From NCBI RefSeq assembly GCF_902764345.1, contig NZ_CACWVT010000005.1: DNA of 64,000 bases; one strand, 5' to 3'. Positions 1 to 64,000 of the stretch are shown piece after piece. Source of the DNA: an uncultured Ruminobacter sp. GTDB taxonomy: Bacteria > Pseudomonadota > Gammaproteobacteria > Enterobacterales > Succinivibrionaceae. Under the pieces are notes generated by a model, which was not told the origin of the DNA, ran no database searches, and worked only from the letters and a program-made list of their open reading frames with translations. Position numbers and translations under genes: made by a program. The stretch's first letter is position 1. Each line of letters begins with the position of its first letter.

Positions 1-287
1 TGCGAACTGCCAAAGAAAGATAAGAATTTATCTCCCAAAACTTTACCTATAAGTCCACCGCGCCAGTAATGTCTGATAATAACTCTTCTGTTATACGGAT
101 CCTGTACTAGATATGTTTTACCGCGACCATAGTGGACATCCAGAACTTTTGCATTAACCTTGTATTCATTGACATCAAAATACTCGATTATTTTTTCAAC
201 TTCTGTAGTTTCAGGAATGAACTCTGGATTAACGACTATTGAAATCCCTTTTTTCTTAACAATAAATTTCTCTTTCATTGAAACCAT
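1..287 (-). CDS. kdkA: Kdo kinase (3-deoxy-D-manno-octulosonic acid kinase), N-terminal part; gene runs off the window start
   Basis: The minus-strand frame opens at ATG (complement of 285..287) and stays open to position 1. The translation MVSMKEKFIVKKKGISIVVNPEF...VIIRHYWRGGLIGKVLGDKF carries the RHYxRGGLxGK motif I recall from Haemophilus KdkA. It sits next to an LPS-core glycosyltransferase. Confidence 0.6.
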   Translation of the reverse strand, partial: MVSMKEKFIVKKKGISIVVNPEFIPETTEVEKIIEYFDVNEYKVNAKVLDVHYGRGKTYLVQDPYNRRVIIRHYWRGGLIGKVLGDKFLSFFGSS

Positions 288-581
288 ACTTCACCCTTGC
301 ACTTTCTGATACTAACCAAACACATCCTTCCTACGTAAAATTATAACAATCAGATTAACAACCGCAAAAAGTAACCTGCATTTATATATGTTTTGTTTGC
401 GAACAATAACAAAAATTTCTTAAATTGAGCTAATTATCGGCAATTATTGGGCACAACATACTCAAATATCTCAAATCAATGAGTCACTACAAAATTATTC
501 AACATAAGCCATACTTGTTTGTTCTTTTAAACTAAATGTGTTTTATAATTCTGTTATTGTGATTTATTGGATTGTGAAGTT

Positions 582-1634
582 ATGGCTAAAATACCTGCCC
601 CCAAAAATATATGCTGTCTGAGATTATCATCAATTGGCGACTGTATTAATGCCTTGGCGGCTGTTCAGTTGATTCAGAAGCAATTCCCCGAAACTAAAAT
701 AACATGGCTGATAGGCAAAACAGAAAGCTCTCTGATGACAGGCATTCCCGGCATCAATTTTATTGCCTACAATAAAAAAGGGGGTTTTAAAGAATACATT
801 AGGATAAAGAAAATCCTTAAGGATATGCCTTTTGACTGTCTTCTTGACATGCAGAGTTCTTTAAAGGCCAGCTTCATTTCTCTTCTGGTAAAGACCAATA
901 CTAAGCTTGGCTTTGATAAAGACAGAGCCATGGACATGCAGCAGATATTTACCAATGTTAAGGTAAAGTCTCCTGAATCACCTCACGTACTGGACGGTTT
1001 CATGGCCTTTGCGGAAGAAATCGGATGCAAGATCGATAAACCGGTATGGGATTTTCACCTTACGGACAGCGATTATTCCGTTGCCAGAAAATATCATATA
1101 GACAAGACAACCATGGTACTGTCTCCTTGCAGTTCAAAGGATTACAAGAATTGGACCATCGTAGGCTACGTTGAGGCCTGCCGTTTTGCCGCCTCAAAAG
1201 GATTAAAAATAGCAATCTGCAGTGGCAAGAGCAAGAAAGAAAAAGCCATTGTTGATGAAATCATTGAAAATTGCGGAGCCATTAAAGACAAGATCATTAA
1301 TCTTTCCGGGAAAACATCACTAAGGGAAATGCTGGGCGTTATCGACTGTGCAGGTATTGTGGTCTCACCTGATTCTGCAGCCGTTCACATGGCCAATGCC
1401 CTAAACATTCCCGTAGTCGGAATTTATGCCCACCACAATCCGAAGCGCGTCGGTCCGACAAATTTCATGAAGTACGTTGTTTCTATTTATGAAGATGAAA
1501 TTATGAAGGAACACGCCGATTCTTCAAATCTGAAATGGAGAACAAGAGTCAAAAACAAACACGCCATGCTGAATATAACTTCAGCAGAAGTTAAGAAAGC
1601 CATCAATGATGTTATAAACGATTACAATCTGTAG
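582..1634 (+). CDS. Glycosyltransferase family 9 (LPS heptosyltransferase-like)
   Basis: ORF 567..1634. The likely start is the ATG at 582 (MAKIPAPKNICCLRLSSIGD). It has the GT9 N-terminal RLSSIGD-type motif and a C-terminal SPDSAAVHMANAL motif. It lies between kdkA and coaD, a typical LPS inner-core context. Confidence 0.8.
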   Translation: MAKIPAPKNICCLRLSSIGDCINALAAVQLIQKQFPETKITWLIGKTESSLMTGIPGINFIAYNKKGGFKEYIRIKKILKDMPFDCLLDMQSSLKASFISLLVKTNTKLGFDKDRAMDMQQIFTNVKVKSPESPHVLDGFMAFAEEIGCKIDKPVWDFHLTDSDYSVARKYHIDKTTMVLSPCSSKDYKNWTIVGYVEACRFAASKGLKIAICSGKSKKEKAIVDEIIENCGAIKDKIINLSGKTSLREMLGVIDCAGIVVSPDSAAVHMANALNIPVVGIYAHHNPKRVGPTNFMKYVVSIYEDEIMKEHADSSNLKWRTRVKNKHAMLNITSAEVKKAINDVINDYNL

Positions 1635-1642
1635 AAAACAAT

Positions 1643-2113
1643 ATGTTAGCTGTATTTCCGGGAACATTTGATCCGTTCACCCGCGGACATATGGACATTT
1701 TACAAAGAGCCGTCAAAATTGCTGACGACGTAGTTGTTGCAGTATGCGAAAGCCCTTCAAAACATACGCTATTCTCTCTCGAGCAACGGGTTGAAATGGT
1801 TAAAAAATGTAACGATAACCCCCACGTCAGAGTAATTGGATTCAGTGGCCTGCTGACAGACCTTCTTAAAGAGTTGCATGCCGATTTTCTGATAAGGGGA
1901 ATTAGAAATACCATTGATTTTGAGTACGAGCTGAGTCTTACGGCAATGTACAGGGATTTTCTGCCAAATCTGGAGGTTATTATGCTACCGACAGAACATA
2001 AGTATTCATATGTATCATCTACTCTTGTTAGGGAAATACACAAACACGGAGGTGATATATCTTCCTATGTTCCTGACAGGATAGCCCCATATTTTAATAA
2101 GCACCTGAAATAA
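1643..2113 (+). CDS. coaD: Phosphopantetheine adenylyltransferase
   Basis: MLAVFPGTFDPFTRGHMDIL (T/HxGH nucleotidyltransferase motif). The 156-aa length is typical, and it is adjacent to mutM as in E. coli. Confidence 0.95.
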   Translation: MLAVFPGTFDPFTRGHMDILQRAVKIADDVVVAVCESPSKHTLFSLEQRVEMVKKCNDNPHVRVIGFSGLLTDLLKELHADFLIRGIRNTIDFEYELSLTAMYRDFLPNLEVIMLPTEHKYSYVSSTLVREIHKHGGDISSYVPDRIAPYFNKHLK

Positions 2114-2158
2114 AAAATCCACTGATATCAGAACCCAACGTCTGAAGCCTGTTAATCC

Positions 2159-2998
2159 CTAATTAACGGGCTTTTTTAATTTCTGACATTTTTGACAAAA
2201 ATATGTATTTCTGCCACCTATCACAATACTTTCAATCGCATGTCCACATACCGGACACTTCTCACCTGATTTACCATATACATTGAGATTCTGAACGAAG
2301 TACCCCATTTTCCCGTCAGCCCCGCTAAAATCCCTAATTGTGGTACCACCATTTTCAATTGATGTTAAAAGAGTTTCCTTTATCACAGGAACCATTTTTT
2401 CACATTCTGAAATGGTGATTGTTCCGGCAGGAGTAAGCGGATGAATTCTGCAGCTGAAAAGAATCTCACTGGCATAAATATTACCGATACCTACAACTAT
2501 TTCATTAGTCATCAGAGCCTGTTTAACCGGCTTTTTTAAATGTCTCTGCAGTGCATTAAACAGCGCAGCGGGCGTAAATTCATCCGTAAGCGGTTCATAC
2601 CCCAAATTAATCAGATATCTGTTTTTGTAAACATCCTGACCTTCCGGGATCCATAAAAACAGACCAAAACGTCTCTGATCATTGAATCTGATAACCTTAT
2701 CGTTATCCAGAATAATCTCTACATGATCGTGTTTTTTCAATGGAGAGTCCTGCGAGCATACAAGCAGATGGCCGGACATTCCAAGATGCATTAGGATTGA
2801 ACCAACGTCTGTTCGAATAATTATATATTTGCCTCTTCGGGACAGAGACAGAACTTTCATATTCCTCAACGTTTGGAACTCCGGGCTGATATTCTCTCTT
2901 AATTTAGGATAATGAACCCTAACTTCCCTAATCTTAGAATTTATTAGTGATGAAGATATTCCCCTTAGGGTAACCTCAACTTCCGGTAATTCAGGCAT
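2159..2998 (-). CDS. mutM: Formamidopyrimidine-DNA glycosylase
   Basis: Has the N-terminal MPELPEVE catalytic motif and a C-terminal CxxC...CxxC zinc finger (CPVCGH...FCQKC). Confidence 0.95.
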   Translation of the reverse strand: MPELPEVEVTLRGISSSLINSKIREVRVHYPKLRENISPEFQTLRNMKVLSLSRRGKYIIIRTDVGSILMHLGMSGHLLVCSQDSPLKKHDHVEIILDNDKVIRFNDQRRFGLFLWIPEGQDVYKNRYLINLGYEPLTDEFTPAALFNALQRHLKKPVKQALMTNEIVVGIGNIYASEILFSCRIHPLTPAGTITISECEKMVPVIKETLLTSIENGGTTIRDFSGADGKMGYFVQNLNVYGKSGEKCPVCGHAIESIVIGGRNTYFCQKCQKLKKPVN

Positions 2999-3011
2999 AT
3001 TTATTCCCCAT

Positions 3012-3038
3012 AAAAAAACCCGAGATTTCTCCCGGGTT
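3012..3038 (-). terminator. Hairpin plus T-run downstream of rpmG (possible attenuating terminator before mutM)
   Basis: The minus strand reads AACCCGGGAGAAATCTCGGGTTTTTTTA, a GC-rich stem followed by seven T residues. Confidence 0.5.
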
Positions 3039-3064
3039 AGTTAAAAGAATACAGAAATCAAGAA

Positions 3065-3235
3065 TTACTTGATCTTGCCTTCCTTGTAAATTACATGCTT
3101 ACGAACAACCGGATCAAACTTCTTGATTTCCATCTTTTCCGGCATTGTACGCTTGTTCTTGGTAGTGGTATAGAAATGACCAGTACCAGCAGTAGAATTT
3201 AAGCGAATCTTTTCGCGTCCACCCTTAGCAGCCAT
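3065..3235 (-). CDS. rpmG: 50S ribosomal protein L33
   Basis: Not in the ORF track because it is under 60 aa. My own translation is [56 protein letters not shown]. It lies directly downstream of rpmB. Confidence 0.9.
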
Positions 3236-3250
3236 CTTAATACTCCTCTA

Positions 3251-3487
3251 TTATACAGCGATACCCTGAGCACGCATATCTGCTAAAACCTGATCAATAC
3301 CAACCTTATCGATGGTACGCATAGCTTTAGTAGTTAAACGTAATCTTACAAATCTGTTTTCTGATTCAACCCAAAACTTGTGTGTCTGAAGATTTGGGAG
3401 AAAACGACGACGGGTTGCGTTTTTAGCATGAGAACGATTATTACCCACTGCTGGACGCTTCCCAGTAACCTGGCATACTCTTGACAT
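3251..3487 (-). CDS. rpmB: 50S ribosomal protein L28
   Basis: [21 protein letters not shown] is the canonical L28 N-terminus; 78 aa. Confidence 0.95.
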
Positions 3488-3882
3488 TGTCCGTCACTCC
3501 AAATTTTAAAATATAACTTACTTTAACAACCCAGAAGAGAACTTCAAGGTGTGCAATCAAATTTAATTTTGCGAATTTATACAATATTTATGCAAAATTT
3601 GCAATAATTTATCGTTAAAATGCGTAAAAAAACCCTCAGATCCATAGGACCTGATAAGATAGCTTCAAGACACAGACATCAATACATTCATGTAAAACAG
3701 TCTATTCAGCTAAAAACTGCGATATTCTATCACAAAGGAATTAATAATAGTACATAAATCACAATTATTTTTTTACTTACATTATAATCGTCTAAACACG
3801 GAATGCCTAAGATGTGTTTAAATAACCCGGCTTGCGAACAATACCCAGTGTGGTAACTTTATTTCTTATTTGGTGAATTCAT

Positions 3883-5094
3883 ATGAGCTTACACAATAAA
3901 TTTATTATCGTCGGAGTAACAGGCGGCATAGCTGCATATAAAGCGGCATATCTAGTCAGGGCTCTCAAAAAACAGGGAGCTGATGTGCAGGTCATTATGA
4001 CAGAGGCGGCAAAATCCTTTATTACCGAATTAACTATGCAGGCTCTCAGCGGACACCCGGTACTCTCGGAAACGCTTAAACCGCAGAGCAACAGCGGCAT
4101 TGAACACATAGAAATGGCCGCAAAGGCTGATGCCATCATCATAGCTCCGGCAACAGCCAATACCCTCGCAAGAATAAGAGCAGGCATGGCAAATGATTTG
4201 CTGACGGCTATTGTCCTCGCAGCAACCTGCCCAATATACGTGGCACCAGCCATGAATGAAAACATGTGGAAAAACCCAATAACTCAGGATAATCTGAAAG
4301 CTCTGCAAAATTACGGATTTAAAGTTATCAGCCCTGAAACGGGATTTCAGGCATGCGGTGCGACAGGACCTGGCCGAATGGCAGAACCAGAACACATTGT
4401 GGATTACCTTGTCAGACAGCTTAATTACAGACCTCTTGCAGGAAAAAAGGTTGTAATTACGGCAGGTCCTACGAAAGAAGCCATTGATCCGGTCAGGTTC
4501 ATATCAAATCACAGCTCAGGTAAAATGGGATATGCCATTGCCGATGCGGCATCAAATCTCGGTGCAGAAGTTGTTCTGATTAGCGGTCCCGTCAGTATTC
4601 CGGCTCCAACGTCCGTAAAACTCGTAAACGTAATCAGTGCTGAAGACATGCTGTCGGCAACTGAAAGCCATATTCCACACTGTGATATTTTCATATCATG
4701 TGCTGCAGTTGCAGACTTCAGATGCAAAAATATTTCTGAACAGAAAATCAAAAAAACAGGTGATACCGACTCCATGATTATTGAACTGGTAAAGAATCCG
4801 GATATTCTGTCCACTGTCGGTCATCTTTCCAACAGGCCCGGACTGGTTGTCGGTTTCGCAGCAGAGACTCAGAACGTTGAAGAAAACGCCCTGAAAAAAC
4901 TAAAATCTAAAAATGCGGACATGATTATCGCCAATAACGTCTCTGATAAATCTGTAGGTTTTAACAGCGACAACAACAGCATAACCATATACAGCACGAC
5001 CCGTGAACCTGCTAATTACATCAACACCCCTAAAAACGAACTGGGGTACGTTATCATGAACCACTGTCTCAGCCAGCTTGACAACAACGTGTAA
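3883..5094 (+). CDS. coaBC: Bifunctional phosphopantothenoylcysteine decarboxylase / phosphopantothenate-cysteine ligase
   Basis: 403 aa. It has an N-terminal flavoprotein domain (IIVGVTGGIAAYKA) and a C-terminal CoaB domain (ITAGPTKEAIDPVRFISNHSSGKMG). It is divergent from rpmBG as in E. coli. Confidence 0.95.
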   Translation: MSLHNKFIIVGVTGGIAAYKAAYLVRALKKQGADVQVIMTEAAKSFITELTMQALSGHPVLSETLKPQSNSGIEHIEMAAKADAIIIAPATANTLARIRAGMANDLLTAIVLAATCPIYVAPAMNENMWKNPITQDNLKALQNYGFKVISPETGFQACGATGPGRMAEPEHIVDYLVRQLNYRPLAGKKVVITAGPTKEAIDPVRFISNHSSGKMGYAIADAASNLGAEVVLISGPVSIPAPTSVKLVNVISAEDMLSATESHIPHCDIFISCAAVADFRCKNISEQKIKKTGDTDSMIIELVKNPDILSTVGHLSNRPGLVVGFAAETQNVEENALKKLKSKNADMIIANNVSDKSVGFNSDNNSITIYSTTREPANYINTPKNELGYVIMNHCLSQLDNNV

Positions 5095-5197
5095 TTATCC
5101 GAACAGCTTAATGAACATTTGCCCTTCATATGATGAATGGAAAGAATGTTCATTATGAACACTGTCCAAAAAACTAGCAGATTTATAGATCAAAACG

Positions 5198-5225
5198 TTG
5201 TATCAACACAAAATTTTTCTATAAT
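5198..5225 (+). promoter_or_regulatory. Sigma-70 promoter candidate for the mscS-family gene
   Basis: TTGTAT (5198..5203), a 16-nt spacer, then TATAAT (5220..5225). It lies about 100 nt upstream of the ATG at 5323. Confidence 0.55.
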
Positions 5226-5234
5226 CAAATCTGT

Positions 5235-5301
5235 CTGATTTCAGCTTCGGGGCCAACTTCCCGTTTAAATCAGAGTAATGCTTTCACCAAAGCATATTTT
5301 T
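5235..5301 (+). promoter_or_regulatory. Structured 5' leader: long stem-loop followed by a terminator-like hairpin
   Basis: CTGATTT (5235..5241) pairs with AAATCAG (5267..5273) and encloses CGGG/CCCG. After that, ATGCTTT-CACC-AAAGCAT (5278..5295) is followed by ATTTTTATT. Confidence 0.4.
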
Positions 5302-5322
5302 ATTCAATAATAAGGATTTATT

Positions 5323-6204
5323 ATGTCAGAACCAACAACTGAAGCAGTCGAAGCTGCAAAGCCTGTTACTGAAATACTGCCAAAGCAGTTATGGAGTGAC
5401 CCCATCGGTTACATTCAGGAACATCAGGAAATTATTACAGGTGTGTGCGTGGATATCGTAATTGCCATTCTCATACTCGTTATCGGCTGGTTAGTGGCAA
5501 AAATGGTTGCCAAAATCTGCCTTTCCGTGATGAACAAGGCTAAAGTCGAACCAACAATTTCAAAATTCATTTCAAATATACTTAAATACGCCGTTATCGC
5601 ATTTGCCGTTACAGCTTGTCTTAGCCAGCTTGGTATTCAGACAGCTTCATTCGTCGCAATCATCGGTGCCGCATCTTTCGCCGTAGCAATGTCTTTACAG
5701 GGTTCTCTGTCAAACTTTGCGGCAGGCGTTATTCTTTTAATATTCCGTCCAATCAAGGTAGGAGAATTTGTTGAAGTAGCCGGCCATCAGGGTGTTGTTG
5801 AAGAAATCACTATCTTCACAACCTCATTAATCACTGGAGACAACAAGGTTATCATCATACCAAACAGTGCTGTCAGTGCAGGAAGTATCACAAACTATTC
5901 AAGAATGGATACCAGACGCGTAGATTTCGTTTTCGGAGTTGAATACGGTTCAGATCTTAAAAAAGTAAGAGACACACTGGAATCAGTATTTAAGTCAGAT
6001 GATAGAATTCTTAAGGACAAGGATCTGACCATTGTTGTTGGTGCCCTCAACACATCTTCCGTTGATTTCACCTGTCGAGTCTGGGTTAAAAATGCGGACT
6101 ACTGGGGTGTATTTTTTGACACTAATGAAAAAGTATATAACGCACTCAGAGCCGCCGGCATCGGCATTCCATTCCAAACCGTAACGGTTGTAAATCAGAA
6201 ATAA
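5323..6204 (+). CDS. Small-conductance mechanosensitive channel family protein (MscS-like)
   Basis: 293 aa. It has three N-terminal hydrophobic helices, then an MscS beta-domain pattern (FRPIKVGEFVEVAGHQGVVEEITIFTTSLITGDNKVIIIPNS). Confidence 0.85.
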   Translation: MSEPTTEAVEAAKPVTEILPKQLWSDPIGYIQEHQEIITGVCVDIVIAILILVIGWLVAKMVAKICLSVMNKAKVEPTISKFISNILKYAVIAFAVTACLSQLGIQTASFVAIIGAASFAVAMSLQGSLSNFAAGVILLIFRPIKVGEFVEVAGHQGVVEEITIFTTSLITGDNKVIIIPNSAVSAGSITNYSRMDTRRVDFVFGVEYGSDLKKVRDTLESVFKSDDRILKDKDLTIVVGALNTSSVDFTCRVWVKNADYWGVFFDTNEKVYNALRAAGIGIPFQTVTVVNQK

Positions 6205-6253
6205 TTGTTTTACGGATTATAAATACTTCTGTTCCACAGGAGTCAATAAAAAA

Positions 6254-6285
6254 ACAGGGACATACTACTATTATCCCTGTTTTTT
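6254..6285. terminator. Bidirectional rho-independent terminator between the mscS-like gene and pyrE
   Basis: ACAGGGA (6254..6260) and TCCCTGT (6274..6280) are flanked by an A-run upstream and a T-run downstream. Confidence 0.7.
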
Positions 6286-6314
6286 CGCGTTCTGTATACG
6301 TTCTAAAAGAGATA

Positions 6315-6959
6315 TCAGATACCGTAGGTGTTGCGATATTCCTCGACGGATGATAAGTGCACCTTCAGGCTATCGTTCTGTGCAATATAGGTAATAAGAT
6401 CTGCCAGGGTAATTATTGAAAATACCTTAGTATTGTAATCTCTTTCAACTTCCTGAATGGCACTCAGGTCTGTTTTTCCCTTTTCCTGTCTGTCCAATGC
6501 AATTAAAACTCCCGCAAGAGTTGCATTTTCCTGGGCGGAAATAATCTGCATTGATTCGCGGATTGCAGTACCAGCAGTTATAACGTCATCGAGAAGAACG
6601 ATGTTACCGGTTAACGGAGAACCTACAAGATTTCCGCCCTCACCGTGATCCTTTGCTTCCTTTCTGTTAAACACCCAAGGAGCTTCCGAACCGTATTTTC
6701 TTGAATATGCAATGGAAGTGGCTGCAACGATAGGAATTCCCTTGTATGCAGGTCCGAATAAAACATCAAAATCAACCCCGCTGTCATGAAGAGCATCAGC
6801 ATAGAATTCACCTAACAGTGCTAAATCAGCCCCTGTACAGAACAGCCCGGCGTTAAAAAAATATGGGCTGATTCTGCCTGATTTTAAAGTAAAACTGCCA
6901 AAACGCAGCACATTTCTCTTAAGAGCCAATTCAATAAAATTCTTTTTGTAATCCTTCAT
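6315..6959 (-). CDS. pyrE: Orotate phosphoribosyltransferase
   Basis: [38 protein letters not shown] aligns from residue 1 with E. coli PyrE as I recall it. The PRPP motif [12 protein letters not shown] is present. The ORF extends to 6971, but the ATG at 6959 fits the homology. Confidence 0.9.
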
Positions 6960-7064
6960 TTCTTGCACCATTATAAGTTGACAATTAGGCTTTTATCCTT
7001 CCAAAATTAGAATGTATAATACCATATAGCCTAATAATTTTACATAAGTACATAAGGGATTAAC

Positions 7065-7943
7065 ATGATACACAGCATGACCGGATTTGCATCCGTATCC
7101 AACCAGAATGACGCATATATTACTGAAGTCAACATCAAAACGGTAAACTCAAGATTTATGGAAATATCCGTAAGAATCCCGGAAATTCTCAGAATATATG
7201 AAATGGAAATAAGAAATTGTTTTAAAGACTTCTTCAACAGAGGCAAATTTGAAATCTCCATTTCACTTAAGAATAAAATCACCAAAAATGCTCTTGAAGT
7301 CAACAACGATCTGGTTGAAGCTCTGACAGCGCAAGTCTTTGAAATCAACAACGCATACCGTAAAAAAGACCCTGAAGCAAAATGCTGTTTTTCTGCCAAT
7401 GATATACTTATGTATCCAGGGGTCATTACCGACAGAACCGGTGGAAGCGATGATCTGCAGGAACTTATATTCAACAGCGTTAAGGAATGCATGAAGAAAC
7501 TCAATGAATCCAGAGCCCTTGAAGGCGAAAAGATCAAAGACTTCCTCAACGGACATCTCTCAGCAATAGAAACACTCAGAAAGAATATTATAGACAGGAT
7601 GCCGGAAATTGTTGATTGGCAGAAGAGTAAAGTATCCGACTTCATTAAGCAGCATCAGGTCAAAGTTGACGACAGTCTGCTTGAACAGGAAATCATTCTT
7701 CTCTGTCAGCGCATGGATATAGCCGAAGAACTTAATAGATTAAGTTCCCATATTGAACAGGCAAAACACATTCTGAATCAGGGTGGCATCTGCGGTAAAC
7801 GTTTGGACTTCCTTATGCAGGAATTCAACAGGGAAACCAACACCATAGCATCAAAATCCATCAATACGGAAATCACTAACAGTGCCATTGAACTGAAAGT
7901 TCAAATCGAACAGATGAGAGAACAGGTTCAGAACATCGAATAG
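7065..7943 (+). CDS. yicC: YicC family stress-induced protein
   Basis: MIHSMTGFA N-terminus, a C-terminal DUF1732-like KRLDFLMQEFNRETNTIASKS, 292 aa. It is adjacent to pyrE as in E. coli. Confidence 0.9.
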   Translation: MIHSMTGFASVSNQNDAYITEVNIKTVNSRFMEISVRIPEILRIYEMEIRNCFKDFFNRGKFEISISLKNKITKNALEVNNDLVEALTAQVFEINNAYRKKDPEAKCCFSANDILMYPGVITDRTGGSDDLQELIFNSVKECMKKLNESRALEGEKIKDFLNGHLSAIETLRKNIIDRMPEIVDWQKSKVSDFIKQHQVKVDDSLLEQEIILLCQRMDIAEELNRLSSHIEQAKHILNQGGICGKRLDFLMQEFNRETNTIASKSINTEITNSAIELKVQIEQMREQVQNIE

Positions 7944-7970
7944 TAACAGACTAATTTACTGAACAAAAAA

Positions 7971-8013
7971 ACACCCCGTTCCACAATACAGTATGGAAAC
8001 GGGGTGTATTCTT
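7971..8013. terminator. Bidirectional terminator between yicC and cysS
   Basis: ACACCCCGTT (7971..7980) pairs with AACGGGGTGT (7998..8007). An A-run precedes it and a T-rich tail follows. Confidence 0.7.
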
Positions 8014-8036
8014 ATTATGACTTAAAGTCAGAAGTT

Positions 8037-9419
8037 TTAATTCTTTCTCCAGGTAGTGCCATTAGGACCGTCTTCGATTACGATTCCCATATCAGAAAGC
8101 TTTTTTCTGGCCGCATCGGCTACAGCCCAGTTCTTCTCACGACGTGCATCATTACGCTCTTTTATAATTGCCTCTATGACGCTAACATCGACATCAGACT
8201 TATCAACAGCCCCCTTCAGAAACTCCTCAGGATCCATTGATAACAAACCTAAAACATCGCCGAGCTCTTTTAATAAGCCGGCAAGTTTTCCTGCCTTTTC
8301 AGCATCACTACTCTTTAAAGTATTTATTTCTTTTGCTATATCAAACAGTACGGCATAAGCGAGAGGAGTGTTAAAGTCATCATCCATCGCCTGTCTGAAA
8401 CGTACTTCATATTCACTGTTTCGTTCAGCTTCCAGAACCTTCACGTTTCTTAAAGCGGTATAAAGTCTTGATAAGCCGGCCTTAGCCTGATCAAGATTAT
8501 CAACAGAGTAATTCAACTGACTTCTGTACTGAGCACTCAACAGGAAGTAACGAAGCACTTCACCGTCATACTTTTCGAGAAGTTCACGAATAGTAAAGAA
8601 ATTACCCAGTGACTTTGACATCTTCTCTTTATTAATCATCATCATGCCGGAATGCATCCAGTATTTTACATAATCTGAATGCAGCGCACAGCAACTCTGG
8701 GCAATCTCGTTTTCATGATGAGGGAAAATAAGATCTGAGCCGCCACCGTGAATATCAAAGACACTGCCAAGATACTTGAAATTCATTGCGGAACATTCGA
8801 TATGCCATCCTGGACGTCCCTTACCCCAAGGAGAATCCCACATTGGTTCACCCGGCTTTGACATTTTCCACAAAACAAAATCATAAGGATTCTTCTTAGC
8901 ATCCTCGATGCCGACACGGATACCTGCCTGAAGCTCATCCAGATTCTGACCGGATAAACGTCCATAATCCTTGAAGGAATCAATCGAGAACATTACATCC
9001 CCGTTTGAAGCCACGTAAGCATTACCGTTTTCAATTAATCTGCTCACCATATCGATGATGACGTCTATATTATGAGTAGCTCTAGGTTCTATATCAGGAC
9101 GGTTAATGTGCAGGGCTCCGAAATCCTTATACATTTCTTCAGTCAGACGTGTAGTTAAACTTTCGCAGGTTTCGTTGTTTTCATTGGCTCTTCTTATGAT
9201 TTTATCATCTACGTCAGTAATGTTTCGAACATAGGTTACGTCGTATCCGGAATAACGAAGATATCTTACAATAGTATCGAAGCATACAAAGGTTCTTCCG
9301 TGGCCAATATGACACAAATCGTAAACGGTAACACCGCATACATACATCTTTACCTTATTTTCAACTAACGGAACAAACTTTTCCTTCTTGTGGGTAAGTG
9401 AGTTATATATTTCCAGCAT
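8037..9419 (-). CDS. cysS: Cysteine-tRNA ligase
   Basis: Class I motifs HIGH (CHIGHGRT) and KMSKS are present; 460 aa. Confidence 0.95.
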
Positions 9420-9663
9420 AAAAACCTCAGTTGCTTTCCAATACTTTCAAACCTGCAGATGCGCCTTATAACTACGGATGTGTCACCGTATGCTATAACA
9501 TACGACATCCGTAATATGTGTCTCGCAAAGAATATTCGCTAATTATATTTTTTTAGCCCTTGTTTTTGCAAGAAACAAAATAATATCCTATAACACAAAC
9601 TTTGTTCGATTTTCTCAAATTCCCCCAAAATCAAGCGAAAACCCAGCTATTCCCCATAATAAC

Positions 9664-9678
9664 GCACCATCATGGTAT
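9664..9678. promoter_or_regulatory. NtrC-like enhancer half-conserved site upstream of glnA
   Basis: GCACCATCATGGTAT compared with the NtrC consensus TGCACCA-N3-TGGTGCA. The left half is perfect and the right half partial. Confidence 0.4.
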
Positions 9679-9757
9679 TAACTCTGACAAAAAATGTATT
9701 TTGTTCATTTGCCTTAATCGCCGTGAAAGTTTAAAATTGCTCCATCTTATTACAATT

Positions 9758-9772
9758 GCACTTATTAAGTGC
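9758..9772. promoter_or_regulatory. NtrC-like enhancer palindrome upstream of glnA
   Basis: GCACTTATTAAGTGC is a perfect GCAC-N7-GTGC palindrome, about 85 nt upstream of the -24 element. Confidence 0.5.
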
Positions 9773-9848
9773 TTTATTTTGGTTCACAATACGGACGTAA
9801 TGCCGTTTAAGTGAAATAAAACGCATAATTGCAGTCAAATGTGAAATG

Positions 9849-9864
9849 TGGCACATTTCTCGCA
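9849..9864 (+). promoter_or_regulatory. Sigma-54 (-24/-12) promoter of glnA
   Basis: TGGCAC-ATTTC-TCGCA compared with the consensus TGGCAC-N5-TTGCA. It is correctly placed about 60 nt upstream of the glnA ATG. Confidence 0.8.
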
Positions 9865-9922
9865 TTTGTACTCATGAACTTTTTTTATAATTTTACTTTT
9901 TCCTTTATTGGAGGATTTTTTA

Positions 9923-11347
9923 ATGGCAGTAGCTGACGTATTAAATAAAATTAAAGAAGAAAACGTAAGATTTGTTGACTTACGTTTCACTGACACCAGA
10001 GGTAAAGAACAGCACATCTCTATTCCTGCCTCATGTATCGATGAAGACTTCTTTACTGACGGTAAAATGTTTGACGGTTCATCTATATGCGGTTGGAAGG
10101 GAATTAACGAATCAGACATGATTCTCATGCCTGATGCCGACACTGCATTAATTGATCCATTCTATGCCGATAAGACCATGTTTATCCGTTGTGATATTCT
10201 TGAACCTACCACAATGCAGGGCTATGACCGCGATCCAAGATCTATTGCTAAGAGAGCAGAAGATTACCTCAAGTCATCAGGTATTGCCGATTATGCCTTA
10301 TTCGGACCAGAACCAGAATTCTTTATTTTTGAAGATATCCGTTTCAAGACCGATATGAGCGGCTGTTTCGTTTCAATCGACGATCCAGAAGCAGCATGGA
10401 ACTCAGGTACTGAATACGATGGCGGTAACAAAGGTCATCGTCCTGCAGTAAAGGGCGGTTATTTCCCTGTTCCACCTGTTGATTCTTCTCAGGACATCAG
10501 ATCAGCAATGTGCCAGACTCTTGAAGAATTAGGCCTCAAGATAGAAGCACACCACCACGAAGTTGCTACCTGCGGTCAGAACGAAATAGCTACCGTATTC
10601 AATACCCTGACTAAGAAGGCTGATGAAGTATTAATTGAAAAGTATGTTGTATGGAACGTTGCCAATGAATTTGGTAAGACCGTAACCTTCATGCCAAAGC
10701 CTATCGCAGGTGATAACGGTTCAGGTATGCACGTTCACCAGTCACTCGGTAAGTACGATGAAAACGGCAAGATGGTTAACCTCTTCTCCGGTGATCTCTA
10801 TGGCGGTCTTTCTCAGATGGCTTTATGGTACATTGGCGGTATTAAGAAGCACGCAAAGGCTCTTAACGCATTTACCAATCCTTCAACCAACTCATACAAG
10901 AGACTTGTTCCTGGTTTCGAAGCTCCGGTAATGCTTGCATACTCAGCACGTAACCGTTCTGCCTCAATCCGTATTCCATGTGTATCAAGCCCTAAGGCAG
11001 TAAGAATCGAAGTTAGATTCCCAGACTGTACTGCAAATCCATACCTCGCTTTCGCAGCCATGTTAATGGCCGGTCTCGACGGTATCATCAATCACATTGA
11101 TCCGGGCGAAGCAATGGATAAGAACCTGTACGATCTTCCTCCAGAAGAAGAAGCAATGATTCCTCAGGTTTGCGGTTCTCTTGATGAAGCTCTTAAGAGT
11201 CTTGAACAGGATAGCGAGTTCTTAACCAAGGGTGGTGTATTCTCTGAAGAATTCATCAACGCATACATTGCTCTCTTAAAGGGTGACATTGATAAGCTTC
11301 ACAAGATTCCACATCCTGCTGAATTCGAACTTTACTACTCTCTCTAA
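9923..11347 (+). CDS. glnA: Glutamine synthetase type I
   Basis: [31 protein letters not shown]; an adenylylation-loop region (NLYDLPPEE) is present. The ORF-track start at 9908 is a TTG lying inside the GGAGGA ribosome-binding site, so the ATG at 9923 is preferred. Confidence 0.95.
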
Positions 11348-11393
11348 AGTTAAGCGCCAATATATTTTTATGTAATATATTGATATACAGTAT

Positions 11394-11423
11394 AAAAAAA
11401 GAGCCTTATAGGCTCTTTTTTTT
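11394..11423 (+). terminator. Rho-independent terminator after glnA
   Basis: AAAAAAAGAGCC-TTATA-GGCTCTTTTTTTT. Confidence 0.8.
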
Positions 11424-11482
11424 GCATATTAATATGTGTCATGATAACTTGATAATGTGTTTCTCTTATTGAGGATGAAAAA

Positions 11483-12034
11483 ATGAGTATAGCTAGAATT
11501 CTTCTGATATCTTGTCTGAGTCTTGGCATCGTTTCCGCCGCACAGGCTGAAGATGTTTACAAATGGGTAGACAGCAATGGTGTGACCCACTATGGTGACG
11601 GCCCTCAGGCTGCCAAGCAGAACAACGCAACAATGATCAACGTGCAGACCCCTAAAATGGGTAACGTTCCCGTAAGTACATCTTCCTCTTACACTCCACC
11701 TAGACCAAACGTACGAACCGGTTTTGGTCTTCAGAACATAAATTACAGTATTTCAATTGCTTCACCTGCAGACGGTGAGGAAATAAGAGCCAATAACGGC
11801 ACCATAATCGTATCAGCCAATATCTCCCCTAAGCCACAGGGTAATTACGCAGTACGGGTATTTGTGGATAACTCCCTCTTTGCCTCCTCAACAAATACGC
11901 AGCGTGTGGAAGTTGAAGGCGTGCCTCGCGGAGAACACACCATTATGGTGAAGCTTCAGACTCAAGATGGCAAAATTATTGCATCAGAACCGATCAAAGT
12001 TACAGTATTACGTGTGGCTGTTGGAAGAAAGTAA
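11483..12034 (+). CDS. DUF4124 domain-containing secreted protein
   Basis: A signal peptide (MSIARILLISCLSLGIVSAAQA) is followed by the VYKWVDSNGVTHYGD motif typical of DUF4124. As I recall, the glnA-DUF4124-glnL arrangement occurs in other gammaproteobacteria. Confidence 0.7.
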   Translation: MSIARILLISCLSLGIVSAAQAEDVYKWVDSNGVTHYGDGPQAAKQNNATMINVQTPKMGNVPVSTSSSYTPPRPNVRTGFGLQNINYSISIASPADGEEIRANNGTIIVSANISPKPQGNYAVRVFVDNSLFASSTNTQRVEVEGVPRGEHTIMVKLQTQDGKIIASEPIKVTVLRVAVGRK

Positions 12035-12052
12035 CTAACAGTTTACTCAATG

Positions 12053-12099
12053 GGCACCATAATAAGGCAACTTAGTTTTATTATGGTGCCTTTTATTTT
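12053..12099 (+). terminator. Strong hairpin terminator between the DUF4124 gene and glnL
   Basis: A 13-bp stem, GGCACCATAATAA (12053..12065) with TTATTATGGTGCC (12078..12090), followed by TTTTATTTT. Confidence 0.7.
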
Positions 12100-12127
12100 G
12101 TGAAAAGAAGTTTGACAGGAATGGAAT

Positions 12128-13195
12128 ATGACGTACAGTAACATTGCAGTTTGCGCCCTTGATAATATGTATACGGCAGTAATCATGCTTGATCGTCATC
12201 TTCAGGTCAAATATGCAAATAATGCCACCGAACAAATTTTCAGAATGAGCCCTAAAAAATTTCTAGGTCGCAAATTAGATGAAATTTTTGACTATACAAA
12301 CTTCGATTTTGCCAGACTTCTCTCCTGTCACTCAAAAGACATGGGATACACCGATTATGAAGTAACCTTTGTAATAGAAGCATCTCCCGTTATCGTGGAA
12401 GTAACTGTCACTCCCATAAACGACGTATGTCCTGAATGTGATATTCTGCTGGAATTCAGAAAAGTTGAACTGCAACGACGCATGGATAAGGATATGGAAC
12501 AGTATTCACAGCAGGAAGCAGCGAGAGAACTTGTAAGAGACCTGGCTCATGAGATCAAAAACCCTCTTGGAGGCTTAAGGGGAGCAGCACAGTTACTTGA
12601 GAGACAGTTCAAAGGCGATAATGATGTGAAAGAATACACGTCCATTATTATAGAGCAGGCTGACAGACTGAAAAATCTTGTCAACCGTCTGTTGGGCCCG
12701 CAGAAAGCATCTCCACACGTGATGACCAATATCCATGTAATTTTGGAAAAAGTGCGCAAACTGGTCCAGGTGAATCTGCCTGCTAATATAAAAATCGTAC
12801 GTGACTATGATCCATCCATCCCTGAACTGTCTGTCGATCCAGAACAGATTGAACAGACACTTATTAACATTGTGTGCAATTCCATACAGGCACTTCAGGA
12901 AAGTAACACTCCCGACGGAGTAATTACCTTAAAAACCCGTACCGCCTACAGAATAAGCATTTATGAAAGCATTGTGAAATTGGCACTGGTAATTACAATT
13001 TCCGATAATGGTCCAGGCATTCCTCAGGACATAAAAGACAAGATTTTTTACCCTCTCGTCACCAGACGTAAGGGCGGGACAGGTTTGGGCCTGGCCATCG
13101 CACAGAACATAATTAATCAGCATAATGGTAAAATCGAATGTAATAGCTGGAAAGGTTACACTGAATTCACAATTTACATTCCAATCAAGGAGTAA
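12128..13195 (+). CDS. glnL: Nitrogen regulation sensor histidine kinase NtrB
   Basis: H-box LAHEIKNPLGG, N/G boxes (NGPGIP, GGTGLGLA), a PAS-like N-terminus, 355 aa. Confidence 0.9.
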   Translation: MTYSNIAVCALDNMYTAVIMLDRHLQVKYANNATEQIFRMSPKKFLGRKLDEIFDYTNFDFARLLSCHSKDMGYTDYEVTFVIEASPVIVEVTVTPINDVCPECDILLEFRKVELQRRMDKDMEQYSQQEAARELVRDLAHEIKNPLGGLRGAAQLLERQFKGDNDVKEYTSIIIEQADRLKNLVNRLLGPQKASPHVMTNIHVILEKVRKLVQVNLPANIKIVRDYDPSIPELSVDPEQIEQTLINIVCNSIQALQESNTPDGVITLKTRTAYRISIYESIVKLALVITISDNGPGIPQDIKDKIFYPLVTRRKGGTGLGLAIAQNIINQHNGKIECNSWKGYTEFTIYIPIKE

Positions 13196-13197
13196 GT

Positions 13198-14640
13198 ATG
13201 AATAAAGAAGTTTGGATTGTTGATGATGACAGCTCCATCCGATTTGTTTTGGAACGTGCATTAACGCAGGATGGTTATACATGCCGCTGTTTTGAAAATG
13301 GTGAAAATCTGCTGCTGGCATTAAAGGAATCTTCTCCTAAAGTCATCATCTCAGACATACGTATGCCCGGTATTGATGGTCTGGATTTGCTTAAAAAAGT
13401 ACATGAGCACAATCCAAATATACCTGTTATCATTACTACTGCCCACAGCGATCTGACCAGTGCCGTTAATTCCTACCAGAGTGGCTCTTTCGAATATCTT
13501 CCTAAACCTTTTGATATTGACGAAGTCATCGATATCGTAAAGAAGGCTGAAGCAAGTTACAAAGAAAAGATGACTCTGGAAACCGAAAGCGAATTCCATG
13601 ATAATCTGGAAACAGATATCATTGGAGAATCTCCTGCCATGCAGGAAGTATTCAGAGCCATAGGCAGACTTTCAAAGTCATCAATAAGTGTTCTGATAAA
13701 CGGACAGTCCGGTACCGGTAAGGAACTTGTTGCCCATGCACTGCATAAACACAGTGTTCGTGCAAACAAACCATTTATCGCCTTAAATATGGCCGCCATC
13801 CCTAAGGAACTTATAGAATCAGAGCTGTTCGGTCATGAAAAAGGCGCATTCACCGGAGCCAACGTTGCAAATCAGGGGAGATTTGAACAGGCTGACGGAG
13901 GCACTCTGTTCCTTGATGAAATCGGAGACATGCCGATAGATGCCCAGACAAGACTTTTGAGAGTACTGGCAAACGGAGAATTCTACCGTATCGGTGGCCA
14001 TCGTTCCATTTCTGTTGACGTCCGCATCATAGCTGCCACCAACCAAAATCTTGAAAAGCTGGTAGCAGAAGGAAAATTCAGAGAAGATCTGTTCTACAGA
14101 CTGAATGTAATACGTATTCATATTCCTCCTCTCAAGGAACGCCAGTCTGACATTCCCCGTCTGGCTCGACGTTTTCTCAGCGTATCGGCAAAGGAACTGA
14201 ATGTGGAAACCAAAGTTCTCACTCCGGAAACAGAAGAATATTTATGCCATCTTCCATGGCCAGGTAATGTCAGACAACTGGAAAACGTTTGCCGCTGGCT
14301 TACCGTAATGGCTTCAGGAAAAGAAATTGCCGTCAATGATCTGCCGGCAGAACTTCTTGAAAAAGAGAATAGTAATACCGACATTACCCCATGTCAGAAC
14401 GGAGCGTCATCAAAACTTCCAATTGATCTGTGCTGGCAGAATCTCCTTAAGGACTGGGTTAGTCAAAGACTTCATGAGGGCTGCACAGATGTCCTGGGTG
14501 AAGCACTTCCTGAATTTGAAAGGGCTTTGATTACAACTGCATTAAGATATACCCATGACCATAAACAGGAGGCTGCAAGACTTTTGGGATGGGGAAGAAA
14601 TACCCTTACAAGAAAACTAAAGGATCTTAATCTCGAATAG
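13198..14640 (+). CDS. glnG: Nitrogen regulation response regulator NtrC (sigma-54 enhancer-binding protein)
   Basis: A receiver domain ([15 protein letters not shown]...DIRMPGIDG), an AAA+ domain with GESGTGKE-like GQSGTGKE and GAFTGA, and a C-terminal HTH. Confidence 0.95.
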
Positions 14641-14710
14641 CATTATCTAAACCATGCAGATGAATCCAGAAAACTTTCGCATGTAAAAAACTTCTCTATA
14701 ATAATCACAC

Positions 14711-14736
14711 AAAAACCGCCTTACGGCGGTTTTTGC
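14711..14736 (+). terminator. Rho-independent terminator after glnG
   Basis: AAAAACCGCC-TTAC-GGCGGTTTTTGC. Confidence 0.85.
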
Positions 14737-14851
14737 AACTTTTTACAAATATCCTAAAAATAGAGTAAAATTAGATAAATTTTTTTGAATTTCTTCTTTA
14801 AATATGACGTCTGCTGTCATAAATGTAACTTAAATCAACGGACAGAAAGCT

Positions 14852-15064
14852 TTGAAATTAGTAGTACACGCCCCATTTTGGACAAAAATACTTTATGCTG
14901 CCGGTATTATTTTGCTATTCGTTGGCATATCATGTCATTTCTTCGGTTTTCCGGAAATACCACCGATATACATGCCTTTTTTCCTGATTGGCGGGGTAAG
15001 CCTGATTATTCCTTATCAGGCCTATTTCATATATGAAGTATTAAAGTACAGACCAAAGACTTAA
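14852..15064 (+). CDS. Hypothetical small membrane protein (two predicted hydrophobic helices)
   Basis: A 70-aa ORF with a TTG start and two hydrophobic stretches (ILYAAGIILLFVGISCHFF; FFLIGGVSLIIPYQAYFIY). I see no convincing RBS and recognise no homology. Confidence 0.3.
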   Translation: MKLVVHAPFWTKILYAAGIILLFVGISCHFFGFPEIPPIYMPFFLIGGVSLIIPYQAYFIYEVLKYRPKT

Positions 15065-15096
15065 TCATCCCGGATCAAATTAAGAAATAGATCAGC

Positions 15097-15813
15097 ATGG
15101 AACGAACAATGATAAACTTTCAGAAAACACACTTTATCACAAGTGCTCCTGACATCAGCAAGCTTCCGGAAGATACCGGTATTGAAATAGCATTTGTGGG
15201 CAGATCAAATGCCGGTAAATCAACGGCTTTAAACTGCCTAACCGGACAAAAGAACCTTGCAAAAACCAGTAAGACCCCGGGAAGAACACAGCTCATTAAT
15301 CTTTTCGAAATTGAAGAAAACAAAAGAATAGTTGACCTCCCAGGATATGGCTATGCCGAAGTACCGTTAACCGTGAAAAAAAAGTGGCAACGCTCTCTTA
15401 CCGAGTATCTGCAAAAACGAAAGTCACTGAAGGCTGTTGTCGTTCTAATGGATATCCGACATCCGCTCAAAGACCTGGACAGGCAGATTATCACCTGGGC
15501 GGCCATGGCTAACATTGAAGTTCTTATAATACTGACCAAAAGTGACAAACTTGCAAACAATGCAAGAAAAAATGCAATTAACGATGTTAAGAGACAACTG
15601 ATCGAGTTCGGTTGTTCATACAACCTGGTTGCCTTTTCAGCGCTAAACAGACAGGGACTGTCCGAAATTAAGGAAATCCTCAATCGATTCTATACACAGT
15701 TCCAAGACACATCATCTCTGACTGATTTTCCTGAATTTACGGATGATGAGTCAGACGATGAACTCGATATTGATGAACAGGCATGGACCAAAGGTTATAA
15801 GGAAGATCTATGA
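15097..15813 (+). CDS. engB: Ribosome biogenesis GTP-binding protein YihA/EngB with acidic C-terminal tail
   Basis: [34 protein letters not shown]...[13 protein letters not shown] is very close to E. coli YihA. An alternative start exists at 15109. The stop overlaps the gmk start (ATGA). Confidence 0.9.
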
Positions 15814-16457
15814 AAGGTACCCTCTATATAATATCCTCTCCAAGCGGAGCCGGTAAATCAAGTCTTTTAAAGGCTTTATTTGAACAGCATAATAATGATA
15901 ATTCCATGTATCTTTCAGTATCACATACCACCAGACCTCCAAGACCTGGTGAAGTTGATCATGTTCATTATCATTTTGTTACTGTCGATGAATTCAAAAA
16001 CCTTATTGAAAGACAGGCATTTTACGAATGGGCTCAGGTTTTCGATAAATATTACGGAACCTCACGAGAACTGGTACAACAGGCTCTGCAGAACGGCCAG
16101 GACGTATTCCTTGACATAGACTGGCAGGGAGCCCGCCAGATGAGAAAAATGGAGCCTGAAGCCAAAAGCATATTTATACTGCCGCCAAGTCTTGAAGAGC
16201 TCCGCCAGCGTCTTGTTAAAAGAGCACAGGATTCAGAAGAAGTCATTGCAAACAGAATGAACAAGGCCCAAAGGGAAATTTCTCACTACAATGAGTATGA
16301 TTACTGCCTTATTAACGATGACTTTGACCAAACATTAAATGACCTGTGGTCAATTATTAATGCTAATCGTCATACCCGTGTAATCATAGAAAATAATGAA
16401 GGGGAAACTCTGGAAAACCTTCTGGCCGGTTATGACGGACAAGATGACCAGTCATAA
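15810..16457 (+). CDS. gmk: Guanylate kinase
   Basis: P-loop [11 protein letters not shown] and the [17 protein letters not shown] motif; upstream of rpoZ-spoT as in E. coli. Confidence 0.95.
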
Positions 16458-16604
16458 CTTAAGGCAATTACAGTTTTTAAATCATACCGGTATGTAATTA
16501 CACTCAACTGACGCTCCCTTTCGTTCGTCACCAAAGTGTATTGTGTTGTCATATTCTGTCGTGCGTGATAGAATATGCAGACAAAGTTATTTTAGGAGAT
16601 TTTT

Positions 16605-16892
16605 ATGGCTCGTGTTACTGTTGAAGATGCCGTTGAACAGGTCGGCAATCGTTTTGACCTTGTTTTAACCGCCGCACGTCGTGCTCGTCAAATTTCAGTA
16701 AATGGTTGCGATCCTTTAGTTGAGATCGAAAATGACAAACCTACAGTAATCGCTCTTCGTGAAATCGAAGAAGGTTTAATTTCTGAAGAATTCATGGATA
16801 AGCAGGATCAGAAGGGTCGTCTCAAGAATTCTGAGGAGTTTGCCGAAATGGTTGACGTTCCTCCTTTAGAAAACACCAGTCTTTTCGACTAA
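16605..16892 (+). CDS. rpoZ: DNA-directed RNA polymerase subunit omega
   Basis: [29 protein letters not shown] is the canonical RpoZ N-terminus. Confidence 0.95.
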
Positions 16893-16943
16893 TTCAATAA
16901 TCAAACAATCCATTTCTGGATTCGCTTTTCAAATTAGAAACAT

Positions 16944-16982
16944 AAGGAAGATTACTCACGTACTCTTCCTTGTTTCGTTTTT
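16944..16982 (+). terminator. Hairpin plus T-rich tail after rpoZ
   Basis: AAGGAAGA (16944..16951) pairs with TCTTCCTT (16964..16971), followed by GTTTCGTTTTT. Confidence 0.55.
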
Positions 16983-17035
16983 ACGCAGTAATGGAGAACA
17001 TTCATCATATTTAACTCACTCAGAGCCCTAATCCG

Positions 17036-17056
17036 TGGCACATTTAATGCTATAAT
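17036..17056 (+). promoter_or_regulatory. Overlapping sigma-54-like (-24/-12) element and extended -10 sigma-70 promoter upstream of spoT
   Basis: TGGCAC-ATTTA-ATGCT (17036..17051) matches TGGCAC-N5-TTGCW at all positions but one. TGCTATAAT (17048..17056) is a textbook extended -10. Confidence 0.45.
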
Positions 17057-17084
17057 ATAGCCATATATTAAAGGAATATCTGCA

Positions 17085-19223
17085 ATGAGTACGGTTCTCT
17101 ATTTATTTGATAATCTGAAAAAAACTCTCGAAACATATCTGCCTCCTGAACAGATAGCAAGAATCGAACAGGCATACACAACTGCGAAAAATGCCCACGA
17201 AGGTCAGGTTCGTTCTAGCGGAGAGCCTTATATCACCCATCCGGTTGCCGTTGCCCAGATTCTTGCTGAAATGAAACTGGATCATGAGACAATCATGGCT
17301 GCACTGCTCCATGACGTTGTTGAGGACACCCCCATCAATGCCGAACAGCTGAACTCAATTTTCGGAGAAACAATAACTCATCTCGTTCTTGGTGTCACCA
17401 AGCTCGATAAACTCCAGTTTCACGACCATAAAGAAGCGCAGGCCGCAAATTTCAGAAAAATGATCATGGCTATGACCAGTGACATCCGTGTAATTCTGAT
17501 TAAACTTGCAGACCGAACACATAATATGAGAACCATCGGTGCCCTTAGACCTGATAAACGAAGAAGAATAGCCAAGGAAACCCTGGAAATTTTTGCGCCT
17601 ATCGCAAACCGACTCGGTATAAGCAGCATTAAAAATGAACTTGAGGAACTTGGTTTCGAAGCCATGTATCCCATGCGCTACCGCATCCTGAAAGATGCCA
17701 TGAAGCATGCCCGCAACAACAGAAAGGAAATAATCAAATCAATCCTTGCCGACATAAACGGCCGCCTTGAGGAAACCAATATCAAATACCGTATTCAGGG
17801 CAGGGAAAAGCATCTCTATTCCATTTATATGAAAATGGTAAAAAAAGAGATACAGTTTCATGAAATCATGGATGTATACGGCTTCAGAATCATCGTAGAC
17901 AATGTGGACACCTGCTACCGTGTTCTCGGACAAATGCATAACCTGTTCAAGCCGCGTCCAGGCGGATTCAAAGATTACATAGCCATTCCAAAAATTAACG
18001 GCTATCAGTCTCTCCACACCTCTCTTGTCGGACCACACGGTATTCCGATAGAAATCCAGATCCGTACCGATTTTATGGATCAGATGGCAAATCAGGGTGT
18101 GGCCGCACACTGGTTCTACAAGATTAATGGCTCCGAAATGGTTGACTCATCAGCGCAAATTCACGCTCAAAGGTGGATCAAAAGTCTGCTCGAACTACAG
18201 CAGAGTGCAAGCAACTCCTTTGAATTTATCGAAAGCGTTAAAACAGACTTCTTTCCGGAAGAAATTTATGTGTTTACTCCTGAAGGTAAAATCTATGAAT
18301 TACCGAATGGTGCAACTCCTGTGGACTTTGCATATGCCGTACACAGTGACATCGGACAGCACTGTATAGGTGCTCGTGTGGATCATCACCCATTTCCTCT
18401 AAACCGACCTTTATCATCCGGACAGAGTGTTGAAATACTTACTTCTCCAGTTTCTCAGCCAAACGCAATCTGGCTGGACAGCGTGGTCACCTCCAGAGCA
18501 AGAAGCAAAATCAGACAGTATCTTAAAGGTCTTAAACTTGAGGAATGTCAGTTACTCGGTAAAAGACTTTTGCGTAATGCCATGGGTGCAACCAGAATCG
18601 AGAATATTCCTTCCGATACCATTGACAGGGTTCTTAAAGAATTTGGAAAAGCCAACCTTAATGAGCTGTATGTGGATATAGCTCTTGGTAATTTATTCAC
18701 AGTTATCGTTGCGAACAAACTCCTTAACAATGAAGCCATGAATTCCCCTACCGGAAAGAATCCGCATGCAACCCTACCGCCTTCATCAATCAATGGCACA
18801 GGTGGTCTTAACTACGTATTTGCGAACTGTTGTCATCCAATTCCCGGTGACTCAATTGTCGCCCATGTTAATCCAGGAAAGGGTTTGGTGATTCATACCA
18901 GCAACTGTGCAAATCTCAAAACATCAAATCCGAATGAGCAATTCCTTCCTGTAAGCTGGGACATGAATAACGCATGTAATGAAGTGTTTGAAGCGGGATT
19001 ACGTATAGAAATGGTTAATATACAGGGCATGATTGGCGAAATCAGTAATGCTGTTTCAGTATGCGGAGCAAACATTTCACAAATAAGCTCTGAGACCAAG
19101 GAAGGAAAAGTATATATTCTCAACCTTGTTGTAACTGTTAGAGACAGACTGCATCTTGCCAACATAATCAGAAAAATCAAGGCGCTTAATAACATTAACC
19201 GCGTAGTTAGACGTAAAGGCTGA
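17085..19223 (+). CDS. spoT: Bifunctional (p)ppGpp synthetase/hydrolase
   Basis: 712 aa, with an intact HD hydrolase motif (HPVAVA...LLHDVVEDT), a synthetase domain, and TGS and ACT-like C-terminal domains. It follows rpoZ. Confidence 0.9.
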   Translation: MSTVLYLFDNLKKTLETYLPPEQIARIEQAYTTAKNAHEGQVRSSGEPYITHPVAVAQILAEMKLDHETIMAALLHDVVEDTPINAEQLNSIFGETITHLVLGVTKLDKLQFHDHKEAQAANFRKMIMAMTSDIRVILIKLADRTHNMRTIGALRPDKRRRIAKETLEIFAPIANRLGISSIKNELEELGFEAMYPMRYRILKDAMKHARNNRKEIIKSILADINGRLEETNIKYRIQGREKHLYSIYMKMVKKEIQFHEIMDVYGFRIIVDNVDTCYRVLGQMHNLFKPRPGGFKDYIAIPKINGYQSLHTSLVGPHGIPIEIQIRTDFMDQMANQGVAAHWFYKINGSEMVDSSAQIHAQRWIKSLLELQQSASNSFEFIESVKTDFFPEEIYVFTPEGKIYELPNGATPVDFAYAVHSDIGQHCIGARVDHHPFPLNRPLSSGQSVEILTSPVSQPNAIWLDSVVTSRARSKIRQYLKGLKLEECQLLGKRLLRNAMGATRIENIPSDTIDRVLKEFGKANLNELYVDIALGNLFTVIVANKLLNNEAMNSPTGKNPHATLPPSSINGTGGLNYVFANCCHPIPGDSIVAHVNPGKGLVIHTSNCANLKTSNPNEQFLPVSWDMNNACNEVFEAGLRIEMVNIQGMIGEISNAVSVCGANISQISSETKEGKVYILNLVVTVRDRLHLANIIRKIKALNNINRVVRRKG

Positions 19224-19231
19224 CGTCACAT

Positions 19232-20158
19232 ATGACAGCAGAAATTATTCCTGAACGTATTCAGATAGAATCATCCGGACGCAAGCTTGAAGGGTTGGTC
19301 TACACGCCCTTACGTCCTTTGGGGAAACAGGTTCTTATTGTTCAGGGAAGAAATGAAATGCTCTATAAGTATCAGGATTTCTGCAGACAGCTCTGTGACA
19401 ATGGAATTAAAGTTACCGTTTACGACCATATAGGTCAGGGATTCAGTCCCCGGATTACTTCCGACCATGAAATGTGCCACATAGATTCATTTGACACCTA
19501 CGTTAATGACCTTGGGAATGTAATCAAATCGCTAACCGACGCCATGCCACTGACGGTTATTGCCATCTCAATGGGAGGTCTGATAACCCTTAAGGCTATT
19601 CAGAGAACGGAAATACTTAAAAGCATCAGCAGACTTATATTCATTTCCCCGTTTCTTGGAATTAGGCAGCCGGTTCCCACATTCATGATAAAGGCACTAT
19701 CACATCTGAGAGATTTACTGTCCAAACCTTTTTCCTGCAATGGTCCAGTTTTCTTTTACTTTAACGATCGTTTCAGAAAAAAAACTATAGGACTTGATGC
19801 CAACACTCATGATAGCCAGAGAAACGACAACTACTACAACCTGTATTCACGATATCCGGAAGCAAAACTCGGAGGCATGACCACCTCTTGGCTGAGAGCG
19901 GCTGTTTCATGTCTTGAGAGCGTCTGGTCTGCTAAGTATGATATGGATATTCCCAGTCTTTTCCTAGTAGCTGAAAACGACAATATGGTCTCCTCAGCAG
20001 ACATTTTGCGTTTTACTGAAAAACTGGCATTATACAGCCGGGTTAAGCCGAATATTATCAGGATAAAAAACAGTCTTCATGATATCCTTATAGAAGAAGA
20101 TCAGTACAGAACACCGGCTGTTGCGGCAATACTGAATTTTATAAAATTATCTGACTAA
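19232..20158 (+). CDS. Alpha/beta hydrolase (lysophospholipase / Hydrolase_4-like)
   Basis: Pattern VLIVQGRNEMLYKYQDF...VYDHIGQGFS. The nucleophile elbow is AISMGG (Ala replaces the first Gly of GxSxG). A late Asp (ENDNMV) and His (SLHDIL) are present. Confidence 0.7.
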   Translation: MTAEIIPERIQIESSGRKLEGLVYTPLRPLGKQVLIVQGRNEMLYKYQDFCRQLCDNGIKVTVYDHIGQGFSPRITSDHEMCHIDSFDTYVNDLGNVIKSLTDAMPLTVIAISMGGLITLKAIQRTEILKSISRLIFISPFLGIRQPVPTFMIKALSHLRDLLSKPFSCNGPVFFYFNDRFRKKTIGLDANTHDSQRNDNYYNLYSRYPEAKLGGMTTSWLRAAVSCLESVWSAKYDMDIPSLFLVAENDNMVSSADILRFTEKLALYSRVKPNIIRIKNSLHDILIEEDQYRTPAVAAILNFIKLSD

Positions 20159-20182
20159 ACGTAAATTACAGGGAGTTTTATT

Positions 20183-20431
20183 ATGACGCCAAGTGATTTT
20201 GATGATGATTATTTTCAGGAAGAAGATGACGGTAATTACACCAATGAGGGTAATTTCAACGATGATGACTTTGCTGTCTGGGATCGCAACGTAATCTTTA
20301 ACGAAGATGGCATTGCAGTCGATGCAGATGGAAATCCCATTGACGACGAGGATTCATACAGATACAAAGATGATGACTTTGGCGACACAGACGATTCAGA
20401 CGAGTTCTTGGACGACGATCCAGAGGACTGA
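20183..20431 (+). CDS. Hypothetical highly acidic small protein (Asp/Glu-rich, 82 aa)
   Basis: A good RBS (AGGGAG) lies 8 nt upstream. The sequence is dominated by D/E with repeated DDDF/DDDY-like units. Its stop is 2 nt before the next gene's ATG. Confidence 0.6.
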   Translation: MTPSDFDDDYFQEEDDGNYTNEGNFNDDDFAVWDRNVIFNEDGIAVDADGNPIDDEDSYRYKDDDFGDTDDSDEFLDDDPED

Positions 20432-20433
20432 GC

Positions 20434-21105
20434 ATGCAGAAATTAGCAAGAAGCCGAGGATGTTTTTCTGACAACATCCTGTCAATTGTTGCCAGCAGCA
20501 GAATCATTCCAATAATAGATGTCACGGACGGTTTCGATTATCGGAAACTACTTGCCATGTATTACGACAACGGATTCCGTACCATTGAAATACGAATGAA
20601 TTCTCCTTACGTGAAACAGCTTGTTGATGTTGTTCAAAAGGATTTTCCAAATACCTATATATTTGCCGGCACATGCCTTTCGACACAGGATATAACTAAA
20701 GCCAGAGGCTTGGGACTGGACATTCTCATATCCCCGGTATTCGACCCCAAACTTATGGAATTTTGTTGCTTACACAATCAGCCATATATTCCCTGTGTCA
20801 ATTCCGTGGAATCATTAAATATTGCACTGTCCATGGGATTTTCTGTGCTAAAATTTTATCCGGCAGAAAAATACGGAGGCGTGGATTTTCTGCGCAAAGT
20901 TTACAAAGATTATGATGTAAGATTCATGCCCTCTGGAGGCATCACCTTAGAAATAATCAAGGATTACATCAATGAACCAAACGTGGCCGCCTGTTGCACA
21001 TCCCATATATCACCATTGAAACTTCAGGAAGAAAACAATTGGATTGATATTGAGAAGAATATAACTCGGGCAGCAAAAATTTTGTTAGAAACATCGGAAG
21101 CATAA
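20434..21105 (+). CDS. KDPG/KHG aldolase (Eda) family TIM-barrel protein, divergent
   Basis: It aligns by eye with E. coli Eda: IEIRMNS (Glu45 region), FAGTC (GAGTV), LKFYPAEKYGGV (FKFFPAEANGGV, the Schiff-base Lys) and VRFMPSGGI (VRFCPTGGI). Confidence 0.65.
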   Translation: MQKLARSRGCFSDNILSIVASSRIIPIIDVTDGFDYRKLLAMYYDNGFRTIEIRMNSPYVKQLVDVVQKDFPNTYIFAGTCLSTQDITKARGLGLDILISPVFDPKLMEFCCLHNQPYIPCVNSVESLNIALSMGFSVLKFYPAEKYGGVDFLRKVYKDYDVRFMPSGGITLEIIKDYINEPNVAACCTSHISPLKLQEENNWIDIEKNITRAAKILLETSEA

Positions 21106-22164
21106 ATGAGTAACGTATTTAATCAAACTCCGCTACAGATACTCACAGGTTTTCTCGGCAGCGGAAAAACCACCTTATTGAACAAAGTTGTTAACAACCC
21201 TGAAATGAAAGGCACCGTACTCATCATTAACGAAGTCGGTGAAATTCCTATCGATAACAAACTTATCTCTGGTGATAATCCTGTTATTGTTCTGGACTCC
21301 GGATGTATCTGCTGTACAGTACAGGATGGACTAGTAAACGTACTTCACTACCTTATTGAAGAACGCGACAACAATCCTGAATTTGATTTTAACAGGGTAA
21401 TTATTGAAACTACCGGTATCGCAGATCCTGCTCCTATTATTGATCTTATTTTCCACTACGAAGATATCCTAATTAACTATAACTTTGCAGGTACAATAAC
21501 CGTAGTTGATGGTATCAATGCAAAGGAAGAACTGGCTCATAACTATGAATCAGTCAAACAGATCGCCATGGCTGACAAAATTATTATCAGTAAAACCGAC
21601 AGACTCAGCCAGGATGAAATCGAAGCACTGAAAAACACAGTTGAAGACTTAAACCAGTCTGCAGACGTATATCTCAGCAGTCTGGACAATCCTCCAATGG
21701 ACGCTTTCACCTCTTTTGATATCTTTAATACCCCAAAAGACATCAAAACCGCAATGAAATGGATAAACTCAAAAAGAAGTGATTATAAACTGGCTTCCGG
21801 CATGGCTCCGGTAAAAATGTCAGGAGTTATGAACAAGACATTGCCGATTCATTCAAATTACCAGACAATTGCCATGTCTTTTGACAAACCCCTTAACAGA
21901 TTTACAGTTATTCACGCTTTTGATGCCATCAATTCACAGTTTGGTGAATCAATCATCCGTCTTAAAGGTATTTTTGACTTCAATGACGGATATCCGTTCA
22001 TTATTCACGGGGTTCAGGGTGAATGCTATCCTATAACCAACCAGATAGAATGGGAAGACAAGCCATTCTCTCAGATGGTTGTTATCGTATCACCAAGAAT
22101 AGCAGAACAGGTTGAACTCATGCTGAAACAGATGATAAGACCACTTGATGATTCAGAGGAATAA
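21106..22164 (+). CDS. COG0523 / CobW-family G3E GTPase (putative metallochaperone)
   Basis: Walker A GFLGSGKTTLL, the CxCC metal motif (SGCICCTV), ETTGIADP, SKTD, and a CobW C-terminal domain. The start abuts the upstream stop (TAAATG). Confidence 0.85.
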   Translation: MSNVFNQTPLQILTGFLGSGKTTLLNKVVNNPEMKGTVLIINEVGEIPIDNKLISGDNPVIVLDSGCICCTVQDGLVNVLHYLIEERDNNPEFDFNRVIIETTGIADPAPIIDLIFHYEDILINYNFAGTITVVDGINAKEELAHNYESVKQIAMADKIIISKTDRLSQDEIEALKNTVEDLNQSADVYLSSLDNPPMDAFTSFDIFNTPKDIKTAMKWINSKRSDYKLASGMAPVKMSGVMNKTLPIHSNYQTIAMSFDKPLNRFTVIHAFDAINSQFGESIIRLKGIFDFNDGYPFIIHGVQGECYPITNQIEWEDKPFSQMVVIVSPRIAEQVELMLKQMIRPLDDSEE

Positions 22165-22244
22165 AATCCGTATATGAAATTCCCCCTGCTTTCAAAACGT
22201 TGACAGGGGGAAACATATTATTATTTTCAGCTCAAAAGTTGTCG

Positions 22245-23228
22245 CTATCTGTAGACAGGCATTACCAGTTTCTTGAAATCAAGCCCGTTTGCATACAGAT
22301 CCACAGCATCCACACCATTCACATCAAACCCGAGAGCTCCCAAACTATTCTGCATATTTATCAGAATCTGATTGTCATTCTCAGGGTCAATTAATGGCAC
22401 TACCACACTCTGATTTGTAATCATAAAATTGAGATAGCTTCCTGCAACGGAATATTTAAAGCCCCTATCACGATATGTGGCATATCCCGCACCTTCGTAT
22501 CTGCCAAAAGGAATTGTTTTAATAATATACTCACGTCCCTCTGAATCACGTTCACCTGAAACCATCCCGAAAACATGATTTAGCAGCTTATAAAAAGGAT
22601 TTTTCTCCTCGTGAGGAACATTGTTAAGCACCACGATTCCGGGGCCGACAAAACGTAATAAATCTGTAACTGACTGAACATGTATATCCGGAAAATCTGT
22701 GTCCCTTATCAGCATAATCCTATGAACACGACCAAATTTTTCGAACATATTCCTCAAAGATTCTAATGTGAAACCGCATAAATTCAGGTTAGATTGGAGA
22801 ACAACAAAAGTACCTTCGCCATCTGTTTCGAAATCGAGATGTGACAAAAGCTTTTTCTCTGAAAAGTTTAAACAGTGATAATTATTAAAACCGTTTAAAA
22901 CAGACGTAGCCTTACAGGAAATATCCGCTCCCGTAACCACTTTTGAAGCCCCGTCCTCGTATACAAAATGAACATGAAGATCATCTGCATAGACCCCGTC
23001 ACAGTCAATTTTATACATGGTTATGTGTTTGGGAATTATAAAACGAGCCCTTTCATACTCATTTTCTGATACGGCCACAAATACCGGGGTGTGCATGGAA
23101 ACAGCTGCAACAAACCTTGCAAAAGATTTCTGAAGTGGAACTGCTTCGTCATGATAATTACATAAACTGCTAGGCCACAGTGCCCATACTGCCCTGTGGG
23201 CATCAAATACCGAATGAATATGGTTCAT
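22245..23228 (-). CDS. Agmatine deiminase / PAD_porph family protein, apparently lacking catalytic Cys motif
   Basis: Family blocks VWALWP, VFVAVSENEYERARF, DGEGT, and AGSYLNFMITNQSVVVPLIDPENDN (compare AGSYVNFLIVNGG..P.F.DP.D). The C-terminus reads ANGLDFKKLVMPVYR where GGGNIHCLTQQ is expected. The probable start is the ATG at 23228; the ORF extends to 23282. Confidence 0.55.
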   Translation of the reverse strand: MNHIHSVFDAHRAVWALWPSSLCNYHDEAVPLQKSFARFVAAVSMHTPVFVAVSENEYERARFIIPKHITMYKIDCDGVYADDLHVHFVYEDGASKVVTGADISCKATSVLNGFNNYHCLNFSEKKLLSHLDFETDGEGTFVVLQSNLNLCGFTLESLRNMFEKFGRVHRIMLIRDTDFPDIHVQSVTDLLRFVGPGIVVLNNVPHEEKNPFYKLLNHVFGMVSGERDSEGREYIIKTIPFGRYEGAGYATYRDRGFKYSVAGSYLNFMITNQSVVVPLIDPENDNQILINMQNSLGALGFDVNGVDAVDLYANGLDFKKLVMPVYR

Positions 23229-23593
23229 GAACACATGTCTCCTAAGATTATGAATTAATGTAAAAAACGTAAGTAATTTCATTTAAGCATACAATCACCT
23301 TTATGTAAACTGTGCACTTAAATTCAATATGGTATCCATAATTGCACTGCTACCTGTAGTCACAATGTATTAAACAAATCGAAATTATCAACATAATCAG
23401 AGTTATTCCTCCTCTCGGTACAAGTAATTTTCGTTTTTGTGCATACTCACATTTTGTTGTCCGTTCAGAATAAAGCACGCATTACAGCAATTTAAAAAAT
23501 AGCTGTATTGTGCTATAATTCATCTGATTTTTCATGTTTAAACATCACCGCTGTAATGAGCTTTACGGCGGCTCAAAGAGTAAAGACAAAACT

Positions 23594-26026
23594 ATGAGCG
23601 AACAAGATAAAGAATATAATGGGGATTCAATCAAAGTATTAAAAGGATTGGATCCTGTTCGCAAACGACCAGGTATGTATATTGGTGATACAGACGATGG
23701 TTCAGGTTTGCACCATATGGTCTTCGAAGTTGTGGATAATGCTATTGACGAAGCATTGGCGGGCTTCTGTAAAAACATCAACGTTGTCATTCATGCCGAT
23801 GGTTCTGTTTCCGTAGAAGATGATGGCCGTGGTATACCTGTAGACATTCACCCTGAAGAAGGTGTTTCTTCAGCGGAAGTTGTAATGACAATTCTTCATG
23901 CCGGCGGTAAATTTGACCAGAACTCATACAAAGTTTCTGGTGGTCTTCATGGTGTAGGTGTTTCAGTTGTAAACGCTTTGTCTGACAAATTACAGCTCAC
24001 AATTAAAAGACAGGGACATATTTGGCAGCAGACCTACGTTGACGGAGGACATCCAACAGCTCCTCTGAAAGCCATAGGCGATACAAGTGAGACTGGTACA
24101 AAAATTCATTTCTGGCCAAGCCCTTCAATTTTTGCCATTACAGAGTTTGACTACACAAAGTTACAGACCAGACTGAGAGAGTTATCGTTCCTAAACTCCG
24201 GTGTAAGAATAAACCTTACAGACGAACGTGTCGAAAACAAGCACGATGAATTCCATTATCAGGGCGGAATTCAGTCCTTCATCGAATACCTTAACCACGG
24301 TAAGAACAAACTTACAGAAAAGCTGTTCTACTGTGCTAAATTCGATCAAAAGGAAGGAATTAATGTTGAAGTGGCAGTTCAGTATACTGATGCCTATGCG
24401 GACAATACTTTCTGCTTCACCAATAATATTCCACAGAAAGATGGCGGTACACATCGTGACGGCTTCAGAAGAGGTCTTGTTTCCGCAGTAAAAGAGTATA
24501 TTAAAGAATGTAGCTTCATTCCTAAAAAGGATAAGGATAACATCGATATTCTTCACAGTGACGCTGTTGACGGCATCACTGCTATAGTTTCTGTAAAGGT
24601 TCCTGATCCTAAGTTCTCTTCTCAGACAAAGGACAAACTGGTTTCGTCTGAAGTTTCATCATGTGTCAGCTCTATAGTTAGTGAAAAATTTTTGGAATTT
24701 TTAAATGAAAATCCAACTGAAGCTAAACTGATTATAGAAAGAATTCTTTCAACTTCAGAGTACAGAAAAGAAGCAAAGAAGATCAGAGAACGTTTCAATA
24801 AAAAGGACGCTATTTCTAACCTTCCGGGCAAGCTTGTTAACTGTTCAAGCAAGAAACCGGAAGAATGTGAACTTTACATAGTGGAAGGTGACTCCGCTGG
24901 CGGTAGTGCAAAATCAGGCAGAAAACCTGAATATCAGGCAATTCTCCCGTTACGCGGTAAGATTCTGAATGTTGAAAAAACCAGATTCGACAAGATCATC
25001 AGTTCTGAAACCATCGGAACCCTGATTAATGCTCTTGGATGCGGTATCAGGGATGCATACAATCCTGATAATCTGAGATATCACAACATCGTAATCATGA
25101 CCGATGCGGATGTGGATGGTGCACACATCAGAATTCTGTTGCTGACATTTTTCTACAGACAGTTACCTGATCTGATTGAAAGAGGTTACGTATACATTGC
25201 TCAGCCTCCGCTCTACAAATACAGTAAATCTGAGAAGAATTTCAGGTACATAACTGACGAAGTTGAAAAGAACGAGTATGAAACATCATTGGCACTTAAT
25301 GATGCTCAGCTTTTTGTTAATCCTGATGCGCCTCCGATTTTCGGTCAGCCTTTAGAATCCATTTTCCTGCAGTATGTTAACCTGTTCCCTCTTTACAGAC
25401 GTATTGACAGAAGAATTCCTGAGATGCTTACCAGCGAACTGGTCTTCATAGATCCGTTAACTGAAGATTCCATGAAGGATGTATCTAAATTCGAATCATG
25501 GAAAAATGCGTTCGAAGCAAGACTGAAGAAGAAAGAAGTTCCGGGCCTTGTTTTCTCTGTTCATACAAAGTTTAGAGAAGATAAAGAATCTTATTACCCT
25601 GAAGTCAGTGTTCTTCATTACGGGGTTACTAAGAACTATTCTTTGCCTTACGAATTCTTTGTAAGTCAGGACTATGCGAAGATTGCTAAGGTATCCAAGC
25701 TTATTAATGGCTTACTCGAAGAGAATGCATACGTAAGATGTGGAACCAAAACCCAGAATGTAACTGATTTTGGTCAAGTTCATGATTTCCTGCTTAAGGA
25801 AGGTTTAAGCGGAATCAAGATCATGCGCTTCAAGGGTTTAGGTGAGATGAATCCTGAAGAACTTTTTGATACTACAATGAATCCTGATCATCGTGTATTC
25901 TTAAAAGTAACTTTAAATGATGCCATCGAAGCTAACGAAGCCTTTACCAAATTAATGGGCGAAGAAGTGGCTCCTCGTAAGGAATTTATCTCAGAAAATG
26001 CGCATCTAGCTGAAATTGATGCCTAG
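23594..26026 (+). CDS. gyrB: DNA gyrase subunit B
   Basis: MSEQDKEYNGDSIKVLKGLDPVRKRPGMYIGDT, the GHKL ATPase, the Toprim EGDSAGG, and the about 170-aa gammaproteobacterial insertion. The ORF-track start at 23534 adds 20 non-homologous residues. Confidence 0.95.
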   Translation: MSEQDKEYNGDSIKVLKGLDPVRKRPGMYIGDTDDGSGLHHMVFEVVDNAIDEALAGFCKNINVVIHADGSVSVEDDGRGIPVDIHPEEGVSSAEVVMTILHAGGKFDQNSYKVSGGLHGVGVSVVNALSDKLQLTIKRQGHIWQQTYVDGGHPTAPLKAIGDTSETGTKIHFWPSPSIFAITEFDYTKLQTRLRELSFLNSGVRINLTDERVENKHDEFHYQGGIQSFIEYLNHGKNKLTEKLFYCAKFDQKEGINVEVAVQYTDAYADNTFCFTNNIPQKDGGTHRDGFRRGLVSAVKEYIKECSFIPKKDKDNIDILHSDAVDGITAIVSVKVPDPKFSSQTKDKLVSSEVSSCVSSIVSEKFLEFLNENPTEAKLIIERILSTSEYRKEAKKIRERFNKKDAISNLPGKLVNCSSKKPEECELYIVEGDSAGGSAKSGRKPEYQAILPLRGKILNVEKTRFDKIISSETIGTLINALGCGIRDAYNPDNLRYHNIVIMTDADVDGAHIRILLLTFFYRQLPDLIERGYVYIAQPPLYKYSKSEKNFRYITDEVEKNEYETSLALNDAQLFVNPDAPPIFGQPLESIFLQYVNLFPLYRRIDRRIPEMLTSELVFIDPLTEDSMKDVSKFESWKNAFEARLKKKEVPGLVFSVHTKFREDKESYYPEVSVLHYGVTKNYSLPYEFFVSQDYAKIAKVSKLINGLLEENAYVRCGTKTQNVTDFGQVHDFLLKEGLSGIKIMRFKGLGEMNPEELFDTTMNPDHRVFLKVTLNDAIEANEAFTKLMGEEVAPRKEFISENAHLAEIDA

Positions 26027-26077
26027 TAAATTACCTAATTAATGTGGACTAATAATCGTTCCACTATTTGTTAAACA

Positions 26078-26113
26078 GGCCGGTAATGAACATTTACCGG
26101 CCGTTTTCTTTTT
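26078..26113 (+). terminator. Rho-independent terminator after gyrB
   Basis: GGCCGGTAA-TGAACAT-TTACCGGCC followed by GTTTTCTTTTT. Confidence 0.8.
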
Positions 26114-26150
26114 ACAATTAGAGATTCTAAAATTTAAAAAATGATATTCA

Positions 26151-26182
26151 AAATCAAAAAGGGAGAAGTCATAGCTTCTCCC
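26151..26182 (-). terminator. Rho-independent terminator after ompA
   Basis: The minus strand reads GGGAGAAG-CTATGA-CTTCTCCC followed by TTTTTGATTTT. Confidence 0.75.
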
Positions 26183-26221
26183 TTCTTAAATTATTTCAAG
26201 TTAATAATTCTATTATGAATA

Positions 26222-27265
26222 TTACTTGGTTTCGATAACCTGCTTAACGCCAGAGAACTTAACTTCTACACGACGATCTGGAGCAAGACATTCAATTAAC
26301 TTCTTACGGTTCTTGATATTGTCACATTCAGTGCCGGTAACTGGTCTTGATTCACCGTAACCTTCAGCAGAGATAGCAGACTGATCAACACCGTTAGCGA
26401 TGAATTCTTCAACAACGGTTTCAGCACGCTTCTTTGAAAGCTTCATGTTAGCAGCTTCTGAACCAATACGGTCAGTGTGACCTTCTACGCGAATTGAAAC
26501 ATCCTTTAAGTCGTTTTCACGAATCTTCTGGGTTTCGGTAGCAATACGGTTCTTACCATTTGCAGATAAGCTTGAGCTGCCGAAATCAAATAAGGTTGCA
26601 GCATCTAAAGAAATGGTTTCGTTAATTACTACGGTTTCTGGAGCCTTTGGAGCAACTACAGGAGCAGGAGCTGGTGCAGCACCGCCAAATTTCCATTCAA
26701 GACCTAAATTTACATTCTGAAGATTTGGAGCATAGCCGAACTTAGAAGCACTATCCATGAACTTGTGAGCATATAAGTACTCAAGACGGAGAGTGAAGTC
26801 ATCACCTAAACCGATGCGGGTACCAGCACCAACTAATGGAGAGGTATGGAATGCATTCTTACCGTAAGCATCATCCTTAACAGTAGCGAATAAAGCACCT
26901 AACTTAACGAAAACATCAGAATCCTTGGTAATTGGGTATGAAGGAACAATTGCTGCTTCAGCACCGTGAACGTAGTAATCACCAAGCTTCTTGCTGTCAT
27001 TGTAGCCCTTGTTGGCAAACTTACCGAGATAGTCATAACCAGCTTCAATACCTAAGAAGTTGGTGAAATTATAACCGGCATACAGACCTGCATCAAAATC
27101 ATTGCTGGTCTTGCGGTCAGCAGTGTCAACCCAACGAGACTGATGACCCATTACATGGCTCCAACCACCCTTCACACCGATATAACCGGTATTTTCTTCT
27201 GCCGCAAAGGCATTACCACCAATAAAAGCACCTAATACGGCCACAGCTAATAAACTTTTCTTCAT
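26222..27265 (-). CDS. ompA: OmpA family outer membrane protein
   Basis: A signal peptide, an N-terminal beta-barrel with aromatic-rich strands, an APAPAPVVAPKAP hinge, and a C-terminal OmpA-like domain (VEGHTDRIGSEAANMKLSKKRAETV). Confidence 0.9.
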   Translation of the reverse strand: MKKSLLAVAVLGAFIGGNAFAAEENTGYIGVKGGWSHVMGHQSRWVDTADRKTSNDFDAGLYAGYNFTNFLGIEAGYDYLGKFANKGYNDSKKLGDYYVHGAEAAIVPSYPITKDSDVFVKLGALFATVKDDAYGKNAFHTSPLVGAGTRIGLGDDFTLRLEYLYAHKFMDSASKFGYAPNLQNVNLGLEWKFGGAAPAPAPVVAPKAPETVVINETISLDAATLFDFGSSSLSANGKNRIATETQKIRENDLKDVSIRVEGHTDRIGSEAANMKLSKKRAETVVEEFIANGVDQSAISAEGYGESRPVTGTECDNIKNRKKLIECLAPDRRVEVKFSGVKQVIETK

Positions 27266-27506
27266 AAATATCTTCCTTCGTTCTTAATATTATTTTAAGT
27301 ATAAAAAAAATTTATACTATTCTATTATATTTGAATATACGAACAATCTTATTATAAAGTATGCTTAATCAAAAATCAAACATATTAAAAACAATAAAAT
27401 TACAGTTTATTAATAATTCACCTTGTCCCCATATTCGGCGATTTATTAGAATCGTCGTATCCATTAATCTTAAAAAATCTAAATGATTACTGATAAAAAA
27501 CTAAAA

Positions 27507-28130
27507 TTAAAATATAAACTTTGGCAACTGCTCAATAAACATGTCTACAAGAGGCTTGTTAAAATCGACTATATCAGATTGGGCTCCGTCAACATACTGC
27601 ATGATATACCCGGTTATAACCGAACAGAGAAAATTTGAGGCTTTTACAGGATCTACGTTCTCCGGAAGCTCTTTTTTCTTTATGGCATCTTTGATAAGAA
27701 GCAGGTAATTCTTGTTGAAATCACTGTTTATGTCTCTTAACATCTTTTTTATTCTTTTACTGCCGTGATTTCCCCAAAGCACATTATTAATTATCTTTAT
27801 AAATAAGATGTTATCCTTACATCTAAGTGATTCATTTATTGTGTATAACCACTCTCTCAGACTCTGCAACGGAGAAAGGTTATCCCTATTAATGGCTTCG
27901 ACAAGGTGAAAAAGGTTGGTATCCGCATCTATCATGTCCTTGCAGAGTTCAATGAATAAATCATCCTTGTTCTGGAAATACCAGTAAATAGCACCTCTCG
28001 TAACTCCGGCCACGTCTGCTATGTCACTAAGATTTGTTTTCTCATAGCCCTTTTCACAGAACAGTTGCTTGGCAACATCCATTATATTTTGTTTTGTTTT
28101 CAGTGCTTCTTCTCTTGTTTTCCTAACCAT
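27507..28130 (-). CDS. TetR/AcrR family transcriptional repressor
   Basis: An N-terminal HTH (FCEKGYEKTNLSDIADVAGVTRGAIYWYF). It is divergent from the RND pump operon. Confidence 0.9.
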   Translation of the reverse strand: MVRKTREEALKTKQNIMDVAKQLFCEKGYEKTNLSDIADVAGVTRGAIYWYFQNKDDLFIELCKDMIDADTNLFHLVEAINRDNLSPLQSLREWLYTINESLRCKDNILFIKIINNVLWGNHGSKRIKKMLRDINSDFNKNYLLLIKDAIKKKELPENVDPVKASNFLCSVITGYIMQYVDGAQSDIVDFNKPLVDMFIEQLPKFIF

Positions 28131-28241
28131 TTAAAAATTACTCTCTACGTAATATATGATTCTGAACCGTCATCTTTATCCATACTGACCATAAGAACAG
28201 TTTGACATATCCATATTAACATACGAATTGACTAATTATAT

Positions 28242-28264
28242 ATGTAATTGTTTGTTAATTACAT
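28242..28264. promoter_or_regulatory. Inverted repeat, candidate TetR-family operator
   Basis: ATGTAATT-N7-AATTACAT in the regulator/pump divergent intergenic region. Confidence 0.4.
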
Positions 28265-28298
28265 TAAATTTCACTTATCCATTCAACCAATAGTATAT

Positions 28299-28320
28299 AT
28301 ACATACTTATATGTATGTAT
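28299..28320. promoter_or_regulatory. Inverted repeat, candidate TetR-family operator
   Basis: ATACATAC-TTATAT-GTATGTAT, about 60 nt upstream of the adaptor gene ATG. Confidence 0.4.
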
Positions 28321-28380
28321 AGAAAAAAAGAAAAAAAATGGCTATAATTGTAAGCGTACACTAATATTTGGAGCACTATA

Positions 28381-29571
28381 ATGCACTATCATTCAAAAAA
28401 ACTAAACAAGACAGCTTTTTTTGCATGTATGTTAACCACTTTTTCAATTACAGCATGCGATAAAGCACCAAACAATCAAGCTCACGGCTTTGCGGCTCCT
28501 GTCGATTATCAGGAAATTACCTCCAAGGACATTCCGGTAATTTCGTCTCTTATCGGCAGAGCTACAGCCGTAAGAACAGCTGAAGTAAGACCTCAGGTTT
28601 CAGGCGTTATCTTAAAAAGATTTTTTACTGAAGGTTCGGTAGTCAATCAGGGAGATCAGCTCTATCAAATAGACCCGGCCATGTACGAAGCCCAGTTAGC
28701 CAGTGCCAAAGCCTCTCTTGCACAGGCTGAAGCAAATCTATACTCATCAAAGCTTAGATATGACAGATTCAGCAAATTAATAAACACCAATGCCATCAGT
28801 AAACAGGATTACGATGATGCTCTTGCAAGCAACAAAGCAGCAGAGGCTCAGGTTCTTGCAGCAAAAGCAGCCGTCAAAACAGCAGAAATAAACCTTGCCT
28901 ATACTAAAGTATACGCACCTATCACAGGGACTATAGGTCGTTCAAACGTAACTGAAGGAGCTCTGGTTACCAACAGTCAGGTAACGCCTATGGCTACAAT
29001 TCAGCAGTTGGATCCTATCTATGTTGACCTTGGATTATCGGTGACGGAACACCTCAACATGAAAAAGAATATGGCTGAAGGTTTGTTCGACCCAAATAAT
29101 TCAGGAAGTGAACAGGTTGAACTGTTCCTTGAAAACGGAGAAAAATTGGAACAGAAGGGATCTCTCGAATTTTCTGAGGTTACCGTCGACGAATCTACCG
29201 GTATGGTGAATGTGCGTGTAAAGGTTCCTAATCATAATCAATACATTCTCCCCGGAATGTACATCAAGGCGAACGTAAATCAGGGAATCCAGAAAGACGT
29301 TCTTCTTGTTCCTCAAGTAGCCGTTCTTCGACAGAATAATGGTACCAACATGGTATATACCATTAAGAGCGAAAATAACGTAAACACCGTTGAACAGCAC
29401 AACATTGTTATTAATGGTGAGTATGAACATGACTACATAGTAGTCAGTGGCATCAAGAAGAATGACAGGGTTATTACAACCAATCTTCAGAAAATCGGTC
29501 CCGGAGCTCCGGTTACCCCTATAGACAAGAAACCACAGACTGAAAACAGTGATGTGCAGAACAAGGAATAA
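28381..29571 (+). CDS. RND efflux periplasmic adaptor subunit (AcrA/MexA family)
   Basis: A lipoprotein-like signal (ITAC), a coiled-coil hairpin (AQLASAKASLAQAEANL...AAKAAVKTAEINLAYT) and the motif VYAPITGTIGRS. Confidence 0.9.
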   Translation: MHYHSKKLNKTAFFACMLTTFSITACDKAPNNQAHGFAAPVDYQEITSKDIPVISSLIGRATAVRTAEVRPQVSGVILKRFFTEGSVVNQGDQLYQIDPAMYEAQLASAKASLAQAEANLYSSKLRYDRFSKLINTNAISKQDYDDALASNKAAEAQVLAAKAAVKTAEINLAYTKVYAPITGTIGRSNVTEGALVTNSQVTPMATIQQLDPIYVDLGLSVTEHLNMKKNMAEGLFDPNNSGSEQVELFLENGEKLEQKGSLEFSEVTVDESTGMVNVRVKVPNHNQYILPGMYIKANVNQGIQKDVLLVPQVAVLRQNNGTNMVYTIKSENNVNTVEQHNIVINGEYEHDYIVVSGIKKNDRVITTNLQKIGPGAPVTPIDKKPQTENSDVQNKE

Positions 29572-29583
29572 AGGAAATAACCA

Positions 29584-32500
29584 ATGGCCCGTTTTTTTAT
29601 TGATCGCCCCATTTTTGCATGGGTGTTGGCAATAGTAATCATGCTTGCAGGTATTTTATCTATTAATTCCCTGCCGGTATCACAATATCCAACCATTGCC
29701 CCACCAACAGTAACAATTCGCTCAAGCTATCCGGGCGCAAATGCAGAAACTGTTGAAAATACAATTACCAAAATCATAGAACAGAACATGATTGGCCTTG
29801 ACGGTTACATGTACATGAGTTCATCTTCCGATGGTTACGGTTCATCTGAAATCAAAATTACATTTGAACCTGGCACCAATCCGGATATTGCTCAGGTACA
29901 GGTACAGAACAAGCTCAATCAATGTACTTCCCAGTTACCTACTGTTGTACAGCAGAACGGTATTGACGTTAAAAAAAGTACCGATGCATTTCTCATGGTT
30001 GTAGGTCTTATTTCTAAAGATCCTTCAATCCAAGTATATGACCTTGCAGACTACGCCCATTCCGTAATGAAAGAACCTCTCAGCCGTCTTGAAGGTGTAG
30101 GTGACATTACCGTATTCGGAGCTGAATATGCAATGCGCGTATGGGTATCCCCAGACAAGCTGAATAAGTACAACTTAACTATCGCTGAAGTTGAATCAGC
30201 CATAGTTCAGCAGAATGCTCAGGTTACATACGGTTCCCTCGGCAGTGCGCCAGCTGTTCCAGGACAGGTATACAGCTATACCATCAGAGGCCAGTCAAGA
30301 CTTACCTCTCCAGAAGAATTCAGAAACATTATTATTCGCATGAATTCTGATGGTTCTTTTGTTAAGCTGCAGGATGTTGCCGATGTTCAACTCGGAACTT
30401 CAAACTACCAGTTTTCCGGAGAATATAACAGACAGCCTACGACTGGTATCGGTATTCGCCTCGCATCAGGTGCAAATGCAATAGGAACATCAGCCAGAGT
30501 CGTACAGGAAGTGGAAAGACTCAGACAATATATGCCTGCCGGCTATGAAGTTGTATATCCGTTCGATACCACTCCATTTATTAAGATTTCCATTAACGAA
30601 GTAGTACATACCCTGTTTGAGGCAATCATTCTTGTATTCCTGGTTATGTACGTGTTCCTGCAGAACATCAGGGCAACAATCATTCCTACCATTACGGTTC
30701 CGGTCGTACTGCTCGGTACTTTTGCCATCATGTCAGTGTTTAATTTCTCCATCAATACATTGACTATGTTTGGTGTTGTACTCGCAATCGGTCTGCTTGT
30801 AGACGACGCCATTGTGGTAGTTGAAAACGTGGAACGAATCATGCACTCCGAAGGCCTTTCACCATACAAGGCAACCCAGAAATCAATGGATCAGATCACC
30901 GGAGCTCTCGTTGGTATTGCTTTGGTCCTGTCTGCCGTGTTCATTCCTATGGCATTCTTCGGTGGTTCAACCGGTATCATTTACAGACAGTTCTCTATTA
31001 CCATTGTTTCAGCAATGGCTCTGTCCGTATTTACGGCACTGACTTTGACACCGGCTCTATGTGCCACAATATTAAAAGATGAAAACACCCAACCTACTTA
31101 CCGTGGTCCATTAGGTGTTCTTGCCAGAATAAAGGATACTCTTGCAGATAAACTGCGCAAAATCGCTCTGGATAAGTTTTTCGCACTGTTTAACCAAACA
31201 TTTAAATTCTGTACTGATTTATATGTAAAAGTAGTGAATTATGTAATCAAATCTTTAATCCCTTACATTATTCTCTATATTGTTATCTGTGTTGCGACTT
31301 TAGCAATGTTCCTGCGCATACCAACTTCTTTCGTACCGGAAGAAGACCAGGGTGTGCTGATGGCAATGGTTCAGTTGCCTGCCGGCGCAACAATGGAAAG
31401 AACCCGTGAAGTTCTGAACCAACTTAGTGATTATTTCCTGAATGAAGAACCTGAGAACGTGGAATCAGTAATGGGCATCGCAGGTTTTTCTTTTGCAGGC
31501 AGCGGCCAGAATGCAGGCATGGCTTTCATCAAGCTGAAAGACTGGGATTTACGTAAACGTAATGACCAGCATGTTAGAGAAATTGTTCAGAGAGCATTCC
31601 CTCGCCTGATGGGAATACGTGAAGGTCTGGTGTTTGCATTTAACCTACCTGCCATACCGGAGCTCGGTACCGCAGCAGGCTTTGACATGTTCATTCAGGA
31701 CCAGTCTCAACATGGTCATGAGGCATTGATGAATGTCAGAAATCAAGTTATAGCTGCAACAAATTCTCCTGAGTCAGCAAAACTGCTGACCCGCGTAAGA
31801 GCTAACGGTATGGATGACACGCCTATGCTTAAGATTGATGTTGATTACCCTAGAGCTATGTCTCAGGGACTTGCAATAAGCAGCATCAACCACACTTTGT
31901 CTGCAGCCTGGGGTTCTTCTTATATTGATGACTTTATGGACAGAAACCGTATTAAAAAGGTTTATCTGCAGTCAGAAGCATCTTCAAGAATGAGTGAAGA
32001 CGATCTTAACAAGTGGTATGTCCGCAACAATGAAGGTAAACTCGTTCCATTCTCATCTTTTGCAAAATCATCATGGACCTATGGCTCACCTAGACTTGAA
32101 CGTTTTAATGGTGTATCTGCCGTAGAAATTCAGGGTGAAGCTGCAAATGGTATTTCAACCGGTCAGGCAATGGATGAAATGACAAGACTTGTGGAAGAAA
32201 ATGCTCCTGGGTACAGCATTGCATGGAATGGCGTTTCATTCCAGGAAAGGCAGGCAAGTTCGAACTCAGTTGCACTGTATTCCATTTCCCTGCTGTTCGT
32301 ATTCCTTTGTCTTGCTGCATTATATGAAAGCTGGAGTATTCCTTTTGCCGTTATGCTGGTTGTACCTCTAGGTATCGTCGGTGCTGTCGGCGCAGCTTAT
32401 CTGACTCAGTTATTCCCTTGGCTGATACCGTGGAGTAAGCCTCTTGAAAATGACGTTTACTTCCAGGTTGGTCTTTTAACCACTATTGGTCTCTCTGCCA

Positions 32501-32832
32501 AAAATGCAATTCTTATTGTAGAATTTGCTAAGGAATTATACGATAAGGGACATCGTTTATCTGAGTCAGTTATTGAAGCATCACGCATTCGTTTACGCCC
32601 AATATTAATGACATCATTTGCATTCATACTTGGTGTGCTGCCACTTGCCATCAGTACTGGAGCCGGTGCGGCAGGACGTAACGAAATAGGTATCTGTGTA
32701 ATCGGCGGTATGCTTTCAGCAACAGTTCTTGCCGTATTCTTTGTACCTATCTTCTTTATACTTGTGATGAGATATTTCACCAAGTATAAACCCAAAAATG
32801 CTAAAACAGAGACTCTGGAAGTCCAGTCATAA
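29584..32832 (+). CDS. RND multidrug efflux permease (AcrB/MexB family)
   Basis: MARFFIDRPIFAWVLAIVIMLAG, 1082 aa, twelve hydrophobic segments, and conserved VDDAIVVVENVER. Confidence 0.95.
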   Translation: MARFFIDRPIFAWVLAIVIMLAGILSINSLPVSQYPTIAPPTVTIRSSYPGANAETVENTITKIIEQNMIGLDGYMYMSSSSDGYGSSEIKITFEPGTNPDIAQVQVQNKLNQCTSQLPTVVQQNGIDVKKSTDAFLMVVGLISKDPSIQVYDLADYAHSVMKEPLSRLEGVGDITVFGAEYAMRVWVSPDKLNKYNLTIAEVESAIVQQNAQVTYGSLGSAPAVPGQVYSYTIRGQSRLTSPEEFRNIIIRMNSDGSFVKLQDVADVQLGTSNYQFSGEYNRQPTTGIGIRLASGANAIGTSARVVQEVERLRQYMPAGYEVVYPFDTTPFIKISINEVVHTLFEAIILVFLVMYVFLQNIRATIIPTITVPVVLLGTFAIMSVFNFSINTLTMFGVVLAIGLLVDDAIVVVENVERIMHSEGLSPYKATQKSMDQITGALVGIALVLSAVFIPMAFFGGSTGIIYRQFSITIVSAMALSVFTALTLTPALCATILKDENTQPTYRGPLGVLARIKDTLADKLRKIALDKFFALFNQTFKFCTDLYVKVVNYVIKSLIPYIILYIVICVATLAMFLRIPTSFVPEEDQGVLMAMVQLPAGATMERTREVLNQLSDYFLNEEPENVESVMGIAGFSFAGSGQNAGMAFIKLKDWDLRKRNDQHVREIVQRAFPRLMGIREGLVFAFNLPAIPELGTAAGFDMFIQDQSQHGHEALMNVRNQVIAATNSPESAKLLTRVRANGMDDTPMLKIDVDYPRAMSQGLAISSINHTLSAAWGSSYIDDFMDRNRIKKVYLQSEASSRMSEDDLNKWYVRNNEGKLVPFSSFAKSSWTYGSPRLERFNGVSAVEIQGEAANGISTGQAMDEMTRLVEENAPGYSIAWNGVSFQERQASSNSVALYSISLLFVFLCLAALYESWSIPFAVMLVVPLGIVGAVGAAYLTQLFPWLIPWSKPLENDVYFQVGLLTTIGLSAKNAILIVEFAKELYDKGHRLSESVIEASRIRLRPILMTSFAFILGVLPLAISTGAGAAGRNEIGICVIGGMLSATVLAVFFVPIFFILVMRYFTKYKPKNAKTETLEVQS

Positions 32833-32987
32833 TATTTAATATCTCTTGCGCTAAGGGAATCACACACACTGTGATTCCCTTTTTTGTAGAAATTAGTCTT
32901 TTTTGTTCGTATACTAACCTGATACTAGTTAACCGATAAGTTGCAGAATTTTATTCTGATATAACGTTTTTTTTCAAGGAACTTAAA

Positions 32988-33602
32988 TTGAATACTTCAG
33001 AAAAACAGATAGTGCTGGCAACCGGCAATAAAGCTAAGTGTGCAGAATTTAATAAAATGCTTCAATTTACTGATATTAAGGTTATACCTCAAAGTGAATT
33101 CAATGTTCCTTCTGCAGATGAAACAGGAACAACCTTTGTTGAAAATGCCATTATAAAGGCAAGAAATGCCGCAAAGTATTCTGGATTACCGGCTATTGCA
33201 GATGACTCCGGTATAGAGGTCGATTGTCTAAATGGCAGACCTGGTGTTTATTCATCACGTTACAGTGGCCTTAATGCAACTGACGAGGAAAATCTTAATA
33301 AACTCATTGAAGAAGTATCTGCGTATCCGGAATGTAATAGAACAGCACGTTATTGGTGTGTTCTTGTTTTTATGAAGAACGAAATGGACCCAACCCCGAT
33401 AATTTGTCAAAGATCGTGGGAAGGTAAAATTATTTTAGAAAAAAGAGGAACCAATGGTTTTGGTTATGATCCATCCTTTTTAATTCCGATACTAGGACAA
33501 ACTGCTGCCGAAATCTCCCCAGAGCTAAAAAACAAACTCAGTCACAGGGGACAGGCAATGAAAGATATGTTAGAAGTTCTCCTTAAAAAATATGGAGTTT
33601 AA
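32988..33602 (+). CDS. rdgB: dITP/XTP pyrophosphatase
   Basis: IVLATGNKAK...ETGTTFVENAIIKAR...IADDSGIEVD...GFGYDP...SHRGQA. It has a TTG start with an AAGGA RBS, and it lies upstream of hemW as in E. coli (yggV-yggW). Confidence 0.9.
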   Translation: MNTSEKQIVLATGNKAKCAEFNKMLQFTDIKVIPQSEFNVPSADETGTTFVENAIIKARNAAKYSGLPAIADDSGIEVDCLNGRPGVYSSRYSGLNATDEENLNKLIEEVSAYPECNRTARYWCVLVFMKNEMDPTPIICQRSWEGKIILEKRGTNGFGYDPSFLIPILGQTAAEISPELKNKLSHRGQAMKDMLEVLLKKYGV

Positions 33603-33608
33603 TTCTCT

Positions 33609-34751
33609 ATGATTATTCCACCGTTAGGCCTGTATATACATATTCCATTCTGTATTCGCAAATGTCCATATTGTGATTTCTTTTCTGAAAAAATAGGTAC
33701 TGACGGTGTACAGGATAATTATGTCAGTGCTTTAATAAAAGAACTCAGCATATATTCTGAAGCGTCTTCCGGAAGAAAAATAGAATCCGTATACATCGGT
33801 GGAGGTACACCGACTCTTCTTAATCCTAAACAGATTGAATCGATTATGGACGCCATAGTTCGTAATTTCTGTTTGTCCGATTCTGTAGAAATCAGTATGG
33901 AGGCTAATCCGGGAACAGTTACAGAGAACAACATCAGAGAGTATCGTCGTTTAGGTATTAACAGAATAAGTCTTGGAGTACAAAGTCTTAATAATGACAG
34001 TCTTACACGGCTATGCAGAATACACAACAGAAATGAAGCCATCATAGCTGCCGAAAATATAGCAAAATATTTTCAAAACTTTAATATTGATCTTATGCAC
34101 TCTCTGCCTGGACAAAATCTTAAAGATGCTATATTGGATCTTGATGAGGTTATCAAACTAAATCCCAACCATATATCCTGGTACCAACTGACCATTGAGG
34201 AGGATACTCCTTATGCCAGAAATATACCTCCCCTACCTAAAGAGGATATCATTGATTCAATCTATCTTGAAGGCTATGACCTTCTAAAGCAACACTCCTA
34301 TGTACATTACGAAGTTAGTGCATTTGCAAAAAAAGGATTTGAATGTAAACACAATCTCAATTATTGGACTTTCGGAGATTATCTAGGCGCAGGTTCAGGG
34401 GCTCACAGTAAAATCACGGAGAGTAACAGCATCCACAGACAATCACGAATCGAAAATACCTGCGAATATATCAGGAGCATGAATGAGAACAGAATTAGTA
34501 ATATTTATGCTACTGATGACCACATATCAAATGAAGACCTTACCTTTGAATATTTTCTTAATCGTCTCAGATTATTTTCTCCTATTCCAATTAGAGAGTA
34601 CGAAGACTTAACCGGACTCTGTTTTGAGAATATAAGGCATTTATTTGAAAAATATGAAGCAGAAGGATTAGTATCGCTTCTAGAGGATAAAATTGTCATC
34701 TCCAACAAGGGACAACTTTTTATAAACCAAATGCTTCAGGATTTTATTTAG
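33609..34751 (+). CDS. hemW: Radical SAM heme chaperone HemW
   Basis: LYIHIPFCIRKCPYCDF (CxxxCxxC), GGGTP, 380 aa. Confidence 0.9.
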   Translation: MIIPPLGLYIHIPFCIRKCPYCDFFSEKIGTDGVQDNYVSALIKELSIYSEASSGRKIESVYIGGGTPTLLNPKQIESIMDAIVRNFCLSDSVEISMEANPGTVTENNIREYRRLGINRISLGVQSLNNDSLTRLCRIHNRNEAIIAAENIAKYFQNFNIDLMHSLPGQNLKDAILDLDEVIKLNPNHISWYQLTIEEDTPYARNIPPLPKEDIIDSIYLEGYDLLKQHSYVHYEVSAFAKKGFECKHNLNYWTFGDYLGAGSGAHSKITESNSIHRQSRIENTCEYIRSMNENRISNIYATDDHISNEDLTFEYFLNRLRLFSPIPIREYEDLTGLCFENIRHLFEKYEAEGLVSLLEDKIVISNKGQLFINQMLQDFI

Positions 34752-34803
34752 AGAGTTCGCATTAGTACCCTTTTGTAATACAAATGCATTTTGGTATTAA
34801 CAA

Positions 34804-34828
34804 TAAAAAAAGCAACCTCACAGGTTGC
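34804..34828 (-). terminator. Terminator downstream of tRNA-Val (also closes hemW on the + strand)
   Basis: The minus strand reads GCAACC-TGTGA-GGTTGC followed by TTTTTTTATT. Confidence 0.6.
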
Positions 34829-34844
34829 CTCACACATTTGATTC

Positions 34845-34922
34845 TGGTGCGTCTTATTGGACTCGAACCAACGACCCCCACCATGTCAAGGTGATGCTCT
34901 AACCAAGCTGAGCTAAAGACGC
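34845..34922 (-). tRNA. tRNA-Val (anticodon GAC)
   Basis: The reverse complement is GCGTCTTTAGCTCAGCTTGGTTAGAGCATCACCTTGACATGGTGGGGGTCGTTGGTTCGAGTCCAATAAGACGCACCA. It has a 7-bp acceptor stem, a UUGACAU anticodon loop, a GTTCGAGTC T-arm and an encoded CCA. It is near-identical to E. coli tRNA-Val(GAC) as recalled. Confidence 0.95.
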
Positions 34923-35054
34923 ACTGAATTATATTTCCTTTATATTACACTATTATTCGTAAAATTCAATAGAATTATTGCTTTTATCCCCAAAATCCAG
35001 ACCACACGATACTAACTAATCAAAAAACAAACAAATGTATCAACTGTCTGTTTA

Positions 35055-35070
35055 TGTTCCACGTGAAACA
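35055..35070. promoter_or_regulatory. parS: parS centromere-like ParB-binding site (copy 1)
   Basis: TGTTCCACGTGAAACA is an exact match to the canonical 16-bp parS consensus TGTTNCACGTGAAACA. It is flanked by GTCTG/CAGAC inverted arms. Confidence 0.8.
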
Positions 35071-35212
35071 ATGTCCAGACATATCAAAATAATATTATAT
35101 TTATAATATAGTGATGATTAGCTCTAGACCTTTATAAAATACGTTATCACGATTTCAGGTTATTATTTTATGCAGTGATTTGAGATTATTACGATGCGAC
35201 TGCATTATTGAT

Positions 35213-35228
35213 TGTTTCACGTGAAACA
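35213..35228. promoter_or_regulatory. parS: parS centromere-like ParB-binding site (copy 2, perfect palindrome)
   Basis: TGTTTCACGTGAAACA, flanked by ATTGA/TCAAT. Confidence 0.8.
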
Positions 35229-35350
35229 ACTAGTCAATGAATTTACATATTAACAAACAACCTGGGTTTCAGGTATAGAAACATAAATTTAAAAATTTAC
35301 AGCCAATTGGAATTTATTATCATGGTATGACTTATACATTTACTCAAGAA

Positions 35351-35390
35351 AAACTGAATCCTGTCAGATTCGGTTTCCAATTTTTATTTT
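35351..35390 (+). terminator. Orphan plus-strand rho-independent terminator in ORF-free region (possible sRNA 3' end)
   Basis: AAACTGAATC (35351..35360) pairs with GATTCGGTTT (35367..35376) as a 10-bp stem with one G-U pair and a 6-nt loop. It is followed by CCAATTTTTATTTT. Confidence 0.4.
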
Positions 35391-35500
35391 AATTAGGCCT
35401 GAATGTAATTCAATATCATTAGTAATTATGCTTGGTTTTTAATAATCTGGCTGATATTCACTTTTAAAATATATTTCCTTACCAACTAATCAAGAGAGTA

Positions 35501-35523
35501 AATTACGCATCAAATGCGTAATT
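35501..35523 (-). terminator. Hairpin downstream of ogt
   Basis: AATTACGCAT-CAA-ATGCGTAATT is a 10-bp perfect stem. The minus-strand tail TTTACTCTCTT is only moderately T-rich. Confidence 0.4.
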
Positions 35524-35567
35524 ACTATTCATTTTGTAAAGGTCACACCATTAACATATAACATAAA

Positions 35568-36119
35568 TTAAGAAACATTATGTTCCACGTGAAACATTGA
35601 TTCAGTCATAAAGCTTCTTCTGTAAGAATATTCTGACTCATGATTAAGTAATTGAATCTTTCTCTCTATACCACCGGCATAACCTGTCATGTCACCATTT
35701 TTTCCAATAACACGATGACACGGTATAATAACTGATATTGGGTTATGCCCTATTGCATTTGCAACAGCCCGTGGAGATTCTTTTGACATAATATTATGCT
35801 CAACTAATGAATGAGATATATCACTATATGTTGCTGTTTTTCCGAATGGAATTCTTAATAATTCATTAAGCACAGCTGCACGATATTCTGAGCATCTGAG
35901 ACATATTTTCGGTGTAAAATCAGGTTGTTTACCAGAAAAATATAAATCTAGCCACCTAAAAGTATCCTTAAATACATCAACCAGCTCATGCCTGCAGTGT
36001 AAAGAAATAGTACTTCCAAAATATTTTTGAGAATTAAACCATAAACCAATTAGTGATTCACCGTCACTGGCTACTGTAATTTCACCAAGAGGAGACATAT
36101 AATTATGTATGTAATCCAT
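35568..36119 (-). CDS. ogt: Methylated-DNA--protein-cysteine methyltransferase
   Basis: Active site IPCHRVIG with GGIERKIQLL. The probable start is MDYIHNYMSPLGEI at 36119; the ORF extends to 36155. The last 25 or so codons run beyond the usual Ogt end and through parS copy 3. Confidence 0.85.
   Translation of the reverse strand: MDYIHNYMSPLGEITVASDGESLIGLWFNSQKYFGSTISLHCRHELVDVFKDTFRWLDLYFSGKQPDFTPKICLRCSEYRAAVLNELLRIPFGKTATYSDISHSLVEHNIMSKESPRAVANAIGHNPISVIIPCHRVIGKNGDMTGYAGGIERKIQLLNHESEYSYRRSFMTESMFHVEHNVS
35581..35596. promoter_or_regulatory. parS: parS centromere-like ParB-binding site (copy 3, inside 3' end of the ogt ORF)
   Basis: TGTTCCACGTGAAACA, an exact consensus match. It encodes ...MFHVEH... 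at the ogt C-terminus. Confidence 0.8.
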
Positions 36120-36230
36120 CGTAGTTTTGAAATTATTTCTGCAATTACTTACCAAGAAAAACAGAAGTCCCCTTCCCTACTTCATCGGTATCATACTATA
36201 AAAAGTGGACTTTGCGGCTTTGTTATCCAA

Positions 36231-37334
36231 TTACAAAATCAGCTCAGAAATATCATTATGTTCCACGTGGAACATTTTTACTTCTTTAGAGAATTTGGAT
36301 TTTACATAATCAGAATTATTCTCTAAACTGGTAATAAAAAACTGATTATCATCAGATAATTCATCAACTAGTTCAAATACCTTATCAACACTGTTTTTAT
36401 CCAACTCTGCTCCGAGATCATCTATTATGTAAACACAGTTGGTCCTCATAAGTTTTTGATATACCGTTCCCTGTGCCAATTTTAATGCTATGACAAGAAG
36501 CTTCTGCTGACCTCTTGAGAGAATATCAAGCGAAGGTTTATTATTAACTTTGATAATTAAATCAGCTTTTTGAGGACCGAATAAAGAATACCCCATGGCA
36601 TATTCCCTTCCTGCATGACTTAATAGCTGAGATATAAATTCCTCAGAATCCGTTTTATGTCCAGGATTTAACTCTAGAGAAATTTCTATATTGGGAAGAA
36701 ATCTATGAGTTATCTCATTAATATAATTATTAAATATACTTAAATATTCTGTACGCTTCCCTGTGATTTTTTCTGATATGTTTACAAAACAATTGTTCCA
36801 ATAATTGAGATAATCTGCTGAAGACTTACTTGCCAATAAGGCATTTCTTTGTTTGATAATTTTTCTAAAATCAGTACTGATATCTGAAAAATCATGAAAA
36901 TGATAGAAACATCCCCAATCAACAAAACTTCGTCTTATTCCCGGCCCGGCCTCCAATAATGACAGGCCGTTAGGAACTATCGCCTGAATACATATATTGT
37001 TTGCTAAATCAGCAACGCGATTTAATGGTGAACCGTTAAAATTTACCTTTATATCCCCTCCAACTTCTCTTACTATTCCAAGTTTAGAGATTAAATCAGC
37101 TGATTCACTAAACAGTTCTGAAAATAAAGTAAATTCCTTAGCATCATAATTGATAATGGATGAATTTTTTAAGGCCCTAAATGATCTGGCCTGAGATAGA
37201 TAATTAATAGCTTCCAATACAGAAGTTTTACCTGACCCGTTATCACCGTAAAAGAAATTAATCCCCTTCCCCACCGTTACGGTGGATGAGATAAAATTCC
37301 TAAAATTGATTAATTTTACTTTGTGTATGTACAT
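36231..37334 (-). CDS. recF: DNA replication and repair protein RecF
   Basis: MYIHKVKLINFRNF...FYGDNGSGKTSVLEAI (Walker A), signature SRGQQKLL, Walker B IYIIDDLGAELD. It follows dnaN. Confidence 0.95.
   Translation of the reverse strand: MYIHKVKLINFRNFISSTVTVGKGINFFYGDNGSGKTSVLEAINYLSQARSFRALKNSSIINYDAKEFTLFSELFSESADLISKLGIVREVGGDIKVNFNGSPLNRVADLANNICIQAIVPNGLSLLEAGPGIRRSFVDWGCFYHFHDFSDISTDFRKIIKQRNALLASKSSADYLNYWNNCFVNISEKITGKRTEYLSIFNNYINEITHRFLPNIEISLELNPGHKTDSEEFISQLLSHAGREYAMGYSLFGPQKADLIIKVNNKPSLDILSRGQQKLLVIALKLAQGTVYQKLMRTNCVYIIDDLGAELDKNSVDKVFELVDELSDDNQFFITSLENNSDYVKSKFSKEVKMFHVEHNDISELIL
36258..36273. promoter_or_regulatory. parS: parS centromere-like ParB-binding site (copy 4, inside last codons of recF; perfect palindrome)
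   Basis: TGTTCCACGTGGAACA has one symmetric change from the consensus. It encodes K-M-F-H-V-E-H of RecF. Confidence 0.75.
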
Positions 37335-37470
37335 ATCTGGATAGTGATATCGATTTTTACATGAGAAGTAATTCAGTGTCTGAGTACATTAAAACAAAAA
37401 GATGTCAGCTGTTCAAGAATTATAACAGCTGACACCTTTTGCAATATACAATCAGAACAATAACAGAAAT

Positions 37471-38676
37471 TTAAACAATGATTCTGCTTACAATATATCT
37501 TGCATAACTCTGTTCTTCATTCTCATCAGCCATAGGCTCAATTAAAAGATTATTGGATGATTTGGATAAAGAAATCTTCATCTTTGAAGTGGAAATAACC
37601 CTACAGATGTTATTAAGATAATCTGAATTAAAGGCTATCTCGAAATTATCACCTGTATAGCTTACATAATCTATATCATCCTTGGCTTCTTCATGGTTAC
37701 TGTTCTTTGCCTTAATAGTGAACAATCCATTATTAAGAACCATTTCTACGGCCTTGTTAAGGGAATTACTCATGATTGATACACGAGTTATAGTATCCTG
37801 GAACAGCTTTCTGTCAACCACCAGAACTCTGTTACAATTATTTGGAAGAATAGACGTAATATCAGGGTACTTTGCCTCAATTAAAATACTGAGCATAGAA
37901 ATACCATTTACGGTAGTCTGAAGGCTGTTCTTGTTAATTTTCAATGTGACTATCGTATTGTCATCAGCAGATTCCTTCATTGCTGACATCATTGCTATTA
38001 ACTGATCAACACCCTTCTTAGGGAATATAAAGCCGTTATCATCAAGATTATCAGGAATGATGCAAGGCTCTACCAACCTCCCCTTCTGAAGACTCATTCT
38101 ATGGCCATCAGCAGTAATGATATCAAGTCCCATATTATCATTACCGACAACAGCAAATCTCATCCCCTTCAGGAATACACGATAACTTTCAGCAGCCATG
38201 GAGAACTGGGTTGTCTTCATAACATTCAAAAGTTCATTTAACTCAATCTTTAATTCATAAAGATTATCGAGACATTCTATTGCCGGGAAATATTCAGCAT
38301 CAATAGTTACCATGTTAGATTTAAACTTGCCTGAAGAAAGAACAAGCTGATCATTTGTATTGCCCTCAGTAAAATTTACATAGGCTCCATCAGGTAACTT
38401 CTTAAGAATTTCAAGAAGAATCTTAACATTTACAGTAATTCTGCCTTCCTGGATATCATCGCAGAATAAACCAACCTCAGTTGACATCTGGATTTCAGTG
38501 TCGGTACATACCATACGAAGCTTGTACTTGGCATCCTTGATGGTTGAACCATCATTAGGCAAAATTTCCATCAAAACATTTGAAGTAATCGGATTATTCA
38601 CCGTATTGCCAGCAACACCAGATATATGTCCCAAAGGCTTGAGTAAATCTTCTCTACCTATACTGCACTTAAACAT
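37471..38676 (-). CDS. dnaN: DNA polymerase III subunit beta (sliding clamp), divergent and about 35 aa longer than E. coli DnaN
   Basis: Its position is between dnaA and recF. Motifs are LLKPL..ISGV, TQFSMA, TADGHRM and KYPD. An AAGGAGG RBS is present. Confidence 0.9.
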   Translation of the reverse strand: MFKCSIGREDLLKPLGHISGVAGNTVNNPITSNVLMEILPNDGSTIKDAKYKLRMVCTDTEIQMSTEVGLFCDDIQEGRITVNVKILLEILKKLPDGAYVNFTEGNTNDQLVLSSGKFKSNMVTIDAEYFPAIECLDNLYELKIELNELLNVMKTTQFSMAAESYRVFLKGMRFAVVGNDNMGLDIITADGHRMSLQKGRLVEPCIIPDNLDDNGFIFPKKGVDQLIAMMSAMKESADDNTIVTLKINKNSLQTTVNGISMLSILIEAKYPDITSILPNNCNRVLVVDRKLFQDTITRVSIMSNSLNKAVEMVLNNGLFTIKAKNSNHEEAKDDIDYVSYTGDNFEIAFNSDYLNNICRVISTSKMKISLSKSSNNLLIEPMADENEEQSYARYIVSRIIV

Positions 38677-38697
38677 TATTACTTCCTCCTTATTAAA

Positions 38698-40482
38698 TTA
38701 TTCGGTTAACTGCAACTTAAGATTTGTCCAGTCTTCCATATATTGAGGATCATTTTCTTTATTAATCTTATCGGTAACCTTGTTGTATGCATTAATTACC
38801 GTTGAATGATCTTTGTTGCCAAACTGTTTACCGAGACTCGGATAGCTCCCCTTTGTCAGTTCTCTTGCGAGAGCCATTGCCATCATTCTTGCATATGCAA
38901 TCTGCTTAGGTCTTGCGGATGAATCTATATCTTTCACGGAAATACCATAATATTCAGCAACAACCTGCTTAATGTTATCCACAGTCTGCAGCTTTGCATG
39001 GGCATTTAACGCATCCTTCAAAGCTTCCTTAACAATATCAACGGTAATGGTTTTAATCCTGTTATCACCTGATGTTCCCATAACGTATGCAGCAATAGTC
39101 TTGATATGACCTTCCAACACTCTGACGTTAGTTTGGAACTTATTCGCAAGGAAAACAACGCTCTGATTATCTAAAGCAAGGTTCATTTCCTTAATTTTTT
39201 CAACAATGATACGCTCTCTTGTTTCCTTATCAGGAGGCTCAACCTTAATACTCACGCCGGCAGCTAATCTGTTTCTTATACGGTTATCAAGCTTGCGAAA
39301 TTCAGAATGATGAGAACTTGCTGCAAATACAAGCTGTACGTTAGAACAAATAATTTCATCTAAAAGAGTGACAAATTCTTTAGTAATCCCGGTAGTATTC
39401 TCAAGCTGCTGAATATCATCAATGAGGAACAGGTCAGCACTCCTGTAAAAAGACTTGTAGCTTTTATAAGTGGTTGAGTTTATGCCACCGTTTCGCTTGT
39501 ACTCATTAACAGCACGTAAAAAATCCTGATAAAACTTATCAAGTGTTACAAGGATAATTTTCTTCTCAGGATATTTATTGGCTACCTCATTTGCGATAGC
39601 ATTCAGAATATGAGTTTTACCAAGACCGGAATCACCATGAATAAATATAGGATTACGTTGCGGATTACCCGGATCCTGAGCAACAAGCTTACCTATGTTT
39701 ACGAGTTTTTGGTTGGTAGGTCCTTCAACAAAATTATCAAAGTTTTTCTCTTTCTGAATAACAATGGACTTATAAAAAATATTATTTTTAAACTCATCCA
39801 ATTCAAGAGATGAAGAACCAACAGGCAGAGGCTGTTCAGCTCCACCTGATGAAGTTTCATCATAAAGAGGATTCAACTCAACGTCGTTATAATAATCGTA
39901 ACCCTGGCTATCATTAACAATATTCACATCCTGAGCAATGACATTTTTTGGCAGAATATCTGCCGCCTTCATTTCAGGAAGTTCAGAATAGCTTCCACGC
40001 ATCATCTGCTGTTGATAACCGCCCTGATACTGATGATTGTTTGTAACCCCGGATCCAGCTGATATACCGTCACGAGTCCCACTCATCTGACTCTGACGAC
40101 CACTGTTCATCTGGTTATAGCCATTATCATGATAATGTACCATTTCCGTCTCAGCTTGTGGTCTTATCACCGAACCAGGATTGTTCATACGAACTGGAGA
40201 TGCAAGATTTACGCTTTTATTGACACTGAATTCAGATTGTACTTCTATTGCAACAATAAAGTTCTTGTTTGACACATAGCGAACCGCCTCCACTATGGAG
40301 TCCATGAATTCATTGACAAGCAGTCCCTTGATCATTCTATTTGGCACGAGAATTGAGAAAGTGTTGTCCTGAATGACAACATTTGCCGTTCTCAAAAAAA
40401 TTTTTAACTTTGCAATGGACCTGTTTAAAGGCAGGGAAAACAGGTAGTTTTTCACGTTTTCCCAAAGTTCCAGACTAGCCAA
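38698..40482 (-). CDS. dnaA: Chromosomal replication initiator protein DnaA (594 aa, long domain II linker, TTG start)
   Basis: N-terminal ASLELWENVKNYL, AAA+ GDSGLGKTHIL, the DnaA signature region, and a C-terminal DNA-binding domain (KQIAYARMMAMALARELT...LGKQFGNKDHSTV). Confidence 0.95.
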   Translation of the reverse strand: MASLELWENVKNYLFSLPLNRSIAKLKIFLRTANVVIQDNTFSILVPNRMIKGLLVNEFMDSIVEAVRYVSNKNFIVAIEVQSEFSVNKSVNLASPVRMNNPGSVIRPQAETEMVHYHDNGYNQMNSGRQSQMSGTRDGISAGSGVTNNHQYQGGYQQQMMRGSYSELPEMKAADILPKNVIAQDVNIVNDSQGYDYYNDVELNPLYDETSSGGAEQPLPVGSSSLELDEFKNNIFYKSIVIQKEKNFDNFVEGPTNQKLVNIGKLVAQDPGNPQRNPIFIHGDSGLGKTHILNAIANEVANKYPEKKIILVTLDKFYQDFLRAVNEYKRNGGINSTTYKSYKSFYRSADLFLIDDIQQLENTTGITKEFVTLLDEIICSNVQLVFAASSHHSEFRKLDNRIRNRLAAGVSIKVEPPDKETRERIIVEKIKEMNLALDNQSVVFLANKFQTNVRVLEGHIKTIAAYVMGTSGDNRIKTITVDIVKEALKDALNAHAKLQTVDNIKQVVAEYYGISVKDIDSSARPKQIAYARMMAMALARELTKGSYPSLGKQFGNKDHSTVINAYNKVTDKINKENDPQYMEDWTNLKLQLTE

Positions 40483-40608
40483 AATACATCCTCTTATTAA
40501 TATATGTATGACCTGCTATTTGACGTAAAAACCAGCCGGAATAAATCAAAAAAAACCGGCATGAATTACATGAAAAGCAGTATTGGATTATACATCAAGA
40601 ATATGGAC

Positions 40609-40617
40609 TTATCCACA
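40609..40617 (+). promoter_or_regulatory. DnaA box (perfect)
   Basis: TTATCCACA, 127 nt upstream of the dnaA start. Confidence 0.75.
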
Positions 40618-40743
40618 ATCAGAAAAGCATTTTTATGCTGATATATAATCACACATATTACTTTTAGTTATTTTTTATAAAAATAATATATATTTTTACC
40701 AATTATAATCTTTTAACGCCATTTGTGACCCGTAGCTATTGAT

Positions 40744-40752
40744 TTATTCACA
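40744..40752 (+). promoter_or_regulatory. DnaA box (TTATNCACA class)
   Basis: TTATTCACA. Confidence 0.6.
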
Positions 40753-40824
40753 TTTGTATTATTGTTATATTTAAATAAATTTGTTTAATATTTATCTATA
40801 ATTCTTATACAATGGTATTAGCAC

Positions 40825-40833
40825 TTATACACA
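40825..40833 (+). promoter_or_regulatory. DnaA box (TTATNCACA class)
   Basis: TTATACACA. Confidence 0.6.
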
Positions 40834-40896
40834 TATCAAAAGTAATTAACAGCCTTTTACATACCATAAAAATGTGATTTTCTTATTCTTTCTGTC

Positions 40897-40925
40897 TTGA
40901 CTACTAATGTCTAACTCTATATAAT
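40897..40925 (+). promoter_or_regulatory. Sigma-70 promoter candidate for rpmH-rnpA
   Basis: TTGACT (40897..40902), a 17-nt spacer, then TATAAT (40920..40925). Confidence 0.6.
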
Positions 40926-40985
40926 CGCACCACAAATAATTATTTTGTTTAGGTTAATTAACCATTAAATCTATGGGAGTTTATT

Positions 40986-41129
40986 ATGAAACGTACATTT
41001 CAGCCTTCAGTTTTGAAGCGTAAGCGTACCCACGGTTTCCGTAACCGTATGAAGACCGCTGATGGTCGTAAGGTACTTTCTCGTCGTCGTGCAAAGGGTC
41101 GTGCTCGTTTAACTACTGTTAATGACTAA
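40986..41129 (+). CDS. rpmH: 50S ribosomal protein L34
   Basis: Not in the ORF track (47 aa). My own translation is [47 protein letters not shown]. It overlaps the rnpA start by 8 nt. Confidence 0.95.
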
Positions 41130-41478
41130 AGAGAATTTTCCTCGGGAGTTTAGGTTACTAACTCCCGAAAACTTCAATAATGTATTCAAAGATCCTATTA
41201 GAGCAGGATCGCCTTATATCACCATTCTTGCAAAAAATTCTGACCTAAATTTTCCAAGATTAGGCATGATTGTTCCTAAAAAGGCTTTGAAAAGAGCTGT
41301 TTGGCGTAACCGGGCAAAACGACTTATTAGAGAAAGTTTTAGGACGTCCTATTCGGAATTAGAAAATCTTGATTATGTTTGTATTATTAAACCCGATTTT
41401 TTGAAAATCGATAATCAGGAATTCAGCAAACTTCTTAAAAAGCTATGGAAAACAATCTCAATCCGCTCCAGAAAATAG
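41122..41478 (+). CDS. rnpA: Ribonuclease P protein component
   Basis: It follows rpmH; a basic 118-aa protein with [25 protein letters not shown] (RNR motif). Confidence 0.9.
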
Positions 41479-41708
41479 GTTGCAGACTGATTGTTCTGTA
41501 TCAGAAAACTCTCAGTCATGTAATTGGAAATCAATGCAGATTTTATCCCAGCTGTTCTGAATATACCAAACAGGCAATTATAATACATGGTTTTTTCTTG
41601 GGTTGCATACTGGGAGCATACCGCATACTAAGGTGTAATCCTTTATGTAAAGGCGGTTTTGATCCCGTACCAAAGGAAATTTTTAAAACTAACAAACAAC
41701 AAAAGTAA
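41445..41708 (+). CDS. yidD: Membrane protein insertion efficiency factor YidD
   Basis: LIVLYQKTLSHVIGNQCRFYPSCSEYTKQAI...RILRCNPLCKGGFDPVP is the canonical YidD sequence. Confidence 0.9.
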   Translation: MENNLNPLQKIGCRLIVLYQKTLSHVIGNQCRFYPSCSEYTKQAIIIHGFFLGCILGAYRILRCNPLCKGGFDPVPKEIFKTNKQQK

Positions 41709-41712
41709 AAAT

Positions 41713-43395
41713 ATGCACTCTCAACGTAGCTCCGCGCTAATGTTTTTTTTGATTGTATCTGGTATCGCGGCATATACATACTTCGGAGACAAAGCCGAAG
41801 AAGCAAAAAAAGCAAATCAACCACAGCTGGAAGTAATATCAAACAGTGATTCGGCAAATGAAAAATCACTGGCAGACTCTGAAAAAATTCAGATTGATAC
41901 TGATCTCCACTCAATCCAAATAAGTTTAAACGGCGGTGACATTATCGTTGCTGATTTAAAGGATCAGAAACAGACCATTGATTCTGATGAAAACTTTCAT
42001 CTGTTTAAGTATGAGCCAGATTTCAAGTACTATGCTACCAGCGATATTGTAATCGAAGAAAGTGAAGCAAGGTACGCACTTCACCCTAAATTCAACGCCA
42101 CAGGCTCATCCTTTGCAATGAAACCTGCTGAAGGCATCGACTGTCAGAAACTCAGTAATGAAGATGAAGCAAAACTTGCTAAATTATCCGTTCCTCTCAC
42201 CTACACAGACAAGAACGGAACTGAATTCACAAAAACCTTTACGTTTACCCAGTGCAAACATGTGGTTAACGTGGATTACGCCATTACAAATATCAAAAAT
42301 AACATGGCTGTAACAATGGAATCAAAGTTAATTCAGAGTGTTACCGTACCTGACGATGGTTCCGGAGTATTCATGGCCTCAGCTTACAGGGGAGCAGCAT
42401 ACTCAAACAGCGATACTAAGTATTCAAAGATTTCATTTGAGGATATCGCAAAAAAGAATTATGACACTGTAGATACAGCTGAAGGCGGTTGGGTAAGCAT
42501 GATCCAGCATTACTTTGTATCATCATGGATCGGACTTACAAATCATCAGAATACTGTTTTCACTCAGTCTCTCGATAACGGTACAACCGCAGTTATCGGC
42601 TTACGTTCATCTCCGGTAAATGTTACAGCAGGACCTGATACAAAGATTAAGTTATCAAACAATCTTTGGATAGGTCCTAAGATTCAGGATGAAATGAAAG
42701 AGACCAGCAACCATCTCGATTTAACAATCGATTATGGATGGTTATCTCCTATTTCTTCCGCCCTCTTCTGGTGCCTTAAGGTTATACACAGTCTGGTATC
42801 AAACTGGGGTGTTGCCATTATCATTCTGACTCTCATTGTAAGAGGTTTAATGTTCCCTCTCACAAAGAAGCAGTATGAAAGCATGGCAAAGATGAAGCAG
42901 TTGGCTCCAAAATTAAACCAACTTAAGGAAAAATATAAGGACGACAGACAGAGATTAAGTCAGGAAACAATGCGTCTTTACCAAACTGAAAAGGTAAATC
43001 CGCTTGGTGGCTGTCTGCCTATGTTTATACAGATGCCTATTTTTATAGCATTGTATTGGACACTGATGGAATCAACTGAACTCAGACATTCTCCTTTCAT
43101 CCTTTGGATTAAGGACCTGTCAGTTCTGGATCCGTACTATGTGTTACCTTTGCTTATGGGGCTAACCATGTTTATTACTCAAAGAGTTTCAATGAGTGCA
43201 ACAACAGATCAGACCCAAAAGACTGTTATGACTGTTATGACTGTGGTATTTACGTTCATGTTCTGTACATTCCCTGCAGGTTTAACACTGTACTGGGTTG
43301 TCTCAAACATTGTAACAATTGTGCAGCAGACAATAATATACAGACAACTGGATAAAAAAGGTCTTAGCATGAGAAACAGTACAAAGAAAGCATAA
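41713..43395 (+). CDS. yidC: Membrane protein insertase YidC
   Basis: The start is chosen at ATG 41713 (MHSQRSSALMFFLIVSG). It has a large periplasmic P1 domain and a conserved C-terminal core (NWGVAIIILTLIVRGLMFPLTKKQYESMAKMK, GGCLPMFIQMPIFIALY). Confidence 0.95.
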   Translation: MHSQRSSALMFFLIVSGIAAYTYFGDKAEEAKKANQPQLEVISNSDSANEKSLADSEKIQIDTDLHSIQISLNGGDIIVADLKDQKQTIDSDENFHLFKYEPDFKYYATSDIVIEESEARYALHPKFNATGSSFAMKPAEGIDCQKLSNEDEAKLAKLSVPLTYTDKNGTEFTKTFTFTQCKHVVNVDYAITNIKNNMAVTMESKLIQSVTVPDDGSGVFMASAYRGAAYSNSDTKYSKISFEDIAKKNYDTVDTAEGGWVSMIQHYFVSSWIGLTNHQNTVFTQSLDNGTTAVIGLRSSPVNVTAGPDTKIKLSNNLWIGPKIQDEMKETSNHLDLTIDYGWLSPISSALFWCLKVIHSLVSNWGVAIIILTLIVRGLMFPLTKKQYESMAKMKQLAPKLNQLKEKYKDDRQRLSQETMRLYQTEKVNPLGGCLPMFIQMPIFIALYWTLMESTELRHSPFILWIKDLSVLDPYYVLPLLMGLTMFITQRVSMSATTDQTQKTVMTVMTVVFTFMFCTFPAGLTLYWVVSNIVTIVQQTIIYRQLDKKGLSMRNSTKKA

Positions 43396-43480
43396 TTGTT
43401 TTCTCATATCAAATAAATTTTTCAAAGAAAAAAGCCTCTGATAGAATATTTTCAGAGGCTTTTTTACAGGATTAAACCAC

Positions 43481-44845
43481 ATGGATAAAGAAACAATAGC
43501 GGCAATAGCCACATCTTCAGGAAAAGGCGGTATTGGAGTAATACGAGTTGCCGGCCCAAAATCTACAGAAATATGCAAAATCATTACAGGCAGTCTGCCT
43601 CCGGATCATATGGCTGTCCTGCAAAAATTTAAATCAAGTAACGGTGATGTTCTTGATGAGGGAATAACACTGTACTTTAAAGCCCCCCACAGTTTTACCG
43701 GGGATGATATTGTTGAATTTCAGTGTCACGGCGGTCCGGTAATCATGGATATGCTTCTTAAGGAAATACTGAACATTCCTGATGTCAGACAGGCTGGTCC
43801 TGGAGAATTTACACAGAGAGCTTTTTTGAACGGTAAAATTGATTTGGCTCAAGCAGAAGCAATCATTGATTTAATCAATGCAAGCAGCGAAAAAGCAGCA
43901 TTAAGTGCAAGTCGTTCTCTGCAGGGGGTTTTCTCCGAAAAAATCAATAATATAAACGACAGGCTTATCAAACTGCGTACATACGTAGAAGCGACAATTG
44001 ATTTTCCTGATGAAAGCATTGATTTCATCAATGACGGGCAGGTCGAAAAAGAAATGCACGTTCTTGTAGATGCCATAACCTCACTGCTGAACGAAGCCAG
44101 ACAAGGGGTTATACTACAGGAAGGTATCAAGATTGTTATCGCAGGCCGTCCTAATGCTGGAAAATCATCTCTGCTTAATGCACTGTGTGGAAAAGATTTA
44201 GCCATAGTAACAAATATTGAAGGTACCACAAGGGATGCCATTCACGAAAACATTGATATCGACGGACTTCCACTGCATATTGTAGATACGGCAGGACTGA
44301 GATCCCATACATCCGATCTGGTAGAGCAAATAGGTATCAACAGAGCATGGAACGAAATTGAAGAGGCTGACCGAATACTGTTTGTATTTGACGTATCAAG
44401 AAACGAAGACACGGAACAATTAAAATTGTTCAAAGACATCAGTGAACGTACAGGTAATAAAGTACCTTTCAGCATAATCTGTAATAAAACTGATTTGGTA
44501 TCGGATTACTCAATTCCAAATGAATTAAGTAATTATCCTCAAATACCATTCTGTTCCAAAGATTTAACTGGAATGGACAATCTGCGTGAACATCTAAAAA
44601 AGTGTGCAGGTTACAACAATACCACTGAGGGATTATTCTCTGCCAGAAGAAGACATCTTGAATCCCTTGAGGAAGCGCTTGTACATCTACAGAAGGGAAT
44701 TGAACTCATCAACTGTATGTCAGCATTTGAACTCTGTGCTGAGGAGCTTAGAAACGCACAGAACAATCTCAATGATATTCTTGGACGCTTTACGGCAGAT
44801 GACCTGCTGGGAAAAATATTCAGTACTTTCTGCGTTGGTAAATAA
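43481..44845 (+). CDS. mnmE: tRNA modification GTPase MnmE
   Basis: MDKETIAAIATSSGKGGIGVIRV, G-domain GRPNAGKSSLLNAL, and a C-terminal FCVGK (CxGK motif). Confidence 0.95.
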   Translation: MDKETIAAIATSSGKGGIGVIRVAGPKSTEICKIITGSLPPDHMAVLQKFKSSNGDVLDEGITLYFKAPHSFTGDDIVEFQCHGGPVIMDMLLKEILNIPDVRQAGPGEFTQRAFLNGKIDLAQAEAIIDLINASSEKAALSASRSLQGVFSEKINNINDRLIKLRTYVEATIDFPDESIDFINDGQVEKEMHVLVDAITSLLNEARQGVILQEGIKIVIAGRPNAGKSSLLNALCGKDLAIVTNIEGTTRDAIHENIDIDGLPLHIVDTAGLRSHTSDLVEQIGINRAWNEIEEADRILFVFDVSRNEDTEQLKLFKDISERTGNKVPFSIICNKTDLVSDYSIPNELSNYPQIPFCSKDLTGMDNLREHLKKCAGYNNTTEGLFSARRRHLESLEEALVHLQKGIELINCMSAFELCAEELRNAQNNLNDILGRFTADDLLGKIFSTFCVGK

Positions 44846-44885
44846 AAATCAGGATTTACCGTTATTTTGAGTCCGTAAACAAAAG

Positions 44886-44925
44886 AGGAACATCCGGAAG
44901 TATTATGAACCTAAAGGATGTTCCT
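44886..44925. terminator. Long-loop hairpin between convergent mnmE and pqiC
   Basis: AGGAACATCC (44886..44895) pairs with GGATGTTCCT (44916..44925), a 10-bp stem with a 20-nt loop. Confidence 0.45.
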
Positions 44926-44946
44926 TTGTCGGTTATGCATATCTGA

Positions 44947-45513
44947 TTAATTATCAATATGCATAACCATTTCATCTACGGCGCTCTGCCATGCAGTATT
45001 CAAAGCAGAAACCATGGCATCATAACCATCACCAGTCATTTTTTCCTCGTGATGAACAGTACCGATTTTCAGATTTTTATTTCCATCTATGAATTTATAG
45101 TCAAAATCTACAACTGCAATGCTTTTATCGTTAAGTTCAAAATTATTGATACTCACAGTCAGTTCAGCATTATTCTTTATCGATTTATCATTAGTAACAA
45201 ACCATTTTTCAGTTCTGTTTCGCAGATTTTTAAGTAATGAATCATTCAGAAGCACACTCAGCTCCTGAATCCATTTATTTTCATTGGTATAGAAAATCTC
45301 ATGCCCCCAGCCCCTAAAAACAAAGGACTTTGAATCCAAGTACTCAGGAACAACCACGCCTTTTACGAAAAGAACGTTGTTATTAATATTACCTGTCTTT
45401 GCATAGTAGTCAGCGGAATCAAGACTGTAATACCTAATATCTTTGGTTTCAGAACATCCGCTTAATACAGTCATCATGACAGCAGCGGTACATACTAATT
45501 TATTAAATTTCAT
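44947..45513 (-). CDS. pqiC: Membrane integrity-associated transporter lipoprotein PqiC (DUF330/YmbA family)
   Basis: A lipobox (VLSGC), 188 aa, immediately downstream of pqiB in the same orientation. Confidence 0.7.
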   Translation of the reverse strand: MKFNKLVCTAAVMMTVLSGCSETKDIRYYSLDSADYYAKTGNINNNVLFVKGVVVPEYLDSKSFVFRGWGHEIFYTNENKWIQELSVLLNDSLLKNLRNRTEKWFVTNDKSIKNNAELTVSINNFELNDKSIAVVDFDYKFIDGNKNLKIGTVHHEEKMTGDGYDAMVSALNTAWQSAVDEMVMHIDN

Positions 45514-45528
45514 ATAACACGCCCTTTA

Positions 45529-47196
45529 TTATTTAGCAGCTTTAGGCTGTGGATCCTGCTTATCGTAGGAAAAAACCAGTGAGTTTGATTTTTCATCTAC
45601 CTTTCTCATGACCGGTTTCAATGAAGAAACGGTATCATTAAGATTTTTAAGACTCTTATGGAGTTCGCTGTACAGAGGAGAATCTTCACCATATGAATTG
45701 AGAGTCTGTCTCAATAAATTTAATGTATCAAGAAGTTCGCCTGAAATGTCATCCCTCTGTAGTTTTTCAACAATCAGGTTAATATTCTTACTTATTTCTG
45801 CCAGATTATCAGAGGTTTGTGTTGAACTCTTAATAAGAGCATTTACATTATCAACCATTTCGTTAATCTTTAATTCACTCAGATTATGTGCAAAAGTAGC
45901 TATATCCTGCTGCAGTCCGCTGAAATCTATTTCCTGGGAAGGAATGACTACGTAGCCGTCAAAGTACTCAATATCGTTTCTGGAAGTAGCAGCCCCGCCA
46001 TTAGCAGGTATTTCTTCATACAGACTTATCATGTTTCTCTGAGTCAGAAGATTTAAAGTCTCCACTGAAGCAGTAAGATTCTTGTTCTGAATCAAATTAA
46101 CTATATCAGAACGAAGTTCCTCCACACTACGGTTATTATTATGCTCAAAACGTTGCATCTGAATGCTGATCATTACAGCAGACTTGCTTACCTCATCATA
46201 AAACAGTTCAAATCCCTGCTTAAAATACGGCACTTTCTTAACTATGCCTACCTGAACCCCGCTGAAATATACCGGTGAACCATAGACAAGCCCCTTCGGA
46301 GGTTTGTTCAGCAGAATAACGAAATCTATTGTTTTATCATCATCGTATCTGTTTGAAATCTCTTCAAAATTATCGTAAAGAGTAAATCTATGTCCGGTAC
46401 CAGGCTTTGATGATGAATAAACATCTACGTCCGGAGTGTCAAAACTGATACCACCGCTTATTATGCTTTCAAGGGAATCTGTATCAATATGAAATCCTTC
46501 AGCCCCCATCGTTGCAGAAATACCGCTCGATATCCAAAAACGAGAACTGTTTGTTACAATCTTATCAAAAGGAGGCTTAATTACCACGTTATATACAAGA
46601 TAGTGATTGCGGAAATCGTAATCGGCCGTTACCACTGATCCTGCAGTCATCCCTTTAAATCTTATGATATCTCCGGCTGTAATTTTTTTATTTGATGTCG
46701 ATATAAGAGAGACATAAAGTCCATTTGATGAATCAAGATCAGCAGGCGGCTCATCCAGTACAACAAATGTCTTTTCCGGTTTTCCAATTTTACTTGGCAG
46801 CATTTCAATGTAATAACCAGAGAGAATAGTACTCAGACCACTGACACCTTTTCTGTCAACACGAGGTTTTTCAATCCAGAATTTACTCTCATTGTTTAAG
46901 AGATGAGCAACATCCTTGTTCATCTGAGCTTCTGCAATTACGTGCTTCAAATCATCAGTCAGTGAAATGGAAACAATCTTGCCGACCTCTACACTTTTAG
47001 TCTTAATAGCTGTTTTTCCTGCTTCAAGACCATCAGCAGAATTTAGGATCAGTGAAATTTTTGGACCTTTATTAAAATGCGTTGAATATACCAGAGAAAA
47101 TGCTATACACACAGCAACAATAGGAATAATCCAAACAAAGGAGTAAAACTTTTCTTTTCTGATCTTAATGGATTTACTCATTCTGTTCTCCATCAT
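45529..47196 (-). CDS. pqiB: Intermembrane transport protein PqiB (multi-MCE domain)
   Basis: An N-terminal anchor (FVWIIPIVAVCIAF), repeated MCE-type segments and a C-terminal coiled coil. It overlaps the pqiA stop; alternative start at 47181. Confidence 0.85.
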   Translation of the reverse strand: MMENRMSKSIKIRKEKFYSFVWIIPIVAVCIAFSLVYSTHFNKGPKISLILNSADGLEAGKTAIKTKSVEVGKIVSISLTDDLKHVIAEAQMNKDVAHLLNNESKFWIEKPRVDRKGVSGLSTILSGYYIEMLPSKIGKPEKTFVVLDEPPADLDSSNGLYVSLISTSNKKITAGDIIRFKGMTAGSVVTADYDFRNHYLVYNVVIKPPFDKIVTNSSRFWISSGISATMGAEGFHIDTDSLESIISGGISFDTPDVDVYSSSKPGTGHRFTLYDNFEEISNRYDDDKTIDFVILLNKPPKGLVYGSPVYFSGVQVGIVKKVPYFKQGFELFYDEVSKSAVMISIQMQRFEHNNNRSVEELRSDIVNLIQNKNLTASVETLNLLTQRNMISLYEEIPANGGAATSRNDIEYFDGYVVIPSQEIDFSGLQQDIATFAHNLSELKINEMVDNVNALIKSSTQTSDNLAEISKNINLIVEKLQRDDISGELLDTLNLLRQTLNSYGEDSPLYSELHKSLKNLNDTVSSLKPVMRKVDEKSNSLVFSYDKQDPQPKAAK

Positions 47197-48445
47197 TATT
47201 ATCTACACTGTTCAACCATAAAATCTTGGGATTAAACTGCTTTGCGGCAAGGATTGTGAGAATTACTACAGCACCGAAAGAAACAAGTGCTGAACCGGGA
47301 TCTATTATCATAATATTCCCCATTCTTACTATGGAAACCATTATTGCAACAACAAACACATCAACCATTGACCATTTACCTATATATTCCACAGTCCTGT
47401 AAAGAATCCCAAGCATTTTCTTCTTTTTAGCTCTCTTGAATGTTTTGTACATGCAACAAAGATAAAACAAAACTATTATTTTAAGAATAGGAATACACAC
47501 ACTCGCTAAAAAAATAACTGCGGATACGAAATAAGACCCCATCTCCCACAGAACAACGACACCTTCAAGAATTGTTGATTCCTCACCGTTTCCCATGTAG
47601 ACAGTTATCATCATTGGATACATATTGGCAGGAATGTAAATGGCCACGGCTGCTATAAGAAACGCCAGACATTTCTGAATACAGTTCTCATTTACAGAAG
47701 CCACCTCCGCCCCACATCTCGGACAATTATGCCCCCTACGCACATCAACTATTCCGCCACATAGATGGCAGTCAGCAAAATCCTGTTTATATGCGGTAAT
47801 GCCACTGATAATAGGCCTTTCAGTTTCTGTTTCCGGAAAGAAATACTCCCACATGACCTGTACATGAAAACGGCTCATGGCCAATATGAACATCAGTGCA
47901 AAAATAATATATGACCAGAAACCAAACTCATATACCACATCAACAAGATTAACCAGTTTTATAAGGCTTACTAGGACTCCTACCACAAAAACATCAACCA
48001 TGCTCCACTGTTTACAGAACTGAAATATTCTTAGCAGCCTTGATATAAACAAATATCGTTTTTTTAGCAAATAACACGTATCACAGATAATAATGGCAAT
48101 TAATGCAACTATTGGCAGAAAATGCATGAACATCATTATCAAAATACTTACAAAACCTAAATCATTATCTGCAAGAACAGATACATAATCCAAAAGATTT
48201 ACGGAATTGTTCAGGCCTGAAAAATTTATGCTCATAAATGGAAGAAAGTCTGTTGATATAATCATTATCAGAGCACTTACTGCAAAGCATAATGAATATC
48301 TTACGGGCGAAGGATGGTAATGATGCAGAATTTTGCCGCATCTGGGACATACCCCTACCTTAACTCCTTCACATTCAGGTATATCAAGCACAATATCGCA
48401 CTGCTCACATATAACCTTCTTCATTTCTGACACGAAAATCCCCAC
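47174..48445 (-). CDS. pqiA: Paraquat-inducible protein A family membrane protein PqiA
   Basis: Two repeats, each with CxxC...CxxC (CEQCD...CPRCG; CHLCG...CPRCG) followed by multiple TM helices. The likely true start is the ATG at 48424 (MKKVICEQCD). Confidence 0.85.
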   Translation of the reverse strand: MGIFVSEMKKVICEQCDIVLDIPECEGVKVGVCPRCGKILHHYHPSPVRYSLCFAVSALIMIISTDFLPFMSINFSGLNNSVNLLDYVSVLADNDLGFVSILIMMFMHFLPIVALIAIIICDTCYLLKKRYLFISRLLRIFQFCKQWSMVDVFVVGVLVSLIKLVNLVDVVYEFGFWSYIIFALMFILAMSRFHVQVMWEYFFPETETERPIISGITAYKQDFADCHLCGGIVDVRRGHNCPRCGAEVASVNENCIQKCLAFLIAAVAIYIPANMYPMMITVYMGNGEESTILEGVVVLWEMGSYFVSAVIFLASVCIPILKIIVLFYLCCMYKTFKRAKKKKMLGILYRTVEYIGKWSMVDVFVVAIMVSIVRMGNIMIIDPGSALVSFGAVVILTILAAKQFNPKILWLNSVDNNDGEQNE

Positions 48446-48681
48446 TTTTGTATATCATCCAAAAGACTTATGCTTTTAAGAATGTTAGTATATCAATAAT
48501 CACAAAACATAGTACAAAAATACAACAAACTGGTTAGCAATAACTCAACCATTATGCCGATATCAAAGTCAAACGGAAATAATGTTTATTCTTCCTGCAT
48601 TTAAGTTGTCTTTATCCTCTCCTTATTGGGATAATATCTGCATATTGTATTGCATTAACCTTAACAGATGAATAAATAAAC

Positions 48682-49809
48682 ATGAACATAGACATATTCT
48701 GCAGAGTAATTGATAATTACGGGGATATCGGGGTCTGCTGGAGACTTGCCAAAGAACTTATGTTATCTGACCATTCAGTGACAATAATTTCAGATCATCT
48801 TGAAGTTTTTGCCAAGATATTCCATGAGGTGAATCCGTCAAAAAACTTCCAGATTTGCTGTTTTAATGGAAAAAATCTCAAATTATACAGATGGCAGGAT
48901 CAGATAGAAAACTACATGCCTGGTGACATGGTTATAGAAGCTTTTGCATGCAATATTCCTGAATCTTTCATTGAAAAGTTCACGGACAAGACCATATGGA
49001 TAAATCTGGAATACCTCTCTGCCGAAGACTGGATTGAAGGATGCCATAAACTGCCGTCTCTTCAGAACAGAGGTTTAAAAAAGTTCTTTTTCTTTCCTGG
49101 TTTTACCTCCGGAACAGGAGGAATAAACTTCAACAGCAATACCTTAAAGCTGGATAAGAAAGAGCTGAGACATCATGTATGCAGACAATTGGGGCTTAAT
49201 CAGACTCTTTCAGACAGATTCTGGTTTTTTATTTTCTGCTATGAAACTCCAAATATAAAAACAGTAATTGAGTGCGTACTGAAACATCACCCAGAAACCC
49301 TGCTCCTCCTTCCGGAAAGCAGAAGTACTGATTATCTTAAAAACACAGGTTTTTTTGAAGAATTAAAAAATGAATTTCCTCACGCCGTGTGTCATGAATA
49401 CCCGATGGTAGAACAGTCAGAATTCGATAAAATTCTCGGAAGCACCGATTTAAATCTTGTCAGGGGTGAAGATTCCATTTGTCAGGCCATGTTATACGGT
49501 ACTCCATTTATTTGGCATATATATGAACAGGATAATAATGCGCATCTGGAAAAGTTGGAAGCAATGCTGGACAGATTCTGTAAATTCGCAACAGATGAGA
49601 CCGCATCAGTCATCAGAAAGGCAATGGTAAAATTCAATGAGAAAATATCAAGTCAAGATATACTTTGTGCAAATTTTAATGAATTTATGCTAGAATACGA
49701 TAAAATTTGCGAGGCTGCTGAGAAGTGGTCTGATTATTTATATGCAAACAATAACCTCAGCACAAATCTTTTAAAGTTCTACTACGATTTGACTGAAAGA
49801 AAATTTTAA
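48682..49809 (+). CDS. earP: EF-P arginine-32 rhamnosyltransferase EarP
   Basis: N-terminal IDIFCRVIDNYGDIGVCWRLAKEL is the hallmark EarP (DUF2331) motif. It lies immediately upstream of an Arg32-type efp. Confidence 0.85.
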   Translation: MNIDIFCRVIDNYGDIGVCWRLAKELMLSDHSVTIISDHLEVFAKIFHEVNPSKNFQICCFNGKNLKLYRWQDQIENYMPGDMVIEAFACNIPESFIEKFTDKTIWINLEYLSAEDWIEGCHKLPSLQNRGLKKFFFFPGFTSGTGGINFNSNTLKLDKKELRHHVCRQLGLNQTLSDRFWFFIFCYETPNIKTVIECVLKHHPETLLLLPESRSTDYLKNTGFFEELKNEFPHAVCHEYPMVEQSEFDKILGSTDLNLVRGEDSICQAMLYGTPFIWHIYEQDNNAHLEKLEAMLDRFCKFATDETASVIRKAMVKFNEKISSQDILCANFNEFMLEYDKICEAAEKWSDYLYANNNLSTNLLKFYYDLTERKF

Positions 49810-49834
49810 CTTTTATCTATAAGGTAGAGAATAC

Positions 49835-50398
49835 ATGAAAACCGCACAGGAAATCCGCGCCGGCAACGTTATCATCGTAAATAACAACCCAATGGTTGTT
49901 CTTAAGTCTGAATTCAACAAGTCAGGCCGTAACGCTGCTGTTGTTAAGATGAAATTAAAGAACCTCCTCAGCGAAGGTGGTACTGAAACCGTATTTAAGG
50001 CTGATGAAAAGCTTGAAGACGTAATCCTTGAACACAAGACCTGTACCTATTCTTATTACAGTGATCCAATGTATGTATTCATGGATGAAGAATACAACCA
50101 GTATGAAATCGAAAAAGAATACTTAGGTGATGCAATCAATTACATCGTTGACGGTATGGATGACGAATGCACTGTTACTTTCTACAACGGTAAGGCAATT
50201 AGTCTTGAATTACCAATCACCATCGTAAGAGAAGTAGAATACACCGAACCATCTGTTCGCGGTGATACTTCAGGTAAGGTTACCAAGCCAGCACGTCTTG
50301 CAGGTACCGGTTATGAAATTAGCGTTGCTGATTTCGTAAAGACTGGTGATAAGATTGAAATCGATACCCGTACTAACGAATTCAAGAAGCGTGTTTAA
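49835..50398 (+). CDS. efp: Elongation factor P (EarP-type, Arg32 loop)
   Basis: [12 protein letters not shown]...[20 protein letters not shown]. The KSGRNAA loop is the rhamnosylation-type signature and is close to Pseudomonas EF-P as recalled. Confidence 0.95.
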
Positions 50399-50423
50399 TC
50401 AATAACGCACTGTTTTTAACAAA

Positions 50424-50451
50424 AAGGAACTCTGATAGAGTTCCTTTTTTT
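50424..50451 (+). terminator. Rho-independent terminator after efp
   Basis: AAGGAACTC-TGATA-GAGTTCCTT followed by TTTTT. Confidence 0.85.
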
Positions 50452-50459
50452 ATTTGATA

Positions 50460-51282
50460 AAGCATTTACTGAATTTGACATTACAATAATCCTAACAATT
50501 ATTTATACATATCATCACGCTCCACATAATTACTTTACCTTGTCTGTAACGGACATATCTTTATTAATTATCAGTATTCTCACTCATAAAAAAAATGAAT
50601 CAGTTAAACACAGCTGAAAGGTAATATTTAAAAACCGAAACATATACACCTTAAGAATACAATTTAAAAACAACCTTCATCTTCAGATCTTCACAATTAA
50701 CAACACCATAACTGTAAAGAAAACATTTTCAGAAAAAATATGTTAAAAACCGTAAAAACAAAATCAAAAAAAATCACCGTTAACACACAAAAACTCATAT
50801 ATAATAGACAACGTTATTGACATATTAGTAATCCTTCAATGTTTTAAAAATTGCCTAAAGCCATTGATTTTACTAGCTTTAGCATATACATTGCCCTATG
50901 TTGACAAACATATAATTCACAGAAATACTAACGTGTGCATGTTTATTCGGTGGATATATTATTAACATGTGAATAAATTAACATTTTTTGTTTACATATT
51001 AAATTATTCAAAATTGGACACAGCATTTAATCATGTCAAAAGATAATATTTCTTCAAAGTTAAAAATAACGGAAACCCGCATAAAATAAGGGTGGCATCC
51101 ACTTAAACACAGGATCCGAAGAAGTAAAAAGAAAAGAAAAAGAAATTGATTTAATAAAATATAGAATAAAGAGAAAAGCAAAAAAACAAAAATCTGTCTC
51201 TAAAAAATGACTAAATAATCAAAAAACATTAAAATGCAGTCAATTTTTAGAAAACCTTCAATAATAATTCAAAGAGGCCTTT
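50460..51282. other. oriC: Candidate oriC region upstream of mnmG (about 820 bp ORF-free, AT-rich, DnaA-box-like 9-mers, A-rich tract)
   Basis: One perfect box, TGTGAATAA (50968..50976, the reverse of TTATTCACA). One-mismatch boxes are TTAAACACA (50604..50612 and 51103..51111) and TAATTCACA (50913..50921). An extremely A/T-rich tract spans 51121..51240. I saw only two GATC sites. Confidence 0.4.
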
Positions 51283-53175
51283 ATGTTTTACCATGAAACT
51301 TTTGATGTAATAGTAGTAGGTGGTGGTCATGCCGGTATAGAAGCATGTACGGCAAGTGCAAGAATGGGCTTAAAAACCTTATTACTTACGCATAATCTGG
51401 AAACACTTGGACAAATGTCCTGTAATCCAGCTTTTGGTGGTTTAGGTAAAGGCCATCTGATTAAAGAAATCGACGCCTTAGGCGGCGTTACAGCACGTGC
51501 AGTAGATCTGGCAGGCATTCAATTCAGAACACTGAATTCATCAAAAGGCCCAGCAGTAAGAGCAACAAGAGCTCAGACAGACCGTGTTCTATATAAAATG
51601 GAAATGCGAAAGATTTTGGAAAACTATCCAAATCTGACCCTGTTCCAACAGCCTTGTACAGACCTATTAATGGAAGGTGATACCGTGGCAGGTGTTGTTA
51701 CCCAGGCCAATATCAAAATAAGAGGTAAAGCTGTTGTTCTTTGTAACGGTACTTTCCTTAACGGACTGATTCATATAGGATTAGAACACTACTCAGGTGG
51801 CAGAGCCGGAGATGCCGCTAGCATTGCATTGTCTCAAAGGCTTCACGAACTTAACCTTCGTATGGGCAGACTTAAAACAGGAACTCCATGCCGTATTGAT
51901 AAAAGAACAGTAAACTTTGAAAAAATGCAGAAACAGCTGCCTGACGCCGTAATTCCAGTATTTTCATATTTAAGTAAACCTGAAGATCACCCTCAGCAGG
52001 TTTGCTGCTACATAACTCATACTAATGAAAAAACACACGACATCATAAGAAAGAATTTAGACAGAAGTCCTTTGTATTCAGGTGTTATTCATAGTATCGG
52101 ACCTAGATACTGTCCATCGATCGAAGATAAAATCATGAGATACCCTGATAAGGATTCTCATCAGATCTTTATTGAACCAGAAAGTCTTTACACGAACGAA
52201 CTGTATCCTAACGGTATATCAACCAGTCTTCCTTTTGATGTTCAGGTGGATATGGTTCATTCCATGAGTGGTCTGGAAAACGCAGTACTAGTAAGACCCG
52301 CATACGCCATAGAATATGATTTCTTCGATCCTAGAGATCTGAAAGAAAATATGGAAAACAAGTGTATTAAGAATCTTTTCTTCGCAGGACAGATAAACGG
52401 TACCACAGGTTATGAAGAAGCTGCTGCTCAGGGCATGCTTGCAGGTATCAATGCAGGTTTAAGAGTACAGGAAAAAGAATCATGGTGTCCGAAAAGAGAT
52501 GAAGCATATGTCGGTGTTCTGATGGATGATCTTTGTACTCTTGGTACCAATGAACCTTACCGCATGTTTACCAGCCGTGCAGAATACAGACTCCTTCTGA
52601 GAGAAGATAATGCAGACATCAGACTTACACCGAAGGGAAGAGAATTAGGACTTGTAGACGATGTTCGCTGGAAATTCTTTGAAGATAAGCTTGATATGAT
52701 CGAAAAAGAAAAACAGCGTCTGAAAGATACCTGGATTGGACCTGGTAATGCCATTGCCAATAAATTAAACACTATTCTGAAAACTCCTATAAGCAAAGAA
52801 CAGTCTTTGTTGGAAATTTTACGCAGACCTGAAGTTACTTTTGAAAATATGATGAAAACTGCTGAGCTTGAACCTATTGCAACCAATGAGCAGGCATCAT
52901 CACAGGTTGAGATTCAGGTGAAGTATGAAGGTTATATTGATCACCAGCAGGATGAAATCGATAAGCAAAAGAAAAATGAGAATACTTATCTGCCTTTAGA
53001 CTTCGACTATAACCAAATCCCAGGATTATCTAAGGAAGTTATTTTTAAACTCAATGATTTTAAGCCTGAAACCATAGGTAAAGCTTCAAGAATTTCGGGA
53101 ATCACGCCAGCCGCAATTTCAATTCTTTTGGTTCATTTAAAGAAACTCGGATTATTGGGTATTAAGAACAGTTAG
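51283..53175 (+). CDS. mnmG: tRNA uridine 5-carboxymethylaminomethyl modification enzyme MnmG (GidA)
   Basis: [16 protein letters not shown] (FAD motif), 630 aa, followed by rsmG. Confidence 0.95.
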
Positions 53176-53183
53176 GATTACAA

Positions 53184-53822
53184 ATGGCAAGATTAGAAGA
53201 AAAGCTGGAAAAAGGGTTAAAGCATATTAATATCGATATTCCGGCTGAACAAAAGGAATTACTGCTTAATTTCATTAAGTTGATGGATAAGTGGAATAAA
53301 ACCTATAATCTGACTTCTGTTAGAGATGTTGAGCAGATGATTGATAAGCATCTCATTGATTCTTTGGCTGTTTCCGGATTCTTAGAAGGCGTAAATTTCA
53401 TTGATGTAGGTACAGGTCCAGGGTTACCCGGAATTCCTCTTGCAATAATCAATCCTGATAAGAATTTTTATTTACTCGACAGCCAGAGCAAGAGAATCAA
53501 CTTTATTAAACAGGTAAAAAGAGAATTTAATATAAAAAATATATTTCCTATTCTTGGCAGATGTGAAAATTTTGAGAACAGTCAACCAAATCCAATTCAC
53601 TTTGATGGTATACTGAGCCGCGCTTTTGCATCTCTTAAAGACATGCTTATGCTTTGTGGAAACATGGCTGACGAGGATACTAAATTTCTGGCTCTAAAAG
53701 GTCAGGCTGATTCGACAGAATTGTCTGAAATAGACGCCAATTACAAAATAATCAGTATTAATAAATTAAACGTTCCACAAACTCTCGGTGAAAGACACTT
53801 AATCGTTATAGGGAAAAAATAA
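53184..53822 (+). CDS. rsmG: 16S rRNA (guanine527-N7)-methyltransferase RsmG (GidB)
   Basis: KWNKTYNLTSVRD...DVGTGPGLPGIPLAI SAM motif. Confidence 0.95.
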   Translation: MARLEEKLEKGLKHINIDIPAEQKELLLNFIKLMDKWNKTYNLTSVRDVEQMIDKHLIDSLAVSGFLEGVNFIDVGTGPGLPGIPLAIINPDKNFYLLDSQSKRINFIKQVKREFNIKNIFPILGRCENFENSQPNPIHFDGILSRAFASLKDMLMLCGNMADEDTKFLALKGQADSTELSEIDANYKIISINKLNVPQTLGERHLIVIGKK

Positions 53823-53825
53823 TTA

Positions 53826-54602
53826 ATGGGTAAGATAATTGCTTTTGCCAATCAAAAAGGCGGAGTTGGCAAAACCACTAGTTGCGTTAATCTTTCTGCT
53901 TCTTTAGCTACCCAGAAAAAAATCCTTCTGGTAGATTTGGATCCGCAGGGAAACGCCACAATGGCCAGTGGAATTTCCAAGTTTGACATCGAAAAGAATG
54001 TATACAACATTCTTATGGAAGGAAGCAAAGCTGAAGATGAAATACTGACAGAAACAACAGGCGGCTATCATATCATTCCAACGAACAGTGATCTTACAGC
54101 CGCAGAAGTAGGGTTAATGAATTTCTATGCAAGAGAAAGTCGTTTAAAAAAGGCTTTGGATGAAATAAAAAACAGATATGACTATATATTCATTGACTGT
54201 CCTCCTGCATTGAATCTTTTAACCGTCAATGCGTTATGTGCCGCAGATTCGATAATTGTTCCTATGCAGTGTGAATATTTTTCACTTGAAGGTTTATCAG
54301 CACTGACAGATACAATTAAACAAATAAAAGAAAACATTAATGAAAAGCTTAAAATCGAAGGTATTTTAAGAACCATGTTTGACGGCAGAGCCAGACTTGC
54401 TACAGAAGTTTCAGACGATTTAATAGAACATTTCAAAGACAAGATTTATAAAACCATAATTCCTAGAAATATAAAATTGGCTGAAGCTCCGAGTTACGGA
54501 AAGCCTGCTTTGTACTATGATAAATCATGTCTTGGTACAAAAGCTTATCTTGCTCTGGCAGGAGAGTTTCTGAATAATCAGGAAAAGAGTAATTTTAATT
54601 AA
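53826..54602 (+). CDS. parA: Chromosome partitioning ATPase ParA (Soj)
   Basis: Deviant Walker A NQKGGVGKTT with DLDPQGNAT; 258 aa. Confidence 0.95.
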   Translation: MGKIIAFANQKGGVGKTTSCVNLSASLATQKKILLVDLDPQGNATMASGISKFDIEKNVYNILMEGSKAEDEILTETTGGYHIIPTNSDLTAAEVGLMNFYARESRLKKALDEIKNRYDYIFIDCPPALNLLTVNALCAADSIIVPMQCEYFSLEGLSALTDTIKQIKENINEKLKIEGILRTMFDGRARLATEVSDDLIEHFKDKIYKTIIPRNIKLAEAPSYGKPALYYDKSCLGTKAYLALAGEFLNNQEKSNFN

Positions 54603-54624
54603 CTAACTTTAATTGGACGGACAA

Positions 54625-55494
54625 ATGGGCGGTAAACTAGGTAAGGGACTTGGCTCTTTACTTCAGAACAATAATTCCGAAACTGAATTTAAAGTAAAAG
54701 ATGTCATGCACGATAACGGTAATGAATTAAAGCAGCTTGACATCAATTTCCTGACTCGAGGTAAGTATCAGCCAAGAAAAGACATGGATCCTGAATCACT
54801 GACTGAATTGTCAGAATCAATTAAGCAGCAGGGTTTGATTCAGCCTATTATTGTGAGAAGAATAGGGGACCATGTTTATGAAATCATTGCCGGTGAAAGA
54901 AGATGGCAGGCTGCCAAATTGGCGGGGCTCAATACGGTTCCGTGTCTAGTTAAGGAACTTACCGACAGAAATGCCATGATCATTTCCCTGATAGAGAATA
55001 TTCAGAGAGAGGATTTAAATATTATTGAAGAAGCGGAAGGTTTGAATCGTCTGGTGAATGAACTCAGTCTTACTCATGAGGCTGTAGCTGATATTTTAGG
55101 AAAATCAAGATCTTCTGTTACCAATCTTCTGAGATTAAATTCTTTAGCTGAAAAAACCAAGGAACTTCTTAGATCCGGAGATCTTGAAATGGGGCATGCA
55201 AGGGCTCTTCTGTCGCTTCATGGTGAAACTCAGGAGAATACAGCTATTTCTGTTGTTCAACGTGGTTTAACCGTGAGAGAGACTGAAAAACTAGTTAAGG
55301 ATCTTCTTAATCCTAAGGAAAAGAAGGAAAAAACGATAGATGCCGGTTTTGAACAGTTGAAAAGCCGTTTTTCAGAAAGATTCTCAAATCTTAATGTTAA
55401 ATGCATTAGTTCCGGAAGCAATAAGGGGAAGTTTGTTCTGTCATACAGAAATGCTGACGAATTAGAGAAAATAAAAGCTCTCATTGGCCTATAA
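54625..55494 (+). CDS. parB: Chromosome partitioning protein ParB (Spo0J)
   Basis: MGGKLGKGLGSLL N-terminus, the ParB box with GERRWQAAKLAG (GERRxRA CTP-binding motif) and an HTH. The ATG at 54625 is preferred over the TTG at 54613. Confidence 0.95.
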   Translation: MGGKLGKGLGSLLQNNNSETEFKVKDVMHDNGNELKQLDINFLTRGKYQPRKDMDPESLTELSESIKQQGLIQPIIVRRIGDHVYEIIAGERRWQAAKLAGLNTVPCLVKELTDRNAMIISLIENIQREDLNIIEEAEGLNRLVNELSLTHEAVADILGKSRSSVTNLLRLNSLAEKTKELLRSGDLEMGHARALLSLHGETQENTAISVVQRGLTVRETEKLVKDLLNPKEKKEKTIDAGFEQLKSRFSERFSNLNVKCISSGSNKGKFVLSYRNADELEKIKALIGL

Positions 55495-55570
55495 CATTTG
55501 ATTTTTTTGATTTTTTGCACTAAATTATAGGCAGAGTGATTAGAGAAAAATCTATTTTTGGGATATATCA

Positions 55571-57342
<1,772 letters not shown>

Positions 57343-57359
57343 TACAAGGAGGTTATTTT

Positions 57360-57558
57360 ATGGAATTTATTTATATTGCAGCGGGTTTAATGTTCGGTCT
57401 TGCATCAATCGGTGCCGCTATCTAAATTCATGGAAGGTGTTGCCAGACAGCCTGACTTACTCAGCCTCTTAAGAACCCAGTTCTTTATCGTTATGGGTCT
57501 TGTTGACGCTATTCCAATGATTGCGACAGGTCTTGGTCTTTACGCAGTTGTAAAATAA
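57360..57558 (+). pseudogene. atpE: F0F1 ATP synthase subunit c, disrupted by an apparent 20-nt deletion/frameshift
   Basis: AAGGAGG RBS at 57346..57352. Frame 1 reads [21 protein letters not shown], then TAA at 57423..57425. The frame from 57424 reads [44 protein letters not shown], with its stop at 57556..57558. The canonical G-x-G-x-L-G-G stretch between the two pieces is missing. Confidence 0.8.
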
Positions 57559-57580
57559 TTAAGCCATTGAGGGGCGTATT

Positions 57581-58051
57581 ATGAACATTAATATGACGTT
57601 TGTTATACAGATGATTGCATTTGGAATATTTGTTTTTATCTGTATGCGTTTCCTGTGGCCCGAAATCTTAAAGACAATTTCCGAAAGACAGAAAGAGATT
57701 CAGGATAGTCTTGATAAAGCAAGAGAGGCTGTTCAGAAAAGTGAACTGACAGAGGTTCAGTCCAAGGAAATTATAAAGAAGGCCCATCAGCAGGCTGTTG
57801 AAATTGTCGATGCGGCAAATAAGAAGAGAGATCAGATAATTGATAAGGCGGCCGAAGAGGCTAAGCTGGAAAAAGCTTCCATCATTAAGACTGCTGAAGC
57901 TGAAATTCAGAGTGAAAAAAACAGGGTTAAGGAAGAACTCAGAAAGGAACTTTCCAATCTTGTTGTTATAGGAACTCAGAAGATTATTGAGACCAAACTG
58001 GATGCAAAATCCGAATCAGCAATGGTTGATGATGTTTTAAAGCATATCTAA
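57581..58051 (+). CDS. atpF: F0F1 ATP synthase subunit b
   Basis: A single N-terminal TM helix followed by a long charged coiled coil; 156 aa; operon position. Confidence 0.9.
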   Translation: MNINMTFVIQMIAFGIFVFICMRFLWPEILKTISERQKEIQDSLDKAREAVQKSELTEVQSKEIIKKAHQQAVEIVDAANKKRDQIIDKAAEEAKLEKASIIKTAEAEIQSEKNRVKEELRKELSNLVVIGTQKIIETKLDAKSESAMVDDVLKHI

Positions 58052-58060
58052 GGAGTTGTT

Positions 58061-58591
58061 ATGTCTGATTATGCAACAATAGCCAGACCATATGCCAGAG
58101 CAGCGTTTGATTATGCAAAAGAACACAACAGAACTGATGAATGGTTTGAATTTTTATCAATGCTTGAGCAGGTAACCACTGTTTCCTCCGTTCTGTCAGC
58201 AGGAAACAGTTATACCGATGAATACAAACTGAATTTTATAAGAACGATTCTAGAAGAACATCTCGATAAGAATCAGGAAAACTTTGTAAGACTTTTACTT
58301 GAGTACAAGCGTTTTGAAGCCGTTAAGGATATTCTTAAGCTGTATCGTGAATTGTATGATGAGTTAAAGAAGGTAGGCATTGCAGAGATTGTATCGGCCA
58401 AACAGCTTTCATCAGAGCAGCTCAATAAGATTAAAAAACGTCTTGAAGAGAAGTACGATAAGAAGTTTGAACTTGTAAATACTGTAGATTCATCAATTAT
58501 TGGCGGTTTGATTTTAAAAATCGAAAATAAAGTGATTGACGAAAGCATTAGTGGAAAACTGGGTAGATTATCCGGTTCCTTATTATCATAG
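58061..58591 (+). CDS. atpH: F0F1 ATP synthase subunit delta
   Basis: [14 protein letters not shown]-terminus, IIGGLILKI near the C-terminus; 176 aa. Confidence 0.9.
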
Positions 58592-58605
58592 AAAGGAATT
58601 TAAGT

Positions 58606-60147
58606 ATGCAACTGAATTCTATTGAAATAGCCAATCTTATAAAGGAAAGAATTGAGCATTTTGAAGTTGTTACGGAAGCCAGATCCGAAGGTACGGTTGT
58701 TTCCGTATCAGACGGTATTGTACGTATTCACGGCATAAATGATGTTATGCAGGGTGAAATGTTAGAGTTACCCGGCAATAAGTTCGGATTGGCTTTAAAT
58801 CTGGAACGTGACTGTGTAGGTGCCATTGTGATGGGTCCTTATACAGACATTAAGGAAGGCGACAAGGTAAAATGTACTGGTCGTATACTTGAAGTTCCTG
58901 TAGGTAATGGTTTACTCGGCCGTGTAGTAGATGCGCTCGGTCGTCCTATTGACGGTAAGGGGCCTGTGAAGAATGATGGTTTTTCTCCTGTTGAAGTAAT
59001 CGCTCCGGGGGTTATTGCCAGAAAATCAGTATCTCAGCCTATTCAGACCGGTTACAAGTCTGTTGATGCCATGATTCCTATCGGCAGAGGTCAGCGTGAA
59101 CTTATTATCGGTGACAGACAGGTCGGTAAGACTGCTTTGGCCATTGATACCATAATCAATCAGAAAAATTACGGCGTAAAATGTATTTATGTAGCCATTG
59201 GTCAGAAAGCCTCAACAATTGCCAATGTTGTTAGAAATCTTCAGGAACACGACGCTCTCGATAACACAATTGTTGTTGCAGCTTCAGCCTCAGACACGGC
59301 AGCCCTTCAGTACATAGCTCCTTATGCAGGCTGTGCAATGGGTGAATACTTCATGCAGCATGGTGAAGATGCACTGATCATTTACGACGATCTTTCAAAG
59401 CATGCCGTTGCGTATCGTCAGATTTCTCTGTTGCTCCGTCGTCCGCCTGGACGTGAAGCATATCCTGGTGACGTATTCTACTTACATTCACGTCTGCTCG
59501 AAAGAGCTGCGAGAATCAACGCAGAATACGTGGAAAAGATAACAAATGGCGCAGTTAAGGGTAAGACAGGTTCTCTGACAGCTCTGCCTATAATTGAAAC
59601 TCAGGCCGGCGACGTGTCTGCGTTTGTACCTACAAACGTTATTTCAATTACAGATGGTCAGATATTCTTAACCACTCAGTCATTCAATGCCGGTATCAGA
59701 CCTGCGGTTGACCCTGGTATTTCAGTGTCACGTGTTGGTGGTGCTGCACAGACTAAGCTGATAAAGAAACTGTCCGGCGGTATTCGTACTGCTTTGGCTC
59801 AGTATCGTGAATTGGCTGCGTTTTCTCAGTTCTCAAGTGATCTCGATGAAGCAACACGCAAACAGCTGAATCACGGTGAGAAGGTTACTGAACTTATGAA
59901 GCAGAAACAGTATCAGCCATTAGATGTTGCTCAACAGGCTCTGTTGCTTTTTGCTGCAGAAAGAGGATTTATTGAAGACATCGAATTGGATAAGGTTGCC
60001 TCATTTGAAACCTCTCTGCTAAGTTTTGCTCAGTCATCATACGCAGAAGACATGAAGAACATTAACGCAAATCCTGATTATAACGATGAGTTGATTCAGA
60101 AGCTTACTGATATTCTCAATAAGTTTAAGGAAACTCAGACCTTTTAA
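58606..60147 (+). CDS. atpA: F0F1 ATP synthase subunit alpha
   Basis: Walker A GDRQVGKT; 513 aa; highly conserved throughout. Confidence 0.97.
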
Positions 60148-60173
60148 TAGGTAAACCTAACAAGGAGCTTGTA

Positions 60174-61037
60174 ATGCCAGGTGCCAAGGAAGTCAGAAGC
60201 AAAATTTTCAGTGTGAAGAACACACAGAAGATCACCAGCGCAATGCAGATGGTGGCTGCTTCAAAAATGCGTAAGGCTCAGGAGCGCATGGAGCACAGCA
60301 GACCTTATACCAGTGCAATGCTGAAATTGATAGGTCATATTGCCCGTGCTCATCTTGAGTATAAGCATCCTTATACTGTTGAAAGACCGATAAAGAACGT
60401 GGGATATATAATTGTATCCACTGACCGTGGTCTTTGTGGCGGATTAAACATAAATCTGTTTAAAAACGTACTGACTCAGATAAGTGAATATCAGTCGAAG
60501 GGTGTGGAAAGCAGCGTTGCTTTATTAGGGAGCAAGGCCTGTAACTTTTTCAGTAAGTTCGGACTTAAGACCATGGCTCATGTTTCTGGTATGGGGGATG
60601 ATCCTAAGGTTGAAAACCTGATTGGTGCCGTAAGACTGATGCTTCAGGCGTATAACAAGGGGGAAATTGACAGGCTCTGCATTGTTTACAACAAGTTTGT
60701 CAATACAATGGTTCAGACCCCGGTAATAGAACAGATAATTCCTTTAATTCCGAATGAAAACAGTTCTGTTAAGGATGATTATTGGGATTACATTTATGAA
60801 CCTGATGCAGAACAATTACTGAATACCATCTTCTCAAGATACATTGAATCAGTGGTTTATCAGGGAGTTGTGGAAAATCTTGCTTCGGAACAGGCAGCCA
60901 GAATGGTGGCAATGAAGGCAGCTACTGATAATGCTGAACGTTTGGTTGATGATTTACAGCTGGTATATAACAAGGCTAGACAGGCCGGCATCACTCAGGA
61001 ACTTACGGAAATAGTTTCCGGTGCCGCTGCTGTTTAA
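60174..61037 (+). CDS. atpG: F0F1 ATP synthase subunit gamma
   Basis: [32 protein letters not shown] and a C-terminal [15 protein letters not shown]. Confidence 0.95.
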
Positions 61038-61045
61038 AAGATTAA

Positions 61046-62467
<1,422 letters not shown>

Positions 62468-62484
62468 CTGATTAAGAGGTTCAT

Positions 62485-62940
62485 ATGGCAGAGCAAAAAG
62501 AAGAAAAGAACCAGCAGGATAAGACAATACACCTACGTATCGTTAGTGCTGAAAAATATATTTTTTCGGATAACGTTGCTCAGGTTAATGTTGAAGGTGT
62601 TGAAGGTGGCATAGGCATTCATCCGGGACACAGTCCGTTACTGACCTTCATAAACTCCAGTAATGTTGTTTATGTTACTCCGTCCGGGGACAAAAGACTT
62701 GTTAACGTTTACGGAGGGGTTCTGGAAGTTCAGCCAAAGAGTGTGACCGTTCTCGTTGATACGGCAATCCGTGGTGAGGATATCGATGAATCACTGGCTC
62801 TTGAATCCAAGAGACAGGCTGAAGCCAAACTGGCTAAGGGGCCAAAGGATCAGGATTACTCAGCTGCTCTTGCCGAACTTTCTAGAGCTTTGTCCAAGCT
62901 TCATGCGGTTGAATTAACCAGAAAGTTTGGTCATCGTTAA
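62485..62940 (+). CDS. atpC: F0F1 ATP synthase subunit epsilon
   Basis: HLRIVSAEKYIFSDNV...GIHPGHSPLLT. The 151-aa length includes about 10 extra N-terminal residues. Confidence 0.9.
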   Translation: MAEQKEEKNQQDKTIHLRIVSAEKYIFSDNVAQVNVEGVEGGIGIHPGHSPLLTFINSSNVVYVTPSGDKRLVNVYGGVLEVQPKSVTVLVDTAIRGEDIDESLALESKRQAEAKLAKGPKDQDYSAALAELSRALSKLHAVELTRKFGHR

Positions 62941-62966
62941 CATTAACAAAACCTTTCAGTACAAAT

Positions 62967-63010
62967 TCCGCACGGTATGTTTCAATAAAGTACGAGTGCG
63001 GATTTTTTTT
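62967..63010 (+). terminator. Terminator after the atp operon
   Basis: TCCGCAC (62967..62973) pairs with GTGCGGA (62996..63002), followed by TTTTTTTT. Confidence 0.7.
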
Positions 63011-63397
63011 ATAATCTGAGGATTATTATCCTGTTTATGTTGGTAAATTTTTCTTAAAAATCTGTTTGCGGAAGAAAACGTAAATTTAAAATATTTGTTT
63101 CGTTTATTGTTTTTTTATAGTACTCATGTTTGTAAAGTAACTTATGTTATGACATTGCGTGCAATGTAAAAAAATAGTGAGATTTATTCCGATTAAGGAA
63201 ATGTTGTTTCTTCCGAATGTCAATTCTGGCTTGGGGTTTAAATGACTACATGGACGTAAGGCAGTCATCATAAGGTTTTATTTAATTTACGATTGTGCGG
63301 CAGGTCCGTAAAATTAGGAAGTATGTTAGTAGAGCTAACATATCGTTTAGTCTATAATGTAACAGGTTTTTAATTTTGAATCAGAGAGATTGTAATT

Positions 63398-64000
63398 ATG
63401 TCATTGGAAGTTATCATTCTTGCAGCAGGTAAAGGCTCAAGAATGCATTCTCATCTGCCTAAAGTTTTACATAAAGTGGGCGGTAAGGAAATTTTACGTC
63501 ACGTCATAGACAACGCTTCAAAGCTTAATCCTGAAAAGATTCATATAGTGTACGGTTTTGGCGGTAACATCGTTAAGGATACTATCGGTGGCGACTATGA
63601 TTATGTAATGCAGAAGGAACTTCTCGGTACAGGGCATGCCGTTCTTCAGGCACTGCCAAACTGCAGACCTAACAGTAAGATTCTGATTCTTGTTTCCGAT
63701 ATTCCTCTTATTACCGGTGAAACCCTTAATGCCCTTATAAACAGTTTTGGGGATAAGGGCGTGGCCGTTCTTACTTCCGTTGTGGAGCATCCTGCAGGTC
63801 TTGGCAGAATTAAAAGAGATGCTTCAGGCATGGTTACTGCCATCGTTGAGGATAAGGATTGCACACCAGAAGAGAAGCTCATTAATGAAATCAATACCGG
63901 GGTTATTGCCGGTGATTATGAGTCTCTCAATGAACTTCTGAAGCAGGTGAAGAACAATAACAGTCAGGGTGAATACTATCTCACCGACGTTATTTCTCTG
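63398..64000 (+). CDS. glmU: Bifunctional UDP-N-acetylglucosamine pyrophosphorylase / GlcN-1-P acetyltransferase, N-terminal part (continues past window end)
   Basis: My own translation is MSLEVIILAAGKGSRMHSHLPKVLHKVGGKEILRHV. It is open to the window end and lies downstream of atpC as in E. coli. It is not in the ORF track because there is no stop within the window. Confidence 0.9.
   Translation, partial: MSLEVIILAAGKGSRMHSHLPKVLHKVGGKEILRHVIDNASKLNPEKIHIVYGFGGNIVKDTIGGDYDYVMQKELLGTGHAVLQALPNCRPNSKILILVSDIPLITGETLNALINSFGDKGVAVLTSVVEHPAGLGRIKRDASGMVTAIVEDKDCTPEEKLINEINTGVIAGDYESLNELLKQVKNNNSQGEYYLTDVISL

Follow-up and report, generated by a model that had tools for sequence, protein, structure and literature searches.

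A frameshifted atpE in a Ruminobacter metagenome contig is very probably an assembly error at a collapsed, mis-joined tandem gene pair

The stretch of DNA analyzed here (64,000 nt of contig NZ_CACWVT010000005.1 from an uncultured Ruminobacter sp., hereafter the window) carries the genes of an F-type ATP synthase in atpIBEFHAGDC order, as judged from the succession of open reading frames and the Pfam families of the neighbors, with atpE placed between atpB and atpF (Table 1). The atpI-like, B, F, H, A, G, D and C reading frames are all whole, as an earlier note made from the DNA letters had held, and atpE is broken. The course of the break could be read in the sequence just as that note described it: an ATG at 57360, preceded by AAGGAGG, opens 21 codons that run into an in-frame TAA (57423–57425), and the sequence for the rest of the c subunit lies in the +1 frame, from 57424 (K) to the stop at 57556–57558. 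The window gene does not form the continuous two-helix-hairpin reading frame of ~70–85 codons, which in every other assembly is unbroken at 75 codons. The GxGxGxG packing motif of helix 1, which appears as GIGILGG in all other alleles, is absent from it; the polar loop (ARQPD) and the ion-binding carboxylate of helix 2 (GLVDAIPM; D61 in E. coli) are encoded in the +1-frame part (57424–57555). When scored against PF00137 (gathering score, 24 bits), an intact allele reaches 49.1 bits, and the 65-aa product obtained by correcting the frameshift of the window gene reaches 24.0 bits, which falls exactly on the cut-off.

Table 1 Features of the atpB–atpF region as assembled in the window (gene positions are counted from the first base of atpE)
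Feature	Coordinates	Strand	Remarks
atpB (a subunit, 447 aa)	55999..57342	+	Intact; 17 nt 5′ of atpE; PF00119, 166 bits; identical product in many contigs
Shine-Dalgarno AAGGAGG of atpE copy 1	57346..57352	+	Same in all related contigs
atpE codons 1–21 (gene positions 1–63)	57360..57422	+	Copy-1 variants 6A, 24G; same bases in L091 and L114 (100% identical upstream)
Breakpoint 1	57422..57423	+	20 nt gone; in-frame TAA results
Gene positions 84–203, within the 179-nt core	57423..57542	+	+1 frame; ends ...GLGLY
Breakpoint 2	57542..57543	+	9 nt (Leu-Ile-Phe) gone; interval spans discriminating sites 204 and 213
atpE 3′ end (gene positions 213–228)	57543..57558	+	Copy-2 variants 213C, 216A, 225A; stop TAA
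52-aa ORF (TTG start) holding the out-of-frame c-subunit remainder	57400..57558	+	PF00137, 22.5 bits (cut-off 24)
atpF (b subunit, 156 aa)	57581..58051	+	Intact; anchor for finding other assemblies

Comparison with the atpE of relatives, the means by which the earlier note proposed to define the deletion endpoints, sets them at gene positions 64–83. Aligned to otherwise identical intact alleles, the window lacks the 20 nt GGTATCGGTATCCTCGGTGG between 57422 and 57423; these encode GIGILGG (G27–G33 in the 79-residue numbering of E. coli), the last Gly codon being represented by two of its bases. The loss of seven glycine-rich helix-1 residues through a 20-nt deletion, with the ensuing frameshift and early stop, had thus been called exactly. 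The remainder of the gene had also been called perfectly conserved, a description that missed a second, in-frame deletion of 9 nt (CTTAATTTT) after 57542, at gene positions 204–212 or, given a 1-nt ambiguity of placement, equally 205–213. The residues removed, Leu-Ile-Phe, are the equivalents of V74–F76 in the same E. coli numbering. With each breakpoint marked by a slash, the junctions as assembled read GCTATC/TAAATTC (first deletion) and TCTTTA/CGCAGT (second deletion). Relative to atpE of the same genotype, the window shows this specific 29-nt difference, the rest of the stretch being 100% identical, and the lesion is not a chance pattern.

Sequence comparison identifies the gene as an ordinary F-type subunit c whose defining features are compromised in the assembled copy only. 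A gap-free alignment (E = 3e-32) pairs the intact Ruminobacter allele with residues 4–76 of the 8dbq chain of E. coli AtpE (PDB 1a91 and 8dbq), equivalent to 6–78 in the 79-residue numbering of 1a91; the two have in common GIGILGG, the ARQPD loop, the helix-2 carboxylate and a gene placed between atpB and atpF. The window version departs from the E. coli protein in its frameshift and in both deleted segments, and E. coli has one atpE, whereas this Ruminobacter species has two in tandem.

Evidence for the tandem pair comes from contigs of ruminant gut metagenomes, including those of Stewart et al. 2019 (PMC6785717), that were found through an identical b subunit. Proteins identical in sequence to those of the window are recorded as Ruminobacter sp. 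or uncultured Ruminobacter sp. (Succinivibrionaceae). An intact 75-aa c subunit (PF00137) is encoded in every contig with this b subunit, and in most of them twice in tandem; the independent contigs with both genes number at least 12 and represent two clades (91–99% nucleotide identity). In one NCBI MAG the same 75-aa protein is filed under two consecutive accessions. The locus reconstructed for the genotype of the window holds, between atpB and atpF, a tandem pair of intact atpE genes of 228 nt each, separated by a 33-nt spacer that bears an AGGAG of its own (261-nt period), and the stretch that joins the copy-1 tail, the spacer and the copy-2 head reads ...GTTGTAAAGTAATTTGCTTACACGATGACTCTAGGAGATATTTAAATGGAG.... 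The interval from atpB to atpF is 528 nt in the reconstructed locus vs. 238 nt in the window. Both copies encode the same 75-aa protein, differ only at the synonymous positions 6, 24, 204, 213, 216 and 225, and are identical over a core of 179 nt (25–203).

The reconstruction draws on contigs that match the window base for base. In sample SAMEA5383815, scaffold_187 (L122, L102, L114) corresponds to window positions 7085–29223 and 33481–57417 with 0 mismatches and 0 gaps, and ends at atpE position 58. From the same sample, scaffold_2201 (L117) begins at copy-1 position 149, carries the variants 204T, 213T, 216G and 225G, and proceeds through the 33-nt spacer and a complete, intact copy 2 (6G, 24A) into atpF and beyond, with 0 mismatches to window positions 57559–59791. 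The k=141 contig L116 has the two-copy structure from copy-1 position 76 and 0 mismatches to the window downstream; L091 (k=87) equals the window for 3,861 nt upstream, as far as 57422, and from there carries the intact sequence through positions 64–111; and L098, with 0 mismatches over 3,228 nt, has one intact atpE copy. The full tandem structure lies at 1–341 of L117, 1–414 of L116 and 2490–2978 of L001. Contigs of the same genotype were compared with ~48.3 kb of the window and depart from it at atpE alone (the two deletions and the missing repeat unit); other strains diverge from the window by 0.3–1.4% and the second clade by 6–9%.

Among the alleles collected, all 18 polymorphic sites of atpE fall at third codon positions and the protein is invariant, and by this pattern the gene is judged to be under strong purifying selection. 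A single atpE was found in 79 of 79 other gammaproteobacterial atp loci, a panel assembled by an AtpB-based scan of genome contigs with the widely conserved pattern FGNMYAGE, in which the matches listed were distant gammaproteobacteria (≤65% identity) and did not include the species of the window. Variants 6, 204, 213 and 225 are copy-specific across the clades 6–9% apart, and the core variants 159, 168 and 198 are common to both copies within each clade. Since the ends remain copy-specific across clades and the core is shared within a clade, the pair indicates an old duplication undergoing concerted evolution, its core apparently homogenized by gene conversion. On these comparative grounds, we regard the conserved tandem duplication as a real feature of the species.

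A comparable arrangement has been described in Acetobacterium woodii, whose atpE2 and atpE3 are adjacent in one F-type operon and encode identical c subunits (PMC7911925). The likeness lies in the neighboring genes, their single F-type operon and their identical products. The two systems differ in that A. woodii belongs to the Firmicutes, its enzyme depends on Na+ and it has an additional, double-hairpin atpE1, whereas Ruminobacter is a gammaproteobacterium with two ordinary single-hairpin genes, in which no Q...ET sodium motif is apparent by eye. For Proteobacteria, the literature searched yielded nothing relevant on identical atpE genes in tandem.

The single atpE of the window bears the marks of both genes: its head has the copy-1 variants, its core is common to both and its tail has the copy-2 variants (Table 1). 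The second deletion opens at 204, where the copies first diverge 3′ of the core, and extends to 213, the discriminating site that follows; the first deletion touches no site at which the two copies of this genotype differ. Breaks at this repeat also occur in other assemblies, at places largely set by k-mer length and the discriminating sites. The Stewart dataset was assembled with a list of k values ending at 87, with idba_ud used for single samples (PMC6785717). Contigs built at k=87 end at 111 and start at 117, as predicted by 24+87 and 204−87, and three k=141 contigs end at 165, as predicted by 24+141. A Logan contig ends at 54, which agrees with 24+31−1 at the value of k that we take Logan to use, namely 31. 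Two scaffolds that end at 58 and 65 were not fitted, and scaffold L006 has an N-gap inside the repeat, which it leaves unresolved. Three further assemblies (L098, L005 and L099) have a clean single copy that is the same chimera without the deletions, and we read these as collapsed because the 179-nt core is longer than even k=141. A core exceeding k, breaks defined by k and a chimera of the first head and the last tail are what collapsed tandem repeats look like in short-read metagenomes and MAGs, and independent assemblies of the same genotype have two copies where the window has one. The window differs from a simple collapse, with its clean single copy, in having two extra small deletions.

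Comparison with the other assemblies favors the population or assembly artifact that the earlier note had listed as one possibility. From this comparison, we consider it very probable that the break in atpE arose when the tandem duplicate was collapsed and mis-joined during assembly. The source genome would have had a tandem pair of intact atpE genes in the atpB–atpF interval; assembly would have dropped one repeat unit and left a single chimeric copy (copy-1 head, core and copy-2 tail); and mis-joins would have cost 20 nt at the passage from the copy-1-specific head into the core, and 9 nt at the transition from the core to the copy-2-specific tail. We infer both the two-copy structure in the sample from which the window came and the software step behind the bad joins. 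A junction absent from all reads cannot come from a pure de Bruijn graph, so a later scaffolding, gap-closing, merging or polishing step is assumed. As a matter of speculation, breakpoint 1 would fit idba_ud arithmetic at k=40 and k=60 (63 = 24+40−1 and 84 = 25+60−1, with a step of 20). Because the repeat would have been mis-joined, the frameshift and premature stop would be properties of the assembly and not of the cell, which most likely makes a normal c-ring; the lesion is real in the sequence and, most likely, not in the organism. Indel-prone sequencing (e.g., unpolished long reads) was rejected as a source, given zero indels against Illumina-based contigs over the 48 kb compared.

A very recent inactivating mutation had also been proposed. 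In its fullest form, unequal crossing-over would have left one chimeric copy, two deletions would have followed, and the cell would have no F-type c-ring. The lesion is, after all, present in the sequence as given; the deletion-free single-copy chimeras in L005, L099 and L098 make a one-copy state conceivable; and the second deletion lies between imperfect 5-nt direct repeats (TTTAC/TTTTC, 9 nt apart) that could support replication slippage. However, the first deletion has no microhomology, the single-copy assemblies are better read as collapse, and strong purifying selection acts on atpE and the other operon genes, which are intact. Two intact copies stand in contigs of the same genotype, and the lesion occurs in no other assembly searched. 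Moreover, a real allele needs three independent structural events (two deletions and the loss of a 261-nt unit) at one repeat, within ~490 nt, vs. zero substitutions, indels or other differences over ~48 kb, whereas one failure at a hard repeat accounts for the whole lesion. We therefore hold this course of events to be quite unlikely. It is likewise unlikely that the rumen harbors a real Ruminobacter subpopulation that is null for atpE, its one collapsed copy bearing two deletions, and has all other F1Fo genes intact; if it did, part of a fermentative gut population would be able to do without the F-type ATPase, or would be losing it.

Searches for the lesion elsewhere agree with its confinement to the window. 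Both junctions are absent from 47 Ruminobacter loci, and with synonymous positions made degenerate neither matched in JGI metagenome contigs, scans that were run without a positive control and so count as a weak negative. Gene calls corresponding to the remnant, with three possible starts (52, 42 and 48 aa), were not found among the gene products recorded in the collection searched, although gene callers may skip ORFs so short. The further suggestion that the cell relies on another c subunit stands in part: the species normally has an adjacent second atpE. That copy is missing from the window assembly, and tblastn returned no second c-subunit gene elsewhere in the window.

The same redundancy invites another account, whereby one of the two copies is decaying and a collapse has threaded the assembly through the segments of the damaged copy. 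Two copies are the norm and their identical proteins make one gene dispensable in principle. The first deletion, however, follows a copy-1 head and the second is flanked by copy-2 variants, so the two would lie in different copies and both genes would be inactivated; in the same genotype, copy 1 is intact over 1–111 and 76–228 and copy 2 throughout; and purifying selection acts on both copies across clades 6–9% apart. We give this account very little credence. Programmed +1 ribosomal frameshifting at ATC-TAA-A that restores a full-length product has next to no probability, its superficial likeness to prfB-type sites (a 0-frame stop with a continuing +1 frame) notwithstanding: the site occurs in the window assembly only and relatives have a plain continuous ORF, the product would lack 10 conserved residues (GIGILGG and LIF; 24.0 vs. 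49.1 bits intact), and the re-pairing from AUC to UCU, as inferred from the genetic code, is not cognate. Frameshifting or bypass of any programmed kind was rejected, as the missing residues are encoded nowhere nearby and the site is not conserved.

With collapse and mis-joining as the preferred explanation, the lesion has little biological weight; the organism most likely has a normal c-ring and two genes for its c subunit. Its interest lies instead in being a worked example of a short tandem duplication, with a 179-nt core longer than k, that was collapsed and corrupted in a metagenome-assembled genome. In this way an essential operon comes to hold what looks like a pseudogene; annotation pipelines would label atpE accordingly, and metabolic reconstructions could wrongly score the ATP synthase as incomplete. 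The tandem atpE pair, together with an a subunit that has four extra predicted helices, may merit attention with regard to ATP synthase diversity.

This a subunit, the product of atpB, is 447 aa long vs. 258–271 aa in other gammaproteobacteria. An insertion of 123 aa (residues ~283–405, window ~56845–57213) with four predicted hydrophobic helices lies between the Arg-bearing helix and the final helix (WALFHILII), that is, at the tip of the H5–H6 hairpin, which faces the c-ring. All Ruminobacter contigs have the insertion and Succinivibrio lacks it; it is 85% identical between clades vs. 97% for the core of the protein; from its sequence, we take it to be a real feature. No homologue of the insertion was found outside Ruminobacter, in an insensitive search that returned one Ruminobacter fragment and missed a known full-length Ruminobacter cluster, which makes the negative untrustworthy for other taxa. 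A second insertion of ~50 aa with several cysteines (residues ~25–95, window ~56070–56280) follows the N-terminal HHLxxLQ motif; it also occurs in Succinivibrio (L011, L012), and Enterobacterales, Vibrio, Gilliamella and Aeromonas lack it. One of these Succinivibrio-like loci, L011 (CAVHVI010000031.1), is binned as "Bacteroidaceae bacterium" and carries a gammaproteobacterial atp operon of Succinivibrio type; its a subunit, 47% identical to that of the window, very closely resembles its counterpart in the Succinivibrio MAG L012, and by sequence the contig is probably mis-binned.

Upstream of atpB, the ORF in the atpI position (55571–55993; 140 aa, hydrophobic) has no Pfam match at E ≤ 0.01 but is conserved, an identical product being encoded in many contigs. 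Farther upstream, GC skew changes sign near 50 kb (48000–52000), between dnaA/dnaN (minus strand, 37471–40482) and mnmG (51283–53175). The genes near this switch include dnaA/dnaN, mnmE and mnmG-rsmG-parAB, and the window is consistent with containing the region of the chromosomal replication origin.
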